Shown: one piece after another, positions 1 through 64,000 of the stretch
How positions within the stretch are numbered: the first letter of the stretch is position 1
Layout: every line of letters begins with the position of its first letter
Assembly (NCBI GenBank): GCA_964482135.1
Contig: CAYZWF010000001.1
Coordinates: forward strand, 11,362 to 75,361
Reading direction: 5' to 3'
Source of the DNA: an uncultured Rhodospirillaceae bacterium
GTDB taxonomy: Bacteria > Pseudomonadota > Alphaproteobacteria > UBA11136
Length of the DNA: 64,000 nt
The notes under the pieces: model-generated
Seen by the model: only the letters and a program-made list of their open reading frames with translations
What the model was told of the DNA's origin: nothing
The model's database searches: none
Position numbers and translations under genes: made by a program

Positions 1-162
1 GACGACAAGGGCGACAAGGACATGGTGCGGACCATGAAACGGGGGCGGAAAATGGTGGTGAAGGGAACATCCTCGCGTGGCACCGCCACCACCGACACCT
101 ATTCCCTGACCGGGTTCTCCGCCGCCTATAAGGCCATCAGCGAGGCCTGCGGGGTAAAATAA
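1..162 (+). CDS. IalB (invasion-associated locus B) family protein, C-terminal fragment; 5' end lies outside the window
   Basis: In-frame translation from base 1 gives ...[41 protein letters not shown], ending at TAA 160-162. This resembles the conserved C-terminus of IalB-family periplasmic proteins. Confidence 0.5.
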
Positions 163-197
163 TCCCGCCGCCCCGCCCCGCTTTCATTGCGGCCACC

Positions 198-1403
198 ATG
201 ATGGCCAACCATATGACCAACAGCATGACCCAGAACACGGCCTCCCATACGGCTCACCCCCCCGCCAATCCTGCTGATCCCAGTGCTGATTCAGGCGCGC
301 TGCCCAGCCTCATCGGCATGAGCCGCGAAGACATGGCCGCCGCCATGGCGGCGCTGGACATGCCGGCCTTCCGTACCGGCCAGCTCTGGCACTGGGTCTA
401 TTTCCATGGCGCGCGGGAATTTTCCCAGATGACCACGCTGGCCAAGGACTTCCGCGCCCTGCTGGCCGAGCGCTACAGCCTGGCGCGGCCCGAAATCGTC
501 GATCACCAAAAATCCGCCGACGGCACCCATAAATGGCTGCTGCGCCTGGCCGACGGCAACGAGGTGGAGACCGTCTTCATCCCCGAGGAGGACCGCGGCG
601 CGCTGTGCCTTTCCTCCCAGGTGGGCTGTACCCTGAAATGCAGCTTCTGCCATACCGGCACCCAAGGATTGGTGCGTAACTTGACGCCCGGCGAGATGGT
701 GGCCCAGCTCATGGTGGCCCGCGATACCCTCGACGAATGGGCGGCGCCCAGCGGCCAACGCCTGCTCACCAATGTGGTGGTCATGGGCATGGGCGAACCC
801 TTCTACAATTACGATGCCGTTTCGGCGGCCCTGAAAATCCTCATGGACCACGAAGGCATTTCCATTTCCAAGCGCCGCATTACTTTGTCCACCGCCGGGG
901 TGGTGCCGCTGATGGCGCGCTGCGGGGCGGATTTGGGCGTCAATCTGGCGGTCTCGCTCCATGCGGTGCGCGATGAATTGCGTAACAAGCTGGTGCCGCT
1001 GAACCGCAAATACCCGCTGGCCCAATTGCTCGATGCGGCGCGGGCCTATCCCACCGCCAGCAACGCGCGGCGCATTACTTTCGAATACGCGATGCTGAAG
1101 GGCGTCAACGATTCTCCCGCCGATGCCCGGGAACTGGCGCGGCTGTTGAGAGACATCCCGGCCAAGGTCAATCTCATTCCCTTCAATCCCTGGCCCGGCG
1201 CGCCCTATGAATGTTCCACCAAGGGCGCCATGCGGCGCTTCGCCGGAATCCTCAACGATCTCGGCCTGTCGGCGCCGTTGCGCGATACCCGGGGCGGCGA
1301 CATCATGGCCGCCTGCGGCCAACTCAAGTCCGAGAGCATTAAGGCCGCCTGCGGACTGCGCCAACAAGAAAGCATTAAGGCCGCTCCTGTTCCGCTCAAA
1401 TAA
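198..1403 (+). CDS. rlmN: 23S rRNA/tRNA adenine-C2 methyltransferase RlmN (radical SAM)
   Basis: Has the radical-SAM CxxxCxxC motif ([16 protein letters not shown]) and a GMGEP-like motif with RlmN-like overall architecture. The start may be the internal Met at 318. The C-terminus carries a short tandem repeat, SESIKAA/QESIKAA. Confidence 0.85.
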
Positions 1404-1521
1404 CCGCCCCCCGTAACAGCGTCTTTTCCTTGCCGCGAGAGCGCGTTTGCCTATACTGCGCGGCCTGATCTCTCGCCCTCATCATCCCTCGCCCTCATTA
1501 CAAAAGAGGACGGACCCGCAC

Positions 1522-2739
1522 ATGAACGCCAAAAAGAATACCGTGAAAAAGGTTGTGCTCGCCTATTCGGGCGGGCTCGACACCAGCGTCATCCTGCGCT
1601 GGCTGGTGGACGCCTATGGCTGCGAGGTGGTGACCTTCACCGCCGATCTCGGCCAGGGCGAGGAACTGGCCCCGGCGCGGGAAAAGGCGGAAACCATGGG
1701 CGTGAAGGAAATCTTCGTCGAAGACCTTCGCGACGAATTCGTGCGCGATTACGTCTTCCCCATGTTCCGGGCCAACGCTCTCTACGAGGGCACCTATCTT
1801 CTCGGCACCTCCATCGCCCGGCCGCTGATCGCCAAGCGCCAGATCGAGATCGCGGCCGAGGTAGGCGCCGACGCCGTGGCCCATGGCTCTACTGGTAAGG
1901 GCAACGACCAGCTGCGCTTCGAATTGGGCTATTACGCGCTCAATCCCGATATCAAGGTGATCGCGCCGTGGCGGGAATGGGATCTCGATTCACGGGAAAA
2001 GCTGGTGGCCTACGCCGAGGCGTACCAGATTCCGGTGCCCACCGACAAGCGCGGCGAGGCCGATTATTCCACCGACGCCAATCTGTTGCACATCTCGTAC
2101 GAGGGCAAGGTGCTGGAAGACCCCTGGGCCGAACCCGACGAGGACATGTTCACGCGCTCGGTCTCACCCCAGGCCGCGCCCGACGCCCCCACCGTGGTCG
2201 AGATCACGTTCAAGGGCGGCGACCCGGTGGCCGTGGATGGCAAGAAACTCGGTCCCGCCGACCTGTTGGCGCGGCTCAATGACCTGGGCGGCGCCAACGG
2301 CATCGGCCGCGCCGATATCGTCGAGAACCGCTATGTGGGCATGAAGTCGCGCGGGGTCTACGAGACGCCGGGCGGCACCATCCTGCTCGACGCCCATCGC
2401 GCCATGGAGAGCCTGACCCTGGATCGCGGCGCGGCCCACTTGAAGGACGAGCTCATGCCGCGCTATGCCGAGCTGGTCTATAACGGCTTCTGGTTCTCGC
2501 CGGAACGGGAGATGTTGCAGGGTCTCATTGATGACACCCAGGCCGCCGTCAACGGCACGGTGCGGCTCAAGCTCTATAAGGGCGGAGTCCATGTGGTGGG
2601 GCGCAAGTCGCCCAACAGCCTCTACAGTTCGGCCCACGCCACCTTCGAGGCCGACCAGGTCTACGACCAGAGCGATGCCGAGGGCTTTATCAAATTGAAC
2701 GCCCTGCGCCTGCGCCTGCTCGGCAAGCGCAAGAAATAA
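1522..2739 (+). CDS. argG: argininosuccinate synthase
   Basis: N-terminal [13 protein letters not shown]-loop plus STGKGNDQ and [23 protein letters not shown] motifs typical of ArgG. The ATG at 1522 is preceded by AAAGAGGA. The ORF-track start at 1447 is probably an upstream extension. Confidence 0.9.
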
Positions 2740-2766
2740 ACGCACAGCGCCACCACCCGCTCGCCC

Positions 2767-3456
2767 CTACGGCAGCGGCGTGAAACCGATCACCCATTCA
2801 TGGGCGGCCAGCAGAACCCCGTAGAGAACCAGCCCGCCCGCGATCTTGCCCCAGCCGATTTCGGACATAGTTACCCGCGCCCGCCCGGCGGCGATGGCGG
2901 CGAAGGGAACCGCCGAGGTGGCCCTTGCGAAACGCTCCCAGTCGGGCCCATGAAGCCGCGCGCGCTTGGTGTCGATGAGCCATGGCCCGGCCAGCGCCAG
3001 TGCCAGAAAAGCGCCGAACAGCACCAGCCCGGCGGCGTCGCCGTTGGGCGCCAGATGAGCGCCGGCCCATAAAATAAGAGCCCACATGACGGGATGGCGG
3101 GTGACTTTGACAATGCCGCCTATCTCTTCGCCCCCCTCTTCGCTGCCCGGCAGCGCCACGTCACTTCTGATGCTGGCCCCGGCGCTGGTGAGGCCCGCCA
3201 CCAACAGGATACAGGCCAGTGGCATGAGCAGAACCGGGATCATGCGCATCCACGGGGCTTGCGGCCAGACCTCCACGAAGGGCGCGCCTGCGTAGGCGGT
3301 GATCATCCAGGCCAGCGCCCCCAGCGTCACCATCGAATAGAGAACCCGGAAACCGCGCTGCCCGAGAAGCCCCGTCAGCCGCGCGCGCGCAACCGTACTG
3401 GAGAGCCCCACATGACTCCCCAGCATAAAAGCCGCGGCCAGGATCAGTTCCGCCAT
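2767..3456 (-). CDS. NnrU family membrane protein
   Basis: Multi-pass hydrophobic protein. MWALILWAGAHLAPNGD and the C-terminal region are typical of NnrU/DUF1295-like proteins. The start is taken at MAELIL; the annotated upstream extension is unlikely. Confidence 0.6.
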   Translation of the reverse strand: MAELILAAAFMLGSHVGLSSTVARARLTGLLGQRGFRVLYSMVTLGALAWMITAYAGAPFVEVWPQAPWMRMIPVLLMPLACILLVAGLTSAGASIRSDVALPGSEEGGEEIGGIVKVTRHPVMWALILWAGAHLAPNGDAAGLVLFGAFLALALAGPWLIDTKRARLHGPDWERFARATSAVPFAAIAAGRARVTMSEIGWGKIAGGLVLYGVLLAAHEWVIGFTPLP

Positions 3457-3502
3457 GGTTTTTTCGGACCCGCCTCTACCCCCCACGTCCCTACGCGCCC
3501 GT

Positions 3503-4408
3503 TTACGCGCCGGGGTCTTCCGGCTCGGTGAGTCCATGCTGGCGGCAGGCGGCGGTCAGTGTGTTCACCAACAGACAGGCGATGGTCATGGGACCGACGC
3601 CGCCGGGCACCGGGGTGATGGCTCCGGCCACCTGGGACGCTTCGTCGAAGGCCACGTCGCCCACCAGCCGGGTCTTGCCCTCGCCCTTTTCCGGGGCGTC
3701 GATGCGGTTGATGCCCACATCGATGACGGTGGCGCCGGGCTTGATCCAGTCGCCCCTCACCATTTCCGCTCTTCCCACGGCGGCCACCAGAATATCGGCC
3801 TCGCGGCAGACGCCGGGCAAATCCTTGGTGCGGGAATGACAGATGGTCACAGTACAGCTTTCCTTGATCAGCAACGCCGCCATGGGCTTGCCGACGATGT
3901 TGGAGCGTCCCACGATCACCGCGTTGAGGCCCGACAGATCACCCAGTTCGTCTTTCAGCATCAGGCTGCATCCCAGCGGCGTGCACGGCACCAGCGCATC
4001 CATGCCCGACCACAAGCGGCCGATATTGATGGCGTGGAAGCCGTCCACATCCTTGGCAGGATCGATGGAATCGAGCACCTTCTGGCTGTCGATATGACCG
4101 GGCAGGGGGAGCTGCACCAGAATGCCGTTCACGGCCTCGTCCTTATTGAGCTTCTCCACCAGCGCCAGCAAATCGGCCTCCGGCGTGGTGTCGTCGAGCC
4201 TGTGCTCGAAGGAGCGATAACCCACCTCCACCGTCTGTTTGGCCTTGTTGCGCACATAGACCTGGCTCGCCGGGTCTTCGCCCACCAGCACCACGGCCAG
4301 GCCGGGCACCAGGCCGTGTTCCTGTTTCAGCACGGCGGCCCTGCGGGCCAGGCTTTCACGTAAATTGGCGGCAAAGGCTTTGCCGTCGATAATCTTGGCT
4401 TCAGACAT
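3503..4408 (-). CDS. folD: bifunctional methylenetetrahydrofolate dehydrogenase/methenyl-THF cyclohydrolase
   Basis: Full-length FolD-like sequence: KIIDGKA...YVRNKAK... and GKPMAALL...VTICHSRT. Confidence 0.9.
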
Positions 4409-4622
4409 TCTTACTCCTTATCCATTCTTGCAACCGTTGCAAAAGAACTTCCCCATCCCCTTCAATCAGAACCGTTTTGCGCCGCGAGCTCGCGCCCGCG
4501 ACAATGGAAAGGCTGGACTTCGGTATCCGCCATTGTTTGGCCAACAGCTTCAACAGCGCCCCATTGGCCTTGCCGCCCCCGACCCGCACCGTTTTGTGGC
4601 TCGGTGACGCGAACTGTGACAA
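4401..4622 (-). CDS. yggU: DUF167 (YggU) family protein
   Basis: 73-aa protein with the [20 protein letters not shown]... pattern of the UPF0235/YggU family. Its stop overlaps the folD start, and it lies next to yggT as in many genomes. Confidence 0.6.
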
Positions 4623-4741
4623 CCGGATGTTCCTTCCCGTCCGCCGCGACTCCGGAAATACAGGCTTTTTTCGCTCCCGGGGTCAGGCGGAGCGCGACCT
4701 TAAGCCCCCGCGTCTCCTTTGTGAAGGGGCAAGCTGCCGCC

Positions 4742-5026
4742 TCAGGCAAAATAATAGATGAGCGAATACTGCAGGGTATAAAGCAGCAGGATCAGCACTA
4801 CCGGCGAGATATCCAGCCCCCCCATGAAGGGCAGGAAACGCCGCACCGGCGCCAACAGGGGCTCGGTAATGCGATAGAGAAAATCGCCCACCAGATAGAC
4901 GAAGCGGTTGCTTGTATTGATGACGTTGAAGGACACCAGCCAGCTCATCACCACCGAGATGATCAACAGCCAGATATAGATATTGATCACCTGATAGAGC
5001 AGGAAAACGATGGGATTCAAGGTCAC
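4742..5026 (-). CDS. yggT: YggT family membrane protein
   Basis: Hydrophobic 95-aa product (NPIVFLLYQVINIYIWLLIISVVMSWL...). GTG start at 5026 with GGAGG 8 nt upstream. The longer ORF-track version is an N-terminal extension. Confidence 0.65.
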   Translation of the reverse strand: MTLNPIVFLLYQVINIYIWLLIISVVMSWLVSFNVINTSNRFVYLVGDFLYRITEPLLAPVRRFLPFMGGLDISPVVLILLLYTLQYSLIYYFA

Positions 5027-5137
5027 GTGACGGGCCTCCGCGAAAGCCGGGTGATCTGGGCCGGGTTGCTCCGGGTTGCGGCCAAACCTACCCTCCCTGT
5101 CCGCCGCGTTCAAGAAAGACTAAATCTTTGAAAAATT

Positions 5138-5213
<76 letters not shown>

Positions 5214-5304
5214 GAAAAAAATCGGAACCACCCCTAAAAAATCAGGGTGGATAGTGGGGGCGGATAATGTGTCCCGCGCCAAGCCCTGTCAAGCATACTG
5301 CCCG

Positions 5305-6264
5305 TCAGCGAGGTGGACCCAACAGGGTTACGGGAATTTCGTCGAGACAGACCTCCAGCGGTCCATCCTCGGACAAGATGCCCGCCGGTCCCTCCATCAG
5401 ATCGCCATCCATCTGCAGCGGGTCACCGGAATCGCCGCCCGCGCCTTCCACATGCACCGATGTTCCTTCCATGATCCGCACATCATCCAGCCGGTGCAGC
5501 CTTCCCAGCACCAGCGCCGCGCCGTAACGTAAAGCGTTCCAGGCTCCGCTCCCGGCCAGGCAGACCACGTAAAGACGCGGCTCCTCGAGCCGGGCGTCGC
5601 GCACCAGCACGAATCCGCCGCCGTAATGGCGCGCCCGCGTGATAATTACCGTGGCCGCGTCGCAAACCTCGCTGTCTTTACCGTCTTTGCCGTCTTCTCC
5701 GTTCACGGTGACGCGGCAGCGCCCGCCGCCGCGCCACATTTCCTTGAACGCCGCCACCACGTAGGCCGCGGCGCCGAGAACTCGTTTCGTTCCCGTATCG
5801 ACCCCCGCCACCACCCGGGCGTCGAATCCTGCCGACACCATGAGCAGGAACAGCCTGCCATTGGCGCGGCCGGGCCGCACCACCTTGCGTTCGCCGACCA
5901 GGATGGTTTCCGCCAGCCCCCATGCCGAACGCGGCAGGCCCAGCTCATGGGCCAGAATATTGGCCGTGCCCAGGGGGATGAAGGCTAGCGCCGGTGTCTT
6001 GCCACGTGGTGTCTTGCCGCCAAGCGTCCCCAGCCCGTTAAGGGCCTCGTTCACCGTACCGTCGCCGCCGGCCACCGCCACCACGTCAAAGTTCCCGGCC
6101 TCGCGCGCATAAGTTTCCGCGTCACCAGGCCCACCCGTCTCGCGCACCGTCACCTGTGCCCCGGCTTCGCATAGGCGGGTCAGCACCCGGTCCAGCCGGG
6201 CCTTATTGCGCCGCCCGGAAACCGGGTTGTAAATCACCAATATGCGTGTGCCGCTCGCCGTCAT
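5305..6264 (-). CDS. diacylglycerol kinase catalytic-domain lipid kinase (YegS/BmrU family)
   Basis: N-terminal ILVIYNPVSGRR and AGGDGTVNEA (the DAGK_cat GGDG motif). Confidence 0.75.
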   Translation of the reverse strand: MTASGTRILVIYNPVSGRRNKARLDRVLTRLCEAGAQVTVRETGGPGDAETYAREAGNFDVVAVAGGDGTVNEALNGLGTLGGKTPRGKTPALAFIPLGTANILAHELGLPRSAWGLAETILVGERKVVRPGRANGRLFLLMVSAGFDARVVAGVDTGTKRVLGAAAYVVAAFKEMWRGGGRCRVTVNGEDGKDGKDSEVCDAATVIITRARHYGGGFVLVRDARLEEPRLYVVCLAGSGAWNALRYGAALVLGRLHRLDDVRIMEGTSVHVEGAGGDSGDPLQMDGDLMEGPAGILSEDGPLEVCLDEIPVTLLGPPR

Positions 6265-6423
6265 GGCAAAGTCCGTTCCAGTTCTTCCTTCCTGGCCACC
6301 CCTCAGAGAACCCAGCCCCGCTAGAGAACTAAAGAATATCCCCGAAAACCACCAAAATCTGACACCGTCCTCTCTCCGCTCTGTTGTACCCTGCCGGTAT
6401 GGAGTAGACTCTTCCGCCTAATA

Positions 6424-6509
6424 GGGCCAGGGTACGTCGGCCCCAAAAAAGGCGGCGCTGGCAAAACCAACAGCGCCGAGCTTGGGAAGGGCCAGGGTAC
6501 GTCGGCCCC
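6424..6509. repeat. Two copies of a REP-like dispersed element (GGGCCAGGGTACGTCGGCCCC followed by an A-run), in reverse orientation
   Basis: An identical 21-mer occurs at 6424-6444 and 6489-6509. It is the same family as the elements at 8927, 9853-10253, 14326 and 29655-29720. Confidence 0.8.
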
Positions 6510-6516
6510 GAAAAGA

Positions 6517-8001
6517 TTGTTGCGGGAGACCCTGTTGTCACCATCCTCCACCACGCAGGCACACGCTTGCGCTCCGGAAAACGAACAATGGTCGGCGCGC
6601 TTCATCGCACCGGAAAACCTGCCCGGTAAGCTTGCCGACTCTTTCGACCTGCTGCAACTGCACCGCTTGAACGGGGCGCGCTATCCCCACTTTCTGGAAT
6701 CAGCGGCGCGGGGCGGGGTCCAGGCCCGCTTCGACATCCTCTTCGCCTTTCCCGGCGACACCCTGACCCTTACAAGCGACGGCCTCCTCACCGGCGCCGA
6801 CCACATAGAACGCAAGCGCGACAAGGGCTTTCTCTCCACCTTCGACCGCTGGTGGGGACAGGCCATGTTCCCGGCTCCGGTAACCATGGAAATCGGCAGC
6901 GTGCCGCCCTTTCACGGCGGCTGGTTCCTCTATCTGGGATACGAGCTGGCGCGCGAGATCGAACCGACGCTGGACTTTCCCTCGGCACCCGGCGACTTCC
7001 CCATTGCCTTCGCCACCCGCTTCCCGGCGGCCGTCATCCGCGACCATGAAAGCGGCGAAGTAACCCTGGTGGCCGAAACCGGCTGCGACGATCTGCTCGA
7101 CAAAATGGAGGCCGACCTCGCTGCCCTTGCGCAATCGCCGCCGCCGCCCTTCACCGATACCCAATGCCTCGAAGGCGATCTCGACGAAGACCCGCCGGAC
7201 CAGCATCTTGAAAATCTGCGCCACTGTATCGACTATATTTATGCCGGCGACGTGTTCCAGGTGAACCTGTCGCGGGCCTGGCGCGGCCGGCTCACCCGGG
7301 ACATCTCCCACGCCCACCTCTATGACCGGCTGCGCGGCTGTAATCCCGCGCCCTTTGCCGGGCTTGTGACGCGGGGCGATGACGCCATCATCAGCTCCTC
7401 GCCGGAACGGCTGGTGGAAGTGCGCGGGCGTATCATCCAGACCCGCCCCATCGCCGGCACCCGGCCGCGCGGGTCGAGCGGCATCACCGATGTGGCCTTG
7501 TCCGAGGAGCTTCTCGCCCATCCCAAGGAGCGGGCCGAACACATCATGCTGGTGGACCTCGAGCGCAACGATATTTCCCGGGTCTGCAAGCCGGGCAGCG
7601 TGCGCGTGGACGAAATGATGGTGGTGGAATCCTACGCCCATGTGCATCACATCGTCTCCAACGTGCGCGGCGAACTGGCCCGCGCGGTGGCCCCCGGCGA
7701 GGTGGTGCGCGCGGTCTTTCCCGGCGGCACTATCACCGGCTGTCCCAAGGTGCGCTGTATGGAAATCCTCGCTGAACTGGAAGGCGTGGGGCGCGGCCCC
7801 TATACCGGCTCCATGGGCTATGTGAACCGCGACGGCAGCCTCGACCTCAATATCCTGATCCGCACCATGCTGCGCGAGGGCGATGCGGTTTGCCTGCGTG
7901 CCGGCGGCGGCATCGTCGCCGATTCCGATCCTGAAAAGGAACTGGAGGAAACCCGCGACAAGGCCAAAGGCGTGGTCCGCGCCCTCACCGAGGGAGGGTG
8001 A
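6517..8001 (+). CDS. pabB: aminodeoxychorismate synthase component I (anthranilate synthase component I family)
   Basis: Chorismate-binding enzyme motifs (PIAGTRPRG, HIMLVDLERNDI, FPGGTITGCPKVRCMEIL, GSMGY). Assigned as pabB rather than trpE because a class-IV aminotransferase (pabC) follows immediately downstream. Confidence 0.75.
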   Translation: MLRETLLSPSSTTQAHACAPENEQWSARFIAPENLPGKLADSFDLLQLHRLNGARYPHFLESAARGGVQARFDILFAFPGDTLTLTSDGLLTGADHIERKRDKGFLSTFDRWWGQAMFPAPVTMEIGSVPPFHGGWFLYLGYELAREIEPTLDFPSAPGDFPIAFATRFPAAVIRDHESGEVTLVAETGCDDLLDKMEADLAALAQSPPPPFTDTQCLEGDLDEDPPDQHLENLRHCIDYIYAGDVFQVNLSRAWRGRLTRDISHAHLYDRLRGCNPAPFAGLVTRGDDAIISSSPERLVEVRGRIIQTRPIAGTRPRGSSGITDVALSEELLAHPKERAEHIMLVDLERNDISRVCKPGSVRVDEMMVVESYAHVHHIVSNVRGELARAVAPGEVVRAVFPGGTITGCPKVRCMEILAELEGVGRGPYTGSMGYVNRDGSLDLNILIRTMLREGDAVCLRAGGGIVADSDPEKELEETRDKAKGVVRALTEGG

Positions 8002-8005
8002 GCCC

Positions 8006-8908
8006 ATGGGCGGCGGCGAATTTTCCTTCCAGTATCAACCCGGCACGGACCGGCCCATTTCTCCCCTCTACGTCAACGGCGAGGCCCGGGACACGCTGCC
8101 GGTCTCCGACCGCGGCCTGGCGTACGGCGACGGCCTGTTCGAGACCATCGCCGTGCGCGAGGGCAAACCCGAATTCTGGGGCCGTCACCTGGCCCGTCTG
8201 CGCGAGGGCTGTGAGCGTCTTCGTATTGTTGAACCGGATATGGGAGAATTGTCCCGCGAGTCGCAACTCCTCCTCAACGGCCAGCGCACCAGCCATGGCG
8301 TGGAACAGGGAATCTTGAAGATTATCATTACCCGGGGGTCGGGCGGGCGCGGCTACCGTGCGCCGGAAGATCCTCACCCCACCCGCATCGTTGCCTTTCA
8401 TCCCTGGCCCGACATTCCCGAAACCCATACCTCGGAGGGCGTCAAGATACGGCGCTGTGACCTACGACTTGGTCACCAACCGGCCTTGGCCGGGATCAAG
8501 CATCTCAACCGGCTCGAAAACGTGCTGGCGCGGGCCGAATGGGACGACCCGGAAATCGCCGAGGGCCTGCTCTGCGATGGCGAGGGAAACGTCATCGAGG
8601 GCACCATGAGCAATCTCTTTATGGAACGCGAGGGGGTTCTCTCAACGCCGGACCTCTCGCGTTGCGGCGTGGCCGGGATCATCCGCGCCGTGGTCATGGA
8701 AGAGGCAGGCTCACAGGGGCTTTCCGTGCAGGTGGGCGATATTCGTTACGAAGACGTAATGACAGCAGACGCCCTCTTCCTCACCAACAGCGTCATGGGT
8801 ATCTGGCCGGTGCGCGAACTCGACGGCCACGCCGCCCTCATCAGCCCCACCACCCGCGCGCTGATGGAACGGCTCGAAACCCGTCGCCGCAACCACCGCG
8901 AAGAATAA
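8006..8908 (+). CDS. pabC: aminodeoxychorismate lyase (class IV aminotransferase)
   Basis: PLP fold-type IV pattern (GDGLFETIAV, ...GIKHLNRLENVLA..., EGTMSNLF). The ATG at 8006 sits 5 nt after the pabB stop, so the ORF-track start at 7883 is an extension. Confidence 0.75.
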   Translation: MGGGEFSFQYQPGTDRPISPLYVNGEARDTLPVSDRGLAYGDGLFETIAVREGKPEFWGRHLARLREGCERLRIVEPDMGELSRESQLLLNGQRTSHGVEQGILKIIITRGSGGRGYRAPEDPHPTRIVAFHPWPDIPETHTSEGVKIRRCDLRLGHQPALAGIKHLNRLENVLARAEWDDPEIAEGLLCDGEGNVIEGTMSNLFMEREGVLSTPDLSRCGVAGIIRAVVMEEAGSQGLSVQVGDIRYEDVMTADALFLTNSVMGIWPVRELDGHAALISPTTRALMERLETRRRNHREE

Positions 8909-8926
8909 CCGCCCTCTTTTTTCAGG

Positions 8927-8948
8927 TCCGCAGACTCCGACGTACCTG
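8927..8948. repeat. REP-like element, variant (GGTCCGCAGACTCCGACGTACCTG preceded by a T-run)
   Basis: Matches the longer T-run + GGGGCCGCAGTCTCTGACGTACC family seen at 10003 and 14326. It is followed by an imperfect hairpin at 8947-8980. The element lies between the convergent pabC gene and the peptide array. Confidence 0.6.
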
Positions 8949-9056
8949 TCTCCCAAAGCTGCGAAGCAGCGAAGGGAGACCTTGGGCCTTAAAACAAAAA
9001 ATCCCGCGAGGTGATTCCCCGCGAGGTTTTTGTTAATTCCTGACGCTGGGTCAGGT

Positions 9057-9188
9057 CTATCCAGGCTGGTTGGAGTTAAAGCAATAGTACATAGTTGCTT
9101 GCATGTTCCCGTCAGCCCGGTCCAGGGCTTCGTCGGAAAGCTCGGCCAGGTCTTCGCTCTCGGGTTTTTTCACATCAGTCTTGGGCAT
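9057..9188 (-). CDS. putative RiPP/bacteriocin-like precursor peptide, copy 1 (43 aa): MPKTDVKKPESEDLAELSDEALDRADGNMQATMYYCFNSNQPG
   Basis: The ATG at 9188 is preceded by an AAAGGAAAACCCC SD-like sequence. The conserved 24-aa leader is shared with three paralogues, the C-terminus is unique, and there is a clean stop at 9057-9059. It is absent from the ORF track because it is under 60 aa. Confidence 0.6.
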   Translation of the reverse strand: MPKTDVKKPESEDLAELSDEALDRADGNMQATMYYCFNSNQPG

Positions 9189-9210
9189 GGGGTTTTCCTT
9201 TTAGTGCCAC

Positions 9211-9345
9211 TTACTCAGCCGGTGACGTAGTCCCGCAGTGGCTGGTATTCGTGCATACCTTCGTGATCTCTAAACGGTCCAGGACCTCGTCGCTGAGTTC
9301 AGCCACATCCTCGCTCTCGATTTTTTTCACATCTGTTTTGGGTAT
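9211..9345 (-). CDS. precursor-peptide paralogue, copy 2 (44 aa if translated): [I]PKTDVKKIESEDVAELSDEVLDRLEITKVCTNTSHCGTTSPAE; the start codon is ATA, so it may be a pseudogene
   Basis: The frame is conserved behind an AAAGGGAGGAACCC SD sequence, but the initiator position reads ATA. An in-frame TAA lies 5 codons upstream, so no alternative ATG exists. Confidence 0.4.
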   Translation of the reverse strand: MPKTDVKKIESEDVAELSDEVLDRLEITKVCTNTSHCGTTSPAE

Positions 9346-9367
9346 GGGTTCCTCCCTTTAATGGGGG

Positions 9368-9508
9368 TCAGTCAGCCGGAGCACTATTAGCGCAGGCGCC
9401 ACTGTTGCTGTTGCACCATTGTAAGTTCTCGGCGGTCCGGTCCAGAGCCTCGTCGGCAAGTTCAGCCACATCCTCGCTCTCGATTTTTTTAACGTCTGTC
9501 TTGGGCAT
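9368..9508 (-). CDS. precursor-peptide paralogue, copy 3 (46 aa): MPKTDVKKIESEDVAELADEALDRTAENLQWCNSNSGACANSAPAD
   Basis: The ATG at 9508 is preceded by AAAGGGAGAACCTC. It carries the conserved leader, and the stop is TGA at 9368-9370. Confidence 0.6.
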   Translation of the reverse strand: MPKTDVKKIESEDVAELADEALDRTAENLQWCNSNSGACANSAPAD

Positions 9509-9571
9509 GAGGTTCTCCCTTTAGTGGCGGCTATTCAGCCGGGGACAGCTACGCGCAGCAGCCGACACAGC

Positions 9572-9718
9572 CTATGTTATACACGAGGACGAGGACGCGC
9601 ATCCGCCAACGCTGGCGCATACGATGTACACCTGCGCATCCGAAGTCCGGTCCAGGGCCTCGTCACTGAGTTCGGCCAAGTCTTCGCTCTCGGGTTTTTT
9701 CACATCTGTTTTGGGCAT
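9572..9718 (-). CDS. precursor-peptide paralogue, copy 4 (48 aa): MPKTDVKKPESEDLAELSDEALDRTSDAQVYIVCASVGGCASSSSCIT
   Basis: The ATG at 9718 is preceded by GGGGAGAAAACT. It forms the C-terminal part of ORF-track entry 9572..9904, whose upstream extension crosses non-coding repeat DNA. The core has 3 Cys and a run of Ser. Confidence 0.6.
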   Translation of the reverse strand: MPKTDVKKPESEDLAELSDEALDRTSDAQVYIVCASVGGCASSSSCIT

Positions 9719-9852
9719 AGTTTTCTCCCCGAAAGGTAGAATGAATGTAACGACACACCCATGGGGTTCTCCCCGAAAAGTAGAATGAGTGTAACGACGC
9801 ACCCATCCTAGGCGGAGTCGCCTTCGCGGTGCAAGAAAGCTCTCTTTTTTTA

Positions 9853-10253
9853 GGCCCGACGTACCCTGGTTTAGGGCCGACGTACCCTGGCCCTTGACTC
9901 CCACCCCTCTTTCATGCTAGGAATATTTTCTTAGCTCTTTGACATGATAAAGACGTTTCCCTACCGCGCGGCGGCGCGGCCGGTTGCGCCCATCCTCTTT
10001 TTGGGACCGCAGTCTCTAATTTACCCTGGCCCTTACCGGAGCGATGCTGCGCTGCGGCAGCCCATGTGTACAAATGATGACAAATGTTAACATTTTGGAG
10101 GCCCTGAGGGCATAAATTGTTTGAAATCAAAGACTTGGGCGTAAAAGGATGGGGGTAGTGGGGCGAACAACCCCGGTTTAGGGCTCTTTTTTCGGGGCCG
10201 CCGCACCTGACGTACCCTAGGCTTTTTTTATGGGGCCGACGTACCCTGGCCCC
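9853..10253. repeat. Cluster of at least five REP-like elements (T-run + GG(G)GCCGACGTACCCTGG(CCC), or longer variants with a CAGTCTCT insert)
   Basis: Copies lie at 9853-9869, 9874-9893, 10003-10032 (GGGACCGCAGTCTCTAATTTACCCTGGCCC), 10194-10221 and 10232-10253. Each is preceded by 5-9 T residues. Confidence 0.8.
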
Positions 10254-10264
10254 TGGCCCTAAAC

Positions 10265-11230
10265 TCAGCGCTGGTTTTCCAGCGCTTCCAGATACTCCTC
10301 CAGCGCCGCGCGGCTTTCGGACTCTTGCGGCGTCAGGGCCAGCAAGCGCTGCCACAACTCGGATGCCTTGTCACGGTTGCCGGACTGGGCCTCGGCCAGC
10401 CCCACCATCCACAGGGCCTCTTCGTGTTCGGGCATGACCGCCAACAGACGTTCGTAATACCGGGCCGCCTCGGGCGGGACCAGGGGCACGGCTTCACCGA
10501 GGGACATGTCCTTCTCCGCCTCTTCTTCTTGCGCCAGCACGATTTCGATCCGGGCCAAGGCGAGGAGCAGGCCGGGATCGTTGGGGAAATGTTCGAGACC
10601 CTTCCGTAATGCCCCATAGGCCTCGCCGGGACGCTCCAGAACCAGATAGGACTGGGCCAGCATCCGCCACCCTTCCAGGTTTTCGGGTTCCTGCTCCAGC
10701 CTCGCGGCCAGTCTTTCCACCATGGCGGAAATATCCGCTTCGGAAATGTCCCCAGGCGACATATCAGGAGCTTCCACCTCCTGGCCCTGTTCGCCGCGGG
10801 AATCGAAGGGCTGACCGGGCAGTCCCGGAAACCCCAGGAAAAGATAAAGGCCCAGCGACAGCGCCGGAATCAATACCATCAGCGCCACCAGACTGCGCCG
10901 CCGCAGCCCCGGCGCGAAGGCCGCCACTTGCGGCGCCTGGTCCAACTCGCGGTCGGCGGCCAGCAATCTGCGCTCTATCTCGAGCCGCGCCGGCGTGGCT
11001 TCGGCCTCCGTCAAGACGCCGCGCGCCAGGTCCGCCTCAAGCTCGTGCAACTGGTCGCCATAGACGGCGAGATCATGGCCACCGCGCCCGCGCTCCGTCT
11101 CTTCTTCTCCTTTACCACCGTCGAAGGCGAGCCAGTCCCGGGTGCCAAGCAACAGCGCCACCGCGCCTCCGGCCATCAGGGCAATCAGCACCCAGAACAA
11201 CAGATCAGCCGTCACGGTCTCGCCGCTCAT
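10265..11230 (-). CDS. ccmI: cytochrome c-type biogenesis protein CcmI (CycH), TPR-containing
   Basis: N-terminal TM helix followed by TPR-like repeats. It is the last gene of the ccm operon and overlaps the ccmH stop. Confidence 0.65.
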   Translation of the reverse strand: MSGETVTADLLFWVLIALMAGGAVALLLGTRDWLAFDGGKGEEETERGRGGHDLAVYGDQLHELEADLARGVLTEAEATPARLEIERRLLAADRELDQAPQVAAFAPGLRRRSLVALMVLIPALSLGLYLFLGFPGLPGQPFDSRGEQGQEVEAPDMSPGDISEADISAMVERLAARLEQEPENLEGWRMLAQSYLVLERPGEAYGALRKGLEHFPNDPGLLLALARIEIVLAQEEEAEKDMSLGEAVPLVPPEAARYYERLLAVMPEHEEALWMVGLAEAQSGNRDKASELWQRLLALTPQESESRAALEEYLEALENQR

Positions 11231-11751
11231 GGGCCGTCACCTTCCGCACCGCTCTCCGCGCCGTCTTCCGCGAGCAGCGATTTCAGATGTTTTTTCTCAG
11301 GCCCACTGAGGGGTTTCGGCGTCGCCCCATCCTCCGCCATTTCCCGGCGCCGGTTTATGTAAAAGCGAATCAGCCCCGCGCCGCCGAGGAGAAAGATCAC
11401 CAGCGGCCCGAACCACAACAGCGCGGTCTCGGATTTCATGGGCGGCTTGAGCAGGACGAAATCACCGTAGCGGTCGGTGACGAAGGCCATCACTTCCGCG
11501 TCGCTGTCGCCGGCCAACAGCCGTTCACGCACCAGAACCCGCAGGTCTTTCGCCAGCGAGGCATCGGAATCGTCAATGGTCTGGTTCTGGCAGACGAGAC
11601 AGCGCAGGCCCTGGCTGATGTCCCGCGCGCGCAACTCCAGCACCGGGTCGGACAGCACCTCGGAAGGCTCCACCGCCCCGGCCCCTCGCGTCCCGAGGAC
11701 GAGAACAAGGGCAACAAGAAGAACCACATGGAACGCAGCCAGCTTCCTCAT
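11227..11751 (-). CDS. ccmH: cytochrome c-type biogenesis protein CcmH (CycL)
   Basis: Signal/TM segment followed by the LRCLVCQNQTIDDSDASLAKDLR motif (the CcmH LRCxxC). Start taken at MRKLAAF; the ORF-track N-terminal extension is rejected. Confidence 0.8.
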   Translation of the reverse strand: MRKLAAFHVVLLVALVLVLGTRGAGAVEPSEVLSDPVLELRARDISQGLRCLVCQNQTIDDSDASLAKDLRVLVRERLLAGDSDAEVMAFVTDRYGDFVLLKPPMKSETALLWFGPLVIFLLGGAGLIRFYINRRREMAEDGATPKPLSGPEKKHLKSLLAEDGAESGAEGDGP

Positions 11752-12293
11752 GATCCCAGCTCCGCGATCAGGGGCAGAATGGTTCCGGTCAGGTCGCGCT
11801 CCATGATCGGGCCCACATGGCGGTAACGGATACGTCCCTTGGCGTCCACCACGAAGGTTTCGGGAACGCCATAGACGCCCCAGTCGATGCTGGTCCTGCC
11901 GGTGACATCGGCGCCAATGGCTCGGTACGGGTCGCCGTGACGCGCCAGCCAGGCCATCACGTCCTCCGGCTTGTCCTTCTGGTTGATGCCGAAGATGGAT
12001 ACGCCGTGATCGCGGGAAAGACTCATGAGCTGCGGATGCTCCACCCGGCACGGCACGCACCAGGAGGCGAATACGTTGACCAGCGATACCCGGCCTTCGA
12101 GATCGCCCGAGGAGAAGCCGCCGCCATAGGATTCCCCGCCATCAATTGCGGCGATGGGCGGCAGATCGAACTGCGGCGCCGGCTTGTCGATCAGCGCCGA
12201 GGGCAGGCGTTGCGAATCCAGGGTCAGCCCCACGGCGAAGGCAACGGCGATGGCCGCGAAGATGGCCGTGGGCAGGAGGAATTTCCAGTTCAT
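11748..12293 (-). CDS. ccmG: thiol:disulfide interchange protein CcmG/DsbE
   Basis: Thioredoxin-fold protein with a WCVPCRVE active site (CxxC) after a signal anchor. Start taken at MNWKFLLPT. Confidence 0.8.
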   Translation of the reverse strand: MNWKFLLPTAIFAAIAVAFAVGLTLDSQRLPSALIDKPAPQFDLPPIAAIDGGESYGGGFSSGDLEGRVSLVNVFASWCVPCRVEHPQLMSLSRDHGVSIFGINQKDKPEDVMAWLARHGDPYRAIGADVTGRTSIDWGVYGVPETFVVDAKGRIRYRHVGPIMERDLTGTILPLIAELGS

Positions 12294-14278
12294 ACGGCTG
12301 CCTTCTTTCTGCGCCGCGGCGCCCCCACCCGCAGGCGGCGGTCGCTGAGCGAAAGCAGCCCGCCCGCCACCATCACCAGGGAGCCGATCCACATCCATAC
12401 CACCAGCGGCGTAAAGAACAGACGGGTGACCCAGGCTCCGCTGTCGTCTTCGGCGGCATCCCCCAGCACCACGTAAAGATCGCCCCGTCCCGTGGTGTGG
12501 ATGGCGGCCTCGGTGGTGGGCATGGCGGCCACCGGATAGACACGTTTTTCGGGTTTCAGAACCATCACCTGGCGGCCCTCGCGGCGCACCGTGAATTGCC
12601 CCTGATCGGCCGAATAGTTGGGGCCTTCCACCTGGCGCACCCCTTCCAGGGTCACTTCATAGCCGCCCACCTCCATGGCGTCGCCGGGCAGGCTGGACTG
12701 GATATGTTCCTCGCGCCACAGCGAGGCCCCGGTGGCTCCGGCGATCACCAGTGCCAGCCCGGCATGGGCCAGGGTCATGCCATAGGCCGCGCGTGGCAGG
12801 CTGCGCGCCCGTTCCAGACACTCCCGCCAGGGGGCGCGGAACAGCCGCAGGCGGTCGGCCAATTCTGCCAGGGTGGCGAACAGCAGCCATGCCGCCGCCG
12901 CCAGCGCCACCAGCGCCAGCACCGGCCCGCCACGATGGAAATACCAGGCCGCCAGCGCCACCACCAGGGCCAGGCCAAGGGCCGCGTAAAGCCGCGAAAA
13001 GGCTCCCGAAAGATCGCCTCGCTTCCACGACAGGAACGGCCCCACGGCCATCACCACCACCATGGGCGCCATCAGCGGCAGGAAGGTGGCGTTGAAAAAA
13101 GGCGGGCCCACCGAGACCTTGGGGCCGCCCACGGCGTCGAGGAACAGCGGATACAGAGTGCCCAGCAGCACCGTTCCGGCGGCTGCCGTCATCAGCAGAT
13201 TATTGAGCAACAGAGTACCCTCGCGCGACACCGGAGAAAACAACCCGCCGCCCGTCAAGCTGGGTGCGCGCAGGGCATAGAGAACCAGCGAGCCGCCGAT
13301 CACGATCACCAGCAGGACCAGGATGAACACGCCGCGCGCGGGATCGGTGGCGAAGGCATGGACCGAGGTGAGCACGCCCGAGCGCACCAGAAAGGTGCCG
13401 ATAAGGCTGAAGGAAAAGGCGAGAATGGCCAACAGCACGGTCCAGCTTTTCAAGGCGTCGCGCTTCTCCACCACGATCGCCGAATGCAGCAATGCGGTGC
13501 CCACCAGCCACGGGATCAGCGAGGCGTTCTCCACCGGATCCCAGAACCAGAACCCGCCCCAGCCCAGCTCGTAATAGGCCCACCAGCTTCCCATGGCGAT
13601 ACCCAGAGTCAGGAAACACCAGGCGGCCAGCGTCCAGGGCCGCACCCAGCGCGCCCAGGCGGCATCCACCCGGCCTTCCATCAGCGCCGCGATGGCGAAG
13701 GAAAAGGCCATGGAAAAACCCACATAGCCCACATAGAGAAAAGGCGGATGAAAGGCCAGCCCCGGATCCTGAAGCAGGGGGTTCAGGTCGCGGCCGTCGG
13801 CGGGCGCCGGGAACAGGCGCGCGAAGGGATTGGAGGTCAGTAATATAAAGAACAGGAAACCGGCGCTGATGAGGCCCTGGATGCCCAGAACCCGGGCCCG
13901 GAAAGTGGCGGGAAGGTTGCTTCCGAAGAGCGCCACACAGAGCCCGAACAGGGCCAGGATGGCGACCCACAACACCATGGAGCCTTCGTGATGTCCCCAC
14001 ACGGCGGAGATTTTATAGATCAGGGGCAGCTTGGAATTGGCGTTGGCGGTTACCACCATCACCGAAAAATCGGCTTGCACGAAAAGCACCGTCAGCGCGG
14101 CGAAGGCTAGGATGACGAATACGAACTGCCCCAGCGCCGCCGGTCCCGCCAGGGCGATCCAGCCGTCGTCGTCGCGTCCTTGCCCTTGCCGGTGCGCCCC
14201 GGCGAGGGGAAGGCTGCCCTGGACCAGGGCCAGCACGAAGGCCAGGATCAAGGCGAAATGGCCCAGCTCGGCGATCAT
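12290..14278 (-). CDS. ccmF: cytochrome c-type biogenesis heme lyase subunit CcmF
   Basis: Polytopic protein of about 660 aa with CcmF-like WGGFWFWDPVEN (the WWD domain). Start at the MIAELGHFALILAF ATG at 14278. The ORF-track start at 14350 is an upstream extension into ccmE. Confidence 0.85.
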   Translation of the reverse strand: MIAELGHFALILAFVLALVQGSLPLAGAHRQGQGRDDDGWIALAGPAALGQFVFVILAFAALTVLFVQADFSVMVVTANANSKLPLIYKISAVWGHHEGSMVLWVAILALFGLCVALFGSNLPATFRARVLGIQGLISAGFLFFILLTSNPFARLFPAPADGRDLNPLLQDPGLAFHPPFLYVGYVGFSMAFSFAIAALMEGRVDAAWARWVRPWTLAAWCFLTLGIAMGSWWAYYELGWGGFWFWDPVENASLIPWLVGTALLHSAIVVEKRDALKSWTVLLAILAFSFSLIGTFLVRSGVLTSVHAFATDPARGVFILVLLVIVIGGSLVLYALRAPSLTGGGLFSPVSREGTLLLNNLLMTAAAGTVLLGTLYPLFLDAVGGPKVSVGPPFFNATFLPLMAPMVVVMAVGPFLSWKRGDLSGAFSRLYAALGLALVVALAAWYFHRGGPVLALVALAAAAWLLFATLAELADRLRLFRAPWRECLERARSLPRAAYGMTLAHAGLALVIAGATGASLWREEHIQSSLPGDAMEVGGYEVTLEGVRQVEGPNYSADQGQFTVRREGRQVMVLKPEKRVYPVAAMPTTEAAIHTTGRGDLYVVLGDAAEDDSGAWVTRLFFTPLVVWMWIGSLVMVAGGLLSLSDRRLRVGAPRRRKKAAV

Positions 14279-14297
14279 TGGCCCAACTCGGCGATCA
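14259..14297. repeat. 19-bp tandem direct duplication (TGGCCCA[G/A]CTCGGCGATCA x2) at the ccmE stop/ccmF start junction
   Basis: Copies at 14259-14277 and 14279-14297. On the coding (minus) strand this duplicates the first 6 codons of ccmF and creates a mimic mini-frame, GTG ATC GCC GAG TTG GGC CAA TGA, whose TGA overlaps the ccmF ATG. Confidence 0.7.
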
Positions 14298-14852
14298 CGG
14301 GCCGCTCTCTTCCTGGTCCTCTTCTGGGGCCGCAGTCTCTGACGTACCATGGCCCTCCTGGCCCTGCCATTGGCCCGACTTCTTCAGGGCGTCGGCCACT
14401 TCCGGGGGCATATAGTTCTCGTCATGCTTGGCCAGCACATTGGAGGCCTGAAACACGCCGTTGCGGTCGAGGCTGCCTTCCGCCACCACGCCCTGACCCT
14501 CGTGGAAGAGATCGGGAAGAAGACCGCTAAAGGTCACCGGCACCTCGTTGGAAAGGTCCGTGATCCGAAATACCACCGATCCGTCCCCGGCATTGCGTTC
14601 CACGCTTTCCTCCACCACCAGCCCGCCGAGACGCAGGCGGCGGCCCGGCTCTATGTCGCGGTCGAGAATTTCCGAAGGGCTGTAGAAAAAAACCAGATTA
14701 TCGCGCAGCGCCGAAAGCACCAGCGCCACCGATCCGCCCAGCAACACCATTCCGGCAAGCACCAGATACAGCCGCCGCCGCTTGCGGGTCATGGGCCGTT
14801 TCGGCGGAGAATTCTGAGGTGCCCCCGCGCTATCCTGGGTGGGAGTGCTCAT
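14295..14852 (-). CDS. ccmE: cytochrome c-type biogenesis heme chaperone CcmE
   Basis: Signal anchor followed by an OB-fold region with the CcmE-typical ...NLVFFYSPSEI... and LAKHDENYMPPEV (heme-binding His region). Confidence 0.85.
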   Translation of the reverse strand: MSTPTQDSAGAPQNSPPKRPMTRKRRRLYLVLAGMVLLGGSVALVLSALRDNLVFFYSPSEILDRDIEPGRRLRLGGLVVEESVERNAGDGSVVFRITDLSNEVPVTFSGLLPDLFHEGQGVVAEGSLDRNGVFQASNVLAKHDENYMPPEVADALKKSGQWQGQEGHGTSETAAPEEDQEESGP

Positions 14853-15076
14853 GAGGGGGCGTCGTCGCGCTGGTTGCGGCTGTCATTGGCGGGGATACCC
14901 ACCGGCCCCACCGGGGTGGGTTCCTCGAAGGTTTCCAGAAGATCGGCCAGCGCCGCCTCGCGCCTCCGCAGCCGCCGCCACGAGGTCACGAACAGCCCCG
15001 TCATCACCACCGTGGTAATGATGTAGGCGGTGGTGATGAAAGAACCGTATTCACCCATGTGAAGAAAATCCGGCAT
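14849..15076 (-). CDS. ccmD: heme exporter protein CcmD
   Basis: 75-aa single-TM protein (MPDFLHMGEYGSFITTAYIITTVVMTGLFV...) positioned between ccmC and ccmE. The long ORF-track entry 14849..15505 is an extension. Confidence 0.65.
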   Translation of the reverse strand: MPDFLHMGEYGSFITTAYIITTVVMTGLFVTSWRRLRRREAALADLLETFEEPTPVGPVGIPANDSRNQRDDAPS

Positions 15077-15090
15077 GGTCTTTTCTCTTT

Positions 15091-15846
15091 CTATACCTCT
15101 CTCATATGGGGGCCGCGCTCTTCCTGGCGGTCCTGTATCCGGGTCAGGCGCAGGGCGCCGATCTTGCGGGCGAGAATCTCGCCGCGCAGGCGCAGGATTA
15201 GCACGGTGACGTAATAGGCGGTGAACGCCGCCGCCATAATCAACAGCGGAGCCAGCATGGAGGGATGAACGGCGGGGCCGTCCATGCGGACGATGCTGGC
15301 CGGCTGGTGCAGGGTGTTCCACCAGTCCACCGACCATTTTATAACCGGGATATTGACCGCCCCCACCAAGGCCAGGATCGCCGCTGCGCGCTCGCCGCGG
15401 CTGGCGTCCTCGAAGGCGGAGGTGAGTGCCATATGCCCCATGTAAAAGAAGAACAGGATCAGCACCGAGGTGAGGCGGGCGTCCCACACCCACCACGCGC
15501 CCCACATGGGCTTGCCCCAGATGGCGCCGGTGACCAGCGCGATGAAGGTAAAACAGGCGCCGATGGGGGCGCTGGCCTTGGCCGCGAGATCGGCCAGGGG
15601 ATGCTTCCAGATCAACGCCACGGCGCTGGCCGCCGCCAGACAGCTATAGACGAACAGGGCCATCCAGGCCGCGGGCACATGTATATACATGATGCGCACG
15701 CTTTCCCCCTGTTGGTAATCGGCGGGCGAGACCATCAACGCAAGGTAAAGCCCCAGCCCAAGCAGGACCACGGTCAGAACCGCGCTCCATGGAAGGGCCA
15801 CGGCGGCGATGCGCAGGAAACGGTTGGGGTTGGCGAAGCGATGCAT
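15091..15846 (-). CDS. ccmC: heme exporter protein CcmC
   Basis: Contains the WGKPMWGAWWVWDARLT tryptophan-rich WWD motif, plus conserved His residues and multiple TM helices. Confidence 0.85.
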   Translation of the reverse strand: MHRFANPNRFLRIAAVALPWSAVLTVVLLGLGLYLALMVSPADYQQGESVRIMYIHVPAAWMALFVYSCLAAASAVALIWKHPLADLAAKASAPIGACFTFIALVTGAIWGKPMWGAWWVWDARLTSVLILFFFYMGHMALTSAFEDASRGERAAAILALVGAVNIPVIKWSVDWWNTLHQPASIVRMDGPAVHPSMLAPLLIMAAAFTAYYVTVLILRLRGEILARKIGALRLTRIQDRQEERGPHMREV

Positions 15847-15865
15847 GAGTTCGTGGTGTCCAGGG

Positions 15866-16531
15866 TTATTCCAGGGCCTGTCTCAGGGCTGCCGTGCTGG
15901 CCCACAGACCCAGCGGCAGGGTGCCCAACAGCAGGCCGCCGAGCACAAGAAGATGGGGTTGGGCCGATTGACCCGTCACCGCGGCTTCCACCGCGCCGAC
16001 TCCGAAAATGAGGACGGGAATGTATAGAGGCAACACCAGAAGCGTCAACAGCACACCTCCACGGTGCGCGCCCACCGTCAGCGCGGCCCCGATGGCTCCT
16101 ATGAAAACCAGGCTCGGCGTGCCCAGCGCCATGGCCGTGATGAAGACCGCCAGCCCCTCGCGGTCCATATGCAGCATCATGGCCAGAACCGGGGCGGCCA
16201 ACAGCAGGGGCGCGCCGGTCAACAGCCAGTTGGCCAGGCACTTGGCCAGAACCACGGCTTCCAGTGGCAGCGGCGTGATCGCCATGAGGTCGAGGCTGCC
16301 ATCCTCGAAATCGGTCTGGAACATGCGTTCCAGCGACAACAGGGTGGCCAGCAATGCCGCCACCCAGACCACGGCGGGGCCGATACGGGCGAGAATTCCG
16401 CTTTCCGGCCCCACGCTGAGGGGAAACAGGGTGACGGTGATAAGAAAGAACATGACGGCCATGAGGCCGTCGCCGCCCTGACGCCAGGCCATGATCACAT
16501 CACGGCGCACGATAAGCCAGAATCCGGTCAT
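15866..16531 (-). CDS. ccmB: heme exporter permease CcmB
   Basis: About 222-aa polytopic protein starting MTGFWLIVRRDVIMAWRQGG... (typical CcmB). Its start overlaps the ccmA stop. The 401-aa ORF-track version is an artefactual 5' extension. Confidence 0.8.
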   Translation of the reverse strand: MTGFWLIVRRDVIMAWRQGGDGLMAVMFFLITVTLFPLSVGPESGILARIGPAVVWVAALLATLLSLERMFQTDFEDGSLDLMAITPLPLEAVVLAKCLANWLLTGAPLLLAAPVLAMMLHMDREGLAVFITAMALGTPSLVFIGAIGAALTVGAHRGGVLLTLLVLPLYIPVLIFGVGAVEAAVTGQSAQPHLLVLGGLLLGTLPLGLWASTAALRQALE

Positions 16532-17334
16532 GGCCGCATCTCTTGTCTTCCCACCCGTCCCGTTTTTTGTCTGCCATTGCCAAGGGCCGTAGCGGCATCT
16601 TGCCGCAGCTCGGCCAGTCCCGATGTGGGGGCGAAGCGGTCGAGGTAGAGCGGCCAGGCGCGGCCCAGGGCCATTTCCGTATGGGTCGCCACCACCACCA
16701 TGCCGCCGCGCCGCCGGTGGCGGGCGATGGTCTGTTCCAGGGCGGCGATGGAGTCGCGGTCGAGGGCCACCGTGGGTTCGTCGAGAAGCCACAGATCGGC
16801 GGGGGAGGCCAGCATACGGGCCAGCGACAGCCGCCGCTTCTGGCCCGCCGAGAGCATGCGCGCGGGAAAATCGGCAAGATGATCGAGGCCAAAGCTGCCC
16901 AGGGCGCTGCGGATGAGCCCCGGCGGCGGCGCCTCGCCCATGCGCAGCCCGGTCCAGAATGACAGGTTTTCGCCCACCGTCATGGCCGCCTTCAGGCCAT
17001 CGAGATGGCCCACGTAATGCTGGCGGGCGTGGTGGCTTTCGGGATCGTCGGCAATCGCATAGCCGTACCACAAAAGATCGCCGGCGGTGGGTTTCAGCAA
17101 ATCCGCCATAATCCGCAACAGGCTCGACTTGCCGCTGCCGTTGGGACCCAACAGTACCAGCGCATCCCCGGATTTCAGCGCGAAATCGAGCCCCTCGAAC
17201 ACTGTTCGGCCTCCCCGTACACAGACCAGGTCGTGGCCGGTAAACAGACCTCCGCCGTCTTCAGTCAGCTTGTCGGGGCCGGCAGCCGTGGGGGCTTTCG
17301 GGGCGTTGCGGGAAGGGGGCTGGGTGTCGTCCAT
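16528..17334 (-). CDS. ccmA: heme ABC exporter ATP-binding protein CcmA
   Basis: Walker A (GPNGSGKSSLLR), ABC signature (LSAGQKRRLSLAR) and Walker B (LWLLDEPT). The start may be an internal codon. Confidence 0.8.
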   Translation of the reverse strand: MDDTQPPSRNAPKAPTAAGPDKLTEDGGGLFTGHDLVCVRGGRTVFEGLDFALKSGDALVLLGPNGSGKSSLLRIMADLLKPTAGDLLWYGYAIADDPESHHARQHYVGHLDGLKAAMTVGENLSFWTGLRMGEAPPPGLIRSALGSFGLDHLADFPARMLSAGQKRRLSLARMLASPADLWLLDEPTVALDRDSIAALEQTIARHRRRGGMVVVATHTEMALGRAWPLYLDRFAPTSGLAELRQDAATALGNGRQKTGRVGRQEMRP

Positions 17335-17464
17335 CTGTGTCGAGCTTTACCCGTTGTAAACACATATAAAGTAATTTTGGCACCATACAGGTAATCCCGC
17401 CGCTCCCAAAACGAAAGCCCCAATAACGCCTTAGGACTGGACAGGGCGGAAAAGGTGAATATGT

Positions 17465-20206
17465 TTGAGGGGCTTACGGAAGGAGACTGCCCCAGTGCCT
17501 GCTTCAGACGCATCCGGCTCATGCCCGGATTCTTTCTCCTGTCACCGCTCTTTAGAGGCCGGTGGCAAGACCTATGGCTATTACAGCCTCGCCGCGGCGG
17601 CTGAAAACGGGCTTGGCGATATTGCCCGGCTGCCCCGTTCGCTCAAGGTGCTGCTGGAAAATCTCCTGCGTTACGAGGACGGCCGTTCGGTCACCCGCGA
17701 GGATGTGGAAGGGCTGGCCGCCTGGGGCGAGAGCAGATCGGGCGGTGGTGAAATCGCCTATCGCCCGGCCCGGGTGCTGATGCAGGATTTCACCGGGGTG
17801 CCCGCCGTAGTGGACCTTGCCGCCATGCGCGACGCCATGGCCGCCATGGGCGGCGATCCGCAAAAGATTAATCCGCTCTCGCCGGTGGACCTTGTGATCG
17901 ACCATTCGGTGACGGTGGATTTCGCCGGCACCAATGACGCCTTCGCCCGCAACGTGGCCGGAGAGTTCGCTCGCAATGGCGAGCGTTATTCCTTTCTGCG
18001 CTGGGGACAGAGCGCTTTCGACAATTTCCGGGTGGTGCCGCCGGGCACCGGCATCTGCCATCAGGTCAATCTTGAATATCTGGCGCAATGCGTATGGACC
18101 GCCACCGGGGAGGGTGGAGAGACCGCCTATCCCGATACCTGTGTCGGCACCGACAGCCACACCACCATGATCAACGGTCTCGGCGTGCTGGGCTGGGGCG
18201 TGGGCGGCATCGAGGCCGAGGCGGCCATGCTCGGCCAGCCCATCACCATGCTGGTGCCCGATGTGGTGGGATTCAGGCTCGATGGCGCGCTGAAGGAGGG
18301 CGCCACCGCCACCGATCTGGTGCTGCGGGTGGTGGAAATGCTGCGCGCCGAAGGCGTGGTAGGTAAATTCGTGGAATTCTTCGGTCCCGGACTCGATCAC
18401 CTGTCGCTGCCTGATCGTGCCACCATTGCCAATATGGCGCCGGAGTATGGCGCCACCTGTGGCTTCTTCCCCATCGATTCCGAGACCGTGCGCTTCCTCG
18501 CCTTTACCGGCCGCGATGGCGGGCGGGTGGAACTGGTGGAGGCCTATGCCAAGGCGCAAGGTCTGTGGCGCGACGCGGACACGCCCGACCCGGTCTTCAC
18601 CACCACGCTGGAACTGGACATGGGGGATGTGGAACCCAGCCTCGCCGGGCCGAAACGGCCCCAGGACCTGGTTGCTCTCTCGGACGCCGCTTCTTCCTTC
18701 AAGGAAACCCTGGCCGAGCTTCAGGGCGCCCCCGCGCCGCGCGAGATTGCCCTCGCCGACAGTGATCACGGTCTGCGCGACGGCGATGTGGTTATTGCCG
18801 CCATCACCAGCTGTACCAACACCTCCAACCCCGGCGTCATGCTCGCCGCCGGTTTGCTGGCCCGCAATGCCGTGGCCAAGGGACTGAAGACCAAGCCCTG
18901 GGTCAAGGCTTCGCTGGCGCCGGGAAGCCGCGTGGTGGGGGATTACCTGGAAGCCGCCGGGGTCCAGGATGATCTCGACGCGCTGGGGTTCAATGTGGTG
19001 GGCATCGGCTGCACCACCTGTATCGGCAATTCCGGGCCTTTGGCCGAACCCATCACCAAGGCCATCGGCGAAGGCAATCTGGCGGTCTGTTCGGTGCTCT
19101 CAGGTAACCGTAATTTCGAGGGCCGCATCTCGCCCCATGTGAAGGCCAACTATCTGGCCTCGCCGCCCTTGGTGGTGGCCTATGCCCTGGCCGGAACCCT
19201 GACCCGCGACCTTTTGAATGAACCCCTGGGCAAGGGCAGCGACGGCGAGGCGGTTTTCCTCAAGGATATCTGGCCTAGTAACGCGGAAATCGGTGAGGCT
19301 TTAGAAACGGCGTTGACGCCCGACATGTTCCGCAGCCGCTATGGCGATGTGTTCGAGGGCACGCCCGAATGGCAGGCGGTGGAGACGGCATCGGGCCAGA
19401 CCTTCACCTGGGACGACGCCAGCACCTATGTGAAAAACCCACCCTATTTCTCCGCCATGACGAAACAGGCGGGCGAGGTGGGGGATATTGAAAATGCCCG
19501 CATTTTAGCCCTGCTGGGCGATTCCGTGACCACCGATCATATTTCCCCGGCGGGCAGCATCCCCGAGGACGGCCCGGCCGGTGCCTATCTCACCGAGCGT
19601 GGCGTGGCGGCCCGGGACTACAACTCCTTCGGGGCGCGGCGCGGCAATCACGAGATCATGATGCGCGGCACCTTCGCCAATATCCGGCTCGCCAACGAAA
19701 TGGCCCCTGGCACCACGGGCGGCGTCACCCGGCACATGCCCTCAGGCGAGCAAATGGCCATTTTCGATGCCGCCGCGCGCTACGCGGAGGAAAATGTGCC
19801 CCTGATCGTGGTGGCGGGAAAGGAATACGGCACCGGCTCGTCACGGGACTGGGCGGCCAAGGGGCCCATGTTATTGGGGGTGCGCGCCGCCATCGCCGAG
19901 AGCTTCGAGCGTATCCACCGTTCCAACCTGATCGGCATGGGCATCCTGCCCCTGCAATTCAAGGAGGGCATGGACCGCAAGACCCTGGGGCTGGATGGCT
20001 CCGAATCCATCACCCTCTCCGGTATCGCCGGAGGGATTACCCCGCAAATGGATGTTACCGCCGCCATTGCCGGGGCCGACGGCAAGAGGTCGACGGTTTC
20101 CCTGTTATGCCGCATCGATACCCTGGACGAGGTGGAATATTACCGCCATGGCGGGATTCTTCCCTATGTGCTGCGCTCCCTTCTCGATGGCGCGGGGGAA
20201 GGTTAG
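17465..20206 (+). CDS. acnA: aconitate hydratase A
   Basis: About 900-aa product with aconitase family signatures (SLKVLLENLLR, VVDLAAMRDA, IVAGKEYGTGSSRDWAAKG, 4Fe-4S-ligand Cys in ITSCTNTSNP and IGCTTCIGNSG). Confidence 0.9.
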   Translation: MRGLRKETAPVPASDASGSCPDSFSCHRSLEAGGKTYGYYSLAAAAENGLGDIARLPRSLKVLLENLLRYEDGRSVTREDVEGLAAWGESRSGGGEIAYRPARVLMQDFTGVPAVVDLAAMRDAMAAMGGDPQKINPLSPVDLVIDHSVTVDFAGTNDAFARNVAGEFARNGERYSFLRWGQSAFDNFRVVPPGTGICHQVNLEYLAQCVWTATGEGGETAYPDTCVGTDSHTTMINGLGVLGWGVGGIEAEAAMLGQPITMLVPDVVGFRLDGALKEGATATDLVLRVVEMLRAEGVVGKFVEFFGPGLDHLSLPDRATIANMAPEYGATCGFFPIDSETVRFLAFTGRDGGRVELVEAYAKAQGLWRDADTPDPVFTTTLELDMGDVEPSLAGPKRPQDLVALSDAASSFKETLAELQGAPAPREIALADSDHGLRDGDVVIAAITSCTNTSNPGVMLAAGLLARNAVAKGLKTKPWVKASLAPGSRVVGDYLEAAGVQDDLDALGFNVVGIGCTTCIGNSGPLAEPITKAIGEGNLAVCSVLSGNRNFEGRISPHVKANYLASPPLVVAYALAGTLTRDLLNEPLGKGSDGEAVFLKDIWPSNAEIGEALETALTPDMFRSRYGDVFEGTPEWQAVETASGQTFTWDDASTYVKNPPYFSAMTKQAGEVGDIENARILALLGDSVTTDHISPAGSIPEDGPAGAYLTERGVAARDYNSFGARRGNHEIMMRGTFANIRLANEMAPGTTGGVTRHMPSGEQMAIFDAAARYAEENVPLIVVAGKEYGTGSSRDWAAKGPMLLGVRAAIAESFERIHRSNLIGMGILPLQFKEGMDRKTLGLDGSESITLSGIAGGITPQMDVTAAIAGADGKRSTVSLLCRIDTLDEVEYYRHGGILPYVLRSLLDGAGEG

Positions 20207-20209
20207 ACC

Positions 20210-20854
20210 ATGAGAATGTTCCTGCGCACCCTGGTCCTTTTTCTTGCCGTTGCCGCCATTTCCGCCTGCGCGGTGCAGCGCCCCGAACATGCCGACCAGT
20301 TCCGCGCCCGCTATGGACTCGAAGCGCCTAAGAGCCATGCCTTTAGTTTGTGTTTCGGCCATGGCTGCAAGCATTCGGCCGCGGTGCGGCTGAGCGATGC
20401 CCAATGGGCGAAAGTGAGGGCGATTTTCACAGACGTAGCCACGGATGCCAGGGCGGAGCGCTCCCGTATCGCCCGCGCCGTGGCCCTGTTGGAGAGTATG
20501 GCCGGGGAACAGGCGGGAACCCTCACCGACAAGGCTGGAACGGGTTTTCCCCTGGAGGACAGGTATCAGCTCGACTGTGTGGATGAGTCCCTCAACACCA
20601 CCGCCTATCTGGCCATGATGAAACAGGATGGCTTATTGCGCTTCCATGATCTGCGCGGCCCCGCCACCAGGGGATTTTTCTTCAGGGGCTGGCCCCATAC
20701 CACGGCGGCCATCGCCGAGCGGGAAAGCGGCCACGCCTATGCCGTGGATTCCTGGTTCTTCGATAACGGCAGGGCGCCGGCGATCCTGCCTCTCTCGTTA
20801 TGGCAGAACGGGTGGCAGCCGCAAGAGACGAAAACCCGCGCCAGTCTTTATTAA
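20210..20854 (+). CDS. hypothetical lipoprotein (uncharacterised family; paralogue of 42100..42801)
   Basis: Lipobox-like AISAC after a signal peptide. It shares the motifs C-x-G-H-x-C, DCVDES(L/R)NTT, and W...AVDSW(F/V)(F/L)DNG with the 42100 ORF. Confidence 0.5.
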   Translation: MRMFLRTLVLFLAVAAISACAVQRPEHADQFRARYGLEAPKSHAFSLCFGHGCKHSAAVRLSDAQWAKVRAIFTDVATDARAERSRIARAVALLESMAGEQAGTLTDKAGTGFPLEDRYQLDCVDESLNTTAYLAMMKQDGLLRFHDLRGPATRGFFFRGWPHTTAAIAERESGHAYAVDSWFFDNGRAPAILPLSLWQNGWQPQETKTRASLY

Positions 20855-20961
20855 ACCATCCCCATTAAGCCCTCTCTCTTTGGAGGGGGCGGAATACGGG
20901 CTGCCCGCCATCACCCAGAAGTGATTGGCCTGTGAGGGTATTGGCGCACTAAATTCAGGCC

Positions 20962-21747
20962 ATGCGAACTTTCCCAGCACCCCCCTTGCGCTTGGCCTTG
21001 TTCGTAACGGCCTGGATAACTCTTAGCGCCGTGACGACGAACGCCTTCTCGCGGGACGACGCCCCCTCTGATGGAACTCCGGTGGTGGTGGAGCTTTTTA
21101 CCTCCCAGGGCTGTTCGTCCTGCCCTCCCGCCGACAGCTTTCTCCAGGAACTGAGCCGCCGCGACAATGTTCTCGCCCTCTCGCTCCACGTGGATTACTG
21201 GGACTACATCGGTTGGCGGGATCCCTTTGCCAGCCCCCAATCCACGGACCGGCAGCGTTCCTATGCGCGCACCATGAGGCAACGTTCCGTCTATACGCCG
21301 CAGATGGTGATCGACGGCAAGTTCCAGGAAGTGGGATCGCGCCGTTCCCAGGTCATGAAATTCCTTGAACACCGCGCGCAAGACCCGGAACACGGGCGCG
21401 TGAAGGTTACGGTCACTCTCACGCCGTCAGGCGACCTGAGGACGGAAATCGCAGCCGATGAAAAAGGGGGGAAAGTCACAAATAACGCAACCGTGTGGCT
21501 CATGGAATTCGACAGCCGCCATGAAACGAAAATTCGCAGCGGAGAAAACGCCGGGCGCACCCTGGCCTATGCGAACGTGGTCCGGAGTATCCGGTCCATC
21601 GGCGACTGGAAAGGCGAGGCGGAGACAATCACCGTCAGCGCGGCGGAGCTGAATGCTTCCGGGGAACGTGACGGTTGCGCCGTGATCCTGCAGACGGGGC
21701 GCGCCGGCCCGATACTGGGAGCTGCCTGGGTAAAGCTTCGTAACTGA
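20962..21747 (+). CDS. DUF1223 family secreted thioredoxin-like protein
   Basis: Signal peptide followed by VVELFTSQGCSSCPPAD...LSLHVDYWDYIGWRDPFA, the characteristic DUF1223 pattern. Confidence 0.7.
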   Translation: MRTFPAPPLRLALFVTAWITLSAVTTNAFSRDDAPSDGTPVVVELFTSQGCSSCPPADSFLQELSRRDNVLALSLHVDYWDYIGWRDPFASPQSTDRQRSYARTMRQRSVYTPQMVIDGKFQEVGSRRSQVMKFLEHRAQDPEHGRVKVTVTLTPSGDLRTEIAADEKGGKVTNNATVWLMEFDSRHETKIRSGENAGRTLAYANVVRSIRSIGDWKGEAETITVSAAELNASGERDGCAVILQTGRAGPILGAAWVKLRN

Positions 21748-21795
21748 GCGCCGCGAGGCTGCTGCTGACAGGCTGTTCGCAGTCCTGAACCGTGG

Positions 21796-22470
21796 CTAAT
21801 CGCCGCGCACTTCCTCCACCATATCGGCGAGACGGTGAATGTCCGGAATAACCAGGGCATTTCGACCGCGCTTGACCACATCATCCCGGGCCAGATCGCT
21901 CAACACGCGGGCCACGGTTTCGCGGGTGGTGCTGACCCGGCTGGCGATCTCGCTGTGGTGGGGGATGGGGCGGATTTCGGCGCTGTTGTCGGGCTTCAGG
22001 CTGGTCATGGCCTGGCGCAGAAGTTCCGCGTGGATGCGGTTGTTGGCGCCTAATGTGCTGAGGTCCATGATGCGTTCGCTGGCCTGGCGCACCATATAGG
22101 TCAGCCGCTTCATCACCCTGAGTGCTGCCGCGGGATGATCGTGCAGGAACTCGGCAAAGGCGGTGGGCCCAAGAACGGCCACCGTGGCTTGGGTCTGGGC
22201 GATGACATTGGCGGAGCGGGGTCCGTCATCAATGGCTGCCAGTTCGCCGAAATAGTCCCCCGGCCCAAGGTCGTCAAAGGCAATTTCGCGCCCCGACAGA
22301 GAGTAATTCACGATACGCACCTGTCCCTCGACGAGGAAATAAACGTCTCGGTTTTCATCATGGCGGTCGATGATCTGTTCGCCCTCGCCAAAGGTGCGCC
22401 AGGAGCAGCGCTTTTCCAGGGCCGCTCGCTGGGATTTCTTGATCCCCTTCACAAGCGAGACGTTTTCCAG
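21796..22470 (-). CDS. Crp/Fnr-family transcriptional regulator (no N-terminal Cys cluster, so Crp/FixK-type)
   Basis: cNMP-binding domain (GDYFGELAAIDDGPRSANV) and a C-terminal HTH (HSEIASRVSTTRETVARVLSDL). The start is uncertain; a GTG near 22470 gives about 225 aa. The 318-aa ORF-track version is an extension. Confidence 0.7.
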   Translation of the reverse strand: MENVSLVKGIKKSQRAALEKRCSWRTFGEGEQIIDRHDENRDVYFLVEGQVRIVNYSLSGREIAFDDLGPGDYFGELAAIDDGPRSANVIAQTQATVAVLGPTAFAEFLHDHPAAALRVMKRLTYMVRQASERIMDLSTLGANNRIHAELLRQAMTSLKPDNSAEIRPIPHHSEIASRVSTTRETVARVLSDLARDDVVKRGRNALVIPDIHRLADMVEEVRGD

Positions 22471-22932
22471 GGAGTTTGAAGCGTTTTCGGGCAAGGGGTA
22501 TCTCCCAACCGGGGTGGATATTCCGTGGGTGCAACACAAAAACCTACGGAAAGGGGGTTTGTCCGGCAAGGAAAAGTTTCCCGATTTGCGGGAAGGGGCC
22601 TGAGGAAAGTCGCGCTTCCGGCCCGCCACTATCCCCCGTCTTCTGTGGTGACGGGCTTTGGGCGGCATCTGGCCGATGGAAATGAAAACTCCGGACGGAC
22701 CCGCCATACCTCTGGGCATAAGCCCATAATTGCCTTGTGGTTGCGGCCACATGCCGGTTGTGATAGGCAGAGCCTCGCACCGGAAATACGGCTTCGATGG
22801 CTTCCCCTTTCCGATTGAAACAGCGCTTGGAATCCGGGACCGGAAGCCGAATCTTTAAAAAATGGAACAGGCAGGTTCACTGTAAGCCCGGCCAAGACTT
22901 GGAGCCGGACAGGGAAATGTGAAGAGAAAAAA

Positions 22933-23268
22933 ATGACCTATATCGTCAACGACCTTTGTATCAAATGCAAATACACCGATTGTGTCGAAGTATGCCCCGT
23001 GGATTGTTTCTACGAGGGTGAAAACATGCTCGTCATTCACCCCGACGAATGCATCGACTGTGGCGTTTGTGAGCCGGAATGCCCGGCCGAAGCCATTTTC
23101 CCCGACAGCGAACCCGGCACCGAGAAATGGGTCGAGCAGAATCACAAATACGCGGAACTCTGGCCCAATATCACCCGCATGATCTCTCCCCCGCCCGACG
23201 CCGACGACTGGAAGGGCAAGTCCGGTAAATACGAGAAATATTTCAGCCCCGAGCCGGCGAGGCGCTGA
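22933..23268 (+). CDS. fdxA: 7Fe ferredoxin (FdxA-type, 3Fe-4S + 4Fe-4S)
   Basis: [51 protein letters not shown] is the classical Azotobacter-type ferredoxin I pattern. Confidence 0.9.
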
Positions 23269-23311
23269 GGCGGGAGAGACATTGACGTTACAGCCTTGTG
23301 TGCGGCGTAGC

Positions 23312-23338
23312 GGGGGCTGTTCGGCCCCCTGTTTTTGT
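23312..23338 (+). terminator. rho-independent terminator downstream of fdxA
   Basis: GGGGGCTG-TTCG-GCCCCC hairpin followed by TGTTTTTGT. Confidence 0.6.
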
Positions 23339-23504
23339 GGTATAGTCGCCGGTAACCATTGACAAAAGTGACCTGCGTTCGGTCCGGGTCGGACCCGCTC
23401 CTGTTCTGGGCGGTTGAGAACCCGGTCAGGGCTGTGCGCACGGTTGGGACGTGTGAATTAAGTCTGTGAATTAAGACATAGAAAAAGGAAGTAAAGAGAA
23501 ACGT

Positions 23505-24014
23505 ATGGCTAAGGACCCCACTTTTTCCTCCGGTGATTTTGTTGTCTATCCTACCCACGGCGTGGGCAAGATTCTCGGCGTTGAGGAACAGACCATCGCC
23601 GGTGACACCCTTGAACTTTTCGTCATCGATTTCGAACAGGACCGCATGAAGCTGCGGGTTCCCGTGGAGAAGGCCAAGATTTCGGGCCTACGCAGGCTGA
23701 GCTCCCGCGACCGCCTGAAGACGGCCATGAGTACTCTGAAAAGCGCGCCGCGCGTCAAGCGTACCATGTGGAGCCGCCGTGCCCAGGAATACGAAGCCAA
23801 GATCAATTCCGGCGATCCCGTTTCCATCGCCGAGGTGGTACGCGACCTTTTCCGCAACTCGGACCAGCAGGAACAGTCCTATTCCGAACGCCAGATTTAC
23901 CAGTCGGCTCTTGACCGTCTGGCCCGTGAATTTGCCGCCGTCGATAAGATGAGCGAGGAGAAAGCCGCCCAGAAGCTGGAATCGGTGCTCTCGACTCCTA
24001 CACCCACCTCTTAG
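23505..24014 (+). CDS. carD: CarD/CdnL family transcriptional regulator
   Basis: N-terminal RNAP-interacting domain (FSSGDFVVYPTHGVGKILGVEE...), about 165 aa. A good SD (AAAGGAAG) lies upstream. Confidence 0.8.
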   Translation: MAKDPTFSSGDFVVYPTHGVGKILGVEEQTIAGDTLELFVIDFEQDRMKLRVPVEKAKISGLRRLSSRDRLKTAMSTLKSAPRVKRTMWSRRAQEYEAKINSGDPVSIAEVVRDLFRNSDQQEQSYSERQIYQSALDRLAREFAAVDKMSEEKAAQKLESVLSTPTPTS

Positions 24015-24020
24015 GCCGCT

Positions 24021-25490
24021 CTAATCGGCGATAATCTTGATCATTTGCCCCGGGACGGGTTTCTGTCCCGGGGCAAATCCGTTTAAGACCCGGAACCGTT
24101 CAAGCCGGAAATCCTCAAAGGGCATCTTCTCCGCCAGCGACCGCAGGCTGTCGCCGGGCTCTGTCCTTATAATCTTGAGTCGCCGCGGCAATATGGAGGC
24201 CGCTTCCACCCGCCGCAAACGCCGGAAACTGTACGTGGTGCGGCGAAACTCCAGCGACAGATTACGGACGTCATTCACCGGCGCCACAAAGATGAAGCGG
24301 AAGATGGTCCGGGTGTCGAAGGCGATAGCCAGCAGGCGCACATCCATTGTCCCTTCCCGGGTATTGCTTTGGGCGTGGCCGGTGGCCGCCTGCATGCCGT
24401 TGACGTCAATGGCCTCGGTGTCCTGAAGAAAGTCCGCCCAGCGCGAGGTGAGATAATAAAGCATGGGCTCGCCGTCCCGGCGTTCAGCGCTGTCGAAAAG
24501 GATTCGCGCTCCGTTCGGCCCCAGGGCGGTAACCGCCTGGGCGCTGTTGAAGAGGCGGAATCCCGGCGGCACCCGAAAGCGGAAGCCCAACTCGGGATGG
24601 ATAAAGTCCCTGCCCTTGACGAAGCCCTGTTCGGGATCGTCGCCGTAAAGCATGCCGTTGATTTTGTTGAGATAGATATCACGGGCGACAATGGGGTCGG
24701 TGACACGGGCGAGACCGGCGCTGGCGATGGCCCGCTCCACCCGCTCTGCGGTGCGCGGATGGGTGGCGAGCAGGCTGGTAGCCGGATCCTGGCCTTCTTC
24801 GCCTTTAAGGCGCTGTTGCAGGGCGCCGTTGGCCCGGAGCTTGTTCAGAAACGCCGACATGGCGTGAGGGGAAAACCCTACCCTTGAGAGATAACGTACG
24901 CCCAGCATGTCGGCTTCGAATTCCTGTTCCCGGGAATAGCTGCTGAGGTAGAGATTAGCGCCAACCCCGGCGACCCGACCGATCCCGGGAGTGTTGGTGA
25001 GGACCCCGAGAAGGGTGACGCCGAGATTGGCGGCCACGGCCTGGCTGTAACGCTGGGCCGAATGGCGGGCTACCACATGGCCGATTTCATGGGCCATGAC
25101 CCCGGCAAGTTCGGCTTCGTTATCGGCCAGGGCAAGCAACCCCCGGGTCACGTAGACGAAACCGCCGGGGGTGGCGAAGGCGTTGATGACCGGGCTGTTG
25201 AGGACGGTGAAGGTGAAGTTGAGGCCCGGGGTTTCCGAGGTTCGCGCCAACAACTGGCCAATACTCTCTACATAGCGGGCGAGGCCCGGGTTCTGGTAGA
25301 CGCCACCGAATTCCTCAAGGATTTTGGGGTGCTGTTCCCGCCCCACCCGAATCTCTTCCGCGGGCGACATGAAGGCGGTGAAGCTCTGTTCGCCGGTGGC
25401 GGGGTTGACGGTACATGCGGCGGTGAACAGGAACAGGCCCAGCACCGCCATGGGTGCAAAGAGACGGATGAAAAAAGGCGGTGTCATCAC
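24021..25490 (-). CDS. M48-family zinc metalloprotease with C-terminal LysM domain
   Basis: HEIGHVVARH (HExxH) plus a downstream E ligand. The C-terminal GDSLRSLAEKM...VLNGF is LysM-like. There is an N-terminal signal peptide. Confidence 0.75.
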   Translation of the reverse strand: MMTPPFFIRLFAPMAVLGLFLFTAACTVNPATGEQSFTAFMSPAEEIRVGREQHPKILEEFGGVYQNPGLARYVESIGQLLARTSETPGLNFTFTVLNSPVINAFATPGGFVYVTRGLLALADNEAELAGVMAHEIGHVVARHSAQRYSQAVAANLGVTLLGVLTNTPGIGRVAGVGANLYLSSYSREQEFEADMLGVRYLSRVGFSPHAMSAFLNKLRANGALQQRLKGEEGQDPATSLLATHPRTAERVERAIASAGLARVTDPIVARDIYLNKINGMLYGDDPEQGFVKGRDFIHPELGFRFRVPPGFRLFNSAQAVTALGPNGARILFDSAERRDGEPMLYYLTSRWADFLQDTEAIDVNGMQAATGHAQSNTREGTMDVRLLAIAFDTRTIFRFIFVAPVNDVRNLSLEFRRTTYSFRRLRRVEAASILPRRLKIIRTEPGDSLRSLAEKMPFEDFRLERFRVLNGFAPGQKPVPGQMIKIIAD

Positions 25491-26305
25491 TGCGCTTCCG
25501 GGGTCATTTCTGTGCTGCCGGGGGTGTTCCTCATGCCGGGGTTCCTGATGATCTCGATCTGTTCGGGATGGGTGGCCTCGATCATGGGACCATTGAAGGA
25601 TTTCAGCCAGCCCCTTACACGCACGCGGCTGCCCTCCAGCCGGGAAAGGTCGATCCCTTCCTTCTCGAACAGGCGCCGGGACTTAGGCGGAATGGAGATG
25701 GTGAAATCACTGCGGTAATCGTTGCCGAAGTTGAGATAGCCACGGCCCCGGACCACGGCGGCGGACAGAACCTCTCCCTCCACCAGTTGGAAGCTGCCCA
25801 CAAGGGCTGGGGTTTCATCGGGACTGCGCACGGCATAGAAGGCATGATTCCAGATGCCGCGGCCTTCCTCACGCGCCGTTTCTTCGCGCGTCAGCATTTC
25901 ATCGGCCAGTTCCCGGTTATCGGGAAAGCTGTAGACGCGGGCCATGCCCCGGGCGATCATTTCTCCCTGAATCCAGAGTCCGTCCTTGAGATAAAGGTGA
26001 GCCAGAAGTCGGCCATGACGGTCCCTGTGCGCGCCGCCAAAGGACAGGGCCACCGGTTTTCCCAGGGCAATCCCGGCCAAGGCCTTTTTAGATTCTCCGG
26101 CCAGGGGCCAGGCCTTGAATCCGCGCCGTCCGAGGGGGAGTTTCGGGGCCTGAATCCCCACCAGGCGCACCTGCCGCCCGTCATCGAGAAACAGGGTGTC
26201 GCCATCGACGATCTCCCGCACCACGCCCTCGCCGCCGGTCTCCATCGCGGCAAGGGGAAGGGCGCGGCAGACCAAGATCAGGAAAAAAAAGACGAGGCGT
26301 TGCAT
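25487..26305 (-). CDS. secreted thermonuclease (SNase-like) family protein
   Basis: Signal peptide followed by VVREIVDGDTLFLDDGRQVRLVGIQAP...RDRHGRLLAHLY, the SNase OB-fold motifs. Confidence 0.6.
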   Translation of the reverse strand: MQRLVFFFLILVCRALPLAAMETGGEGVVREIVDGDTLFLDDGRQVRLVGIQAPKLPLGRRGFKAWPLAGESKKALAGIALGKPVALSFGGAHRDRHGRLLAHLYLKDGLWIQGEMIARGMARVYSFPDNRELADEMLTREETAREEGRGIWNHAFYAVRSPDETPALVGSFQLVEGEVLSAAVVRGRGYLNFGNDYRSDFTISIPPKSRRLFEKEGIDLSRLEGSRVRVRGWLKSFNGPMIEATHPEQIEIIRNPGMRNTPGSTEMTPEAQ

Positions 26306-26414
26306 GGTGCGCAGTATATCCCGCGGCCTGGCGCGGCGGGGTCTTTTCCTCCCGCCACGCCGTCCTTAGACTAAAGGATATAAGAGCGGCGGGTATGGAT
26401 TTCAGAACATCATC

Positions 26415-27401
26415 ATGACCAGGGACAAGAAAAGACACGGGGGCCCGGGGACGCCTTTCCGGACGCTGTTCCCGTCCCTCAAACCTTTCGAGGTGGGCAA
26501 GCTCTCCCTGGACGGTCCCCATGTCATGTATTGGGAGCAATCGGGGAATCCGGCGGGCGTTCCGGTGGTGTTTCTTCATGGTGGCCCAGGCGCCGGGGCC
26601 GGGACCACGGCGCGGCGTTTTTTCAATCCCGGCCATTACCGCATCATCGTCTTTGACCAGCGCGGGGCCGGGCGCTCCACCCCCGTGGGGGAGCTTTCCC
26701 ATAACACCACACCTCATCTCATCGCCGATATGGAAAGGCTGCGCCAACATCTGGGTGTGGAGAAATGGATTCTTTTCGGCGGCTCCTGGGGAAGCACGCT
26801 GGCGCTGGCCTATGGCGAGGCCCACCCCGAACGCTGTCTGGGCTTCATCCTGCGCGGGATTTTTCTCTGCCGGCGGGCGGAAATTCACTGGTTTCTATAC
26901 GGCATGAAACAATTCTTTCCAGAGACATGGCGCGATTTTGCCTGCTTTCTGCCGGAGAAAGAACGCGGCGACCTGTTGGCTGGTTATTCCCGCCGCTTTG
27001 ATGACCCCGATCCGGCTGTTCATCTTCCCGCCGCCCGGGCCTGGAGCCACTATGAGGGGGCCTGTTCGACCCTGCTTCCCAGTCCCGATACCGTGGCCGC
27101 CTTCGATGAGGATGCGATGGCCCTCGGCCTGGCCCGGATCGAGGCCCACTATTTCCGCCACGGCGCCTTTATGGAGGAAGGCGCTTTGTTGTCGGATCTG
27201 GGGCGGCTCCACGGCATTCCCGCGGTCATCGTGCAGGGGCGCTATGACGTGGTCTGTCCCCCGGCAAGCGCCATCGAACTAGCCCAGGCCTGGGAGGGCG
27301 CGCGGCTGGTGATGGTTGCCGATGCCGGCCATGCGGCGGTGGGGCCGGGAATCACCCGCGCCTTGGTGGCGGCCACCGAGGACTTCAAGAAGCTGAGATA
27401 A
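26415..27401 (+). CDS. pip: proline iminopeptidase (alpha/beta hydrolase)
   Basis: LYWEQSGNPAGVPVVFLHGGPG and GGSWGSTLALAY (the GxSxG nucleophile elbow), plus the C-terminal HA(A/V) region typical of Pip. Confidence 0.85.
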   Translation: MTRDKKRHGGPGTPFRTLFPSLKPFEVGKLSLDGPHVMYWEQSGNPAGVPVVFLHGGPGAGAGTTARRFFNPGHYRIIVFDQRGAGRSTPVGELSHNTTPHLIADMERLRQHLGVEKWILFGGSWGSTLALAYGEAHPERCLGFILRGIFLCRRAEIHWFLYGMKQFFPETWRDFACFLPEKERGDLLAGYSRRFDDPDPAVHLPAARAWSHYEGACSTLLPSPDTVAAFDEDAMALGLARIEAHYFRHGAFMEEGALLSDLGRLHGIPAVIVQGRYDVVCPPASAIELAQAWEGARLVMVADAGHAAVGPGITRALVAATEDFKKLR

Positions 27402-27435
27402 AGATTCGCAGGACGGGTCAGAACAGGCCCCGCTC

Positions 27436-28086
27436 GTGGCTATCCCCGGCGCGCCTTGGGGCGGCAAAACCTTGCGTGGGGTCTTAAATCCCGTAAGATG
27501 CGGCGAAGCGCCCTTTATGATTATGGAATGTGAGTGTGGAGTCGTTCCCGTGACCGCGAAATTATTTCGCCTCTCGACGTTGTATTTGGCCATGGCGGCC
27601 TTGGTTGCTTTTCTCGCCGGGGCGGAACCCGCGCGAGCCGGGGAAGACCCCGGATACCTGATTATCAACGCCGGGGCTTTCGACTTTCATCGTGACGACA
27701 CCGCCGCCGGGCAGTTCGGGGTCCAGTACCGCATGGGCGAGAGGCTGTGGTTCATCAAGCCGGTGATCGGGGTCTTCGGCACTACCGACAGCGCCATATA
27801 CGGCTATGGGGGGTTTGGCATCGACCTCTATTTCGGCAAGTGCAAATGCGTCATCTTCACCCCCGATTTCGCCGTGGGTTATTTCAAAAAGGCCGCAGGC
27901 AAGGATCTTGGCAACGACATCGAGTTCCGCTCCGGCGGTGAGATTTCCTACCGCTTCCAGGACCGCTCACGTATCGGCGTCGCCATTCACCATCTTTCCA
28001 ATGCCGGTCTTAGCGACAGCAATCCCGGTGAGGAATCCTTCATGGTCAATTATTCCATCCCCGTTAACTGGATTGTCGGTAATTAG
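27436..28086 (+). CDS. acyloxyacyl hydrolase / lipid A 3-O-deacylase (PagL-like) outer-membrane protein
   Basis: Signal peptide followed by a beta-barrel-like alternating pattern. The AIHHLSNAG motif resembles the PagL His/Ser catalytic region. The start may be further downstream, around 27550. Confidence 0.55.
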   Translation: MAIPGAPWGGKTLRGVLNPVRCGEAPFMIMECECGVVPVTAKLFRLSTLYLAMAALVAFLAGAEPARAGEDPGYLIINAGAFDFHRDDTAAGQFGVQYRMGERLWFIKPVIGVFGTTDSAIYGYGGFGIDLYFGKCKCVIFTPDFAVGYFKKAAGKDLGNDIEFRSGGEISYRFQDRSRIGVAIHHLSNAGLSDSNPGEESFMVNYSIPVNWIVGN

Positions 28087-28123
28087 AGCGCCGCGTTACC
28101 CTGTCGCCCCGACGCATTTATAA

Positions 28124-28200
28124 GCGCCCGTAGCTCAGTAGGATAGAGCACCAGATTCCTAATCTGGGGGTCGTGGGTTCGAATCCCGCCGGGCGCGCCA
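28124..28200 (+). tRNA. tRNA-Arg (anticodon CCT)
   Basis: GCGCCCGTAGCTCAGTAGGATAGAGCACCAGATTCCTAATCTGGGGGTCGTGGGTTCGAATCCCGCCGGGCGCGCCA folds as a cloverleaf with anticodon loop TTCCTAA and 3' CCA. Confidence 0.9.
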
Positions 28201-28240
28201 TAAGCTGAGGGGGCCGTAACGCCGTCCTCGCGCCTCGCTC

Positions 28241-28606
28241 TTACACCACAGGCGCGCCGTATCCCCAGCTGTAGGGGACGGGGCCGGACAACGCCACCAC
28301 GTCGCCTTCCTCCACTGCGAATCCCAGCCGTGGGCCGCCGTCCGGTTGCGGGGTAATGTCGCGTCCGTTGACCAGAACCAGAAAGACCTCGCCGGGCGGA
28401 ACGCCGAAACGGCGCAGGATATCACCCACGGTACTGCCTGCTTCCAGTTCCATGGTGCGGCCGTGTCCACCGCTGCCGTCATAGCGGGCGAGGCTGTTGA
28501 ACAGGCGAACCTCTACCCGCAGGGTGCAGGCGGCGGAATTATGGCCTATGGGGAAAGCGCCCGCCGGAGCCGGGCTTTCGCGATCCTGGATATCATGCGG
28601 TGTCAT
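28241..28606 (-). CDS. MoaD/ThiS-like beta-grasp protein (assignment tentative)
   Basis: LRVEVRLFNSLARY...LEAGSTVGDILRRFGVP...VLVNGRDI resembles sulfur-carrier/ubiquitin-like proteins, but there is no C-terminal GG. The start is uncertain. Confidence 0.4.
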   Translation of the reverse strand: MTPHDIQDRESPAPAGAFPIGHNSAACTLRVEVRLFNSLARYDGSGGHGRTMELEAGSTVGDILRRFGVPPGEVFLVLVNGRDITPQPDGGPRLGFAVEEGDVVALSGPVPYSWGYGAPVV

Positions 28607-28830
28607 GGCGCGACCATATCAGAGGGAGTCCCGTCCCGGCCACCCGGGTGTTTTGCGGTGTTTTGCCGCAGCTCTTCCTGGCCACCCCCACCCCACCCGG
28701 GAAAAGGGATGCGAAAGGGAAATAAAAACGGCATGATTACGGTTGCCGGGCCATACTGCTTTTTAGAAAAAATTTATATATTCTCGTTTATTAATATTGA
28801 GCAGGCGTCAGAGCGACAGACGGTTGAGCC

Positions 28831-29277
28831 ATGTCATACGAAGTTCAGGCCGACAAGAATGGTAAATGGGTCATCGAATCGGTGCAGCCCGACGAAGATG
28901 CGGCTATTTACGATGCCCAGCTTCTTCTTCGCGGCAAAACCACCATGTCGGTGCGTGTGGTTAAGGAAATTTATAATCCCAACGATGATTCCTATCGCAC
29001 CAAGGTGGTCTTCCGCCGTTCCCGCGAGGTGGCCGAAGCCGATTCCGTGGAGGACGAGGACGAAAATAAGAAAAAAGGCCACAAAGCAAAGTTGGAGCGG
29101 GATTCTACGCTCTGGGAGGATGTGAAACACAACGTGCAGGAAGTGGTGGACACCGTCCACGGGTGGATCACTGCCTTCGTGAACAGCATCTATTATCAGG
29201 TCTTCAAACTCATCCTTATTGTCGGTATCGGCATTTTTCTCCTCGTCACTTTGCAGGATCTGGCCGAAAAACTTTAA
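28831..29277 (+). CDS. hypothetical protein with C-terminal TM anchor, in an AT-richer region
   Basis: 148 aa with a charged N-domain (KEIYNPNDDSYRTKVVFRRSREVAE, ...DEDENKKKGHKAKLER) and a hydrophobic tail. Preferred over the overlapping antisense 259-aa ORF, which is Cys/His-rich and low-complexity. Confidence 0.45.
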   Translation: MSYEVQADKNGKWVIESVQPDEDAAIYDAQLLLRGKTTMSVRVVKEIYNPNDDSYRTKVVFRRSREVAEADSVEDEDENKKKGHKAKLERDSTLWEDVKHNVQEVVDTVHGWITAFVNSIYYQVFKLILIVGIGIFLLVTLQDLAEKL

Positions 29278-29654
29278 GGGCCAGGAACCCCCAGGCGAGA
29301 AAATAACGTGGACGACCCCACCATCGCCCCAACCTCGTAAAAACTGAAAATTTTCCTCTCGGGCCTGTTGAAGGACCGGTTTGTGACCGGCATGGACGGG
29401 TAAATGATCCCGCAAGGTATGGCAAAGCCCCTTTAAACCACTGCATAAAAATATACAATACATTGATTTACAATGGTTTTTTATGGCTGCGATGAATAAA
29501 TCACTTTCTTGTCCCGGAAGGTTACGCAAGGCTTTGCGATTCCCATCATTCTCCGCTAATTTGTGCGGCCCGCGCGCGAGACCCGATGCCCCGGAATACC
29601 CATATAAGTACAAGCATTGATGGCTTGCGCGCGAGGTGCGGCTGAGCTTTTTTG

Positions 29655-29720
29655 AGGCCCAATGTACCCTGGACCTTTTTGAGGCCCGACGTATTTTATG
29701 GCGCCGACGTACCCTGGCGC
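29655..29720. repeat. Three REP-like elements (GAGGCCCAATGTACCCTGGACC, GAGGCCCGACGTATTTT, GGCGCCGACGTACCCTGGCGC), each after a T-run
   Basis: Same family as the 9853-10253 elements. They lie inside the annotated 5' end of the gltB ORF, which argues the real start is downstream. Confidence 0.7.
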
Positions 29721-29783
29721 ATCCTGGGCCTTTTTTCGGGAAGGCTGGGAAGGCATGAAACCATAACGGACGGCATTAAGATT

Positions 29784-32700
29784 TTGACCAAGAAGATCCA
29801 TTCGACCTTGCCACCCCCACAGGGGCTTTACGATCCGCGGAACGAGCATGATTCCTGCGGCATCGGTTTCGTGGCCAATATCAAGAACGTGAAAAGCCAC
29901 GAAATCATCCGTCAGGGTCTGACCATCCTCGAGAATCTCACCCATCGCGGCGCTGTGGGGGCCGACCCCAAGGCCGGTGACGGAGCGGGAATCCTGATTC
30001 AGATGCCCGACGCCTTTCTGCGCGCCGAAGTCGCCGGGTTTGAATTGCCGCCGCAGGGCGAATACGGCGTGGCCATGCTGTTTCTGCCGCCCCACGACCC
30101 CGACGCGCGGGAGAAATGCGAATCCCTGTTGGAACAGTTCACCGTTTCCGAAGGACAAAAAGTTCTGGGCTGGCGCGACGTGCCGGTGGACAACAGCGAT
30201 ATCGGAGAAAGTGTCAGGGCCAGCGAACCCATTATCCGTCAGCTCTTCGTGTGGCAGGGCGAGTCCTGCCCCGACCAGGATGGGTTTGAGCGCAAGCTCT
30301 TCGTCATCCGTAAACAGGTGGAAAACGCGGCAGCCGAACTGGTGGGCCAGATGGAAGGCATGGAAGACTTCTATATCCCCTCTTTCTCGTCGCGGACCCT
30401 GCTGTTCAAGGGCATGGTGCTGTCCCATCAGGTGCGGAATTTCTACACGGACCTTACAGACGAGCGCATGGTTTCGGCCCTGGCCCTGGTGCATCAGCGT
30501 TTTTCCACCAACACGTTCCCCACCTGGAGCCTGGCCCAGCCGTTCCGGATTCTCTGCCACAACGGCGAGATCAATACCCTGCGCGGCAACCTCAACTGGA
30601 TGAACGCACGCCGCCGCTCCATGGTTTCCGAGATTCTGGGCGACGATCTCGACAAGATCTGGCCCCTCATCGCCGAGGGCCAGTCGGATTCGGCCTGTAT
30701 CGACAACGCCCTGGAGCTTCTCGTGGCGGGGGGCTATTCCCTGTCTCACGCCATGATGCTGTTGATTCCCGAAGCCTGGTCCGGCAATCCCCTGATGGAT
30801 GAGGCGCGGCGGGCTTTTTACGAATATTACGCGGGAATCATGGAGCCCTGGGACGGTCCCGCCGCCATTGCCTTTACCGACGGACGGCAGATCGGCGCCA
30901 CCCTCGACCGTAACGGCCTGCGGCCCGCGCGCTATTACGTTACCGATGATGATCTGGTGATGCTGGCCTCGGAAATGGGTGTGCTCACGGTCCCGGAAGA
31001 AAAAATCGTCAAGAAATGGCGCCTGCAGCCGGGCAAGATGTTCCTCATCGACCTTGAGGAAGGCCGCATTATCGACGACGGGGAGGTAAAGGCCGGTCTG
31101 GTGGCGGCCAAGCCCTATCAGAACTGGCTCGACGCCACCCAGTTCCGTCTCGAGGATCTCAAGGACGGTGACGAGGAACCCCTAGTCCGCGATCCCGGCA
31201 CCGACACCCTTCTCGATCGCCAGCAGGCCTTCGGCTACACCCAGGAGGATATTGAATTCTTTCTCAAGCCCATGGCCCTGGCGGGACAGGAACCCACGGG
31301 CTCCATGGGCAGCGATACTCCGCTTTCGGTGCTCTCGTCAAAGCCAAAGCTCCTCTACACCTATTTCAAACAGTGCTTCGCCCAGGTCACCAACCCGGCC
31401 ATCGATCCCATCCGCGAGGAACTGGTGATGTCGCTGGCCTCCTTCATCGGCCCCCGGCCCAACCTGCTGGGCTTAAGAGAAGACGGCGGGCATATGCGGC
31501 TCGAGGTGCGCCAGCCCATTCTCACCAACGACGACACCGAGAAACTCCGCCATATCGAGCTCAGAACCGACGGCCATTTCCGTTCCCTCACCCTGGATAT
31601 CTGCACTCTGGCCGATAAGGGAGTGGCGGGGATGGAGGCGGGCCTCGCGGAATTATGCGAGAAGGCGCAGGAAGCCGTGGAGGGCGGCGTCAACGTGCTG
31701 ATTCTGTCCGATCGCGGCATGGACGAGGCCCATGTGGCCCTGCCGGCGCTGTTGGCGGTTTCCGCGGTTCATCATCACCTCATCGGCACCGGGCTGCGGA
31801 CCCGCACCGGGCTGGTGATCAAAACCGGCGAAGCCCGTGAACTGCATCACTTGGCGGTTCTGGCGGGGTACGGCGCCGAGGCCATCAGCCCCTATCTCGC
31901 CTTCGAGACCCTGTCTTCGATCCATGCCGGTCTCGAGCAGGAAGGCGATAGCGACCTCTCCGAGGACGACGTGCATCAGCATTTCATCAAGGCCGCCAAC
32001 AAGGCGATCCTGAAAATCATGTCGAAGATGGGTATTTCCACGTACCAGTCCTATTGCGGGGCGCAGATTTTCGACGCCGTGGGGCTGTGCGGTGAATTCG
32101 TCGCCGCCTATTTCACGGGAACCGCCACCACCGTGGAAGGGGCGGGCCTGACCGAGGTGGCCGAAGAGGCGCTGCAACGGCACCGCCAGGCCTATGGCGA
32201 TGCCCATATCTATCGTGATTCCCTGGACGTGGGCGGTGAATACGCCTTCCGTCTGCGTGGCGAGGATCACATATGGTCGCCCGAAACCATCGCCAATCTT
32301 CAGCATGCGGTGCGCGGCGACCTGCCCGACAAATATCACCAGTTCGCCACCCAGATAAACCAACAGAGCGAGCGCATGATGACTCTGCGCGGGCTTATGA
32401 AGCTGGGTTCGGCGGGCAAATCCGTGCCCTTGGACGAGGTGGAGCCCGTCACCGAGATTGTCAAACGCTTCGCCACCGGGGCCATGTCCTTCGGCTCCAT
32501 TTCCCGGGAGGCCCATACCACCCTGGCCATCGCCATGAACCGTATCGGCGGCAAGTCCAATACCGGCGAGGGCGGCGAGGAGCCGGAACGCTTCACGCCG
32601 ATGGAAAACGGCGATTCCATGCGCTCGGCCATCAAACAGGTGGCCTCGGGCCGTTTCGGCGTTACCACCGAATATCTGGTCAATTCCGACGATATCCAGA

Positions 32701-34472
32701 TCAAGGTCTGTCAGGGAGCCAAGCCCGGCGAAGGCGGCCAGCTTCCCGGTCACAAGGTGGATGCCACCATCGCCAAGGTGCGTCATTCCACCCCCGGCGT
32801 CGGCCTTATTTCGCCGCCGCCCCATCATGACATCTATTCCATCGAGGATCTGGCGCAGCTCATTTTCGATCTTAAGAACGTCAACCGCGACGCCCGCATC
32901 AGCGTCAAGCTGGTTTCCGAGGTGGGCGTGGGTACGGTGGCGGCGGGCGTGGCCAAGGCCCGCGCCGATCACGTCACCATCGCCGGATTCGACGGCGGCA
33001 CCGGCGCCTCGCCCCTGACCTCCATCAAGAATGCGGGCTCTCCGTGGGAAATTGGGCTTGCCGAAACCCATCAGACTCTGGTGCTCAACAGGCTGCGTGG
33101 CCGCATCTCGGTCCAGGTGGATGGCGGTCTGCGCACCGGGCGCGACGTGGTGATCGGCGCCATGCTGGGGGCCGACGAATTCGGCTTCGCCACCGCGCCC
33201 TTGATCGCGGCGGGCTGTATCATGATGCGTAAATGCCATCTCAATACCTGTCCGGTGGGGGTGGCCACCCAGAACCCGGAACTGCGCAAGCGCTTCACCG
33301 GCGAGCCCGAGCATGTGATCAATTATTTCTTCTTCGTGGCGCAAGAAGTGCGTGAACTGATGGCGGAGATGGGTTTCCGCACCTTCAACGAGATGATCGG
33401 CCGCAGCGACCTTCTCGGCATGGAAGACGCCATCAACCACTGGAAGGCCAAGGGGCTGGATTATTCGCGCATTCTCTACAAGCCCGAAGCGGGACCGGAT
33501 GTGGCGGTCTATAATTGCGAAGAACAGACCCACGACATCCATGACATTCTCGACCGCAAGCTGATGAAGCAGGCGGCCGGAGCCCTGGAAAAGGGTGAGG
33601 CCGTCCGGATCGAGATGCCCATCGTCAACACCGACCGCACCTTCGGCGCCATGCTTTCGGGTGAAGTGGCCAAGCGCTATGGCCATGAGGGCCTGCCCGA
33701 GGACACCATCAGTATTCGCCTTTCCGGCACCGCGGGGCAGAGCTTCGGCGCCTTCCTCGCGCGCGGTGTCTCGGTGGAACTGGCCGGCGAGGCCAACGAC
33801 TATGTGGGCAAGGGACTTTCCGGCGGACGTCTGGTGATCTATCCGCCGCAGGAATCCCCCATCGTCGCCGAAGACAACATCATCGTCGGCAATACCGTGC
33901 TCTACGGGGCCATTTCCGGTGAATGCTATTTCCGCGGCGTGGCGGGGGAACGCTTCGCGGTGCGTAATTCAGGCGCGGTGGCCGTCATCGAGGGCGCGGG
34001 CGACCATTGCTGTGAATACATGACCGGCGGCATCGTCGTGGTGCTGGGCGGCACCGGCCGTAACTTCGCCGCCGGCATGAGCGGAGGCATCGCCTATGTG
34101 CTGGACGAGGATGGCGATTTCGAGCGCCGCTGTAATCTTTCCATGGTGGAACTGGAACCCATCACGCAGGAAGACGAGGCCCTGGAGCGCTTTGCCTATC
34201 AGGGCGGCGACCTTGAAACCCACGGCCTGGTGGATGTGATGCACGACCTGACCCGTTTCGATGCGGCGCGTCTGCATTATCTGGTCAAGAAACATCTGCA
34301 TTACACCAACAGTGCGCGCGCCCGCGCCATCCTCGATGGCTGGGATAATTTTCTGCCCAAATTCATCAAGGTCATGCCGGTGGATTACCGCCGTGCTTTG
34401 AAGGAAATGGAAGAGGCGCGGGCCGCCGATGGCGATGCCGGGTCCAAGGAGGGACAGCGCGCCCATGGGTAA
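29784..34472 (+). CDS. gltB: glutamate synthase (NADPH) large subunit
   Basis: Ntn-amidotransferase Cys in [14 protein letters not shown] and 3Fe-4S regions, and a C-terminal GXGXG beta-helix domain. The start is ambiguous. The ORF-track ATG at 29652 would put REP elements in the coding sequence, so the in-frame TTG at 29784 (propeptide of about 25 aa before the Cys) is proposed. The stop overlaps the gltD ATG. Confidence 0.8.
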
Positions 34473-35907
34473 GCCCACCGGTTTTCTTGAAATCGAACGT
34501 CAGGGATTGTCTTCCCTGCCGCCGGCCGAACGCATCTCCAATTACCAGGAGTTCACCCTTCCTCCGGAAGACGAAGCCCTTGCCGAACAGGCCGCGCGCT
34601 GCATGGATTGCGGCATTCCCTTCTGTCACCATGGCTGTCCGGTCAACAACATCATTCCCGACTGGAACGATCTTGTGTATCGGGGGGAATGGCGCCGCGC
34701 CCTGGAGGTGCTTCATTCCACCAATAATTTCCCCGAGTTCACGGGACGTATCTGCCCCGCGCCCTGTGAGGAATCCTGCACTCTCAACATCACCAGCCAG
34801 CCCGTGACCATCAAGAACGTAGAACGCAGCATCGCCGAGCATGGCTGGCGGGAAGGCTGGATCACGCCACAGCCGGCGCAGGATAAAACCGGAAAGACCG
34901 TCGCCGTGGTGGGCTCCGGCCCGGCGGGCCTGGCTTGCGCCCAGCAGCTCGCCCGTACCGGCCACGAGGTGACGGTGTTCGAGAAGAACGGTAATCCTGG
35001 CGGCCTCCTGCGCTATGGCATTCCTGACTTCAAGCTGGAAAAGCATATTGTGGAACGCCGCGTCGATCAGATGCGCGACGAGGGCGTCACCTTTCGCAAT
35101 AACTGTCATGTGGGGGTAGATGTGGCGGCGGCCGAGCTGATGGCGGATTTCGATGCCGTGGTGCTGGCCGGCGGCGCGGAGAAGCCGCGCGATCTGAAGG
35201 TTCCGGGCCGCGATCTGAGGGGTGTTCATTTCGCCATGCCCTTCCTTAGCCAGCAGAATCTCCGTAACGAGGGCAAGACCATTGATCAGGCGCAAGCCAT
35301 CAGCGCCGAGGGCAAGCATGTGGTAGTGATCGGTGGCGGCGACACCGGCTCCGACTGTATTGGTACTTCCAATCGCCAGGGGGCGCTCTCGGTGACGCAG
35401 CTTGAAATTCTCGAGCGTCCCCCGGAGATGGAAGATAAGGCGCTGACCTGGCCCAACTGGCCGTTGAAACTGCGCACTTCCTCTTCCCAGGAGGAAGGCT
35501 GCGAGAGGGACTGGAGTATCGCCACCAAGCGTTTCGAGGGGGAAGACGGTCGCGTTACCGGGATGGAAATTGCCCGCCTGGAATGGGAAACGGATAAGGA
35601 CGGGCGCATGACCATGAAAGAGGTGGAAGGCAGCAAAACCAGGCTCAAGGCCGATCTGGTTCTGCTCGCCATGGGATTCCTGAATCCCGTGGCCGAGGGG
35701 CTGTTGGATGATCTTGGTGTGGGGCTGGACGGTCGCGGCAACGTGGCCGCCGATACGGACAGCTACCGTACTTACCTCGACAAGGTTTTCACCGCCGGCG
35801 ACATGCGGCGCGGGCAATCGCTGGTGGTCTGGGCCATCCGCGAGGGCCGCCAATGCGCACGCTCGGTGGACGAATACCTGATGGGGCGCTCCGACCTGCC
35901 GCGCTAG
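34465..35907 (+). CDS. gltD: glutamate synthase small subunit
   Basis: [13 protein letters not shown]-terminus, two 4Fe-4S Cys clusters, and FAD/NADPH Rossmann motifs ([27 protein letters not shown]). Confidence 0.9.
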
Positions 35908-35986
35908 AAATTCCTGGCTCGCCGTAATCCCGCCGTACTAGAGTATTGATGACTTTCCCGTTTCAGTATTCCCCGCAAGGGAACGT

Positions 35987-37273
35987 ATGAGCCAGGCTTC
36001 TCCCCTTCGCCGCCACCAATCACCTGCTTCTCCGTCCCCGGGCGCGGCGTCCCCAAATCTGCGGGACTCATTCCTGCGGGAGGTGGCCGCGTGGCGGGTT
36101 TTTGGCGGTAAAACCCGGGAGTCCCGTCTCGGCCAGGTTCCCGTTTTCAGTAACGAGTTCTGGACTTCGCGCCAGCGTCACGCCGCCGCCCTTCACGAAG
36201 TTTCCTACCGCGCCTGTTTCAAGCCCCAGCTTCCGGCTTTTTTCATGGAACGCCTGAGCACGTCCGGGGATGTGGTCTACGACCCCTTCATGGGGCGCGG
36301 CACCACGGTGATCGAGGCCATGTTACGGGGGCGGGTCCCCATGGGGTGTGACGTCAATCCCCTGTGCCGCCTGTTGGCGGAACCGAGATTACGCCCGCCT
36401 CATGTGGCGCAGGTGGAAGAGCGGCTTGACGAGCTTGATCTGGACCGGGCGGTGGAGGTGGAGGACAACCTGCGCGTCTTTTATCATCCCGACACCCTGC
36501 GCCAGATTGCCAATCTTCGCGGCTATCTCCTGGGGCGCGAAGACCGGGGGGAGTTGGATGACGTGGATGGCTGGATTCGCATGGTGGCCACCAACCGGCT
36601 CACCGGCCATTCGGGCGGGTTTTTCTCGGTTTACACCATGCCGCCCAACCAGGCCGTTTCACTGGCGTCCCAGCGCAAGATCAACGCAAGAAGGGAGCAG
36701 AGCCCGGAATTTCGCCCGCTCAAACCGCTGATTCTCAAGAAGACCCGATCTCTGTTGCGTGGCCTTGAGATTCCAGAAGATGCAAAAGCCTGCCGGGAAC
36801 AGGCGGCGCTGTTCACTGGATCGGCTCAGGCGACGCCGGGAATTGCCGATGGCTCGGTGGCGCTGATCGTCACTTCGCCGCCTTTTCTCGACACCGTGGA
36901 CTACGGCAAGGACAATTGGCTGCGTTGCTGGTTCAACGGTATCGATGCCGCCGGGCTGGAAATCGCCGCCTTCCGGTCATTACAGGCATGGACGATGTTC
37001 ATGAAGTCGGCTTTCGCGGAATTTTCCAGAGTCCTCGCCCCCGGTGGATTCATGGCCTTCGAAGTGGGGGAAGTGCGGCGCGGCAAGGTGCGCCTGGAGG
37101 AGGCAGTCCTCGAAGCGGCGGCGGCTCTTCCCGCATCTCGCCGGCTCGACCCGGTCTGTGTCCTCATCAACGCCCAGGACTTTACCAAGACCTCCAATTG
37201 CTGGGGTGTTCACAACAATACGGGCGGCACCAACTCCAACCGTATCGTGGTCTTCGAGAAGCCAAGCCTTTAG
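35987..37273 (+). CDS. putative SAM-dependent DNA methyltransferase (N6-adenine/N4-cytosine type), orphan
   Basis: Motif I DVVYDPFMGRGTT (FxGxG) at about aa 95 and motif IV LIVTSPPFLD (SPPF) at about aa 290 give an alpha-like motif order. No restriction endonuclease gene lies adjacent. Confidence 0.6.
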   Translation: MSQASPLRRHQSPASPSPGAASPNLRDSFLREVAAWRVFGGKTRESRLGQVPVFSNEFWTSRQRHAAALHEVSYRACFKPQLPAFFMERLSTSGDVVYDPFMGRGTTVIEAMLRGRVPMGCDVNPLCRLLAEPRLRPPHVAQVEERLDELDLDRAVEVEDNLRVFYHPDTLRQIANLRGYLLGREDRGELDDVDGWIRMVATNRLTGHSGGFFSVYTMPPNQAVSLASQRKINARREQSPEFRPLKPLILKKTRSLLRGLEIPEDAKACREQAALFTGSAQATPGIADGSVALIVTSPPFLDTVDYGKDNWLRCWFNGIDAAGLEIAAFRSLQAWTMFMKSAFAEFSRVLAPGGFMAFEVGEVRRGKVRLEEAVLEAAAALPASRRLDPVCVLINAQDFTKTSNCWGVHNNTGGTNSNRIVVFEKPSL

Positions 37274-38208
37274 GCTGGGGGGCTGGCCCGATCTTGCGGT
37301 GATCCGTGCCCGCGCGCCCAACGGGATGCCAGGAAAGCGCCGCTGAGGTTGTGCCAGACGCTGAACAGGGCGCCGGGGAGCGCGGCCGCGGCTCCGAAAT
37401 ACTGGGTGGCAAGCGCCACCGCGAGGCCCGAGTTCTGCATCCCCACCTCGATGGCCATGGTGCGCCGGATACGCCGGTCCTGGATCAACAGCGCCGTCAG
37501 CCCATAGCCCGCACCCAGTCCCAGCAGGTTGTGCAACATCACCGCCGCCACCAGAGGCAGCGCCACACCCGCCAGCATTCCCGCGTTGGCGCCGACAATG
37601 ATGGCAATGATGACGACGATGGCGGCCACCGAAAGCAACGGGAAGACGGCCTTGATGCGGTCCAGCCGTTCGCCGCAAAAATGGTTGACCACCCCACCGA
37701 GAACCACCGGGACGATGATAATCTTGAGCACGCTCATCATCATGGCCACCACCGGCACCGGCACTTCGCGGCCGATATAGGCCCAACCCAGGAGCGGCGT
37801 GGCGAAGACGGCCAACAGGGTGGAGACGGCGGTAAGGGTGATGGATAGCGCCACGTCGCCGCGGGCGAGGTAACAGATCACATTGGACGCCGTGCCACCG
37901 GGGCAGCTTCCCACCAGAATGATGCCCGCGGCAAGCATGGCCGGAAGCCCCAGAATCTGGGCCAGAATCCAGCCCATAAGCGGCATCAAGAGGAATTGCA
38001 GTCCGACGCCAAGGGCCACCGTTTTCGGGGTTTTCAGGACGCGGGCGAAATCCCCCGCCGTCAGCCCCAGCCCCATGCCGAACATGACCACGCTGAGCAG
38101 GGGCACGATGGCCGGCTTTAGCGACGCCCATGAATCGGGCTGGACATAGGCCCAGAGCGAGAACAACACGGCCCATAGGGGAAAGAGGGAGGTCAGGCGG
38201 GAAATCAT
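37270..38208 (-). CDS. bile acid:sodium symporter (BASS) family transporter
   Basis: About 10-TM protein with the LFPLWAVLFSLWAY...GMGLGLTAGDF pattern of the BASS family. Confidence 0.7.
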   Translation of the reverse strand: MISRLTSLFPLWAVLFSLWAYVQPDSWASLKPAIVPLLSVVMFGMGLGLTAGDFARVLKTPKTVALGVGLQFLLMPLMGWILAQILGLPAMLAAGIILVGSCPGGTASNVICYLARGDVALSITLTAVSTLLAVFATPLLGWAYIGREVPVPVVAMMMSVLKIIIVPVVLGGVVNHFCGERLDRIKAVFPLLSVAAIVVIIAIIVGANAGMLAGVALPLVAAVMLHNLLGLGAGYGLTALLIQDRRIRRTMAIEVGMQNSGLAVALATQYFGAAAALPGALFSVWHNLSGAFLASRWARGHGSPQDRASPPA

Positions 38209-38354
38209 TGGGGAAGCAGATGGTCCATGACGCGTGGGGAATTAAAGTCAATTTTAGCTAAAGTTTTGAGCAACTTAGTCATATTTATTATTATTTTATT
38301 TACAAAACAGCCCGCATAATAAGTAGCGTATTTTCATATTAGCGGGTTTTTATC

Positions 38355-38966
38355 GTGGAGATTCTATACCCAGACGCCAAGAATAAATTTTCCCGTTTCA
38401 GGGAAGATTTGCAGCACATCGTCAATCAGCCGGGTGTCGAGGAGATGCGCCCTTGCCCCGGATGCGTAGAGCCCTGTGCCTGCTCCGGTTCCATCAGTTG
38501 TTCCTGTGGATGTTCCGCGGAATGCGACTCGGCGCCCCGGGTCATGTCCTCGGAGCCGGAGAATTTCCTTATTGAATCAGGCATCGTTCCGCTGGTCTAT
38601 GAGTTCTATTGCCTGCGCTCCTGCCATCCCTGCTGGTCTTGTGAAGGGCATAATGATTCCGACGGCAATATCTACCGCCTTCCCCAGGTCTGGTTTTTTA
38701 CCAGCTCGGTTATTTATCCCCGCCTCATCGACGAACATATCCACGCCCTGCACCACAAGGGAAAGCTGGGAACACCCTGGCATGTTTGCCTGACTTACGC
38801 GCCGAGCGAGAGCCCCTATTCGGCATTCGCACTCAAACCGGATCTGGCCATGAGCGTCAGACCACCGCTGGAAAGCCTCCAGAGGGATACCATGGCTATC
38901 GCCCATGGATTTTCAGACAGCATCCACGCCAAGGCGGAGGAATATCTTGCGGGAAGCCATTCTTGA
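38355..38966 (+). CDS. hypothetical Cys-rich protein
   Basis: 203 aa. It carries an N-proximal cluster PCPGCVEPCACSGSISCSCGCSAEC and further Cys/His motifs (CLRSCHPCWSCEGH). It is preceded by a strongly AT-rich promoter-like region at 38225-38350. Confidence 0.45.
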   Translation: MEILYPDAKNKFSRFREDLQHIVNQPGVEEMRPCPGCVEPCACSGSISCSCGCSAECDSAPRVMSSEPENFLIESGIVPLVYEFYCLRSCHPCWSCEGHNDSDGNIYRLPQVWFFTSSVIYPRLIDEHIHALHHKGKLGTPWHVCLTYAPSESPYSAFALKPDLAMSVRPPLESLQRDTMAIAHGFSDSIHAKAEEYLAGSHS

Positions 38967-39111
38967 AAAATCTGGCGCCGAAAGAGTGCGGGCGTTTGCT
39001 CCATTTTTTCTGGTGGAGGGGTTGATAGGGAGCCCTACGGACCCTTGCCCTTTGGCGCTGTTCGCATGAGCCAGCATAATGTGTCGGTGGTCCGTGAACC
39101 GGCGGAGAAAA

Positions 39112-39876
39112 ATGAATCATCCCCAGATTAAACAACAAGTGATTGATGCCCTGCTGCGCAATCCTGAGAAACCCGTCACGGGAGAAATAAAAGGGTGCCG
39201 TTTTGCGGCGCATATCGGTATCCCCAATTATTCCGAGAAGGTTCTCGCCCACTATCCCGAAGCCGCCTCACTGGGCCTCAGCGAAATCTGCCGCCGCACG
39301 GAGGTGCCGTATTTCCATTTCCAGCATTTCGGCCTTTTCTGTGTTTTCGAAAGCCCCGCTAAACTTCACTTATACGACGAGGAAAGAACACTCGAAGAAG
39401 ACGTGCGGGAAATGGTCCATAGTTTTGGGCCGGTTATCTTCCAGAATGCCTATCTTGACGCGGTGGGCGGCAAGGAGGACCAGCGGAATATCTTTTCGCA
39501 TCTGAATTTTCATTTTGACCGGGGATCAAACCAGCCCACCCAGTATTCCCTGTTCTCGCGGTCGCCCACCGATCCCGTCCAAAGCGCGCCGCGAAAATCC
39601 TCCACTTTATATATTTCCAACGTGGTGGCGCATCTGCAGTTTTGCCGGGAACATGGCCTCTCGCCTGAAAAAGAGCCGGGAAGGCCGCGCTATGACATTT
39701 TTCATAATGAAAAGATGAAAAAGATGATTGGGCAGGTGGCTCTGGAACATGCCTGGGACGCGCCGAAAAACACGGGCGAAGTAGCCATCATCCACAACCG
39801 CCCCCTCCTGCATGCCAGTTATTATCGGAAAAAGGGTGTGCGCGGCTATCCCATCGGCGTGCGTTATCTGAAGTAA
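39112..39876 (+). CDS. hypothetical protein, possibly an Fe(II)/2-oxoglutarate oxygenase-like fold (tentative)
   Basis: Co-oriented 146 nt downstream of the Cys-rich ORF. It contains NFHFDRG (H-x-D) and a distal IIHNRPLLHA...R motif, with spacing resembling the PhyH/TauD facial triad plus Arg. Confidence 0.35.
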   Translation: MNHPQIKQQVIDALLRNPEKPVTGEIKGCRFAAHIGIPNYSEKVLAHYPEAASLGLSEICRRTEVPYFHFQHFGLFCVFESPAKLHLYDEERTLEEDVREMVHSFGPVIFQNAYLDAVGGKEDQRNIFSHLNFHFDRGSNQPTQYSLFSRSPTDPVQSAPRKSSTLYISNVVAHLQFCREHGLSPEKEPGRPRYDIFHNEKMKKMIGQVALEHAWDAPKNTGEVAIIHNRPLLHASYYRKKGVRGYPIGVRYLK

Positions 39877-39893
39877 ACCGGAAAAATACTTGG

Positions 39894-40655
39894 TTAGGTT
39901 TTTTCGCGCATTTCCTTGGCGGTGACGCCTCCGGTGGTGCCGTCGGCGTAGGATGCGTAGCGGACGATAAAATAGTCGCGGGGGCGGGAGGTCGTCTTCA
40001 CTGATTCCCGGTCCCTCAGCGCGGTGATCCACGCGCAGAGGCGGGCGTATTGGGAGGGAATGACCACGTCACGGTAATGTTCCAGCGCCACGAAACGCTC
40101 AAAAAAAGGCGCATAACTGGCATCCACCAGGGAAAAGTTCTTTCCCATCCAGTAGGGGCCGGAACCAGGGGCGCCGGACAGCGCCTCCGTCTCAATGAAG
40201 CGGAGATGGTCCAGCATAAGGTTCCGGTATTCGTTTTGTTTGTCCGTATCTTGTTCCAGCAGCAGTTTGTAGAAAGTGACGGTGAAGCGGTTGTCGCAGA
40301 AGTCGATCCAGATTCGCGCCCTGGCGCGGTCTGCCGGGTCGCCCGGCATCAATGGCGGCTCGGGAAACACCTCGTCGAGATATTCGTTGATGATGGCGCT
40401 TTCATAGATGCATGTTTCACCGTGCCGCAGCACCGGCACCTTGCTATAGGGTGAAATCCGGAGGAACCAGTCAGGCTTGTTCTTGAGGTCAATTTCACTG
40501 AGGGTAAAATCCACCTCTTTTTCCAACAGCACGATACGGCTGCGCTGGGCAAAGGGGCAGACATCGGCGCTGATGATTTCCACCTCCGACTGGCTCCGGT
40601 CCGTGCCGGAATGGGTTTCGGGGGTGTCTTTATTCCGCTTCTTGCCGTCGGTCAT
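39894..40655 (-). CDS. glutathione S-transferase family protein (thioredoxin-like N-domain with CPFAQR active site)
   Basis: ISADVCPFAQRSRIVL...VPVLRHGETCIYESAIINEYLDE is an omega/glutaredoxin-like GST N-terminal domain. There is an alpha-helical C-domain. Confidence 0.65.
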   Translation of the reverse strand: MTDGKKRNKDTPETHSGTDRSQSEVEIISADVCPFAQRSRIVLLEKEVDFTLSEIDLKNKPDWFLRISPYSKVPVLRHGETCIYESAIINEYLDEVFPEPPLMPGDPADRARARIWIDFCDNRFTVTFYKLLLEQDTDKQNEYRNLMLDHLRFIETEALSGAPGSGPYWMGKNFSLVDASYAPFFERFVALEHYRDVVIPSQYARLCAWITALRDRESVKTTSRPRDYFIVRYASYADGTTGGVTAKEMREKT

Positions 40656-40740
40656 GGCGCACTACTCTCTTTAATTCCAGCCACGTGTTAGCATATATAC
40701 AGCTATCAAACATGATCCGGCAGAGGGGAAAGGCAAGATT

Positions 40741-41385
40741 ATGACGGAAAAAGAGCGCTTGATCGTGGGCATCAGCGGCGCGTCGGGTGTGGTTTACGGC
40801 ATCCGGCTGCTGGAGTTGTTGCGCGATTTGCCGGTGGAAACCCATCTTGTGATGACCCGCCCGGCCGAACTGGTTCTTGCCACCGAAAGCGATCTGGCGC
40901 CAAAGGACGTGCGCGACCTGGCCGATGTCGTCCACCCCATCGGCAATATGGGCGCGGTGATTTCAAGCGGATCATTCCGCACCAGGGGCATGGTGGTGGC
41001 TCCCTGTTCCATGAAGTCGTTGGCGGAAATCGCCACCGGCATGGGCTCGACCCTGTTGGCTCGCGCCGCCGATGTGACTCTGAAAGAACGCCGGAGGCTG
41101 GTGCTCATGGTGCGCGAAACCCCGCTGCATAGCGGCCATCTGCGCAACATGCTCAATGTGTCTGATATGGGTGCGGTAATTGCCCCGCCGGTGCCGGCGT
41201 TCTACGCGAAGCCGGAATCCCTGGACCAGATGGTGGACCACACGCTGGGCCGTACCCTCGACCTGTTTGGCCTGGAAAGCGGTACCGTGCGGAGATGGGG
41301 AGAAGAGGGGCCTGAAACGGGCCCCGATTTGGATCGGAATGCTGAGGCAGAGCCGGTTAGGCTGGGAAAAAAAACCGGCCTTTGA
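40741..41385 (+). CDS. ubiX: flavin prenyltransferase UbiX (Pad1 family)
   Basis: LIVGISGASGVVYGIRLLE...MVVAPCSMKSLAEIATG...LVLMVRETPLH, the canonical UbiX flavoprotein motifs. Confidence 0.85.
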   Translation: MTEKERLIVGISGASGVVYGIRLLELLRDLPVETHLVMTRPAELVLATESDLAPKDVRDLADVVHPIGNMGAVISSGSFRTRGMVVAPCSMKSLAEIATGMGSTLLARAADVTLKERRRLVLMVRETPLHSGHLRNMLNVSDMGAVIAPPVPAFYAKPESLDQMVDHTLGRTLDLFGLESGTVRRWGEEGPETGPDLDRNAEAEPVRLGKKTGL

Positions 41386-41476
41386 GAGACCGGGCGGTCA
41401 GATAGTTTATGGGGAAGCCCTCGCCAGACGGGGGGCTCTTCTTGAAGGAACCCCTCCGCCGCAAGGGAAACAGATT

Positions 41477-41572
41477 CTAGCCGATTACGCCGCCAACCCA
41501 GAGAATGGAGATCATTCCACCCGTCAGGCCGACGAGAAACGACAAGGCTCTTCTTGTGATCTCGGTTGCCAT
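41477..41572 (-). CDS. 31-aa hydrophobic micro-protein (MATEITRRALSFLVGLTGGMISILWVGGVIG)
   Basis: Perfect GGAGGACATC-ATG Shine-Dalgarno spacing and a single predicted TM helix. It is not in the ORF track because of its size. Confidence 0.4.
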   Translation of the reverse strand: MATEITRRALSFLVGLTGGMISILWVGGVIG

Positions 41573-41889
41573 GATGTCCTCCAGCTAATGTTTACGGCCC
41601 CATGATGGCCACATGATTACGGTGGCGCTATGACCGCCGTCACAGTGGAATCGGTAGAGGCCATCTTTTTTGAATAGGAAAGACGGGGATCGGAACAATT
41701 ATGTTGCAATGCAACAATAAATTTGATATTACCCCGGGAGTGACGCATTTCTAGGCCATGCGTCACAAAATAACGTTTTAGATCAGCAGAGTTTCCGGTC
41801 TTTGCGGTGCGGAAAACACAGGGGTGTTCGCCGCTTTTGTGTTTTCCGCACCGGCTTTGTGCCGGAACGGGGGGTTGGAGTAAGGTGAT

Positions 41890-42057
41890 ATGAGTATTCG
41901 AAAGCGGAAGAAGAACAGCAAGCCCCAAAGAGAGTACGAGACCAAGAAAAGGAAATGCCTTATGTGTCGGGACGAATTCACATCACGTCATCCCGGTGAG
42001 CGCATCTGCGCTTCCTGTAAGGGCACGGCAGCTTGGCGCGAAGGTCTGGCGCTCTAG
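41890..42057 (+). CDS. 55-aa zinc-ribbon-like small basic protein (MSIRKRKKNSKPQREYETKKRKCLMCRDEFTSRHPGERICASCKGTAAWREGLAL)
   Basis: ATG with an upstream GGAGTAAGGTGAT SD. It has a CxxC-(15)-CxxC arrangement after a Lys/Arg-rich N-terminus. It is missing from the ORF track (under 60 aa). Confidence 0.5.
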   Translation: MSIRKRKKNSKPQREYETKKRKCLMCRDEFTSRHPGERICASCKGTAAWREGLAL

Positions 42058-42099
42058 ATCAGAAATTCAGGAGTGATCTCTCCCCGTTGTGAAGGCATT

Positions 42100-42801
42100 C
42101 TATTCAAAGCCTTCCACGGGCAGAGGCAGGTCACTCTTCCAGGCTTCCAGCCGCTGTATATAGGGCGGCTCTCCATTATCCAGAACCCATGAATCAACGG
42201 CGAAACGTTTGCCGCTGACCGTTTCCTCGATCTGTGCGCCCCAGTGCGGTTCGAACAGACGGGGTGTCCGAAAAGCGGCATCGAGTACGCGATGCCATGC
42301 CAAGAGGCCCCGTTGTTCAAGGAGGATGAGAAAACGCGTGGTGTTCCGGGATTCATCCACGCAATCCATCTGCCCTTCGATATCGCCGTAATGGCGGGGG
42401 GGAATCAGCGATAACGAGGAGGTTCTGACCTGATTGTGTGGCTGGGATGAGGGCGCGAAGCTGTTGGGATTACGCCCCTTGTCACGATGAACGGATGTCT
42501 GTTTCCCGGCAATACGCTCAAACAGGGCGACGGCCTCCCGGATTTGTTCGCGCTCAATACGCGAGGTCTTGGCCGTGGGCTCGAACAGGCGCGTGATATC
42601 AAGAAGTTGTTCCCGCGAAAGTGTGACGGTGCTTTGCGCCTTGCAGTCCAAGTTGTGGCAGATGGTGATGGTGTGCGTGTTTGCAGCAGGGGGAACCCGA
42701 ACCTCTTCACGCGGTGTGACGCGACCGTTCGCCGATGGGCCAAGAAAAAAACTGGTAAACAGAATGAACGTCGCCAGGTGATAGGAAAGAAGCTTCATCA
42801 T
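42100..42801 (-). CDS. hypothetical secreted/lipoprotein, paralogue of 20210..20854
   Basis: Signal peptide MMKLLSYHLATFILFTSFFLG. It shares CxNLDC, DCVDESRNTT and FAVDSWVLDNG motifs with the 20210 ORF. Confidence 0.5.
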   Translation of the reverse strand: MMKLLSYHLATFILFTSFFLGPSANGRVTPREEVRVPPAANTHTITICHNLDCKAQSTVTLSREQLLDITRLFEPTAKTSRIEREQIREAVALFERIAGKQTSVHRDKGRNPNSFAPSSQPHNQVRTSSLSLIPPRHYGDIEGQMDCVDESRNTTRFLILLEQRGLLAWHRVLDAAFRTPRLFEPHWGAQIEETVSGKRFAVDSWVLDNGEPPYIQRLEAWKSDLPLPVEGFE

Positions 42802-42943
42802 GGACTGTTTCAAGACGCCTGTTGACAAATCTGGTAGAACAATCCGGGGCAAAGGAATCATAGCACTTCATTTTTTGTTAAGGAATCCCCTGCAAGGCTC
42901 CTTTTTCAGTCGGTCCTTATCCTGAGGTTCCTGCCGTTCACGG

Positions 42944-43306
42944 ATGAAGTGGGGCGGCAAAACGGGGGAAAGCGCTGTGGCGACGGAAATCTACATCTGT
43001 AAGGAAGGCCAAAGCCTTAAACAGGGGAAGATCGAATACGGCGAGATCGACTCTAAGGATGAAGCCCAGTCCGATGCTGTGGCGCGCTGTAAGCGGGACC
43101 GGAGCATCGCCAAAATCGCCTATTACAGCGTCAACGAAAACGGCGATTTCCGCATTTTCTTCACCTATAACAATCCCAACCCAGCCTCGGAAAAAAAGAC
43201 TCCGAAACCGGACGGAGAAGCCGCGCCCAAGAAAAAGAAGAAGGCAAAGCCCAAGAAGAAAAAGAAAAAATCCCTGCTGTCCCGGCTCCTTTCCCCATTC
43301 TCCTGA
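42944..43306 (+). CDS. hypothetical protein with poly-Lys C-terminal tail
   Basis: 120 aa. The C-terminal PKKKKKAKPKKKKKKSLLSRLL is encoded by an A-rich tract. Coding status is uncertain. Confidence 0.3.
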   Translation: MKWGGKTGESAVATEIYICKEGQSLKQGKIEYGEIDSKDEAQSDAVARCKRDRSIAKIAYYSVNENGDFRIFFTYNNPNPASEKKTPKPDGEAAPKKKKKAKPKKKKKKSLLSRLLSPFS

Positions 43307-43358
43307 GCGCCCCCCAGTGATTCTAAAGGACGCCCCGGCTCATCAGTCCTGAGCCGTT

Positions 43359-44498
43359 CTAGCCGCCAAGCGGCAATGTGTAGACGGGCTGGGTGCTCTG
43401 CACGTCGCCCGATTGCAGGGCGAAAAGATGATGGAGAAGGGAAAAGGTGGTTTTCGATGTCAGGTCGGAATCGGCGATATAAAACCAATGTCCCCGATAT
43501 TCCACGGATACGGCAGCACGGTCCGGCTGGGCGGCTTGGGAGCGCACCCGGAGCAGACCGCCCGTGACCTGATCCCAGTCAAAGACCTCGCCATCGGCGG
43601 TGCGGGTGACCGTGACCCTTCCCGCCTCGATATCTTCGGGCGGCACCTTCACACCCTGTGAGAGGTAATAGAGAACTCCCATGAGAGAGCGGGTCTGGAT
43701 GCCGATACGATCATGCCTGCCGGAAATATAGTTGGGAGTTACCACGTAAAAAGGTGCATCCGGTGAAAGCTCAAGGAGCTTCTGAAGCTCCCGGGTCTCG
43801 GTAGTGGTTTCTCCCTTCGCGGTAAGGCGCATGACGATGCGCGAGGAGCCCCGGTGTTCCACCGCCCCGGGGGAAGGATGTTCGAGCCTGATATTCAGGC
43901 CGTCTTTGACCTGGAGGTTTCGCATCAGATCAGTCAGGCGCTGGAATGTCTTGTATTCGGGTGCGGTGGCCGGCGTTGGCCCCGCCGCCCGCGGCGCATT
44001 CCTGATTTTATTGACCCGCTGTGCGCACATCTCGAACACACGTTCCACGCTCCACCCGGAATTATAAAGCAGCAGCAGGGTTTCCAAGGAAATAGGGGAC
44101 AGCAGCCGTTTTACGAACTGTTCCCCCTGAAGGGGTGAATAGGTGACGGTGGGGTTTTCCTCGTATTCTCCGCTGGGCCCGATCTCGAAGATGTTGGATT
44201 TGCCCCCACCATGGGTAAAGGCGCCGGCCAGCCCCGCGTTATAGGTGAACTGGGTGGCCACCGAACTGACCTCAAGGAAGAAGGGGGTGTCCCGGTATTT
44301 CAGGCGTACCAGATTAAGGAGCATCTGCTCCTCGCTGGTTTTCTGAATGGCTATATTATAGGGATTGCGATTGCCGTGAACCGTGTCCGGCCCGAAATAG
44401 GCGCATCCCGAAAGCAGGGAAACAACTGTCCCCAATAACATTCCGGTGTAAAACCGCCGTCGACTGCGATCCTTTTTTACCCGTACACCAATTTCCAT
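43359..44498 (-). CDS. hypothetical lipoprotein (about 380 aa)
   Basis: Start taken at MEIGVRVKK, followed by a TM/signal segment and an LSGC lipobox. There is no recognisable catalytic motif. The ORF-track 474-aa version is a 5' extension. Confidence 0.5.
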   Translation of the reverse strand: MEIGVRVKKDRSRRRFYTGMLLGTVVSLLSGCAYFGPDTVHGNRNPYNIAIQKTSEEQMLLNLVRLKYRDTPFFLEVSSVATQFTYNAGLAGAFTHGGGKSNIFEIGPSGEYEENPTVTYSPLQGEQFVKRLLSPISLETLLLLYNSGWSVERVFEMCAQRVNKIRNAPRAAGPTPATAPEYKTFQRLTDLMRNLQVKDGLNIRLEHPSPGAVEHRGSSRIVMRLTAKGETTTETRELQKLLELSPDAPFYVVTPNYISGRHDRIGIQTRSLMGVLYYLSQGVKVPPEDIEAGRVTVTRTADGEVFDWDQVTGGLLRVRSQAAQPDRAAVSVEYRGHWFYIADSDLTSKTTFSLLHHLFALQSGDVQSTQPVYTLPLGG

Positions 44499-44663
44499 CG
44501 CCTGCCTTTGCCCCTTTTGCCTGTCCCGAATAGAAGCCGCAAAGCCCCTCAAAGGCAAGGGGGCAGGGAAGGAATACAGACTGGAGCTTTTCCAGGTTGA
44601 CAGTGAATAGGGGCGTTCTATAGTCCCTGTTCTCAGTGTGGTTGCATAAGGAAAATCAACCCC

Positions 44664-44990
44664 ATGTCTCCCAGCCGCTATCTGGATAGGCCCAAGCGCA
44701 CTTACGAGGAAGCCGTGCGCGCAAAAGACACGTGCAACAGGGTTCGTGATGCGCGTGGTGACGGCTCCGATGAGACGGGACACGAAAGTCCCTTCTCGCG
44801 CCTCGGGGGGGCATGGCTGTCGGGTGTCGTGCTGGTGTTTGTTCTTGCAGCCCTTGCCGGATTTATTGTCCTGCCCTCTTTTATTCCCGAGGAAACCGTT
44901 ACCGCCGAGGGGATCACCACCGAGGAAATTCAGCGGTTACAGACCATCGCGCCGGCGGCGGGTCCTGGCGCTCTTCCCGATCCCAATTGA
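44664..44990 (+). CDS. hypothetical small membrane protein (108 aa)
   Basis: Single TM segment (AWLSGVVLVFVLAALAGFIVL). Its TGA stop overlaps the proposed TTG start of the downstream DUF547 gene (TTGA), suggesting translational coupling. Confidence 0.4.
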   Translation: MSPSRYLDRPKRTYEEAVRAKDTCNRVRDARGDGSDETGHESPFSRLGGAWLSGVVLVFVLAALAGFIVLPSFIPEETVTAEGITTEEIQRLQTIAPAAGPGALPDPN

Positions 44991-45880
44991 TCCCACGGGA
45001 ATTCCCCGGTCGGTGGCAGACCGGCCTCCCGGCCCTTACTTCTCTGTTTCTGTGGTTTTCCGTTTTTTTCACCGGCGTTGCCTGGGCGGCGTCCGGAGTG
45101 GAACTGTGGGAGCGTTGGGCACAATCCGACCCTGAATCCTCGGCTTCCATCACCTATGACAACTGGAACCGGTTTCTTGAAAAATACATTGTCGAATCCC
45201 CCGGCGGCATCACTCTGGTTCGTTACGGGGCCGTTACCGGCGAGGACCAGGAAAACCTTGGAAGTGAGATACACAGACTCTCGCGGGTTCCCATCAGCCG
45301 TTTTAACCGTGATCAGCAACGCGCCTTCTGGATTAACCTCTATAATGCGCTGACGGTTAAACTGATCCTGGACCACGCTCCGGTGGACAGTATCCGCGAC
45401 ATCGATATTTCACCGGGCTGGTTTTCCGACGGCCCCTGGGGGCGGAAACTGGTGACGGTGGAAGACGAGAAACTTTCCCTTGATGACATTGAACACCGTA
45501 TCCTGCGCCCCATTTGGCGCGATCCGCGCCTTCACTACGCCTTGAACTGTGCCGCGCGGGGCTGTCCCAATCTGGCGGCCATGGCCTATACGGCGGCCAA
45601 TAGCGAGTCGCTTCTGGACGCGGGTGCCCGGGCCTATGTGAACCATGACCGGGGCACCGCGTTCGTTGACGGCGCTCTGGTGGTGTCCAGTATTTATGTT
45701 TGGTACATGCCGGACTTCGGTGGTTCGGAGGGCTCTGTGATCGCCCATCTGGGGCGTTATGCCGAACCCGGACTCGCGGCAAAACTGGCAGAAGTGAGGC
45801 GTATCTACGACGACGTTTATGACTGGCGGCTTAATGATGCCGGGGGCGACGGGACAATGATGCCTCCGGTCTCTCAATGA
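44987..45880 (+). CDS. DUF547 domain secreted protein
   Basis: ITYDNWNRFLEKY...AFWINLYNALTVKLILDH...HYALNCAARGCPNL is the DUF547 pattern. There is no in-frame ATG before the predicted signal peptide (...LFLWFSVFFTGVAWA/AS), so a TTG start at 44987 is proposed. Confidence 0.55.
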   Translation: MIPREFPGRWQTGLPALTSLFLWFSVFFTGVAWAASGVELWERWAQSDPESSASITYDNWNRFLEKYIVESPGGITLVRYGAVTGEDQENLGSEIHRLSRVPISRFNRDQQRAFWINLYNALTVKLILDHAPVDSIRDIDISPGWFSDGPWGRKLVTVEDEKLSLDDIEHRILRPIWRDPRLHYALNCAARGCPNLAAMAYTAANSESLLDAGARAYVNHDRGTAFVDGALVVSSIYVWYMPDFGGSEGSVIAHLGRYAEPGLAAKLAEVRRIYDDVYDWRLNDAGGDGTMMPPVSQ

Positions 45881-45941
45881 TTTTCCTTTCTATTTCCTCC
45901 CCGCCGGAAATAGTCTTTGATGAATTAGAGGATATTGATCC

Positions 45942-46382
45942 ATGGTTCACAGAAGGCTTATTGAACCAGCGCTGGCCCGCCTCGAAGGTGAGCGCGTTAA
46001 ATATTTCTATGATCTGGTTCACGAACTGGAAAACGATCCCCGGCTCGGCGCGTCTCCAAACACGGTGTATCTGGTTCTCAAGGAAACTCTGGAGTTGCTT
46101 CCCACCAACCTGCCGCATGACGAATTGGCCAATTTCCTGTTCGATTTTGTCGCCACCAATGAAGCCCGTCTCAACCGGGTAATCTTCAGCCGGAATTTCG
46201 CCCACGATCCGTCCTGTATCCGCAGCGTTACCAATGATTTTGTTCGTCAGGTGGTGGATGTGGTGATGACCTATTACATGGAGGGGAAGATAGAGAGCCA
46301 TGAACAGAGGGTTCACCGCATTTCATGGCCGTACGATAAAAATGACTTCCCTTATCACGACGATGAAGATGACGAAGACTGA
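45942..46382 (+). CDS. hypothetical protein with acidic C-terminal tail (HDDEDDED)
   Basis: 146 aa with protein-like composition, in an AT-richer segment. No known motif was recognised. Confidence 0.4.
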   Translation: MVHRRLIEPALARLEGERVKYFYDLVHELENDPRLGASPNTVYLVLKETLELLPTNLPHDELANFLFDFVATNEARLNRVIFSRNFAHDPSCIRSVTNDFVRQVVDVVMTYYMEGKIESHEQRVHRISWPYDKNDFPYHDDEDDED

Positions 46383-46479
46383 AGAAGGCGCGGGAACCGA
46401 TGCTGGGGAGGAGAAGGCCTAAAGAAATACCTTGTCGCCTTCGGCTGGAATCCGATTTTCAAGGAGATTCCGCCTCTAA

Positions 46480-47259
46480 TCAGGCCGACAGTTTGGCGGT
46501 CTGCGCCTCATCGAACCATTGTTTGAGCAGGTCCACTGTCACGTATTGGGCGCCGTGGGCGTCTCCCGACACCAACTCAAAAGGCTTATCCGGTTCGCCA
46601 AGGTCGCTCAGAACGGCTGTGGCGCCGGTGAAATCCTCGCCTTCGGTATAGCTGCTGACGGTGACGATGGCGGCCATCCCGGCGGCAAGACTGGCCTGTA
46701 ATCCCTTGGGCGAATCCTCGATGGCCAGACAGGCGGTCGCGGGCAGGCCAAATTCCTGCAAGGCCCAGCTGTAGATATCTGGAGCCGGCTTCTTGGCGGG
46801 AACCTTGTTGCCGTCGCCGATAACCTCGAACCAGGAAAGGACATCGTTACCCAGCGCCTTGTCGAAAAGCGCGCGCAGGTTCTCTTCCGTCGTCGATGTC
46901 ACCAAAGCAAGGCGCAGGCCACATTCCCGCGCTTCCGAGAGCAAGCGGATGACCCCTGGCCGCACCCCCACGGCCTTATCTTCCACCAGTTCCGCATAGG
47001 CTTGGCTTTTGGCCTTATGCATGGCCTCAATGAAACTATAGAGATCGGGGCGCGAGGCCATTTCGGGATGGGTGCGGTCGATATAGTGGCGAATTCGCTC
47101 GCGTCCGCCGCTGACTCCCAACAGGTCCCGATAGATGGCCTGGTCCCAGTGCCAAGCTACCCCGAATTCCTTGAAGGCGGTATTGAACGCTTCGCGATGG
47201 GCATCCTCGCTTTCCGCGATGGTGCCATCCACATCCAACATCAGAGCCGCTAATTCCAT
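46480..47259 (-). CDS. HAD-superfamily hydrolase, CbbY-like
   Basis: LMLDVDGTIAESEDAHREAFN (DxDG[T] motif I), a motif II Ser/Thr, and motif III/IV K...DS. Confidence 0.75.
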   Translation of the reverse strand: MELAALMLDVDGTIAESEDAHREAFNTAFKEFGVAWHWDQAIYRDLLGVSGGRERIRHYIDRTHPEMASRPDLYSFIEAMHKAKSQAYAELVEDKAVGVRPGVIRLLSEARECGLRLALVTSTTEENLRALFDKALGNDVLSWFEVIGDGNKVPAKKPAPDIYSWALQEFGLPATACLAIEDSPKGLQASLAAGMAAIVTVSSYTEGEDFTGATAVLSDLGEPDKPFELVSGDAHGAQYVTVDLLKQWFDEAQTAKLSA

Positions 47260-47427
47260 TTTTTTACATTCCGTGCCTGTAACGTCGGGCCTGTTCGGCC
47301 ACTTTTTTCCGGGAGAATCACGTCCGCGCAGAACCCATGATTCTCATATTGGGGGGCAGATTGTAACGGAAAGGGGCAACCAGTGGAAAGGATGTGTGCC
47401 CGCGAGACGGCGTTGCCACAAGAAAAG

Positions 47428-48897
47428 CTATTTAGCCATTTTTGCTATGGTGGAGGTGGTGCTGTGACCGGTTTCAATCTCGGCAAGAAGGACACGCCCC
47501 CCGTATCCTTTGACCACATCACCACCCACCACTTCATCGAGACGATAATCGGCTCCCTTGACCAGAACATCGGGACGGATGGCCTCGATCATGCGGATCG
47601 GCGTATCTTCCGAGAATACCACCACCAGATCAACCGAGGCCAAAGACGCCAGCACCGTCTCGCGGGCCGATTCGCCCTGTACCGGACGGCTTTTTCCTTT
47701 CAGCCGGGCGGTGGACGAATCACTGTTAAGTCCCACAATAAGACGGTCACAAGCGGCCTTCGCCTGATCGAGAAGGGAAATATGGCCGGGATGGAGAAGG
47801 TCGAAGCAGCCATTGGTGAATCCCACTTTTAAATCCTTGCTGCGCCAAAGATTAACCTGCTCCAGGGCTTCGGCCAGCGAAATGATCTTGGCTTCTCCCG
47901 ACAACAGGTCCTGATGACGCAGCGCGCCCAGGAGCTCGGAGGCATGTACCACCGCTGTTCCGGCCTTGCCCACGGAAATCCCGGCGGCTGCATTGGCAAG
48001 CCGCGCCGCATCGGAAAGGTCCACCCCCACCGCCACAGCCGCGGCCAACGTTGCCACGGCGGTATCGCCCGCGCCCGAAACATCAAAGACCTCTCTCGCT
48101 TCTCCGGCGAAATGATCGGGTGTCTTTTTGGCGCTGCCGCGCACCAGAGTCATGCCGTCGGCGCTGCGGGTTACAAGAACCGCATCTACACCACAGGAAG
48201 CGATAATGGTACACGCGGCGGAGGCTATTTCTTCATCACTTGAAACGGGCATACGGGTGGCGGCGGCCAGTTCCCGCAGGTTGGGCGTGATAAGGCTGGC
48301 GCCGCGGTAACGGGTGAAGTTATCGCCTTTGGGATCAACGATTACGGGCCGACCGGCCTTCGTGGCGGCGGCGATAAGGTCCTCGACTCCGCTTGGCGTC
48401 AGTACGCCCTTGCCATAGTCGGACAGTATGACAACGCCACAGGACTTCATGGCCTCCTTCGCCAGACCCAGAACTTCCTGCTGTTTTTCCGGAGAAAGGG
48501 GAAGAACGGTTTCGCGGTCGGCGCGCATCATTTGCTGATGGGCGGCCACGAAACGGGTCTTGATGGATGTGGATCGGTCCTTATCCAAAAGAAGATGCGG
48601 CGTGATGGCGGGCGCGCTCCGGAAAAGCTCTTTTACATCCGCAGCGGCCTCGTCGTCGCCGATGGCGGCGATAAATTCAGTGGAGGCTCCCAAAGCAGAA
48701 AGATTGCGGGCCACATTGCCGGCGCCGCCCAGCATTTTGGTTTCTCCGCTGATGCGAAAGATGGGTATGGGCGCTTCGGGGGAAATACGTTCCACATCAC
48801 CCGCAACGAAGCAATCAAGCATAAGATCGCCAATGCAAAGCACTTTGGCGTTGCCCAACAGGTCAATGGCGGCAACGGGATCGGGAATGTTAGACAT
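47428..48897 (-). CDS. hldE: bifunctional D-beta-D-heptose 7-phosphate kinase / D-beta-D-heptose 1-phosphate adenylyltransferase
   Basis: N-terminal PfkB ribokinase-like domain (VLCIGDLMLDCF, GGAGNVA) plus a C-terminal cytidylyltransferase-like domain (GFTNGCFDLLHPGHISLL). Confidence 0.85.
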   Translation of the reverse strand: MSNIPDPVAAIDLLGNAKVLCIGDLMLDCFVAGDVERISPEAPIPIFRISGETKMLGGAGNVARNLSALGASTEFIAAIGDDEAAADVKELFRSAPAITPHLLLDKDRSTSIKTRFVAAHQQMMRADRETVLPLSPEKQQEVLGLAKEAMKSCGVVILSDYGKGVLTPSGVEDLIAAATKAGRPVIVDPKGDNFTRYRGASLITPNLRELAAATRMPVSSDEEIASAACTIIASCGVDAVLVTRSADGMTLVRGSAKKTPDHFAGEAREVFDVSGAGDTAVATLAAAVAVGVDLSDAARLANAAAGISVGKAGTAVVHASELLGALRHQDLLSGEAKIISLAEALEQVNLWRSKDLKVGFTNGCFDLLHPGHISLLDQAKAACDRLIVGLNSDSSTARLKGKSRPVQGESARETVLASLASVDLVVVFSEDTPIRMIEAIRPDVLVKGADYRLDEVVGGDVVKGYGGRVLLAEIETGHSTTSTIAKMAK

Positions 48898-48926
48898 GGC
48901 GAGTAACCCTATCGCAAACCAGCGGG

Positions 48927-49517
48927 CTAAACGAGCCCCAGTTCCGTCTCCAGGGCGGCACAGAGAAGATGCCCCAGGGTGATATGCATTTCTTGGATGC
49001 GCGCCGTGGTGGGGGAAGGAACGATGATCAGAAGATCTGCCGCCGTTCCCAGCTTGCCGCCATCACCGCCGCCAAGGCCTACCGTGGCCATGCCTGCTTC
49101 GCGGGCGGCTTCCAGCCCACGAAGCACATTGGCGCTGGTTCCCGATGTACTGATGCCCAGGGCCACGTCACCGGGCTGGCCCAGGGCGTGAATCTGGCGC
49201 GCAAACACATGTTCGAATCCATAATCGTTGCCGATGGCGGTAAGAGCCGAACTGTCGGTGGTCAGGGCCAGCCCGGGGAGCGGCGCGCGGTCCTGCGAGA
49301 AGCGGCAGCACATTTCCGCCGCCAGGTGCTGGGCGTCGGCGGCGCTGCCACCATTGCCGAAGAAAACCAGCTTATGGCCATTGCTGACGGCTGTCGCGCA
49401 TAACGCAACCAGTTCACGAAAGGATGCTTCCACGGCTTTTGCCGTGGCCCGCGCCACATCTTCATGCTCCTGGAATTCAGCGGCCAGGAAAGCCTTCAGA
49501 TCACCCTTCGTGTCCAT
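48927..49517 (-). CDS. gmhA: D-sedoheptulose 7-phosphate isomerase (SIS domain)
   Basis: [20 protein letters not shown]...[10 protein letters not shown], a SIS-domain GmhA pattern. It lies adjacent to hldE. Confidence 0.85.
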
Positions 49518-49586
49518 TTCCGTCTCTTTATTTCAGGCGTAGTTCTCCTTCCACGCCCCTTACTATTCCGGTGGAGGGGGGCCAAC

Positions 49587-50831
49587 TTAACCCTGATTCG
49601 GGCAAATCGCCAGCAAAGCCGCCTCGAAACGGGAGAGAAGGGTCTCCCGGTCCCATTCGGTTTCGGCCCTGTGGCGGGCGTTTTCACCCAGACGCTGACG
49701 CTCCGCCGCATCATCGGCAAGATGGCAGATGGCTGCCGCCATTGCCTCACTGTCTTCGGGGGGGGCGATCATGCCACAGTCGGCAACCTCCCGCGCCAAG
49801 GCCGTCTCTTCCCGCGCTCCGGCCACTACGGGCCGTCCGCTGGCAAGCATGGCACCCAGTTTCGAGGGCATGACCAGATCCGCCGCGTCGCTGCGCTGGG
49901 GCAGGAGATGTATCTGGGCGAGATTGAGAAGATCGTTAAAGGTCTCTGCCGGCTGCAGGGGCAGCAGTCTCAGGTTGCGCACAGTTTTGGCAAGAACGCC
50001 AAGCCGTGCCGCAGCCGCGCCGTCGCCGCATAAGACCACGGCTATATCAGAACGTTGTTCCAGTTTGCGGGCGGTTTCGACCAGAGTTTCCATCCCCTGT
50101 TTTTCCCCCAGATTCCCGGAATACAGGACCACCAGCGTATCCTTTTTAAGGCCCAACTCGGCGCGCAGGGCTTCCATGCGCGGGCTCGGGGTTTGCAGGG
50201 GGCGGATGGTTTCAAGATCGGTCCAGTTGGGGAACAGCACCGTATCGCTGTCGGACACGCCCTTGGCGGCAAGGCGCTCGCGCATGCGTGGCGTTATGGT
50301 GGAAACCCGGTCGAAACGCCGCAACAGCATTTCCTCTGTGGACAAGGCGAAACTGCGGGCAAAATCCGAATCCAGAAGCCCCAGCCCGAAGGCGGCCTCC
50401 ACCTCGAAATCCTGGATATGCAGCCAGGCCTTGGCGCCACTCAGTTTCGCCACCAGCCATCCTCCCGGCGCACAGAACAACGCTGGCGCCACCGTCAGCA
50501 CAATGTCGGGCCGGAATGCTCCTCCCGCCCATGCCAGGGGCGGCAGACTGGTAAGGGCGAAGCTCATCAGATGCAGGATGCGGTTGATCCCGGATCGCCG
50601 CCGCGGCACCCACAAAGGACAGCGCGTCACCGTCACGCCGTCTTCCATCCCATGGGCGTATGTGGCGGCGCTGAATCCTTCTCCCACCTTCCAGGCGGGA
50701 TAGTAGGGGGGCGCGGTGATAACGCGGACCTCATGTCCCCGCGCCACAAGCCACGGCGCCATTTCGCCGGAATATCTTCCAATTCCGATAGGCTCGGGTG
50801 CGTAGTTGAGGCCGTAAATGAGAAGTCTCAC
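49587..50831 (-). CDS. family-1/4 glycosyltransferase (WcaI-like)
   Basis: GTG start at 50831 with a GGAGAGGGA SD gives MRLLIYGLNYAPEPIGIGRY... (GT4 N-domain). C-terminal EX7E-like region. The 627-aa ORF-track version runs into the upstream flippase gene. Confidence 0.7.
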   Translation of the reverse strand: MRLLIYGLNYAPEPIGIGRYSGEMAPWLVARGHEVRVITAPPYYPAWKVGEGFSAATYAHGMEDGVTVTRCPLWVPRRRSGINRILHLMSFALTSLPPLAWAGGAFRPDIVLTVAPALFCAPGGWLVAKLSGAKAWLHIQDFEVEAAFGLGLLDSDFARSFALSTEEMLLRRFDRVSTITPRMRERLAAKGVSDSDTVLFPNWTDLETIRPLQTPSPRMEALRAELGLKKDTLVVLYSGNLGEKQGMETLVETARKLEQRSDIAVVLCGDGAAAARLGVLAKTVRNLRLLPLQPAETFNDLLNLAQIHLLPQRSDAADLVMPSKLGAMLASGRPVVAGAREETALAREVADCGMIAPPEDSEAMAAAICHLADDAAERQRLGENARHRAETEWDRETLLSRFEAALLAICPNQG

Positions 50832-51166
50832 GATTCCCTCTCCGCGCGGAGAACCAGACAATCCCCATGTCCCTGACGGTTTTTCAGCCACAACAGGGGA
50901 AACAGTATGAAACGCCATACCGCCATAAGCCCCACCACCAGTAAAGGATTGCGCAAGGCGTTGGTGGGCTCGCCGGGGTGGGCGAAATGGTCGGCGATGG
51001 TGGATTGCGCCACCCACAGGGCGGGCGTTTCCTGATGGCAGGTAAAGGTACGGAACCCGGTATCTGCGAGAAGTTTTTTCAACAGGGACGGTGAGAAATG
51101 AACGGATAGACCAGCACCCAGTCGAGGGTGGTTTCCTCCCCGGCCTCGGATGTATATTTCTCGCCC

Positions 51167-52768
51167 CTAGCCATGGGAAGGCCCCTGGCGGGATGGTTTG
51201 GAACCCGCGAGCCTGGCCTCGGCGATGAATTCCCGCACCGGGTCCCAGACGATAATGAAGAGAAGTCCCAAGCATCCCACGCCCAGGACAATCCGTTGCG
51301 CCATGTCCACCGAAAGGACAGCCATGGACCAGGCGGCGGCGATAAAGCCGACGGCCACCGTGACCAGAATTACTATGCGGGGAACGCTCACCACGGGAAG
51401 GAACAAGTTCAATTTGGCCTGGGAGAACCAGTAGATAGAGACCAGCATGACGAACTCGGTGGCGATCCAATAGGTCAACATGCCCGGGAAGGTATATTCA
51501 ACAATTCCTCCCGCCGGAATCAGCGCCAGCACGGCGGCGGTCTGCAGCCACAGGGCGCGGGCACCGAACCGTTCATTATCGCTGGCCTGAAGCAGATACC
51601 AAAAGGGAACATTGGCGAGGGTAATCAGATTGCCGATAATCAGAAGGCGGGTGGCCATGACCAGCCCTCCAGGAAGTTCACCCAGCCACAGTGAATAGGC
51701 TTCTCCGGCGAACAGCAAAAGCAGAACAAATCCCGACGTTCCCGCCGCCCCGAGAGCGAGTAGGGAAACTCGCAGTAATTCAATGGTGGCTTTCCTTTCA
51801 TCGCCGCGGTGGAGGACCGCAAGCCCCGGGAAAAGGGCCGTAAAGCCGGAAGCCGCGATATCGCGGATGGTGTGTGTCACCCGCATGGCGATGTCGTAGA
51901 GCCCCACTGCCTGGGGCCCGAGACTCACCCCCAGCACCAGCCGGAACACAGGCTCGCGAAGAATGAAGCCGACGGATATGACATAGAGATGCCATCCCCG
52001 CCGCATCAGGGAGCGCAGATGAAGCAGCGTTTCGAAAGGCGACAGCGCCACGGCCGCCGCCGCCCATTGCGGATGATGGCGCTTCAGGCGATGGCGGAAA
52101 ATCACGATCTGGGAAAGGCTCGAGAGCAACGCGCCTGCCGCCAGCCCCTCGATAGGCGCGCCCAGAAGGGTGCCGGCGACCGAGGCCGCGAAGGGAAAGA
52201 CGGGCGTGATGGCCAAAACCAACTGCACCCCGTAATTGTCGTTGCGCGCCGCCAGTACCGCGGCATCGAGCCGGGCGGTGATCTGTAAGGTGGCGCCCAC
52301 CACCAAGGCCATGGTGGCCAGCAAAAGATCGCCCGGGGAATAATATTCCGAGAGGCCTAAAAATAGCCCCTCTCCGGCGAACAGCAGCGCGCCAAGAACC
52401 ACGGCGGCGACGGCGGCATAGACCCGCCGCGCGGCAAGATGGTCGCGGCGGCACTGTATGGCTTCACCCTCACTGCGGTCACGTCCGGCCTCGCGGGTGA
52501 TGAGCAGGCTGAACCCCACATCGGCCATGCCCAGATAAGAAGTCAGCGTGGATAACAGCGACCACAGGCCCAGCACCGCCAGTCCGGCACGGTCAAGCAT
52601 CAGGGGGTAGAGGATGAAATATCCGGCGACGGGAACGATGAAGCGTAACGGTCCGGCCAGAGCGGAGCGGAAAATGTCTCGCTGTACGTTGAATACAGCG
52701 GAGGAAGGCGCAGGTGGGCCAGTCTGGGGCGTCTGTTCCGCGTTGTCGTCCTGATGTGTCACATTCAC
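51167..52768 (-). CDS. polysaccharide biosynthesis/export protein (Wzx-like MOP-superfamily flippase)
   Basis: About 12-14 TM helices, an N-terminal cytoplasmic stretch, and typical O-antigen flippase hydrophobicity. The start is uncertain. Confidence 0.6.
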   Translation of the reverse strand: MNVTHQDDNAEQTPQTGPPAPSSAVFNVQRDIFRSALAGPLRFIVPVAGYFILYPLMLDRAGLAVLGLWSLLSTLTSYLGMADVGFSLLITREAGRDRSEGEAIQCRRDHLAARRVYAAVAAVVLGALLFAGEGLFLGLSEYYSPGDLLLATMALVVGATLQITARLDAAVLAARNDNYGVQLVLAITPVFPFAASVAGTLLGAPIEGLAAGALLSSLSQIVIFRHRLKRHHPQWAAAAVALSPFETLLHLRSLMRRGWHLYVISVGFILREPVFRLVLGVSLGPQAVGLYDIAMRVTHTIRDIAASGFTALFPGLAVLHRGDERKATIELLRVSLLALGAAGTSGFVLLLLFAGEAYSLWLGELPGGLVMATRLLIIGNLITLANVPFWYLLQASDNERFGARALWLQTAAVLALIPAGGIVEYTFPGMLTYWIATEFVMLVSIYWFSQAKLNLFLPVVSVPRIVILVTVAVGFIAAAWSMAVLSVDMAQRIVLGVGCLGLLFIIVWDPVREFIAEARLAGSKPSRQGPSHG

Positions 52769-52810
52769 CCCTTGAGTGCGGCCCCGGTCAGGCGCGATCC
52801 CGCTCCGCGC

Positions 52811-53776
52811 TCAGCTTTCCGCTGCGGCCTCTGAAGAAAGCAGCCGGTCAAAATAGTCTATGGTGTGTTTCAGGCCTTCCTCCAGGGGAACCGAAGGCGT
52901 CCAGTCCAGCTTCTCACGCGCCTGTGTGATGTCCGGGCATCGTTGCAGGGGGTCGTCCTCGGGCAGCGGTTTTTTCACCAGTTTCGATTTCGCTCCGCTC
53001 AGGGAAATAATGGTTTCCGCCAGTTCCCGTATGGTGATCTCGTGCGGGTTACCGAGATTGATGGGGCCGGGCACGTCGTCGGGCGCATTCATGAGCCGGG
53101 TGATGCCTTCGATCATGTCGTCCACAAAACAGAAAGAACGGGTCTGTTCGCCGTCACCGTAAAGAGTAATGTCCTCCCCGCGCAGGGCCTGGACCATGAA
53201 ATTGGAGACCACCCGCCCATCATCGGGAAGCATGCGCGGGCCATAGGTGTTGAAAATCCGCGCCACGCGGATGGGAAGATTGTGCTGGCGGTAATAATCA
53301 AAGAACAGGGTTTCGGCGCATCTCTTGCCCTCGTCGTAACAGGCGCGGGGTCCGATGGGGTTGACCCTGCCGCGATAGGTTTCGTCCTGGGGGTGAATCT
53401 CGGGATCGCCGTAGACCTCGCTGGTGGAGGCCTGAAAAATTCTCGCGCCCGTACGTTTGGCAAGCCCCAGCATGTTGATGGCGCCGTGAACGCTGGTCTT
53501 GGTGGTCTGCACGGGGTCGTGCTGGTAATGAACGGGAGAAGCCGGACAGGCCAGATTGTAAATCTGGTCCACTTCCACATAGAGCGGAAAGGTCACGTCA
53601 TGGCGCATCAGTTCGAAATGGGGGTTGGCAAAGAGATGCTGGACATTGTCCTTGGAGCCGGTGAAGAAGTTGTCCACGCACAGCACGTCATGGCCGTCGC
53701 CCAGCAGCCGCTCACACAGGTGGGACCCAAGAAATCCCGCTCCACCCGTAACCAGAACTCGTTTCTGTGAATGCAT
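52811..53776 (-). CDS. UDP-glucuronate decarboxylase (UDP-xylose synthase), SDR family
   Basis: [19 protein letters not shown], catalytic YDEGKR (YxxxK), and high similarity to the UXS/ArnA decarboxylase domain. Start at MHSQKR. Confidence 0.8.
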
Positions 53777-53905
53777 CCGTCCCCAGGCTCCACTCAAGAA
53801 TTTTTCACGCCTGCGTAAGGTTTACACATACCAGCGCGCCGTAGAGACTATCACCGATGGCGGGCATTGATAAACCGCCGCCATTCCCGTCGCGACCGCG
53901 TCCTG

Positions 53906-54121
53906 TCATGTGCGGAGAAAGGATTGGCTGTCTTCTTCGAGTGCCAGGCAGGTGAGAATTCCGCTTGAATAGGCACCGGTGTCGATGCCGATGCGGTTGG
54001 GAAGGATCTCGGGCTCGGGCCGGATGGTGTGGCCGTGAACCACGACCTTTCCGTGATTGGCTTTAGAACCGAGGAATTCACCGCGTATCCACAACACGTT
54101 TTCTTCCTTTTGTTCGTCCAA
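53906..54121 (-). pseudogene. Truncated metallophosphoesterase (PP2B/ApaH-like) with only the C-terminal third retained
   Basis: ...VVVHGHTIRPEPEILPNRIGIDTGAYSSGILTCLALEE matches the C-terminal His/Asp motifs of calcineurin-like phosphoesterases. The N-terminal GDxHG/GDxxDRG/GNHE half is absent and there is an in-frame stop just upstream. Confidence 0.5.
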
Positions 54122-54321
54122 TGGACCGAGAACCGGTCATGCACTAACATTCGAACTGGACCACTCAAGAGGGGCTGGTCATTTCTAGGCCCCATGGCTG
54201 TGTCAATTTTGATGATCTGTTAGATCGGCTCGAGATTGAAGGAGATCGGGAGCGTCGATGTTTATCTGAAATCGTAAATCTACATGCTGACTTTGAATGG
54301 CTCGACCAAGAGAAGAAATGG

Positions 54322-55194
54322 TTGTGGGATGTTAATAGTTTCGAGAAAGGACTAAATCGTATTGTCAACGTCATTCGGAAAATCTTTTCCGTTACTCCTT
54401 CCCTACACATTACCGAACTTAGGCAAGGATTAGGCAGATACCACCGCATAGCATTCGTTCCGCACAGTCGGGTGTTACTAGAAATATGCCGTCAACTCGA
54501 TTTTCTTGAGGTTAGGGAAAATCAAGTGAACACCATTTCTGGCAGGAGGCTTCCCAGCACTCTAGTGGGGATTGAGTCAACGCTGATCAAAGCGTTTCAG
54601 GGAAAACCGATCCTTTCCAGAGAAGCGCTTGAAACCAATGCCTTGGCTTTAGGAATGAATCGATCGAGCTTTTACGTAATGATTGGTTATTCACCAATAG
54701 TAGTCCGATTAGCTAGAGGGGTATATGCCCCTATTGGCGCAGATATTCCACCCGGTGTTGTTGAAGCAACAAAACCATCATTTCAAAGGAAGCGGGTTGT
54801 TGTTGATTTTGGCTGGAATGCTAACAGATATCTGTGGATCGCTTATCGTTTATCCAAAGCTATGCTAAGCGGCAACCAGGTCAATGTGCCAACCTCCGTA
54901 AAAGAGTTTATACAGGGAGAATGGCCTATGGAGACGACTAGTCAGGGAAAAGTCGCAGTCGTTTCGATAAATGGTACCAGTGTATCGGGCTTTTATACGC
55001 TTCTAGATAGACGCGGGGCCGAGTGTGGGGACACTCTAATTTTGGTGTTTGATACAAAAGATCATTTGTTTCGGATGGAGCTAGGCAGCGATGAATTGGT
55101 CGAGCGATGGAAAAATAGCGAACTTAAATTAACAGACGATCAGTTACTTGACCTTGATTCAGATAGTGAAGAAAGGGAAGCCCCCGCGGGTTAA
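54322..55194 (+). CDS. hypothetical protein in an AT-rich insertion (an ORF of about 290 aa, and the frame stays open upstream to 54148)
   Basis: Visibly lower GC than the flanks, with no recognised domain and an acidic C-terminus (DLDSDSEEREAP). The start is uncertain: TTG at 54322, and no in-frame ATG upstream. Confidence 0.45.
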   Translation: MWDVNSFEKGLNRIVNVIRKIFSVTPSLHITELRQGLGRYHRIAFVPHSRVLLEICRQLDFLEVRENQVNTISGRRLPSTLVGIESTLIKAFQGKPILSREALETNALALGMNRSSFYVMIGYSPIVVRLARGVYAPIGADIPPGVVEATKPSFQRKRVVVDFGWNANRYLWIAYRLSKAMLSGNQVNVPTSVKEFIQGEWPMETTSQGKVAVVSINGTSVSGFYTLLDRRGAECGDTLILVFDTKDHLFRMELGSDELVERWKNSELKLTDDQLLDLDSDSEEREAPAG

Positions 55195-55351
55195 CTCTCG
55201 TGTTTTGCCACCCTTAATCCCCCGCCTTCGCGGTGGCCATATCCATGAGAGGTAGAGCGAACTCTTCCCTCCCCCGGTCGTTTCGGGCAAAGTGGCGCTC
55301 CAAAAAATAAAATAAAGAAAGACCGCGCGCCCGCGCGCCCAGAGAAACTCC

Positions 55352-55663
55352 ATGGATATCGCCACAGCACATAAAATCCGGGAAAATCCCAAGTTCGCGG
55401 CCATGGTCGCGCGCAAGGAGCGCATGGGGCGGCGGCTGACCGGGTTCATGCTGGTGGTTTATTTCGGATTCATCCTCACCATCGCATTCGCCCCCCACTG
55501 GCTGGCGATTTCATTAAGCGCGACGGGCGTGATGACGCTGGGTATTCCCATCGGCATCGCCATCATCCTGGCCGCCTTCGCCGCCACCGGGGTCTACGTC
55601 TATTGGGCCAATACCCATTTCGACGAAATCACCCGGGAAATCCTCAAAGAGGCGGGACATTGA
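55352..55663 (+). CDS. DUF485 (YjcH-like) inner-membrane protein
   Basis: 103-aa two-TM protein immediately upstream of actP, the classical yjcH-actP pairing. Confidence 0.75.
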   Translation: MDIATAHKIRENPKFAAMVARKERMGRRLTGFMLVVYFGFILTIAFAPHWLAISLSATGVMTLGIPIGIAIILAAFAATGVYVYWANTHFDEITREILKEAGH

Positions 55664-55679
55664 TGACGGGTCTCACTAG

Positions 55680-57233
55680 ATGACGGACCTCAATATTCCC
55701 GCCATCGCCATGTTCTTCGTCTTCGTGGCCGCGACGCTAGGGATTACCCGGTGGGCGGCGCGGCGCACCCGCACGCGGGCGCATTTCTATGCCGCGGGGG
55801 GAAATATCACGGCGCTGCAGAACGGGCTGGCCATCGCCGGGGACTATATGTCGGCGGCGTCCTTTCTCGGTATCTCGGGGCTGGTGTTTTTGTCGGGCTA
55901 TGACGGGCTGATCTATTCCATCGGCTTCCTGGTGGGCTGGCCCATTATTCTGTTTTTGATCGCCGAACGGCTGCGCAATCTGGGGAAATATACCTTCGCC
56001 GATGTGGTGTCGTTCCGGCTGTCGCCGGTGCCGGTGCGCTCGATCTCGGCCTGCGGCGCGCTGGCCACGGTGATTCTGTATTTGATCGCGCAGATGGTGG
56101 GGGCGGGAAAGCTGATCGAATTGCTGTTCGGGCTGCCTTATGAATCGGCGGTGATTATCGTCGGCGTGCTGATGATTCTCTATGTGAGCTTCGGCGGCAT
56201 GATCGCCACCACCTGGGTGCAGATCATCAAGGCGGTGCTGTTGTTGCTGGGGGCGAGCTTCATGGCCGTGGCGGTGCTGTGGAACATGGGATTCAGCTTC
56301 GAGGCGTTATTCGAAAACGCGGTGACCGTCCACCCCAAAGGAAAAGCCATCATGGCGCCGGGGGGGCTGCTCAGTGATCCGGTCTCGGCCATATCCTTAG
56401 GATTGGCGCTCATGTTCGGCACCGCCGGGCTGCCCCATATTTTGATGCGTTTCTTCACCGTGCCCGACGCGCGGGAGGCCCGGACCTCGGTTTTTTATGC
56501 CACCGGATTCATCGGCTATTTCTATATTCTCACATTCATTATCGGCTTCGGAGCCATCGTTCTGGTGAGCGGCGACGCACGGTTTCTCGACTCCGCCGGC
56601 GCGCTGATGGGCGGCAACAACATGGCGGCCATCCATCTGGCCCAGGCCACCGGCGGCGATCTGTTCCTGGGGTTCATTTCGGCGGTGGCCTTCGCCACCA
56701 TCCTGGCGGTGGTGTCGGGACTCACATTGGCGGGGGCGTCGGCCGTGAGTCATGATCTCTATGCCAGCGTGTTGCGCCACGGCGAGGCCAATGACGCCGA
56801 GGAATTGAAGGTGTCGCGCATGGCCACGGTGGGGCTGGGGGTGCTGGCCATAGCCCTGGGCATCGTCTTCGAGCAACAGAACGTGGCCTTCATGGTGGGA
56901 CTGGCCTTCGCCATCGCGGCGAGCGCCAATTTCCCGGTATTGCTGCTGTCCATGTATTGGTCGAAGCTGACCACGCGGGGGGCCTTCTGGGGCGGCGCCT
57001 GTGGCTTAAGCGTGGCGGTTGGGCTGATGATTTTAGGGCCCACGGTATGGGTGGACGTGCTGGGAAATAGCGACCCCGTCTTCCCCTATAAATATCCCGC
57101 TTTGTTCGCCATGAGCGCGGCCTTTCTGGCGGCCTGGGGCTTTTCGGTGAGCGACACCAGCCCGCGGGCCAAGGCCGAGCGTGAGGCTTTTGACCTGCAA
57201 TATATCCGCTCGGAAGTGGGGCGCGTGGGATAG
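55680..57233 (+). CDS. actP: cation/acetate symporter ActP (sodium:solute symporter family)
   Basis: 517-aa SSS-family transporter following the DUF485 gene. Conserved [29 protein letters not shown]-terminal region. Confidence 0.8.
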
Positions 57234-57242
57234 GGCGGGCTC

Positions 57243-57695
57243 CTAACCCCCGCGTTTTGCTTCTTGTATGGTGGCCTCCAGGCGGTCGAGGAAGCGCGAG
57301 CGGTCGGCCTTGGCGAAGGGTTTTGGGCCGCCGGTGACCTCACCGCTTTCGCGCAAATTCTGCATCAGTTCACGGTTGGCCAGCGCCATGCCGATGCTGT
57401 TTTCGGTGAAGGGTTCACCGTCGGGACGCAGGGCCAGCGCGCCGCGCTCCAAGCAGCGCGCGGCCAGCGGGATGTCGTTGGTGACGCAGATGTCAGAGGC
57501 GCAAATATGTTCGGCGATCCAGTCATCGGCGGCGTCGGCGCCGTGAGCGACGATCACCAGCTCCACCAGCGGATTTTGGACGGGACGGATGCCGCCATCG
57601 CTCACCATGAAGGTCTTGAGATCGTGACGGGCGGCCACGCGCAGGGTTTCGTCGCGCACCGGACAGGCGTCGGCGTCTATGTAAATTTCCGGCAT
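57243..57695 (-). CDS. YaiI/YqgV (UPF0178, DUF188) family protein
   Basis: MPEIYIDADACPVRDE...ICVTNDIPLAA, the characteristic UPF0178 pattern. Confidence 0.7.
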   Translation of the reverse strand: MPEIYIDADACPVRDETLRVAARHDLKTFMVSDGGIRPVQNPLVELVIVAHGADAADDWIAEHICASDICVTNDIPLAARCLERGALALRPDGEPFTENSIGMALANRELMQNLRESGEVTGGPKPFAKADRSRFLDRLEATIQEAKRGG

Positions 57696-57899
57696 AAGGG
57701 TTCCCCATAGCCCGCATCGCGATAGCAGACAAGGCGGGCCTCTTTATTGAGCGCCGATCTGGCCGAACTTTGCGATGAGGCTTTGGACCGCGCCGATGGC
57801 GGGATGGCGCAGGCTTGTCCTATCCCTCCCTCCACTGCAGGCGGCTGCAGCGCCTATTGGTCTCCGGCTGACTAGGCGGACGGGAAAGTAGACGAAAAA

Positions 57900-57934
57900 C
57901 CCCCGCGGGTTGCGACCGGCGGGGGTTTTCTTTT
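57900..57934 (-). terminator. bidirectional rho-independent terminator downstream of fhcC
   Basis: CCCCCGCGGGTTGCGACCGGCGGGGG hairpin flanked by an A-run on the 5' side and TTTTCTTTT on the 3' side. Confidence 0.55.
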
Positions 57935-57970
57935 GCCTGTGAGGAGAGGCTGTAAAAAAGCAGGACGCCC

Positions 57971-58789
57971 TTATTTATTGTAAAAAAGCAGGGCGCCGCT
58001 GCCCTGGACCGAAATATCGCCCACATATTTGCGCAGCCGGTTGTCCGACGGGTTGAGCACCGAAAAGGCTCCGCCTTGACGTTTGAGGTGGGCGAGAAAC
58101 AGGTGATGGAAGGGCAGCGTGTGGGTGCCGCTGTCGTTGAAGGTTTCGGGGAAGCGCGTGGGCGGCCGCATCATGAAGAGAGCACCACGGCGCATGGCGA
58201 AACCGAAGCGCGGCCCCACATCGCCCATGACGGCGATGGAACCGGCGATCATACGCGAGGCGCAGAGTTCTCCCACATCGCCTTCGATCAATATCAGCCC
58301 GCGCCGCAGCCGGTCTCCGGTGCGCGCCCCGGCATTGCCTTCGACGCGGACCACGCCGCCGTTCATGCCGATGCGCTCGCCGGGGATGGGCGCGCCCAGG
58401 AAATCGCCGGCATTACCTTCGATAAGGATTTCCCCGTCGCGCATGCCGCTGGCGGCGAAGTTGCCGGCATTGCCGTGGACGATGATGTCGCCGCCGGTCA
58501 TGCCGTGGCCGAGACGGTCCCCGGCATCGCCATAGACCTCGAGCATGCCCTCGCTCCAGCGCGAGCCGATACCGTCGATTTTGTCACAAATATTGTCGAG
58601 AACGAGCCGCTCGCCGGGCTTGCCGTAGACCACGAACAGGTCGCCGAGGACGCATTTGCGGTTGCCCACGAAAACCGGGAGTTTTTCGATCTCGGCGGCC
58701 TTTTTGGCGGCGCGGATCTTCTCCGTCAGCGGAGAGAGGTCCACGCGCTGGCGCGGCGCGTCCTTGAGGATGATGGCGAAGCCGCTCAT
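57971..58789 (-). CDS. fhcC: formyltransferase/hydrolase complex subunit C (FwdC/FmdC-like GXGXG beta-helix)
   Basis: Repeated GNAG/GDVG beta-helix units (GNAGNFAASGMRDGEILIEGNAGDF...). Positioned directly downstream of fhcD. Confidence 0.75.
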   Translation of the reverse strand: MSGFAIILKDAPRQRVDLSPLTEKIRAAKKAAEIEKLPVFVGNRKCVLGDLFVVYGKPGERLVLDNICDKIDGIGSRWSEGMLEVYGDAGDRLGHGMTGGDIIVHGNAGNFAASGMRDGEILIEGNAGDFLGAPIPGERIGMNGGVVRVEGNAGARTGDRLRRGLILIEGDVGELCASRMIAGSIAVMGDVGPRFGFAMRRGALFMMRPPTRFPETFNDSGTHTLPFHHLFLAHLKRQGGAFSVLNPSDNRLRKYVGDISVQGSGALLFYNK

Positions 58790-59682
58790 TTGAGAACCTT
58801 GTGCAGATGAAAGTGATAGGGCCCCAGCTTGCCGCCGTAATGACCGGCGCTGATGCGGACGATACCGTTCTTGCGGCCCAGGGTGCAGACGGCACGGATG
58901 CCCGCGCGCATGGCGCGGGCGATGTCCTTTTCGGCGAGCCCGTCGATGACGATTTCCATCACCGATTCCACCTCCGGCGGGAGCTCGGTCTTGGTCAGGC
59001 CTTTCAGTGTGGGACAGAAGGCGTCGTTGGTGGAGGCCGAGAGCTTGGGATATTTTGAGCCCAGCTTGGACCCCGAACCCACAACGCCGCCGGGAAAGGG
59101 CATGACCACGTTTTCCACCCGGTTCATGGCGGTGATCGCCCGTTCAGCCGCGCTCAATGCCTGGCCGCGGGATTCGGCGAGGATCAGGAAATTACCGCCG
59201 CCGATGCCCGGCACCTCGTGAGCGTAGTCTTCCACCAGGAACTCGCCATCCATGATGGGAATGCGCCAGTAGCGGATTTTCCCCAGCAGTTTCGACCTCT
59301 GGAAGCCGTCGCCGAAATAACGCAACGCCGCCCCCATCTTGATCTTCTTGCCCTCCCTGATGCCGGCGTAACAGGCCGAGGTGGGCGAAGTCATGACGCT
59401 TTGCCCGGTGCGGGTAACCACGTGTTTGGCCAGTTCCTTGCTGTTCATGGCGAACAGCAGCACCGACATGCCGGGACGGCCATCGGGGGTCTCGCTGGGC
59501 TTGAGCTTTTTCTCGATTCCCGTCTCCACGCCGCAGGCGATGACCGAGGTGGAAAAACCGATCATGCTGTTTGCGGCGGTGAAGGCCCAGCGCTCGGTGT
59601 CGGCGGTGATGATGAGCCGGGTCGCCACCATGGGAAAGGCCTCGGCGAAGGTGTCGTCGATTTTAACGCCGTTGATGATCAT
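58786..59682 (-). CDS. fhcD: formylmethanofuran:tetrahydromethanopterin formyltransferase (Ftr) homologue
   Basis: MIINGVKIDDTFAEAFPMVATRLIITA... matches the Ftr N-terminus. About 300 aa. Start taken at MIING, overlapping the fhcA stop. Confidence 0.8.
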   Translation of the reverse strand: MIINGVKIDDTFAEAFPMVATRLIITADTERWAFTAANSMIGFSTSVIACGVETGIEKKLKPSETPDGRPGMSVLLFAMNSKELAKHVVTRTGQSVMTSPTSACYAGIREGKKIKMGAALRYFGDGFQRSKLLGKIRYWRIPIMDGEFLVEDYAHEVPGIGGGNFLILAESRGQALSAAERAITAMNRVENVVMPFPGGVVGSGSKLGSKYPKLSASTNDAFCPTLKGLTKTELPPEVESVMEIVIDGLAEKDIARAMRAGIRAVCTLGRKNGIVRISAGHYGGKLGPYHFHLHKVLK

Positions 59683-61352
59683 GCCCGCCTGCCTTTCCCG
59701 CATTTATGGGTCTCGACGCGGAAGCGTCCGTCGTCGGGAAAATCGGACTCGCGGATCACGAAATTCCCCATCTGCATTCCCTGGAAATCACTGAAATAGG
59801 ATTTAAGGCTTTTCTCGATGCCGGAGTGATATTCGGGACGCACCACATGGGTTGCGCCCCAGGTGACGTTCACCACCTTGCCATTGCGCGCCACCAGATT
59901 ACCATCCTTGAATACGTAATCGGGTTTTTCGAACATGCGCTCCTTGTTGGCGTGGGGGGTATAGACGGTGATGTCGGCGGCCGCACCCGCGCCCAGATGG
60001 CCGCGGTTTTTAAGGCCCAGGATACGGGCCGGCGCGGCGCGGGTCATGATGGCGATATCGTAGAGACTGTATTCGCGCTTGATGGAGCGCAAGGTTGAAA
60101 CGTCGCCGGCATGCTTGTTGACGGTGTCGAGCATGGAATTGCGGAAGCTGCGGTCCATCAACAGGCGGATCAAATGGGGATAGCTGGTAAACGGCGCGCC
60201 GTTGGGGTGGTCGGTGGTGAGGAAAATGCGCCAGGGGTCGTTCACCAGAAGGAAAATCTCGAGCCCGATGGCCCATTGCAGGGCGTTGACGAAATTGCGG
60301 TCACGATAGCGGAAAGGAACCACGCCGCATCCCGCCTGGCAGTCGATATCCATGCACACCCATTTGTGGGGAGAGGCGAGATCGGCGTTGTGGTGCTGGG
60401 TCATGGTGTCGCCCGACGCCGTGACGGTCTGGCCGAACATGATCTGGCCCACATCCACGGTGATATTCTTTTGCTTGTTGATGGCCTCGGCGATGCGCGC
60501 GGCTCCCGAGGAGAACCCCCTGTCGCCTTCCGTGCCATAGGTGTGGAACTGGATATGGGTGAGATGCATGGGCAGGCCGCCGGCCCCGGCCATGGTCTTG
60601 AGCGTGGTCTCCACATTGCCCGGAACCCCGAGATTACAGCCATGCACATGCAAGGGGTGGGGCACGCCGAGATCGGTCAAGGCGCGGGTCAGCGATTTCA
60701 ACACCTTGCGCGGCGTCAATCCGTAATGGGAATCGGTTTCGTCGAGGTCGAGCATGCGGTCGTTGAATTTGAAGGCGCTGATGCCGCCGGGATTCACCAC
60801 CTTGACGCCCAGCGCCTGGGTCGCCCCCATCATCCAGGCCACGTAATCGGTGATGGCTTTCTGGTCGGCCTTGCGCGAGAGCATGCGGAGAAAGAAATCG
60901 TCATTGCCGAGCATCACATAGGCGCCCTTGTCGATGATCGGCACATCCGCCATCTCGAGATGGGCCTGGCGCGCATTGACGGGCACCAGGGCGGGCTCGA
61001 AGGCCGCCGTATAGCCCATCTCGGCATAGCGGTAGCCGGTGGAAAAACTGGTCATGGTGGGTTCGCCGGAACCCGAGCGTTTGAGCCGCGAGCGTTTGGC
61101 CTGGTACTGGCGGTGTTCCTCGGGCAACAGCATGCGGGCGATATTGACCTTGCCGCCGGCGATATGGCTGTGCAGGTCCATGGCCCCGGCCATCACCACT
61201 TTGCCCGTCACGTCGTACACCTGGTCGGGCTTTTCGGAACCGGGGGGGCGTTTCACGATGCGCCCGTCGCGGATGAAAATATCCTGTTTGCGGCCGTTGA
61301 TCTTGTGAGCCGGGTCGAAAACCTTTCCGCCTGTGAGTTTGATCAGCATCAC
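59679..61352 (-). CDS. fhcA: formylmethanofuran dehydrogenase subunit A homologue (amidohydrolase superfamily)
   Basis: MMLIKLTGGKVFDP...AMDLHSHIAGGKVN (metal-binding HxH). About 557 aa, as for FwdA/FhcA. Confidence 0.8.
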   Translation of the reverse strand: MMLIKLTGGKVFDPAHKINGRKQDIFIRDGRIVKRPPGSEKPDQVYDVTGKVVMAGAMDLHSHIAGGKVNIARMLLPEEHRQYQAKRSRLKRSGSGEPTMTSFSTGYRYAEMGYTAAFEPALVPVNARQAHLEMADVPIIDKGAYVMLGNDDFFLRMLSRKADQKAITDYVAWMMGATQALGVKVVNPGGISAFKFNDRMLDLDETDSHYGLTPRKVLKSLTRALTDLGVPHPLHVHGCNLGVPGNVETTLKTMAGAGGLPMHLTHIQFHTYGTEGDRGFSSGAARIAEAINKQKNITVDVGQIMFGQTVTASGDTMTQHHNADLASPHKWVCMDIDCQAGCGVVPFRYRDRNFVNALQWAIGLEIFLLVNDPWRIFLTTDHPNGAPFTSYPHLIRLLMDRSFRNSMLDTVNKHAGDVSTLRSIKREYSLYDIAIMTRAAPARILGLKNRGHLGAGAAADITVYTPHANKERMFEKPDYVFKDGNLVARNGKVVNVTWGATHVVRPEYHSGIEKSLKSYFSDFQGMQMGNFVIRESDFPDDGRFRVETHKCGKGRRA

Positions 61353-62671
61353 GGCCCCGCCTTTATGTGGCTCTCGATAGCGGTGACGGCGTCGGCCGTG
61401 GAAGCCAGATCGGTCTCACGCAGGGAGCGCAGGGGCAGGGCGGTCACGGAATCGGCGCGCACGAAATGGCCGCCATGATCGATGCCGGGAACCGCCACCG
61501 GAATGTAGACATCGGGAATTTTGGCAGGCGTTTTGGCCGATTTGCCGGAGAAAGTCATGCCCGGCGCGCCGAGAACGATAGTGGGCAGATCGCAGCACCC
61601 CTTGGGCGGTTTGAGAGTCCTGCCAAAGGCCGAAATCCAGACCAGGGCGTCGGCCTCTCCGCTTTCCAGGAGGCGATCGGAAGAATAGACATAGGAATCG
61701 TGGACCGGATGCCCGGTGGCGAAGCTGGTGCGCAGGGGAAACCCGCTCTGCCAGGTACAGACCTGGGCCGCGCCATGGGCGTTATCGCTGCCGCCCAGCG
61801 GAAAGCCGCTGAAGCGCGACGTCTTGTTGATGTCCTTGATGAACTCACAGATGGCCTGGACCGTCAGTTCGCCATGGGGCCCGGGAATCTCGGCCGCCGA
61901 CCAGACGATAACGCCGTAACGGGCCTGTTTGATGCGCTCCGCCAGCTTGGCGAGCTTCGATACCGCCGCCCCGCCCACCTCTTTGGCCTGTACCGGGCGC
62001 TCGCCGTTATAAAGCGCGCGCAAGACCCCCACCACATCGGCCATGCGCCGGATGTCGGCGTCGATCACCGTTGGCCGCCGTCCCGAGGGCGAGCGGCCGG
62101 GTTTGGTGTCGAGACCCTTGCCCAGATAGACCACCTCGCGATTTTTCGGGCGCGGGGCGAACATGGCTTTCTTCGGCCACACACAGCGCTCGAAGAAGCG
62201 CGGGTAGCCGCCCACGGCATCGGTGCCGGCGAAGATAATGAGATCGGCGCGGTTGCGGATTTCAGCCATGGTGGTGGTCATCCAGCCGCCGTCCTGGAGC
62301 ACCAGGAGATTATTGAACATGGCTCTGGAGGCGGCGTGATCCACCACGCCGCCGATACCGTCGGCCAGCTGTAGAACCGCCTTGGCGCCACTGATGTCGG
62401 TGGCCATACCGCCGAACAGAGGCTGGGAGCTGTTTTTCAGAATATCCCCGGCGCAGGCCACGGCTTCCTCAAAGGTAGCGGGCTTGCCGCCGATCAGGGG
62501 CGTGGCGGTGGCCGGCGTTTTCTCGAAGCCCTTACAGGCCAGCGCGCAGCCATTGGCTTTCACCTTCAGCCGCCGCGCACCGGAGCGTTCCACCGTCAGA
62601 TCGTCACAGCATAACCCGCAAAAGGGACAGGCCACGTCTTTGAATATGCGGGAGTGTGTGGATGCGGTCAT
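61349..62671 (-). CDS. fhcB: formylmethanofuran dehydrogenase subunit B homologue
   Basis: N-terminal CPFCGLCCDDL Cys cluster plus a molybdopterin-oxidoreductase-like fold without the catalytic Cys/SeCys context, typical of FhcB. Confidence 0.7.
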   Translation of the reverse strand: MTASTHSRIFKDVACPFCGLCCDDLTVERSGARRLKVKANGCALACKGFEKTPATATPLIGGKPATFEEAVACAGDILKNSSQPLFGGMATDISGAKAVLQLADGIGGVVDHAASRAMFNNLLVLQDGGWMTTTMAEIRNRADLIIFAGTDAVGGYPRFFERCVWPKKAMFAPRPKNREVVYLGKGLDTKPGRSPSGRRPTVIDADIRRMADVVGVLRALYNGERPVQAKEVGGAAVSKLAKLAERIKQARYGVIVWSAAEIPGPHGELTVQAICEFIKDINKTSRFSGFPLGGSDNAHGAAQVCTWQSGFPLRTSFATGHPVHDSYVYSSDRLLESGEADALVWISAFGRTLKPPKGCCDLPTIVLGAPGMTFSGKSAKTPAKIPDVYIPVAVPGIDHGGHFVRADSVTALPLRSLRETDLASTADAVTAIESHIKAGP

Positions 62672-62687
62672 TCAGGGTTCGCTTTGG

Positions 62688-63098
62688 TTATGTGCCTCCC
62701 GAAGGAGGGTCGTCGTATTTTATGTAGGCGAAGCGGGCTTCCCCGGGCGTGCCTTCCAGTCCGCCATCTTCTTCGCCGGGCTGCCAGTGGATCACGTCCT
62801 CGATCTTCTTCGCCAGTTCAAAATCCTTGTCGGTAATGCCTTTGGCGCTGTGTGTCATGAGCCGCACTTCGACCCAGGCGTAGGAAGCGGTGATATCGGG
62901 GTGGTGCCAGGCGGCTTCGGCGAGATGGCCCACCGTGTTCACCACCATCAGGGTGCCCTTCCATCCATGGGTGCGGTATTTACGGCGTATCCATCCTTTT
63001 TCCAGATGCCAGTGAGGAAGCTCTCGCCTGAGAAAATCCTCCGCCTCGGTATCACTATAGGGTTTTTCCTTGGGTTTATCTGTTGCGTTATCGGACAT
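62688..63098 (-). CDS. pterin-4a-carbinolamine dehydratase (PCD/DCoH)-like protein
   Basis: ...VGHLAEAAWHHPDITASYAWVEVRL carries the PCD signature [EDKH]-x(3)-H-[HN]-P. It lies within the tetrahydromethanopterin-linked gene block. Confidence 0.6.
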   Translation of the reverse strand: MSDNATDKPKEKPYSDTEAEDFLRRELPHWHLEKGWIRRKYRTHGWKGTLMVVNTVGHLAEAAWHHPDITASYAWVEVRLMTHSAKGITDKDFELAKKIEDVIHWQPGEEDGGLEGTPGEARFAYIKYDDPPSGGT

Positions 63099-63376
63099 GA
63101 GTTTTCCTCTCCCGTCATGTCCCGGTCAAGCCGGGCTGTAACCTATGCGAGCGACCGCTGTTGGGCAAGCCGGATCGCGGCTTTGTCGCCTGTTGCCGGA
63201 GATTTTCAGGTCACCGCCGTCGCCGCTCAGGACCCCGGGTCATGCCAGGGACAAAGCCATTAATCCCTTGACTCATGGGGGCCATGCTTTCATTTACGCG
63301 GGCATGAACGCTGCCACGAACGGGGCGGTTTTCCACTCTCTCCCATGCTCATATATAATTTCGATTCTTAGAAACA

Positions 63377-64000
63377 GTGACAAATAATCACCAAAACCCA
63401 GCCAAAGATTCCAGGGAAGCGCCGCCCGGCAAGGTTTCCGTGACGGTGCCGGCGCGACTCCATTTCGGATTTCTCGACCTTCATGGCGCCCTCGGGCGGC
63501 GCTTCGGAAGTTTCGGCATGGCCCTGGACGGTCTCTCGACGCGACTTCACGCCGTGCCCGCTGCAACCCTTGGTGTGGACGGCCCGGACCAAAACCCGGC
63601 AACGGTTGAGCGGGCCATGGGCTTTGCCCGGACCATAGCAGAAAGCCTGGGGCTGGAGGGCGGCGCGGCGCTCACCATCGAAGAGGCCATCCCCGACCAT
63701 GCGGGGCTGGGCTCGGGAACCCAGCTTGGGCTGGCGGTGGGAGCCGCGCTGACCAGACTTCACGGCCTTAATATTGGTGCCGGCGATCTGGCGCGGCTGT
63801 TGGGACGCGGCGCACGATCAGGCATCGGCATCGGCGCCTTCGAACAGGGCGGCGTCATCCTCGACGGCGGGGTTGCGGTGGACGCTACCGGTAACGGCGA
63901 AAACGGCTTCCCGCCGGTGACCAGCCGCCTCGCCTTTCCCGATGAGTGGCGGGTGATGCTGATTCTCGACCCCAAGTCCAAGGGCCTGCACGGCAGTGAG
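63377..64000 (+). CDS. beta-ribofuranosylaminobenzene 5'-phosphate synthase-like (GHMP-kinase fold; methanopterin biosynthesis), 3' end outside the window
   Basis: VSVTVPARLHFGFLDLHGALGRRFGSFGMAL...PDHAGLGSGTQLGLAVGAAL matches beta-RFAP synthase/MptG. The putative start is GTG at 63377, with a weak RBS. Confidence 0.6.
   Translation, partial: MTNNHQNPAKDSREAPPGKVSVTVPARLHFGFLDLHGALGRRFGSFGMALDGLSTRLHAVPAATLGVDGPDQNPATVERAMGFARTIAESLGLEGGAALTIEEAIPDHAGLGSGTQLGLAVGAALTRLHGLNIGAGDLARLLGRGARSGIGIGAFEQGGVILDGGVAVDATGNGENGFPPVTSRLAFPDEWRVMLILDPKSKGLHGSE

Follow-up and report, generated by a model that had tools for sequence, protein, structure and literature searches.

Organization of the array

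The DNA analysed here, called the window, is a stretch of 64,000 nucleotides from an uncultured Rhodospirillaceae bacterium. On its minus strand, at 9057-9718, four homologous units lie in tandem, and the flanking genes confirm the predicted placement between pabC and ccmI. Repeat finding recovered the array as four copies of a 128-nt unit, far beyond chance. From the upstream to the downstream end, the locus has the following features.

9829..9834, minus strand: putative -35 element TTGCAC of the array promoter, inferred by reading the sequence
9805..9810, minus strand: putative -10 element TAGGAT, which is conserved ahead of the first gene in almost all family arrays
9716..9803, minus strand: two tandem copies of a 44-nt 5'-UTR/Shine-Dalgarno segment (repeat finding, 86% identity; TRF period 44, 1.9 copies)
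9572..9718, minus strand: unit 4, predicted 48-aa precursor MPKTDVKKPESEDLAELSDEALDRTSDAQVYIVCASVGGCASSSSCIT, read from the sequence
9368..9508, minus strand: unit 3, predicted 46-aa precursor with core TAENLQWCNSNSGACANSAPAD, read from the sequence
9211..9345, minus strand: unit 2, start-codon-defective copy with core LEITKVCTNTSHCGTTSPAE, read from the sequence
9057..9188, minus strand: unit 1, predicted 43-aa precursor with core ADGNMQATMYYCFNSNQPG, read from the sequence
9003..9025, minus strand: intrinsic terminator, a 9-bp stem (7 GC pairs) followed by ATTTTTTGTT (terminator scan)

The array is real: four homologous units follow a shared promoter-like region and are closed off on the downstream side by an intrinsic terminator. 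The four minus-strand units lie where the original prediction had placed them, their leaders and four divergent C-termini read as it had claimed, and each has its own Shine-Dalgarno sequence, as it had also stated, of the GGGAG/GGAGG type and 6-9 nt upstream. It had further described four ORFs of 43, 44, 46 and 48 aa. This proved right for the three intact units of 43, 46 and 48 aa and wrong for the 44-aa unit 2, which has no ATG. Ser/Thr and Cys are both present in all four cores, and the array is 100% identical across four assemblies from different samples.

In unit 2 the position homologous to the ATG of the other units is ATA (Ile) at 9343-9345. The sole canonical start codon, a GTG at 9328-9330, lies five codons further downstream and gives 39 aa with a truncated leader, and gene callers in the metagenome assemblies annotated only the 48-, 46- and 43-aa genes. 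The same ATA occurs in four independent metagenome assemblies and is therefore no sequencing error. A 44-aa protein from other samples, P0070, begins with Met and is otherwise identical to unit 2. As the ATA is fixed here and an intact ATG allele exists elsewhere, unit 2 is a recent start-codon mutant.

The exact protein of unit 4 was found on 24 or more metagenome contigs, and this is the sole window unit with an orthologue in the array of the sister species (L010), at 95% nucleotide identity. It has lost the usual family tail, and the 63-nt spacer downstream of it keeps an out-of-frame relic of the usual ...LSPAE(stop) ending. Some array copies, namely the start-codon-defective unit 2 and the tailless unit 4, may be decaying. 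Unit 3 has the typical Q-x-C entry and the typical A-P-A-D tail, and its protein is identical to P0032 of the public collection. The unit 1 core has a single Cys and ends in P-G; its protein is identical to P0018, present on 23 contigs.

Promoter region, terminator and repeats

Across 19 aligned upstream regions the same order of elements was read: TAGGATG, GCG, TTGATTCCAT/TCATTC, GGGAGG and ATG. At other loci, TTGCC-like hexamers lie 17-18 nt (in some cases 13-14 nt) upstream of the conserved TAGGAT before the first array gene; in the window, a strict sigma-70 scan did not call the putative -35 element. The tandem 44-nt segment sits directly upstream of unit 4, and the sister species (L010) has one copy of it. 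Downstream, the terminator closes the array convergently with pabC, and a comparable GC hairpin with a T-run follows the last array gene at other loci. Inside family arrays the genes are separated by Shine-Dalgarno spacers of ~22 nt. To judge from these elements, the array appears to be one operon-like unit with a 5'-UTR, a terminator and putative promoter elements common to the family arrays.

The alignment of 19 regions gave no conserved RNA fold in the family 5'-UTRs, and Rfam gave no match for the upstream region or the array. RNA explanations for the array fail on these two results. REP-like repeats were seen on its flanks.

Peptide family and coding evidence

The family comprises at least 87 distinct peptides of 38-57 aa. 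Searches yielded 29 and then 81 strong matches, all of them 33-57 aa long with the same leader. The common plan is a leader MPKTD..ESEDLAELSDEALDR, a first Cys 8-9 residues on, a hypervariable core rich in Cys, Ser and Gly, and usually a P-x-[D/E] end. The leader is acidic and has 24 residues; its core motif ELSDEALDR is invariant, and in the family alignment it ends ...DR[T/A]xx[A]Q. Twelve leader positions were invariant in an alignment of 30 sequences, and the C-terminal half was hypervariable. The leader had also been called helical, a claim that found no support in an AlphaFold model of low confidence (mean pLDDT 60), which was uninformative.

The cores are rich in Cys, Ser, Gly, Ala and Pro, and Lys and Arg are nearly absent. 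Most members (62/87) have two or three Cys, three being the commonest number (36/87). The first Cys lies 8-9 residues past LD in 61 of 83 members and is the only conserved Cys position among the 87, the spacing of Cys residues ranging from 0 to 12. Pro is found among the last three residues in 74/87. In the core of 41/87 members Ser and Thr together are fewer than Cys, and five members are without any Ser/Thr.

Are these short frames translated? Among 58 distinct gene sequences the mean column entropy of the leader was 0.43, 0.26 and 0.95 at codon positions 1, 2 and 3, respectively. Residues K3, D13, E16, L17, D19, E20, L22 and D23 were invariant in these paralogues, yet their codons carried synonymous third-position changes. 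Third-position-biased variation together with invariant residues shows selection at the protein level, and by this codon pattern the units appear to be genuine translated genes.

No family in Pfam or NCBIfam claims these peptides, and a literature search with the family motif strings found nothing relevant. There was no match in a plasmid search, while metagenome and viral scans returned short contigs only, or nothing. The family is undescribed and widely dispersed, and its leader is absent from Pfam and NCBIfam, which would make it hard to detect for model-based genome-mining tools.

Dispersed loci and comparison with the sister species

The window organism carries the family at no fewer than three loci. 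In the sister genome, Alphaproteobacteria bacterium BS150m-G7, ~44 genes were counted at 13 loci. Two insertion sites, ccmI/pabC and pntA/M3-peptidase, are orthologous in both species, and the array flanks have 90-91% identity. The ccmI/pabC array of BS150m-G7 has eight genes, and just one of the four window cores is common to both. Some cores are conserved between the species: in the L023/L020 orthologue pair the core has four synonymous and no non-synonymous changes, and the leader has four synonymous and six non-synonymous ones. Arrays occupy many housekeeping intergenic sites; their gene content turns over fast between sister species, and single cores can be strictly kept. Synteny speaks against a strain-specific array, a possibility raised with the original prediction, since the sister species has it at the orthologous site and each genome holds many such arrays. 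The organisms carrying the family were sampled in OMZ waters and the Black Sea redoxcline.

Search for a modifying enzyme

Sixteen loci from two species were surveyed: the window, two 20-kb loci of the window organism and 13 loci of BS150m-G7. Neighbouring genes were judged by precomputed Pfam assignments and, for the ORFs that were largest or closest to the arrays, by additional Pfam scans; YcaO, LanC and radical-SAM proteins were also sought with a crude motif scan. In L011, L014, L015 and L018-L022 the Pfam scans covered only part of the ORFs more than ~5 kb from the arrays. It had been stated earlier that no peptide-modifying enzyme is encoded nearby, and this holds for the entire 64-kb window, where scanning of the larger ORFs from 20-64 kb found no maturase. 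Neither in the window nor within ~10 kb either side of the 16 loci was there a maturase, a leader peptidase, an RRE protein or a dedicated exporter.

Several candidates were considered and rejected. The radical-SAM protein at 198-1403, the only one in the window, is the housekeeping RlmN, and in ~450 kb of loci examined the only CX3CX2C proteins were RlmN orthologues. The flavoprotein at 40675-41382, considered as LanD/EpiD, is UbiX, the sole flavoprotein in the window. Three large ORFs near family loci, of 1054, 732 and 702 aa, are a GGDEF/EAL sensor, a molybdopterin oxidoreductase and CobT. The M16 and M3 peptidases near arrays belong to conserved housekeeping synteny, and a DsbD and a fructosamine kinase near arrays are ordinary. 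ABC proteins near the window array are CcmA and a peptide-uptake system only.

Thiol-redox genes are neighbours at two of the 16 loci, the ccm operon in the window and DsbD/AhpC at L041. Crp-like cNMP-binding genes beside two arrays and a SAM methyltransferase gene embedded in one array are regarded as leads only.

Wider superfamily and multi-cassette relatives

An ELSDEALDR profile matched 354 clusters, multi-cassette precursors included. A much larger subfamily in other marine bacteria has the leader M-[S/T]-E-x-x-M-x-T-E-A-E-V-E-D-F-T-D-ELSDEALDR, and the leaders of subfamily 2 end ...LDRAEG[A/G]. In the multi-cassette proteins, which occur in large alphaproteobacteria-like genomes, the unit x-DEALDRP-core-APE is repeated up to 11 times. 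One of them carries five copies of ...TVAMTGGMPFC[W/L]..., of which four are identical and one departs from them at 2-3 residues.

The multi-cassette DEALDRP genes lie directly downstream of two APH/EcKL-fold kinases and not beside YcaO. The best NCBIfam match of these kinases is LxmK, a generic match at 21-32 bits against a cut-off of 315. Their only homologues are distant (~30%), lie on actinobacterial plasmids and are annotated as generic phosphotransferases; PDB gave no match. No lyase or cyclase of the HopA1 type was found near the multi-cassette relatives, and no kinase homologue in the examined loci of the window organism and the sister species.

Proposed explanation and alternatives

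RiPP precursors in general are short ribosomal peptides in which a variable core follows a conserved leader, and the peptides described here have this structure. The array is probably an operon-like set of ribosomal precursor peptides, with three functional genes and one start-codon mutant, and a member of a large dispersed RiPP-like family. The invariant leader with hypervariable cores, the size of the family, the cores conserved between species and the multi-cassette relatives all favour the array of precursors for putatively modified peptides that the original prediction had proposed; no maturase was found at the loci examined. The family as a whole would best be read as a prochlorosin-style dispersed library of RiPP precursors.

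In the mechanism that we propose, the leader would dock a single promiscuous maturase system whose genes lie elsewhere, so that one enzyme would serve many scattered substrates by prochlorosin logic. The residues that this system modifies in the core would be the cysteines, and Ser/Thr perhaps as well. Leader removal by a protease might follow, with the cut near the conserved A-Q that immediately precedes the x-C entry, and the P-x-[D/E] tail might be trimmed or used in C-terminal processing or cyclisation. The products would be small, neutral and crosslinked, and would be exported.

Which chemistry could be involved? Our best single guess, although we would sooner expect it to be wrong than right, is a cyanobactin/LAP-like heterocyclisation of Cys by a leader-binding YcaO enzyme, because the leader motif and the core spacing mimic the PatE recognition sequence and about half of the cores are too poor in Ser/Thr for lanthionines. 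The presence of kinases, not YcaO, beside the multi-cassette relatives argues against such chemistry, at least in that branch. Nearly as plausible are radical-SAM thioether formation and a kinase-initiated (class V-like) dehydration/lanthionine chemistry. A more far-reaching idea, offered tentatively, is that the ELSDEALDR-leader peptides, comprising the scattered arrays, the larger marine subfamily and the DEALDRP multi-cassettes, form a new RiPP class. Their maturase would lie outside LanM/LanB, PatD-type YcaO and radical-SAM/SPASM enzymes, with for example a paired APH-kinase-initiated or an undescribed Cys-directed chemistry, and would act from elsewhere on dozens of substrates per genome.

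The peptides might instead be leader-cleaved and otherwise unmodified, or merely disulfide-bonded, as secreted class II-bacteriocin-like or pheromone-like products whose N-terminus would do no more than signal export or processing to a transporter or protease from another part of the genome. The want of a modifying enzyme near any of the 16 loci agrees with this, as does the ...LDRAEG[A/G] of subfamily 2, which lines up with double-glycine-type signal positions. An ABC exporter also lies 3.8 kb from the L014 array; it is without an N-terminal C39 domain, and a C39-peptidase ABC transporter was not seen at the loci examined. However, the window subfamily has no GG/GA site, and the odd Cys counts that prevail are a poor fit to simple disulfide pairing. 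Products of 12-20 residues free of Lys/Arg would be atypical of unmodified bacteriocins, and the fixed distance from motif to first Cys suggests positioning of an enzyme on Cys. We consider this explanation unlikely.

It is still less probable, and in our view quite improbable, that these are small intracellular Cys-rich proteins working at full length, for instance as metal/redox buffers for sulfidic or suboxic water, with the acidic N-terminus as a functional or solubilising domain. Metal binders keep their Cys pattern, whereas here only the first Cys is fixed, and most members have just two or three. A hypervariable functional part with an invariant non-Cys part is the reverse of a metal-site protein, and the repeated recognition motifs of the multi-cassette relatives imply excision of the cores. 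The OMZ and redoxcline origin of the organisms and the lack of both a signal peptide and a processing enzyme would suit such proteins; so would adjacency to the ccm operon and DsbD/AhpC, although it is confined to the two loci mentioned.

A non-functional repeat, that is, decaying remnants of a duplicated small gene or a non-coding repeat keeping open frames by chance, could draw on the lost ATG of unit 2, the lost tail of unit 4 with its out-of-frame relic and the flanking REP-like repeats, but is hardly credible against the ongoing protein-level selection seen in 58 paralogues, the conserved Shine-Dalgarno sites, promoter and terminator, the core with only synonymous changes between species, the lack of an Rfam family and the identity of the array in four assemblies from different samples.

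If the preferred reading as RiPP precursors is right, the ELSDEALDR motif would be a simple handle for collecting hundreds of related precursors from metagenomes, for finding the cognate enzyme by phylogenetic profiling and for leader-guided library engineering. Fast core turnover at 91% flank identity, combined with strict conservation of some cores, would make the family well suited to the study of diversifying evolution among small secreted molecules of low-oxygen oceans.

Comparison with known systems

The search of RiPP precursor families proposed with the original prediction assigned the peptides to no NCBIfam or Pfam family and brought out only a sub-threshold similarity to PatE (DUF5837). 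An affinity to LanM- and NHLP-type leaders, which had been suggested, was not borne out: there was no NCBIfam or Pfam match and no GG site. The window units do not resemble double-glycine bacteriocins either, having no GG and no nearby C39-domain ABC transporter. With NHLP/Nif11 and SCIFF/ranthipeptide precursors they share a short acidic E-L-S-D-E-x-L leader segment and Cys-rich cores of ~20 residues. SCIFF peptides, of ~45 aa and thus of similar length, are single-copy, have a conserved core and lie beside their own radical-SAM enzyme, whereas the genes here are multicopy, encode variable cores and have no radical-SAM gene next to them. Neither a SCIFF/ranthipeptide match in NCBIfam at E<=10 nor an adjacent radical-SAM/SPASM maturase was found.

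A Ser/Thr partner for every Cys, which lanthionines demand, is present in the four window units taken alone but not across the family. As Ser and Thr are outnumbered by Cys in 41/87 members, lanthionine chemistry cannot account for the entire family. The multi-cassette relatives recall class V lanthipeptides and thioamitides in adjoining APH/EcKL-fold kinases (LxmK best), and the window cores do so in having Ser/Thr and Cys. They differ in that no HopA1-type lyase or cyclase is nearby and the window has no LxmK-type kinase.

The likeness to cyanobactins lies in the leader, where LAELSDEAL corresponds to LAELSEEAL of PatE in the same register, 7-8 residues before a Cys-containing core; this resemblance is short and falls short of significance in database searches. 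The cores are hypervariable in both, Pro stands near the core C-terminus before a short acidic tail, and the multi-cassette relatives have short recognition sequences around each core. DUF5837 was the sole Pfam family recurrently matched (13/51 members, best E 0.002, all sub-threshold). Unit 4 scored 17.4 bits (E 0.0057) and unit 1 13.2 bits against a gathering threshold of 25 bits; units 2 and 3 gave no match. PatE chains of the LynD complex were among weak PDB matches, with LAELSDEAL in register with PatE residues 26-34, while a leader-only profile had no PDB match. Alignment by hhalign with four cyanobactin precursor sequences, typed in rather than taken from a database, gave a probability of 70% (P 4e-5). 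Cyanobactin E-precursors (PatE/TruE, PF19155 DUF5837) are processed by the PatD/LynD heterocyclase and the PatA/PatG proteases (PMC4663559; PDB 4V1T/4V1U). Their clusters are compact loci of 8-19 kb known only from cyanobacteria, and active ones always encode the A and G proteases (PMC4663559). In contrast, the genes described here are scattered in an alphaproteobacterial host, and neither the window nor any other locus examined has A, D or G genes. The peptides lack the N-terminal half of the PatE leader as well as RSII (G-L/V-E-A/P-S) and RSIII (AYDG), the flanks here being ...xxAQ and [S/A]-P-x-[D/E].

Prochlorosins of marine Prochlorococcus and Synechococcus arise from ProcA precursors with Nif11-type leaders, which a single class II synthetase, ProcM, matures. 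The leader here has 24-29 aa against ~65 aa in ProcA, the host is an alphaproteobacterium, and no LanM was seen. The Nif11 leader (TIGR03798) had no NCBIfam match at E<=10 in the four units and no Pfam match in 51 members, and a Gly-Gly/Gly-Ala cleavage motif is absent from the leader end of the window subfamily. In genetic organization the two systems are alike: precursor genes number in the dozens per genome and are mostly remote from any enzyme gene, a near-invariant leader is joined to hypervariable cores, and close relatives differ through rapid gain, loss and diversification; the host is marine and planktonic in both. This genome-wide dispersed layout of precursors seems to be best documented in marine picocyanobacteria. 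If the peptides are indeed RiPP precursors, alphaproteobacteria of the OMZ and the Black Sea would use a prochlorosin-like strategy of one enzyme and many products.

Organization of the array

The tandem peptide genes lie between ccmI and pabC, in the following arrangement (window positions).

10265-11230, minus strand: ccmI, on the same strand as the array, which lies downstream of it
9572-9718, minus strand: unit 4, 48 aa
9368-9508, minus strand: unit 3, 46 aa
9211-9345, minus strand: unit 2, ATA at the start position
9057-9188, minus strand: unit 1, 43 aa
9025-9003: intrinsic terminator closing the array
7883-8908: pabC, convergent with the array

A repeat search recovered a 128-nt repeat unit in four copies, and a Shine-Dalgarno sequence of the GGGAG/GGAGG type precedes each peptide gene by 6-9 nt. 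The four homologous minus-strand units, their peptides and their individual Shine-Dalgarno sequences are as the original prediction described them, except for the ATG start of unit 2. Here the start position reads ATA; a GTG, five codons further in, is the sole canonical start and gives 39 aa. The same ATA is found in four independent metagenome assemblies, where the rest of the array is 100% identical to the window and gene callers report only the 48-, 46- and 43-aa genes. Because ATA recurs in these assemblies and a Met-starting 44-aa protein, otherwise identical to unit 2 (P0070), is known from other samples, unit 2 has lost its start codon through a recent mutation. Downstream of unit 4, the 63-nt spacer (9509-9571; 8887-8949 in L010, the orthologous locus of the sister species BS150m-G7) contains, out of frame, L-S-P-A-E-stop, the usual family ending, so that unit 4 derives from a longer ancestor by truncation or frameshift. 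The sister species has kept this shortened form together with its spacer.

A REP-like intergenic repeat built on the core CCGACGTACCCTGG lies on both sides of the array, often in pairs or tandems of 21-28-nt copies. It is spread genome-wide (the window has 10 matches where 0.5 would be expected) and occurs at many loci of both species, sometimes in 4-5 tandem copies.

8914-8941, 9842-9890 and 10184-10249: REP-like repeat
6427-6505 and 29704-29717: further REP-like repeats

Another assembly of the window organism (L005) departs from the window in mid-array, from about position 10281 of L005 to its contig end, which suggests population heterogeneity or assembly breaks within repeated arrays. Elsewhere in the window, at 42100-45889, four consecutive minus-strand ORFs (255, 525, 159 and 159 aa) match nothing in Pfam or NCBIfam and have a lower GC3 than the sequence around them. 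These ORFs adjoin sugar-nucleotide and polysaccharide genes and may form a surface-polysaccharide island.

Peptide family and selection

Protein searches yielded 29 and then 81 strong relatives (E<=1.6e-10), the rest of the second search being weak matches to a second subfamily. All strong relatives are 33-57 aa long and begin with the leader MPKTD-x-KK-x-ESEDLAELSDEALDR. Behind it the cores are hypervariable within a recognizable plan: 62 of 87 distinct members have 2 or 3 core Cys, of the 83 members with Cys, 61 have the first one 8-9 residues past the motif's LD (typically as A-Q-x-C), Pro is among the last three residues in 74/87, and 55/87 end in P-x-[D/E]. Core composition in 58 gene translations was C 16%, S 13%, G 13%, A 11% and P 9%; neither Lys nor Arg exceeded about 0.5%. 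The four units gave no match to any NCBIfam model at E<=10 and none to a Pfam model above threshold. AlphaFold gave no confident structure (pLDDT 60). This would be compatible with a peptide that does not fold stably by itself, and it provides no confirmation of the helical leader that had been proposed.

Are these repeats genes at all? We compared the 24 leader codons in 58 distinct nucleotide versions from the window and related loci. Mean column entropy was 0.43 at the first codon position, 0.26 at the second and 0.95 at the third, and K3, D13, E16, L17, D19, E20, L22 and D23 were invariant with variable third codon positions. Because the variation sits mainly at third positions and these residues do not change, the array units are evidently translated genes, with selection acting on the protein rather than on DNA or RNA. 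This contradicts the view that the units are decaying non-functional repeats, which we consider extremely improbable. The array region matched no Rfam family.

Distribution and turnover of arrays

Among 185,579 species-representative genomes, a single carrier was detected, Alphaproteobacteria bacterium BS150m-G7 (Black Sea, 150 m; GCA_016776635.1), with about 44 family genes at 13 loci. Comparison of synteny revealed an orthologous array in its ccmI/pabC intergenic region, with 8 peptide genes versus 4 in the window and flanks 90-91% identical. Only unit 4 of the window has an orthologous gene in that array; with the 63-nt spacer included, the two are 95% identical. The window organism itself is seen in many metagenome assemblies (ENA, JGI) and has further arrays at L023 and L024; its array after pntA has an orthologous site likewise occupied in BS150m-G7. 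Strict conservation of single cores across the two species also occurs: in the ...TGYAQSCASGNWTGCSPPTE pair, they differ by 4 synonymous and 0 non-synonymous changes in the core, and by 4 and 6 in the leader. The picture is one of rapid gene birth and death, with surviving cores under purifying selection.

Putative promoter and regulation

A homologous stretch of about 60 nt precedes the first gene of nearly every array. It consists, in order, of a TTGCC-like hexamer, a spacer of 17-18 nt (13-14 nt at some loci), TAGGAT-G, GCG, TTGATTCCAT/TCATTC, GGGAGG and ATG; no conserved RNA fold was found in it. The corresponding window features are as follows.

9834-9829, minus strand: TTGCAC, putative promoter hexamer
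9810-9805, minus strand: TAGGAT, putative promoter hexamer
9716-9803: 44-nt UTR segment, tandemly duplicated

A strict sigma-70 scan made no call on TTGCAC/TAGGAT, and the promoter assignment is our inference from sequence conservation. Internal genes are separated by spacers of about 22 nt with a Shine-Dalgarno sequence only, and last genes are followed by hairpin and T-run terminators. Together with the common upstream stretch, this organization points to a single regulon of small operons.

Crp/Fnr-like cNMP-binding paralogues lie directly beside two BS150m-G7 arrays (L013, 12220-12939; L016, 10586-10942, or L041, 10244-10600), and a Crp-like regulator is also present in the window at 21796-22752, 12 kb from the array. 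Such proteins may act as regulators on the conserved promoter/UTR box.

Search for a maturase

To the left of the array the window encodes pabBC, folD, argG and rlmN, and to the right ccmABCDEFGHI and aconitase. No maturase was found in the 64-kb window, where the larger ORFs of 20-64 kb are housekeeping or of unknown function; the predicted lack of a maturase near the array and its position between pabBC and ccm genes both hold. A flavoprotein at 40675-41382, considered as LanD, is UbiX. In BS150m-G7 we also surveyed each of the 13 loci, and in the window organism two more, roughly 10 kb to each side, using precomputed Pfam annotation, our own scans and a crude motif scan; no maturase was found and the neighbours were housekeeping genes.

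The sole non-peptide gene inside any array encodes a 291-aa class I SAM methyltransferase (BS150m-G7, L017 8818-10550, the same as L008). It lies 62 nt downstream of a 40-aa family member; the two are apparently transcribed together from the family promoter, and three more peptide genes follow. It is a possible tailoring enzyme, and we treat it as a lead. The corresponding DUF188-FTR interval of the window (57.2-59.7 kb) has no methyltransferase/peptide insertion.

At locus L014 (12651-18067), methylmalonyl-CoA mutase and MeaB are separated by inserted genes for a 409-aa protein, a 733-aa coiled-coil protein and an ABC exporter. The inserted genes lie 2.5-8 kb away from an array of three genes, and their GC3 is below that of their neighbours. 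The two proteins had no Pfam match, and the exporter has no C39 domain.

The wider ELSDEALDR superfamily

A profile search of 1.84 billion representatives returned 354 clusters at E<=1e-3. The majority form the second subfamily, in which a hypervariable Cys-rich core stands behind M-[S/T]-E-x-x-M-x-T-E-A-E-V-E-D-F-T-D-ELSDEALDR-A-E-G. Its genes (M-[S/T]-E-..-EDFTDELSDEALDRAEG-core) are also arrayed, and on marine metagenome contigs L034-L037 and L039 the arrays adjoin an integrase/AlpA/RepB-primase mobile element. A convergent gene for a 117-aa protein with weak HTH/Xre-like matches always comes after them.

Other members are multi-cassette proteins (P0106, 460 aa, P0108 and P0112, for example), with 3-11 repeats of x-DEALDRP, 4-6 residues, a Cys/Trp core and A-P-E. 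One of them has the cassette ...TVAMTGGMPFC[W/L]... five times, four copies being identical and the fifth having 2-3 residue differences. Repetition of a recognition sequence together with its core is characteristic of multi-core RiPP precursors. In two genomes of 7.4-7.6 Mb (L044, 7631-12282; L043, 5829-12619), DEALDRP precursors of 256-460 aa with up to 11 cassettes and the conserved C-terminus VVRMSDYRxRxAA lie directly downstream of two paralogous APH/EcKL-fold kinases, with two porin genes inserted between them in L043. In NCBIfam the kinases came closest to LxmK, a class V lanthionine kinase, but scored 21-32 bits where the cut-off is 315. Around these precursors and kinases we found no gene for a lyase, a cyclase, YcaO or a radical-SAM enzyme, and the examined loci of the window lineage contain no homologues of the two kinases.

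Proposed mechanism and comparison with known systems

The gene-level anatomy of the family and the selection on it are established by these observations. A maturase system encoded elsewhere would bind the invariant ELSDEALDR segment and modify the Cys at fixed distance together with further core residues; a protease would then remove the leader near A-Q, the P-x-[D/E] tail would be trimmed or used in C-terminal processing, and the small neutral products would be exported. As chemistry we tentatively prefer heterocyclization of Cys by a leader-binding YcaO enzyme, followed by radical-SAM thioethers and kinase-initiated dehydration/lanthionine formation; in the multi-cassette branch the adjoining kinases argue for kinase-initiated chemistry. 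That the peptides are leader-cleaved and secreted, unmodified or with disulfides only, seems unlikely, and a role as full-length intracellular Cys-rich metal or redox peptides is more doubtful still.

The affinity to LanM- or NHLP-type precursors suggested originally was not borne out: there is no match to Nif11/NHLP models, Ser+Thr are fewer than Cys in 41/87 members, and the units have no Gly-Gly cleavage motif, as had been noted. The only recurrent family similarity is to Pfam DUF5837, which 13 of 51 members matched at E<=1 (unit 4 at E 0.0057) and which GECCO and CHAMOIS tie to cyanobactin clusters and thiazole products; any other family was matched by at most 2. PatE chains of LynD-PatE complexes (4V1T, 4V1U) were among weak PDB matches in the same register. 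Against four cyanobactin precursor sequences, hhalign aligned SEDLAELSDEALDR with SSQLAELSEEALGD at 70% probability, which is a lead only. The LAELSEEAL element of cyanobactin leaders is the recognition sequence RSI. In cyanobactins, RSI of the leader directs the heterocyclase, and RSII and RSIII flank the cores (PMC4663559). The motif-to-first-Cys distance is 7-8 residues in both systems, and Pro plus a short acidic tail here recalls their Pro/heterocycle plus AYDGE. Membership among cyanobactins is nevertheless rejected: scores are below threshold, a leader-only profile had no matches in PDB, neither the window nor the surveyed loci contain A, D or G genes, the RSII/RSIII motifs are not the same and the host lies outside the cyanobacteria.

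Neither the leader family nor the wider ELSDEALDR superfamily has a Pfam or NCBIfam entry, and nothing on them or on their alphaproteobacterial/OMZ setting was found in the open literature searchable by motif. If the maturase is unconventional, ELSDEALDR peptides would count as a new class. Dispersed precursor libraries as such are a known concept, familiar from prochlorosins.

Follow-up and report, generated by a model that had tools for sequence, protein, structure and literature searches.

We found that the window, by which we mean the whole stretch of 64,000 nucleotides analysed here from an uncultured Rhodospirillaceae bacterium, contains copies of a dispersed family of short hairpin repeats. 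These are probably lineage-specific miniature repeats that act at the DNA level and are REP-like in their behaviour, though they do not form a canonical REP/RAYT system. The family is ordinary in kind, being a REP-like miniature hairpin repeat, and unusual in detail. Its restriction to one clade, its intergenic bias, its turnover between related genomes, its arrays, its self-nesting and its insertions in coding DNA together indicate the behaviour of a REP-type miniature repeat.

A preliminary description of this DNA had reported a T-run followed by a GC-rich motif, recurring at least 14 times in the window. The dispersed element proved to be real, as it was present at each of the positions claimed and was well above chance. 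Its core, the 15-mer GCCGACGTACCCTGG, had 6 matches in the window when up to 2 mismatches were allowed, against 0.30 expected, and none of 100 shuffles reached 6; the 12-mer GACGTACCCTGG, also with up to 2 mismatches, gave 14 matches against 4.5 expected. A covariance model, R1, was built from 65 distinct copies of the clade and run on the window with filters off. It gave 7 matches at E < 0.05; lower scores went to copies that are long, truncated or interrupted. By eye, our tally came to 12 units, of which one is truncated, alongside three partial 3' duplications and the decayed remnant at 57738, so that the figure of at least 14 copies holds if fragments are included and becomes 12 units otherwise. 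With the remnant counted separately, the copies are confined to the first 30 kb of the window. They are listed here with their covariance-model scores.

6423 to 6452, minus strand: short unit, CCTTTTTT-GGGGCC-GACGTACCCT-GGCCC(T), 49.9 bits. In the divergent spacer between pabB and the diacylglycerol kinase gene, it immediately follows a terminator-like hairpin with its T-run.
6488 to 6517, minus strand: short unit, ATCTTTTC-GGGGCC-GACGTACCCT-GGCCC(T), 41.1 bits, present in the window lineage only.
8914 to 8989, plus strand: long unit 3' of pabC, read from the sequence as leader, AGGTCC, GCAGACTCC and GACGTACC...CTTGGGCCT. Its score is only 8.2 bits because its loop is interrupted, being broken at ~8947-8981 by a different nested hairpin (TGTCTCCC..GGGAGAC).
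9842 to 9869, plus strand: short unit whose 5' arm is GGCCC and whose 3' arm is cut off by the next unit (repeat family D3).
9870 to 9893, plus strand: short unit, TTTA-GGGCC-GACGTACCCT-GGCCC, 46.5 bits, abutting the promoter-like module TTGACTCCCACCCC.
9993 to 10032, plus strand: long unit with a degenerate loop, GGGACC-GCAGTCTCT-AATTTACCCT-GGCCC (families D5 and D9), 10 bits. It comes after a terminator-like hairpin at 9973-9990.
10184 to 10222, plus strand: long unit, CTCTTTTTTC-GGGGCC-GCCGCACCT-GACGTACCCT-AGGC, present in the window lineage only.
10223 to 10261, plus strand: short consensus unit with a partial 3' duplication (CTGGCCC), the top match of the model (50.3 bits, E=4.6e-13). It lies 3 nt from the ccmI stop codon, antisense to ccmI, and is present in the window lineage only.
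14316 to 14361, plus strand: long unit in the 3' end of ccmE, antisense and in frame, encoding EGHGTSETAAPEEDQ, 15.6 bits.
29647 to 29677, plus strand: degenerate short unit upstream of gltB, GGCCC-AATGTACCCT-GGACC, 23.7 bits.
29678 to 29695, plus strand: truncated unit, recognised by reading the letters as leader, GGCCC and GACGTA.
29696 to 29731, plus strand: short unit with a compensated GCGCC/GGCGC stem and a partial 3' duplication (ATCCTGGGCC), 40.4 bits, ~25 nt upstream of the likely gltB start codon.
57738 to 57765, plus strand: decayed remnant, CTCTTTATTG-AGCGCC-GA..TCTGG-CC, at a site whose orthologue in the sister genome has nested units.

Intergenic DNA makes up 10% of the window, yet it holds 6 of the 7 independent repeat sites (p ~7e-6). 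The five copies reported upstream of the peptide array were confirmed; they start at 9842, 9870, 9993, 10184 and 10223, all within 9842-10261, in the 546-nt spacer that runs from ccmI to the array. This spacer alone contains 3 of the 6 independent intergenic sites of the window (p ~0.01). Other details of the preliminary description had to be amended. The pair at 6424-6509, which had been called inverted, is mutually direct, with both members on the minus strand, and is inverted only relative to the other copies. The three copies assigned to the gltB leader are two full units and one truncated unit, and the longer variant exists as claimed, but with an insert of 9 nt (GCAGTCTCT) instead of 8. 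When the window was compared with Rfam, only two tRNAs reached the gathering score, and the repeats had no match.

The short form of the unit measures 25-31 nt and the long form 34-40 nt. Both have a pyrimidine-rich leader with the consensus CTCTTTTTT (CTCTTYTT), of which CTCTTGTTG, CTTTATTA and GTTTATA are variants, and a GC stem of 5-6 bp enclosing an asymmetric 10-nt loop, GACGTACCCT, which is invariant except for C or T at one position. In the long form, of which 13 distinct copies were found, 9 extra nucleotides (consensus GC[A/C]G-NNN-CT) are present past the 5' arm; across these 13 copies the insert had no consistent internal pairing partner. The T-run had been said to precede the stem, and this was confirmed in alignment A6, where it lies 5' of the stem. 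In the 12 positions 5' of the stem, as seen in 65 distinct aligned copies, the sequence is T-rich, with the consensus CTTTTTT and no GTAG.

The 6-bp GC stem that had been proposed is real, and it covaries. Stem cells were paired in 92.1% of cases, compared with 82.3% in column shuffles, none of 500 of which reached the observed value. Two-sided changes were found in 35 stem cells against 9.4 expected, and the covariation score was 0.256 versus 0.100, with every slid control lower. Compensated variants of the stem were GGCCC/GGGCC, GCGCC/GGCGC, GAGCC/GGCTC and GCCCC/GGGGC; the search pattern had fixed the inner base pairs only, and these variants were therefore not selected by it. As single-stranded DNA, the hairpin folds with -6.9 kcal/mol (z = -3.2) on either strand. 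G:T wobbles were more numerous on the leader strand than on the other (20 versus 4 overall; 8 versus 3 in the inner pairs), which hints, weakly, at folding of the leader strand. The combination of a covarying stem with an invariant, asymmetric loop implies a constraint on a folded single strand rather than on a double-stranded operator.

The distribution of the family was assessed with the exact 18-mer GGCCGACGTACCCTGGCC, which was found at 54 loci when one genome was taken for each of 185,579 species. About 20 of these loci, with ~27 exact copies, belong to a single MAG, Alphaproteobacteria bacterium BS150m-G7, from the Black Sea at a depth of 150 m. Two further marine alphaproteobacterial MAGs have one T-leader copy in common, at the same site, and the remaining loci are single matches in unrelated GC-rich organisms, at about chance level. 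The family is restricted to one clade, and the 18-mer is enriched solely in BS150m-G7, a congener of the window organism. The window is distinct from this MAG, homologous stretches being 87-92% identical. A degenerate scan of metagenome contigs gave ~14 more family loci, many of them in a single metagenome assembly (JACKQG01 accessions), and mostly chance matches in GC-rich coding DNA, and across 283 kb of clade loci R1 made 74 matches. Copies are thus above chance expectation and present outside the window, neither as rare as a random GC-rich sequence nor confined to this stretch. The sole match to the exact core in a literature search, carried out with both strands, was an unrelated human primer; as far as such an exact-sequence search reaches, the family is previously undescribed.

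In BS150m-G7, the units are found in head-to-tail arrays (5 x 27 nt, 4 x 27 nt, 4 x 29 nt and 3 x 31 nt) and also in one array that mixes short units of 25 nt with long units of 34 nt. Among 91 copies, pairs of neighbours no more than 120 nt apart were direct in 32 cases and inverted in 1, with periods of 27, 29, 31 and 34 nt. Units are also nested inside each other, and some are trailed by partial copies of their own 3' half. The neighbours of the arrays encode a phosphate-binding protein, a histidine kinase, PBP1, a GGDEF-EAL protein, UbiB and Ate; with Pfam, the 10 genes that flank the largest arrays were all ordinary housekeeping genes, and there was no transposase or integrase among them. 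Blocks of 100-150 nt, consisting of two units, a GTAGAGC linker and a TTGACTCCC module, are common to five BS150m-G7 loci (L013, L018, L031, L040 and L054). In five paralogous promoter-like modules, a unit abuts the -35 box (TTGACT).

Turnover was followed in the syntenic region containing the ccm genes, the peptide array and pabCB, which we retrieved via CcmI homologues from three sources. The sister is the BS150m-G7 species (L055-L058), with a CcmI that is 89% identical and a nucleotide identity of ~90-92%; a third congener (L132-L134) has a CcmI 90% identical, and the CcmI of the outgroup (L130/L131) is 62-68% identical. In the spacer between ccmI and the array, the sister lacks all five copies of the window and has unrelated sequence at the position of the 9870 unit. 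Two of the same five sites are filled in the third congener (L133) and three are window-only; the only position that the third congener shares is the one abutting the TTGACTCCC module, and the 9993 unit is absent from both the sister and L133. The 6423 copy is orthologous in three lineages, in a short form in the window, a long form in the sister (+10 nt) and again a short form in the outgroup. The 6488 copy is found in the window only, and the empty site reads CTCCC-AATA-CTTCCC in the sister and the outgroup alike.

Similar differences were observed elsewhere. At the 3' end of pabC, the sister has an intact long unit and a short unit, and the window one interrupted long unit. The locus orthologous to 55.3 kb of the window contains a 5 x 27-nt array in the sister and no copy in the window, and at the site orthologous to 57738 the sister has one unit nested in another (L014 2581-2616). 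Gains, losses, head-to-tail multiplication, nesting and switches between the short and the long form were all seen between genomes ~10% apart. No pair of empty and filled sites was clean, with sharp junctions, because divergence of ~10% and microhomology blur the boundaries; GCCCAGGAAGAG and GGGCCAGGG, for example, are targets similar to element ends. Orthologous copies keep their loop sequence across genomes whose CcmI is only 62-68% identical. This conservation at orthologous sites and the position next to the -35 box could reflect a host function or gene conversion rather than neutrality.

The family is also found in coding DNA. At the site of the ccmE copy (14316-14361), the sister is shorter by exactly 45 nt. 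Among five genomes, the C-terminal tail of CcmE varies by whole units, and it is element-derived in the window, L130, L131 and L132: one tail is short (QGTSALDKE), others contain two copies (EPDYVGPKKITSAPKK; GPEYIGPKKDASETAAPKE) and that of the window has one long copy (EGHGTSETAAPEEDQ). As element-derived tails are present in the outgroup strains and in the third congener, the ccmE site is ancestral by parsimony, and the sequence GGGCCAGGG-AGAG in the sister would be the remnant of a deletion. The outgroup CcmI contains two in-frame insertions, GPGYVGPQQ and AQRPRVRRPQKGTSAQEEAQ, which are derived, since six other homologues lack them. In the case of the first insertion, the CT-rich tract CTCTTCTT located 5' of the hairpin (Glu codons on the coding strand) is found in uninserted genomes and predates it; the second has as its target GCCCAGGAAGAG (codons for AQEE), which is similar to both ends of the element.

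With rough gene calls, 10 copies were placed within ORFs, 8 of them antisense and 2 sense. For both sense copies, each within ~40 nt of a called start, an intergenic location is probable. The preference for antisense is consistent with selection, since the frames read in this direction yield hydrophilic peptides of Gly, Pro, Lys and Glu. The ccmE copy is surrounded by CCAGGA repeats, which had led us to consider a SINE-like reading on the complementary strand, with a hairpin, an A-rich tail and a target duplication. This was dropped as the leading account because the outgroups indicate that the ccmE site is ancestral and because the 'tail' of the first ccmI insertion pre-exists that insertion. 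Separately, the pabC ORF called in the window has an over-extended start, so that a lookup of the exact ORF gave no match.

Units lie within ~250 nt of peptide arrays at 4 of 6 array loci (the window, the sister, L020 and L035, but not L016 or L084). The co-location is real, though only suggestive of a link, because these loci had been retrieved for carrying the unit. The further claim of the preliminary description, that the units mark the peptide-array locus as recombination-prone, was not demonstrated: the sister array varies from 5 to 9 called peptide genes among assemblies, with no unit in the spacer on its ccmI side, and the units are therefore unproven as a cause of recombination there. 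A weaker version of the claim is favoured by the clustering of sites in the 546-nt spacer and by the copies close to peptide arrays. The four peptides were compared with NCBIfam and matched no family. On present evidence, the repeat family leaves the peptide array unexplained.

Transposition of single-stranded DNA on the lagging strand predicts a strand bias relative to GC skew. No such bias was seen, the ratio of the two orientations with respect to local GC skew being 24:18 (p = 0.44), and targeting of the lagging strand thus finds no support, in what is a weak test on short MAG pieces. With respect to flanking genes, the four intergenic contexts were represented by 10, 9, 8 and 8 copies (rough gene calls), an even orientation that argues against a directional RNA role. 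Mobilising enzymes were searched for by tblastn and phmmer with E. coli RayT, IS200 TnpA and IS608 TnpA as queries, the RayT query agreeing with the published catalytic residues of TnpA-REP, H59-M60-H61 and Y115 (PMC3479197). The 397 kb of clade DNA searched, among which are all 20 BS150m-G7 loci with exact copies, yielded no Y1/HUH transposase. The sole weak match (L030 7251-7787, E = 0.005) corresponded to the antisense strand of fabI and was spurious. The junctions of polymorphic sites had no consistent target duplication, and a parent IS was absent from the loci. At 6488, the leader apparently arrived together with the unit; at the first ccmI insertion, the tract was already there.

We considered the possibility that the units are cis-elements selected by the host, the hairpin (as cruciform, single-stranded DNA or RNA) binding a conserved protein or stabilising or processing mRNA, as some REPs do. 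Such a role would agree with the invariant loop and covarying stem maintained across genomes with CcmI 62-68% identical, with the retention of copies at the same site in three to five genomes (the pabB-kinase spacer and the ccmE/ccmF junction), with the copy that abuts TTGACT in five paralogous promoter-like modules and with the excess of G:T wobbles on the leader strand (20 versus 4). Yet the number and form of copies at a given site vary freely, and the sister does without all five copies of the hotspot spacer. Arrays of 4-5 head-to-tail units stand between unrelated housekeeping genes, no orientation is preferred with respect to flanking genes, and copies occur in coding DNA and nested in one another. 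We regard this explanation as rather unlikely. It also appears improbable to us that the units are canonical REPs or REPINs spread by a single-copy RAYT, a Y1 HUH transposase, encoded elsewhere in the genome. They do share with REPINs short GC-rich hairpins, a high copy number, an extragenic location and vertical persistence at orthologous sites (PMC3116915, PMC5581495), and the leader contains CT dinucleotides, at which TnpA-REP of E. coli cleaves (PMC3479197). However, the foot of the hairpin has no GTAG or GTGG head, adjacent pairs are direct instead of inverted (32 versus 1), and the 397 kb of clade DNA, in which the BS150m-G7 exact-copy loci are included, gave no Y1 transposase. Moreover, RAYT Group 1, the one group commented on for the class, is rare in Alphaproteobacteria (PMC5581495).

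The copies might alternatively be pieces or ends of a larger composite cassette comprising the element, a promoter-like module, a small transcript and peptide genes, as the 100-150 nt blocks recurring among five BS150m-G7 loci and the copies adjoining peptide arrays at four loci would suggest. We find this very hard to sustain, as most copies have no such neighbours (the arrays of L014, L016, L020 and L009, and the copies in ccmE, ccmI, the gltB leader and the pabB spacer), and the 25-40-nt unit is the sole sequence common to all sites. The units had been described from the outset as not being simple terminators, and our data support this. In favour of intrinsic terminators or parts of attenuators, the next T-rich leader comes after the hairpin within arrays and at some single copies, and the partial 3' duplications can give an alternative hairpin with a T-run behind it (...GGCCCCTGTACCCTGGGCTTTTT). 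In single copies, though, the T-run sits 5' of the stem, so that neither strand reads as a terminator; the terminator scan flags neighbouring hairpins and not the units; and the four gene-orientation contexts are equally frequent, some copies lying between divergent genes or inside genes. On anatomy, orientation statistics and the terminator scan, this reading was rejected, and we give it almost no credence.

If the units are, as we favour, lineage-specific hairpin repeats that behave like REPs at the DNA level, local slippage or unequal exchange between GGCC-containing arms would generate the arrays and partial duplications and would also account for contraction. Ectopic insertion beside CT-rich tracts would be rare and could proceed via a single-stranded hairpin intermediate, this step being handled by a trans-acting enzyme or by template switching. 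Most copies would then be neutral passengers, neither terminators nor a device specific to peptide arrays. A bolder proposal, which we consider doubtful, is that the hairpin, ~27 nt long, is a mobile unit of autonomous appearance that moves with neither a RAYT nor an IS200-type transposase and also repeatedly donates in-frame peptide modules. This would involve either a novel enzyme recognising the invariant loop on single-stranded DNA or a templated insertion, and the latter would use microhomology to the element ends (GCCCAGG...AAGAG). Peptide modules so donated, such as GPGYVGPKK and GQGTSAPKE, would have entered housekeeping proteins such as CcmE and CcmI.

The preliminary description had assigned the element to a REP/MITE type. 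This holds in the sense of a REP-like dispersed element, with a covarying hairpin, an intergenic bias, restriction to one clade and differences in copies between congeners; it is not supported in the strict sense, there being no GTAG head, pairs that are direct and not inverted, and no RAYT found. The REP, BIME and REPIN elements of Enterobacteria, Pseudomonas and Stenotrophomonas resemble the present family in several respects: they are short, GC-rich, imperfect palindromes that form a hairpin, number tens to hundreds of copies, are nearly all extragenic and lineage-specific in sequence, persist at orthologous sites with turnover and cluster in some spacers. A hallmark of REPs is the tetranucleotide GTAG (or GTGG) at the 5' foot of the hairpin (PMC3479197), REPINs are inverted doublets and BIMEs alternate in orientation (PMC3116915, PMC3337134). 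In contrast, the present family has a pyrimidine-rich leader in place of this head, and its conserved part is the loop, whereas the stem covaries. Furthermore, its units are placed head to tail (32:1) rather than in inverted doublets and are also found in frame inside genes, and the 397 kb of clade DNA gave no RAYT.

In the IS200/IS605 mechanism, a hairpin is recognised as single-stranded DNA and insertion takes place 3' of a short specific sequence, without target duplication (PMC3479197). The ends of these elements and PATEs, which are non-autonomous derivatives of the group, are comparable with the family in that insertion 3' of a target recalls the position of the units, always 3' of a CTCTTYTT tract. 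They comprise two different subterminal hairpins at least 100 nt apart, whereas the family unit is a single hairpin, and no TnpA was found. MITEs are longer (50-500 bp versus 25-40 nt), IS-derived and flanked by a target-site duplication of fixed length, and the MITE part of the assignment falls, as the family lacks terminal inverted repeats accompanied by a consistent target duplication. The arrays differ from CRISPR arrays in that no spacer separates the units, which follow each other with a period of 25-34 nt.

Two other repeat families deserve comparison. Rickettsia palindromic elements (RPE) are alphaproteobacterial palindromes of ~100-150 bp that are found in frame in genes and add peptide segments to the products. 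The likeness to the present family, a palindromic repeat in frame in ORFs (the CcmE tails and two CcmI insertions), is one of behaviour only; by description, the family is set apart by its 25-40-nt unit, its tandem arrays and its mostly intergenic location. The dRS3 or NIME repeats of Neisseria have a unit of ~20 nt with 6-nt terminal inverted repeats and occur in very many copies, in mosaic clusters within spacers. Their arms are conserved (ATTCCC..GGGAAT) and their centre is variable, and they serve as a target for the integration of phages and IS110-type elements. The family described here shows the opposite pattern, with an invariant centre and covarying arms, and no associated integrase was seen.

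These repeats explain several odd features of the genomes in which they are found: spacer motifs in which a T-run stands next to a hairpin, over-extended start codons such as that of the gltB ORF, the variable C-terminal tail of CcmE and the differences in length of CcmI. Their sequence also marks out a group of uncultured Alphaproteobacteria that come from metagenomes of the Black Sea and other marine sources. More generally, the family indicates that REP-like behaviour, by which we mean that hairpin repeats specific to a clade turn over quickly although they also persist at orthologous sites, is possible without a GTAG head, inverted doublets or a nearby RAYT, and it gives clear cases of repeats read as protein. 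A mobilising enzyme or a templated insertion, if identified, would widen the known routes by which very short DNA spreads in bacterial genomes. Should the hairpin indeed move without a RAYT or an IS200-type transposase, few known mobile DNA units would be as small, and it would also be a source from which protein tails evolve.

The repeat units, clade-specific GC hairpins of 25-40 nt with a T-rich leader, were confined to the first 30 kb of the window (1-64000). Because they contain no stop codon in any of their frames, these units can inflate ORF calls. The longest gltB ORF begins with a TTG at 29652 and runs through all three units present there; the true start is likely the ATG near 29753.

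Several other small elements were found in the window:

~6460-6560, minus strand: 32-nt block CAGGGTCTCCCAATACTTCCCAAGCCGGGCGC in the divergent pabB-kinase spacer
8947-8981: small hairpin repeat of a second type, TGTCTCCC-(GCGAAG-rich loop)-GGGAGAC
9057-9718, minus strand: four peptide-array genes
9894-10000, plus strand: promoter/operator-like module TTGACTCCCaCCCC-N-TGaTAGGAATATT(A/T)TCCT
14258-14297: 20-nt tandem duplication (GTGATCGCCGAGTTGGGCCA / ATGATCGCCGAGCTGGGCCA) of the region around the ccmF start, at the ccmE stop / ccmF start

The second hairpin repeat interrupts the loop of a unit at 8914-8989, and it was found again adjoining a unit in BS150m-G7, a Black Sea congener (L020, ~1790-1830). 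It may represent a separate miniature repeat family. The same BS150m-G7 locus carries a toxin-antitoxin-like gene pair (936-1560, minus strand) flanked on both sides by clusters of units. One of the two encodes an HTH_3 domain; upstream of this gene is a small ORF that, judged by eye, resembles RelE/HigB.

The promoter/operator-like module occurs in at least six places in BS150m-G7, and copies outside the window lie at L018 1507, L031 4018 and 4878, L052 2780 and L054 4970. A terminator scan identified a hairpin followed by a T-run (9973-10000) 3' of the module in the window, and this arrangement could delimit a small transcript of ~70 nt. Iterated TGTTAACATTTGTCATCATTTGT motifs are found nearby, at ~10044-10100.

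The 32-nt block of the pabB-kinase spacer is identical in the sister species (L055 15508-15560) and in the outgroup (L130 14365-14400), though CcmI identity is only 62-68%, and is followed by a terminator-like hairpin. It could represent a conserved leader or a small RNA. The duplication at the ccmF start is shared with L055 and with the outgroup locus L131, and is single-copy in L130 and in the third congener (L132).

On a larger scale, GC skew is negative up to ~14 kb and positive after ~22 kb, and lower-GC stretches occur at 38-47 kb. The segment 54100-55330 has a low GC content (0.51) and its own ORF (54322-55194); the sister species carries at this site a different gene and a five-unit repeat array instead. 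This segment may be an inserted island.

The peptide-array genes, each encoding 38-50 residues, form a family present at multiple loci:

L055 11342-12838: sister species
L016 351-617; L020 470-760; L035 1-425; L084 60: other loci

At the orthologous locus, the window has four genes versus 5-9 in the sister species. An NCBIfam search with the window's four peptides matched no model. The leader MPKTDVKKxESEDxxELSDEALDR is conserved among the members and the cores are Cys-rich and hypervariable, an organization that, by analogy, resembles that of diversified RiPP precursors.

Follow-up and report, generated by a model that had tools for sequence, protein, structure and literature searches.

A solitary alpha-class DNA methyltransferase of a Type II restriction-modification family beside gltBD, with GTAC as its probable target

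The methyltransferase gene and its surroundings

We analyze a DNA methyltransferase (MTase) gene and its neighbors in a 64-kb window from an uncultured alphaproteobacterium; by the window we mean the whole stretch of DNA under study. The MTase gene occupies positions 35987 to 37273 of the forward strand, starts with ATG, and encodes 428 aa. Directly upstream on the same strand lies gltD (34465–35907; assigned by Pfam), preceded by gltB (29652–34472). The 79-nt spacer between gltD and the MTase (35908–35986, forward strand) carries a Shine-Dalgarno-like AAGGGA element 7–12 nt ahead of the ATG, as well as one GTAC (35935–35938). A scan of this spacer for promoters and terminators found neither kind of site; the MTase is presumably co-transcribed with gltBD. 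On the other side, a BASS/SBF transporter gene (37270–38208, reverse strand; PF01758, E 2.7e-42) is convergent with the MTase gene and overlaps its stop codon. The open reading frames and Pfam matches thus bear out the placement between gltBD and a BASS transporter that an earlier reading of the letters (hereafter, the sequence-only reading) had proposed.

The two flanks differ in their conservation. The transporter gene sits in a variable block that is missing from a relative at 88% identity (L097), where a GST gene directly follows the MTase. The adjacency of gltD and the MTase, which the sequence-only reading had suggested checking, is kept at 93% and 88% identity among the relatives, and likely at 80% (synteny in L001–L004 and L095–L097). 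The base composition of the MTase gene equals that of its flanks, its surroundings hold neither a specificity subunit nor a mobile-element gene, and its unannotated neighbors gave no match to the PADLOC defence models.

The protein contains the elements expected of a DNA amino-methyltransferase, and the proposed pairing of DPFMGRGTT with an SPPF motif about 200 residues on proved accurate, the separation from TSPPF being 198 residues. Motif I, the SAM-binding loop DPFMGRGTT (aa 99–107; 36281–36307, forward strand), follows strand beta-1 (aa 96–99), and D99, P100, F101, G103, R104, G105, and T106 are invariant in the family alignment. Motif IV, the catalytic TSPPF (aa 296–300; 36872–36886, forward strand), follows strand beta-4 (aa 291–296); residues T296 to D302 are invariant, and TSPPF is kept in 24 of 24 aligned members. 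Between the two motifs, and flanked by strands beta-2 and beta-3, lies an all-helical insertion (aa 125–271; 36359–36799, forward strand) that is presumably the target-recognition domain (TRD). It holds the invariant segment WIRMVATNRLTGHSxGFFSVYTxPPNQA, and its loop 209–223 is invariant yet modelled with low confidence. A similar combination is seen near the C-terminus, where the invariant loop FTKTSNCWGVxNxxxGTNxNR (37181–37243, forward strand; flanked by strands beta-6 and beta-7; F399–T402, C405–G407, N410, G414–N416, N418, and R419 invariant) has low pLDDT over residues 400–415 despite its invariance; this loop probably contacts DNA or forms part of the pocket for the target base.

Ahead of motif I stands a family-invariant N-terminal block, NEFWTSRQR...YRACFKPQLPAFF (36152–36244, forward strand), with invariant columns N56–T60, Q63, R64, and Y74–P80 (alignment A1). 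It corresponds to the motif X region, which precedes motif I in PF01555 enzymes, matches positions 142–213 of the PF01555 profile, and aligns with the C-terminal part of beta-class MTases in the PDB. The block also bears on annotation. Other annotators called the MTase ORF shorter, at 396 and 342 aa, and both calls would drop the stretch NEFWT...YRACFKP. Because the shorter calls delete an invariant motif, we favor the full 428 aa, or else initiation around codon 28–33; users of the public 342- and 396-aa gene calls should be aware that the N-terminal motif is lost in them.

Class, fold, and partner endonuclease

The MTase is a DNA amino-methyltransferase with the alpha-class order of motifs (motif X/I, TRD, IV); the Type II restriction-modification (R-M) family to which it belongs is large and tightly conserved. 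Pfam PF01555 (N6_N4_Mtase) scores 55.6 bits against a gathering cut-off of 26.7, in two swapped stretches, and all homologues among the matches listed carry the same domain. The PADLOC Type II model MTase_II PDLC03325, which is REBASE-derived and paired with the endonuclease model PDLC03550, matches at E 7.3e-162 (aa 28–426 against profile positions 22–424 of 426). With both profiles scoring this strongly, the motifs are no chance matches. The sequence and profile matches in the PDB are likewise DNA amino-MTases (TTHA0409, the N4-cytosine MTase 8s9n, M.MboIIA, M.PvuII, CcrM, and M.RsrI); in each case aa 57–136 of the MTase align with the C-terminal half of the matched protein and aa 273–369 with its N-terminal half. 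These profiles support the sequence-only reading in its designation of an orphan N6/N4-type DNA MTase.

The AlphaFold model (pLDDT 82.6, pTM 0.86) shows a Rossmann-type MTase fold in which the helical insert separates beta-2 and beta-3. As in class alpha (Topology D), the TRD divides beta-2 and helix B from beta-3 within a seven-stranded Rossmann-like fold, and the order runs from motif I through the TRD to motif IV, the motifs being over 150 aa apart. The earlier remark that the order is unlike that of beta-class CcrM therefore holds: motif I, an insert of about 200 aa, and motif IV is the alpha-class arrangement, and the CcrM equivalog model NF050803 reaches 18.6 bits, far below its cut-off of 830, and covers the motif I region alone.

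Across the family, we find a recurrent partner. In 11 of 80 loci from species-representative genomes, a conserved ORF of about 157 aa adjoins the MTase; the other 69, like the window, are without it. Over its full length this ORF matches the PADLOC model REase_II PDLC03550 (E about 1e-46), and it is a PD-(D/E)xK Type II restriction endonuclease, cognate to the MTase family. It is full-length and directly upstream in seven loci, where its end overlaps the MTase start or lies within about 13 nt of it, downstream and convergent in one, and truncated in three. A mean column identity of 70–73% makes the endonuclease family as conserved as the MTase; strong conservation thus characterizes the R-M system in its entirety. 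Apart from the endonuclease, no MTase neighbor recurs in 72 loci, and plasmid-borne MTase relatives at 25–40% identity have no informative neighbors. The Mb-scale contigs with MTase homologues are all long-read MAGs, none of them from a cultured strain.

About 86% of the family genomes have the MTase alone, as do seven further contexts. Endonuclease-linked and solitary MTases are interspersed (mean identities in this comparison were 0.615, 0.612, and 0.615), and one endonuclease-linked member (L036) is 97% identical to a solitary one (L034). Since the two kinds of MTase intermingle at identities this high, we conclude that the endonuclease was lost repeatedly.

Target base, solitary status, and retention

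The sequence-only reading named neither a target nor a choice between N4-cytosine and N6-adenine. Motif IV of the MTase has the N4-cytosine form S-P-P-Y/F, which is a correlate of base specificity and no proof of it; S/DPPY/F has been described as the N4C hallmark (PMC6712171). Its TSPPF aligns with TSPPY in both TTHA0409 and the N4-cytosine MTase 8s9n. The partner endonuclease points to a particular site. The endonuclease family is homologous to gene 153 of cyanophage Syn19, annotated "R.RsaI endonuclease" (tblastn E 3e-6; hhalign against Syn19 gp153, probability 98%, E 1.7e-13), although this label is the depositor's annotation and the phage protein is 28–34% identical to the endonuclease family. 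The product of M.RsaI is GTA(m4C), and the cloned M.RsaI insert of about 1.23 kb corresponds to about 410 aa, a size matched by the family MTase.

Genome composition is consistent with the same site. GTAC has an O/E of 0.68 in the endonuclease-linked loci (rank 1 of 16) and a per-locus median of 0.54 in family-bearing loci. By group, the values are 0.42 in Verrucomicrobiota (rank 1), 0.55 in Planctomycetota, 0.54 in the relatives of the window, and 0.75 in the window, compared to 0.81–0.90 in three control replicons, which were drawn from other phyla. Depletion is weak in Acidobacteriota (0.85), and in the window alone it is not significant (66 GTAC sites versus 81 ± 8.7 in shuffles). GCGC has an O/E of 1.00–1.07 in family-bearing loci; the depleted palindrome is GTAC, not GCGC or CCGG. 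In addition, orphan GTA(m4C) MTases are on record for Desulfobacca and Holophaga, whose phyla carry the MTase family; GTAC m4C is widely reported in Desulfobacterota, again a phylum with the family. A protein search for relatives of a Desulfobacca MAG protein returned no Desulfobacca acetoxidans orthologue among the close relatives. Candidates for a family member in that species are Desac_0610 (GTAC) and Desac_2401 (CTAG).

Taken together, these indirect observations favor N4-cytosine as the methylated base and, less firmly, GTAC as the target, which is probably methylated to GTA(m4C). The main competitor keeps the same orphan DNA MTase and gives it another target or base, for example a different short palindrome such as GCGC, CTAG, or CCGG as m4C, or N6-adenine. 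We think this on the unlikely side. GCGC m4C is reported in all Planctomycetota of one survey, CTAG m4C orphans exist, the Latescibacterota loci that carry the family are undepleted in GTAC (O/E 1.01), and in Akkermansia, which has a family member, the orphan motif conserved universally is RAATTY m6A. Set against this are the homology of the partner endonuclease to a gene annotated R.RsaI, the depletion of GTAC and not of GCGC or CCGG, the fit of the MTase to M.RsaI in size, and the invariant serine of motif IV, which speaks against m6A.

A second question is whether the MTase is in fact an orphan. A tblastn search of the whole 64-kb window with the cognate endonuclease gave a best E of 9.8 and no homologue, in keeping with the earlier statement that no restriction endonuclease, specificity subunit, or mobile-element gene lies nearby. 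Nor was a homologue found in the contigs related to the window, four of which have none beside the MTase. Because the cognate endonuclease is absent from the window and from the related contigs, we consider the MTase a solitary family member; the discovery of a linked endonuclease, which the sequence-only reading had named as grounds for rejecting orphan status, did not occur in this genome fragment. The sequence seen comprises the window and contigs of up to 224 kb, which leaves room for a complete R-M system in which the MTase is the M subunit and an endonuclease, of the same or another family, is encoded in another part of the genome. We judge this very unlikely: where the cognate endonuclease occurs, it is always immediately adjacent to the MTase, whereas here the MTase abuts gltD across the 79-nt spacer, with no remnant in the four related contigs, and the 69 species loci and seven further contexts described above are solitary as well.

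The MTase does resemble Trm11 in structure, which could suggest a relative of Trm11, TrmN, or UPF0020 that modifies amino groups in tRNA or rRNA (m2G or m4C). The resemblance arises because the motif order is shared; sequential structure aligners prefer the same I-to-IV order and therefore penalize the permuted beta-class DNA MTases, which are the closest relatives by sequence. RNA-MTase profiles remain below their cut-offs (PF01170, 17 versus 22.3 bits; TIGR01177, 24 versus 316 bits), the protein has no THUMP or other RNA-binding domain, and nothing distinguishes the solitary members from those that, in 11 of 80 genomes, accompany a PD-(D/E)xK Type II endonuclease. An activity on RNA is accordingly most improbable, and the profiles show neither an RNA nor a protein MTase, either of which would have told against the sequence-only reading.

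The gene also appears to be maintained. Of the 142 residues invariant in endonuclease-linked MTases, the window MTase keeps 139, including all SAM-binding and catalytic motifs. Against its relatives dN/dS is 0.12–0.17 (about 0.15), without indels; dS relative to L097 is similar for gltD (0.43) and the MTase (0.48), and four lineages, reaching a dS of 0.84, share an unbroken frame of exactly 428 aa. The retained residues, the stable position beside gltD, and the low dN/dS, which shows purifying selection, indicate that the MTase is functional and vertically inherited, and a gene that is not decaying has likely retained its function. A decaying, non-functional R-M relic (an incipient pseudogene) is hardly credible given the intact frame, the dN/dS, and the conserved residues, even though the endonuclease is gone and, in other lineages, truncated copies of it attest to decay of the system. 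Of the two possibilities raised by the sequence-only reading (regulatory enzyme or R-M remnant), an origin in R-M is shown by the pairing of the family with an endonuclease, and decay is contradicted by a dN/dS of about 0.15.

Interpretation and comparison with known systems

Our preferred reading, to which we assign a probability of roughly 85%, is that the gene encodes a functional orphan alpha-class MTase of a Type II R-M family that has lost its endonuclease and makes m4C, most probably at GTAC. The enzyme, presumably transcribed together with gltBD, would flip its target base into the S-P-P-F pocket and methylate the exocyclic N4 of cytosine; the methylated base would most probably be the final C in each strand of the palindrome GTAC, as in RsaI-type systems. 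The MTase may have been retained because it shields the genome from incoming RsaI-type restriction systems or because it serves an epigenetic role.

A further-reaching proposal, which we put forward as speculation with rather long odds, is that an RsaI-type m4C MTase without its endonuclease was domesticated independently in many phyla and became a conserved factor with epigenetic or housekeeping duties, much like Dam or CcrM except that it writes m4C. The groups involved would be Verrucomicrobiota, Planctomycetota, Acidobacteriota, Latescibacterota, and the marine alphaproteobacterial clade of the window. If so, the MTase would be among the most widespread m4C orphan regulators, and in the window lineage its possible expression from the gltBD operon would couple genome-wide GTAC methylation to nitrogen-assimilation status.

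Taken alone, the MTase is an ordinary orphan methylase, a well-preserved case of a common kind and no new system. The family is of broader use as a clean natural series for the origin of orphan MTases, running from an intact endonuclease through truncated remnants to an MTase alone under purifying selection; the steps of this series sometimes span just 3–12% MTase sequence divergence. Should GTA(m4C) be correct, it makes a testable methylome prediction for many uncultured lineages, marine Alphaproteobacteria, Verrucomicrobiota, Planctomycetota, and Acidobacteriota among them, in which m4C orphans are poorly understood.

Among known solitary enzymes, CcrM is likewise an orphan PF01555-type MTase that is chromosomal and vertically inherited in an alphaproteobacterium. 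However, CcrM is a beta-class enzyme (GANTC, m6A) with the order IV, TRD, I and a DPPY motif, whereas the window MTase has the reverse order, SPPF, and another target; its family is also patchy across many phyla, with the endonuclease still present in some members. Dam, DpnM, and M.CbeI (class alpha, Topology D; PF02086) share motif I, a TRD separating beta-2/alpha-B from beta-3, and motif IV. Class alpha enzymes are reported to be monomers, and Dam-type enzymes are often orphans. By sequence, the MTase belongs to PF01555 and not PF02086, its TRD of about 150 aa is about twice the 60–80 aa of these enzymes, and it has SPPF in place of DPPY.

M.DraR1 of Deinococcus radiodurans, an alpha-class N4-cytosine MTase acting on C(m4C)GCGG, resembles the MTase in its N-terminal FxGxG, central TRD, and C-terminal SPPY/F about 190–200 residues on, as well as in N4-cytosine chemistry; its loss alters genome stability and expression (PMC6712171). 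Its recognition sequence differs and it is plasmid-borne. We rejected M.DraR1 as a close relative, as the architecture is shared but the tblastn matches on plasmids include none from Deinococcus. Two other candidates were set aside: M.Ssp6803II (GG(m4C)C), a PF02086 enzyme, is ruled out as family prototype, and the Akkermansia RAATTY orphan M.AmuORF1905P could not be matched to the family member of that genus, with the motif IV serine arguing against m6A. A literature search found no mention of Amuc_1904 to Amuc_1906.

A probable close counterpart is the Type II system M.RsaI/R.RsaI of Rhodobacter blasticus 28/5, which recognizes GTAC and yields GTA(m4C). Common to both are an N4-cytosine-type motif IV, an alphaproteobacterial host, a small partner endonuclease (in the family), an MTase of about 410–430 aa (the M.RsaI size being inferred from plasmid size), and depletion of GTAC, which is reported for the RsaI host and seen in family-bearing genomes. 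The window differs in the absence of the endonuclease. On this indirect evidence, membership of the MTase family in an RsaI-type system is probable. M.Dac11109II (Desulfobacca acetoxidans) and M.Hfo6591I (Holophaga foetida), described by Blow et al. 2016, are likewise solitary Type II m4C enzymes, and they are the likely functional equivalents of the window MTase.

The methyltransferase gene and its class

The solitary DNA amino-methyltransferase (MTase) is encoded at 35987-37273 on the + strand (ATG start, 428 aa), and its translation contains motif I, DPFMGRGTT, at nt 36281-36307 (aa 99-107) and motif IV, TSPPF, at nt 36872-36886 (aa 296-300), with 198 residues separating the two. gltB and gltD lie 5' on the same strand, with gltD ending at 35907 and leaving a 79-nt spacer; 3', a convergent SBF/BASS transporter gene (37270-38208, - strand) overlaps the MTase stop codon. 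Reading frame, motifs and flanks are exactly as the sequence-only reading had them. As the G+C content of the MTase gene (0.60-0.64) equals that of gltBD, composition gives no hint of recent acquisition. UbiX proteins with 90% or higher identity to the one encoded in the window, Tara Oceans records among them, are labelled as uncultured alphaproteobacterial, which identifies the host as such. Published gene calls at this position include shorter products of 396 aa (JGI) and 342 aa (NCBI/ENA, from Met87), the latter dropping the family-invariant NEFWT...YRACFKP block.

Pfam PF01555 (N6_N4_Mtase) matches the protein in two pieces of swapped order (55.6 bits; threshold, 26.7). In PDB sequence and profile searches, beta-class DNA amino-MTases align in the same swapped way: their motif X/I (C-terminal) half falls on aa 57-136 and their motif IV (N-terminal) half on aa 273-369; the PDB matches are TTHA0409, two N4-cytosine MTases, M.MboIIA, M.PvuII, CcrM and M.RsrI. 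The REBASE-derived PADLOC Type II MTase model covers residues 28-426 (E = 7e-162). A confident AlphaFold model built from 24 aligned sequences (pLDDT 82.6, pTM 0.86) predicts a Rossmann-type MTase sheet in which aa 125-271, all helical, form an insert between beta-2 and beta-3. On this predicted structure, the arrangement of motif I, target-recognition domain and motif IV is the alpha-class order. Its counterpart in a recent MTase classification is "Topology D", whose members are often picked up as two separate beta-type profile hits. The earlier remark that the motif order differs from that of CcrM, a beta-class enzyme, was thus right, and the protein reaches 18.6 bits with the CcrM equivalog model (cut-off, 830). 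The proposed orphan N6/N4-type enzyme can be sharpened to a solitary alpha-class DNA MTase.

A widespread family and its endonuclease partner

More than 8000 MTase homologues are in the protein database, and the family occurs in at least 595 species-representative genomes, among them Verrucomicrobiota (including Akkermansia), Latescibacterota, Acidobacteriota, Planctomycetota, Chloroflexota and one archaeon. Among the matches listed, the closest relatives are three at 93, 88 and 80% identity and one at 67%, the rest being 55-62% identical to the window protein. The family is unusually conserved (mean column identity 63%), with long invariant runs in the insert and C-terminal loop and an identity floor of ~0.61 that is the same within Verrucomicrobiota as between phyla. 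Phages are nearly free of it, as are plasmids (three records, ~40% identity).

When neighbouring ORFs were clustered over 72 MTase loci, each resulting family was confined to 8 loci or fewer, and most neighbours were housekeeping genes (a UvrA paralogue, CNNM, a T2SS ATPase, pantothenate kinase and RNase D, among others). The sole tight neighbour is a ~157-aa PD-(D/E)xK endonuclease, which by tblastn adjoins the MTase, whole or partial, in 11 of 80 loci. Seven have it full-length directly 5', its end overlapping the MTase start or lying at most ~13 nt away; one has it full-length 3' and convergent; and in three Latescibacterota loci truncated or frameshifted remnants precede an intact MTase (L022, 5666-5932; L038, 5602-5850; L054, 5478-5879). 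These remnants capture the endonuclease in the course of decay; in L022, KWNVRS stands in place of the conserved KWEVRS.

MTases with and without the endonuclease are interspersed: mean identity is 0.615 in the linked set, 0.615 in the solitary set and 0.612 between them, and the linked MTase of L036 is 97% and 95% identical to the solitary ones of L034 and L069, and 88% to that of L022. The family has therefore dropped its endonuclease on many occasions but retained the MTase.

Separately, a solitary MTase is directly followed by a ~1000-aa UvrA paralogue, an ABC ATPase that has the DNA-binding and interaction domains of UvrA, in six Verrucomicrobiota loci (~7140-10140 in L023, L026, L059, L064, L082 and L088) and in a 10.5-Mb long-read MAG (L103, 5246-8257). 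The paralogue's neighbour cluster covers 7 loci in total; this may reflect lineage synteny or a DNA repair link.

Target base and site

Motif IV reads TSPPF in every aligned family member, and its serine form is a recognised hallmark of N4-cytosine MTases (PMC6712171); the enzyme is probably of this type. The endonuclease family matches gene 153 of the T4-like Synechococcus phage Syn19 (2357-2872 of L105; 171 aa), annotated "R.RsaI endonuclease" (tblastn E = 3e-6; hhalign probability 98%, E = 1.7e-13). Directly 3' of gene 153, and overlapping it, is a gene for a dam-type adenine methylase, not for an N4-cytosine MTase. The RsaI site is GTAC, and M.RsaI produces GTA(m4C). Plasmid pRRS-M.RsaI exceeds pRRS-Dam by 394 bp, a difference that suggests an M.RsaI gene of ~1.23 kb (~410 aa), the same size as the MTase family.

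Observed/expected GTAC ratios (maximal-order Markov expectation) were 0.68 in endonuclease-linked loci, where GTAC is the most depleted of 16 four-base palindromes, and 0.72 in 69 solitary loci, behind CTAG only. They were 0.42 in pooled Verrucomicrobiota (rank 1), 0.54 in the window's relatives, 0.55 in Planctomycetota, 0.85 in Acidobacteriota, 1.01 in Latescibacterota and 0.81-0.90 in three control replicons. The window's own ratio, 0.75, is not a significant depletion by itself. One GTAC lies in the gltD-MTase spacer (35935-35938), 49 nt 5' of the MTase start codon; the next 5.3 kb (35939-41251), MTase gene included, has none where the window average predicts ~5, which could be chance. The Acetobacter persici plasmid pAC1084_1 (300000-349999) encodes a ~40%-identical relative and has a GTAC ratio of 0.48 (rank 1 of 16), a hint that this more distant branch shares the target.

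According to published methylomes, Desulfobacca and Holophaga have orphan GTA(m4C) MTases and GTAC m4C is widespread in Desulfobacterota; the phyla concerned carry the MTase family. Motif IV, the Syn19 homology, the size of M.RsaI, GTAC depletion and these methylomes together give GTA(m4C) more support than any other target, with a probability of roughly 60-65%; the MTase is probably GTAC-specific.

Inheritance and origin

The noted lack of a nearby restriction gene was borne out: the endonuclease has no trace in the window (best tblastn E = 9.8) or in related contigs, and the unannotated window neighbours gave zero PADLOC defence-model matches. gltD directly precedes the MTase in the 93% and 88% relatives too, and probably in the 80% one; the genes 3' differ among the three. 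The BASS transporter gene and two ORFs with no Pfam or PADLOC match, a Cys-rich one of 203 aa (CPGCVEPCACSGSISCSCGCSAEC; 38355-38966, +) and one of 265 aa (39079-39876, +), both in a lower-GC stretch (0.49-0.55), form a block present in the window and the 93% relative and missing from the 88% relative, where a GST gene directly follows the MTase.

Comparison of the MTase across four lineages gives dN/dS values of 0.12-0.17; dS reaches 0.84, and the genes are free of indels. For the window and L097, MTase dS (0.48) matches gltD dS (0.43), and the window MTase retains 139 of 142 columns invariant in eight endonuclease-linked MTases. Position, selection, matched divergence and retained columns point, at sequence level, to a vertically inherited orphan under selective maintenance that is probably fully active. 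A scan of the spacer found no promoter-like and no terminator-like site, and co-transcription with gltBD is possible.

Such orphans had been proposed to be either regulatory or remnants of restriction-modification systems. The family's pairing with an endonuclease shows the second to be the origin; the low dN/dS speaks against decay. The MTase descends from a restriction-modification system, probably of the RsaI type. An uncultured clade of alphaproteobacteria stably retains it behind gltBD, and it may act there as a shield against incoming RsaI-type systems or in epigenetic regulation. Orphan MTases arising by endonuclease loss are well known, and REBASE-derived models already cover this family; the kind of system is therefore not new.
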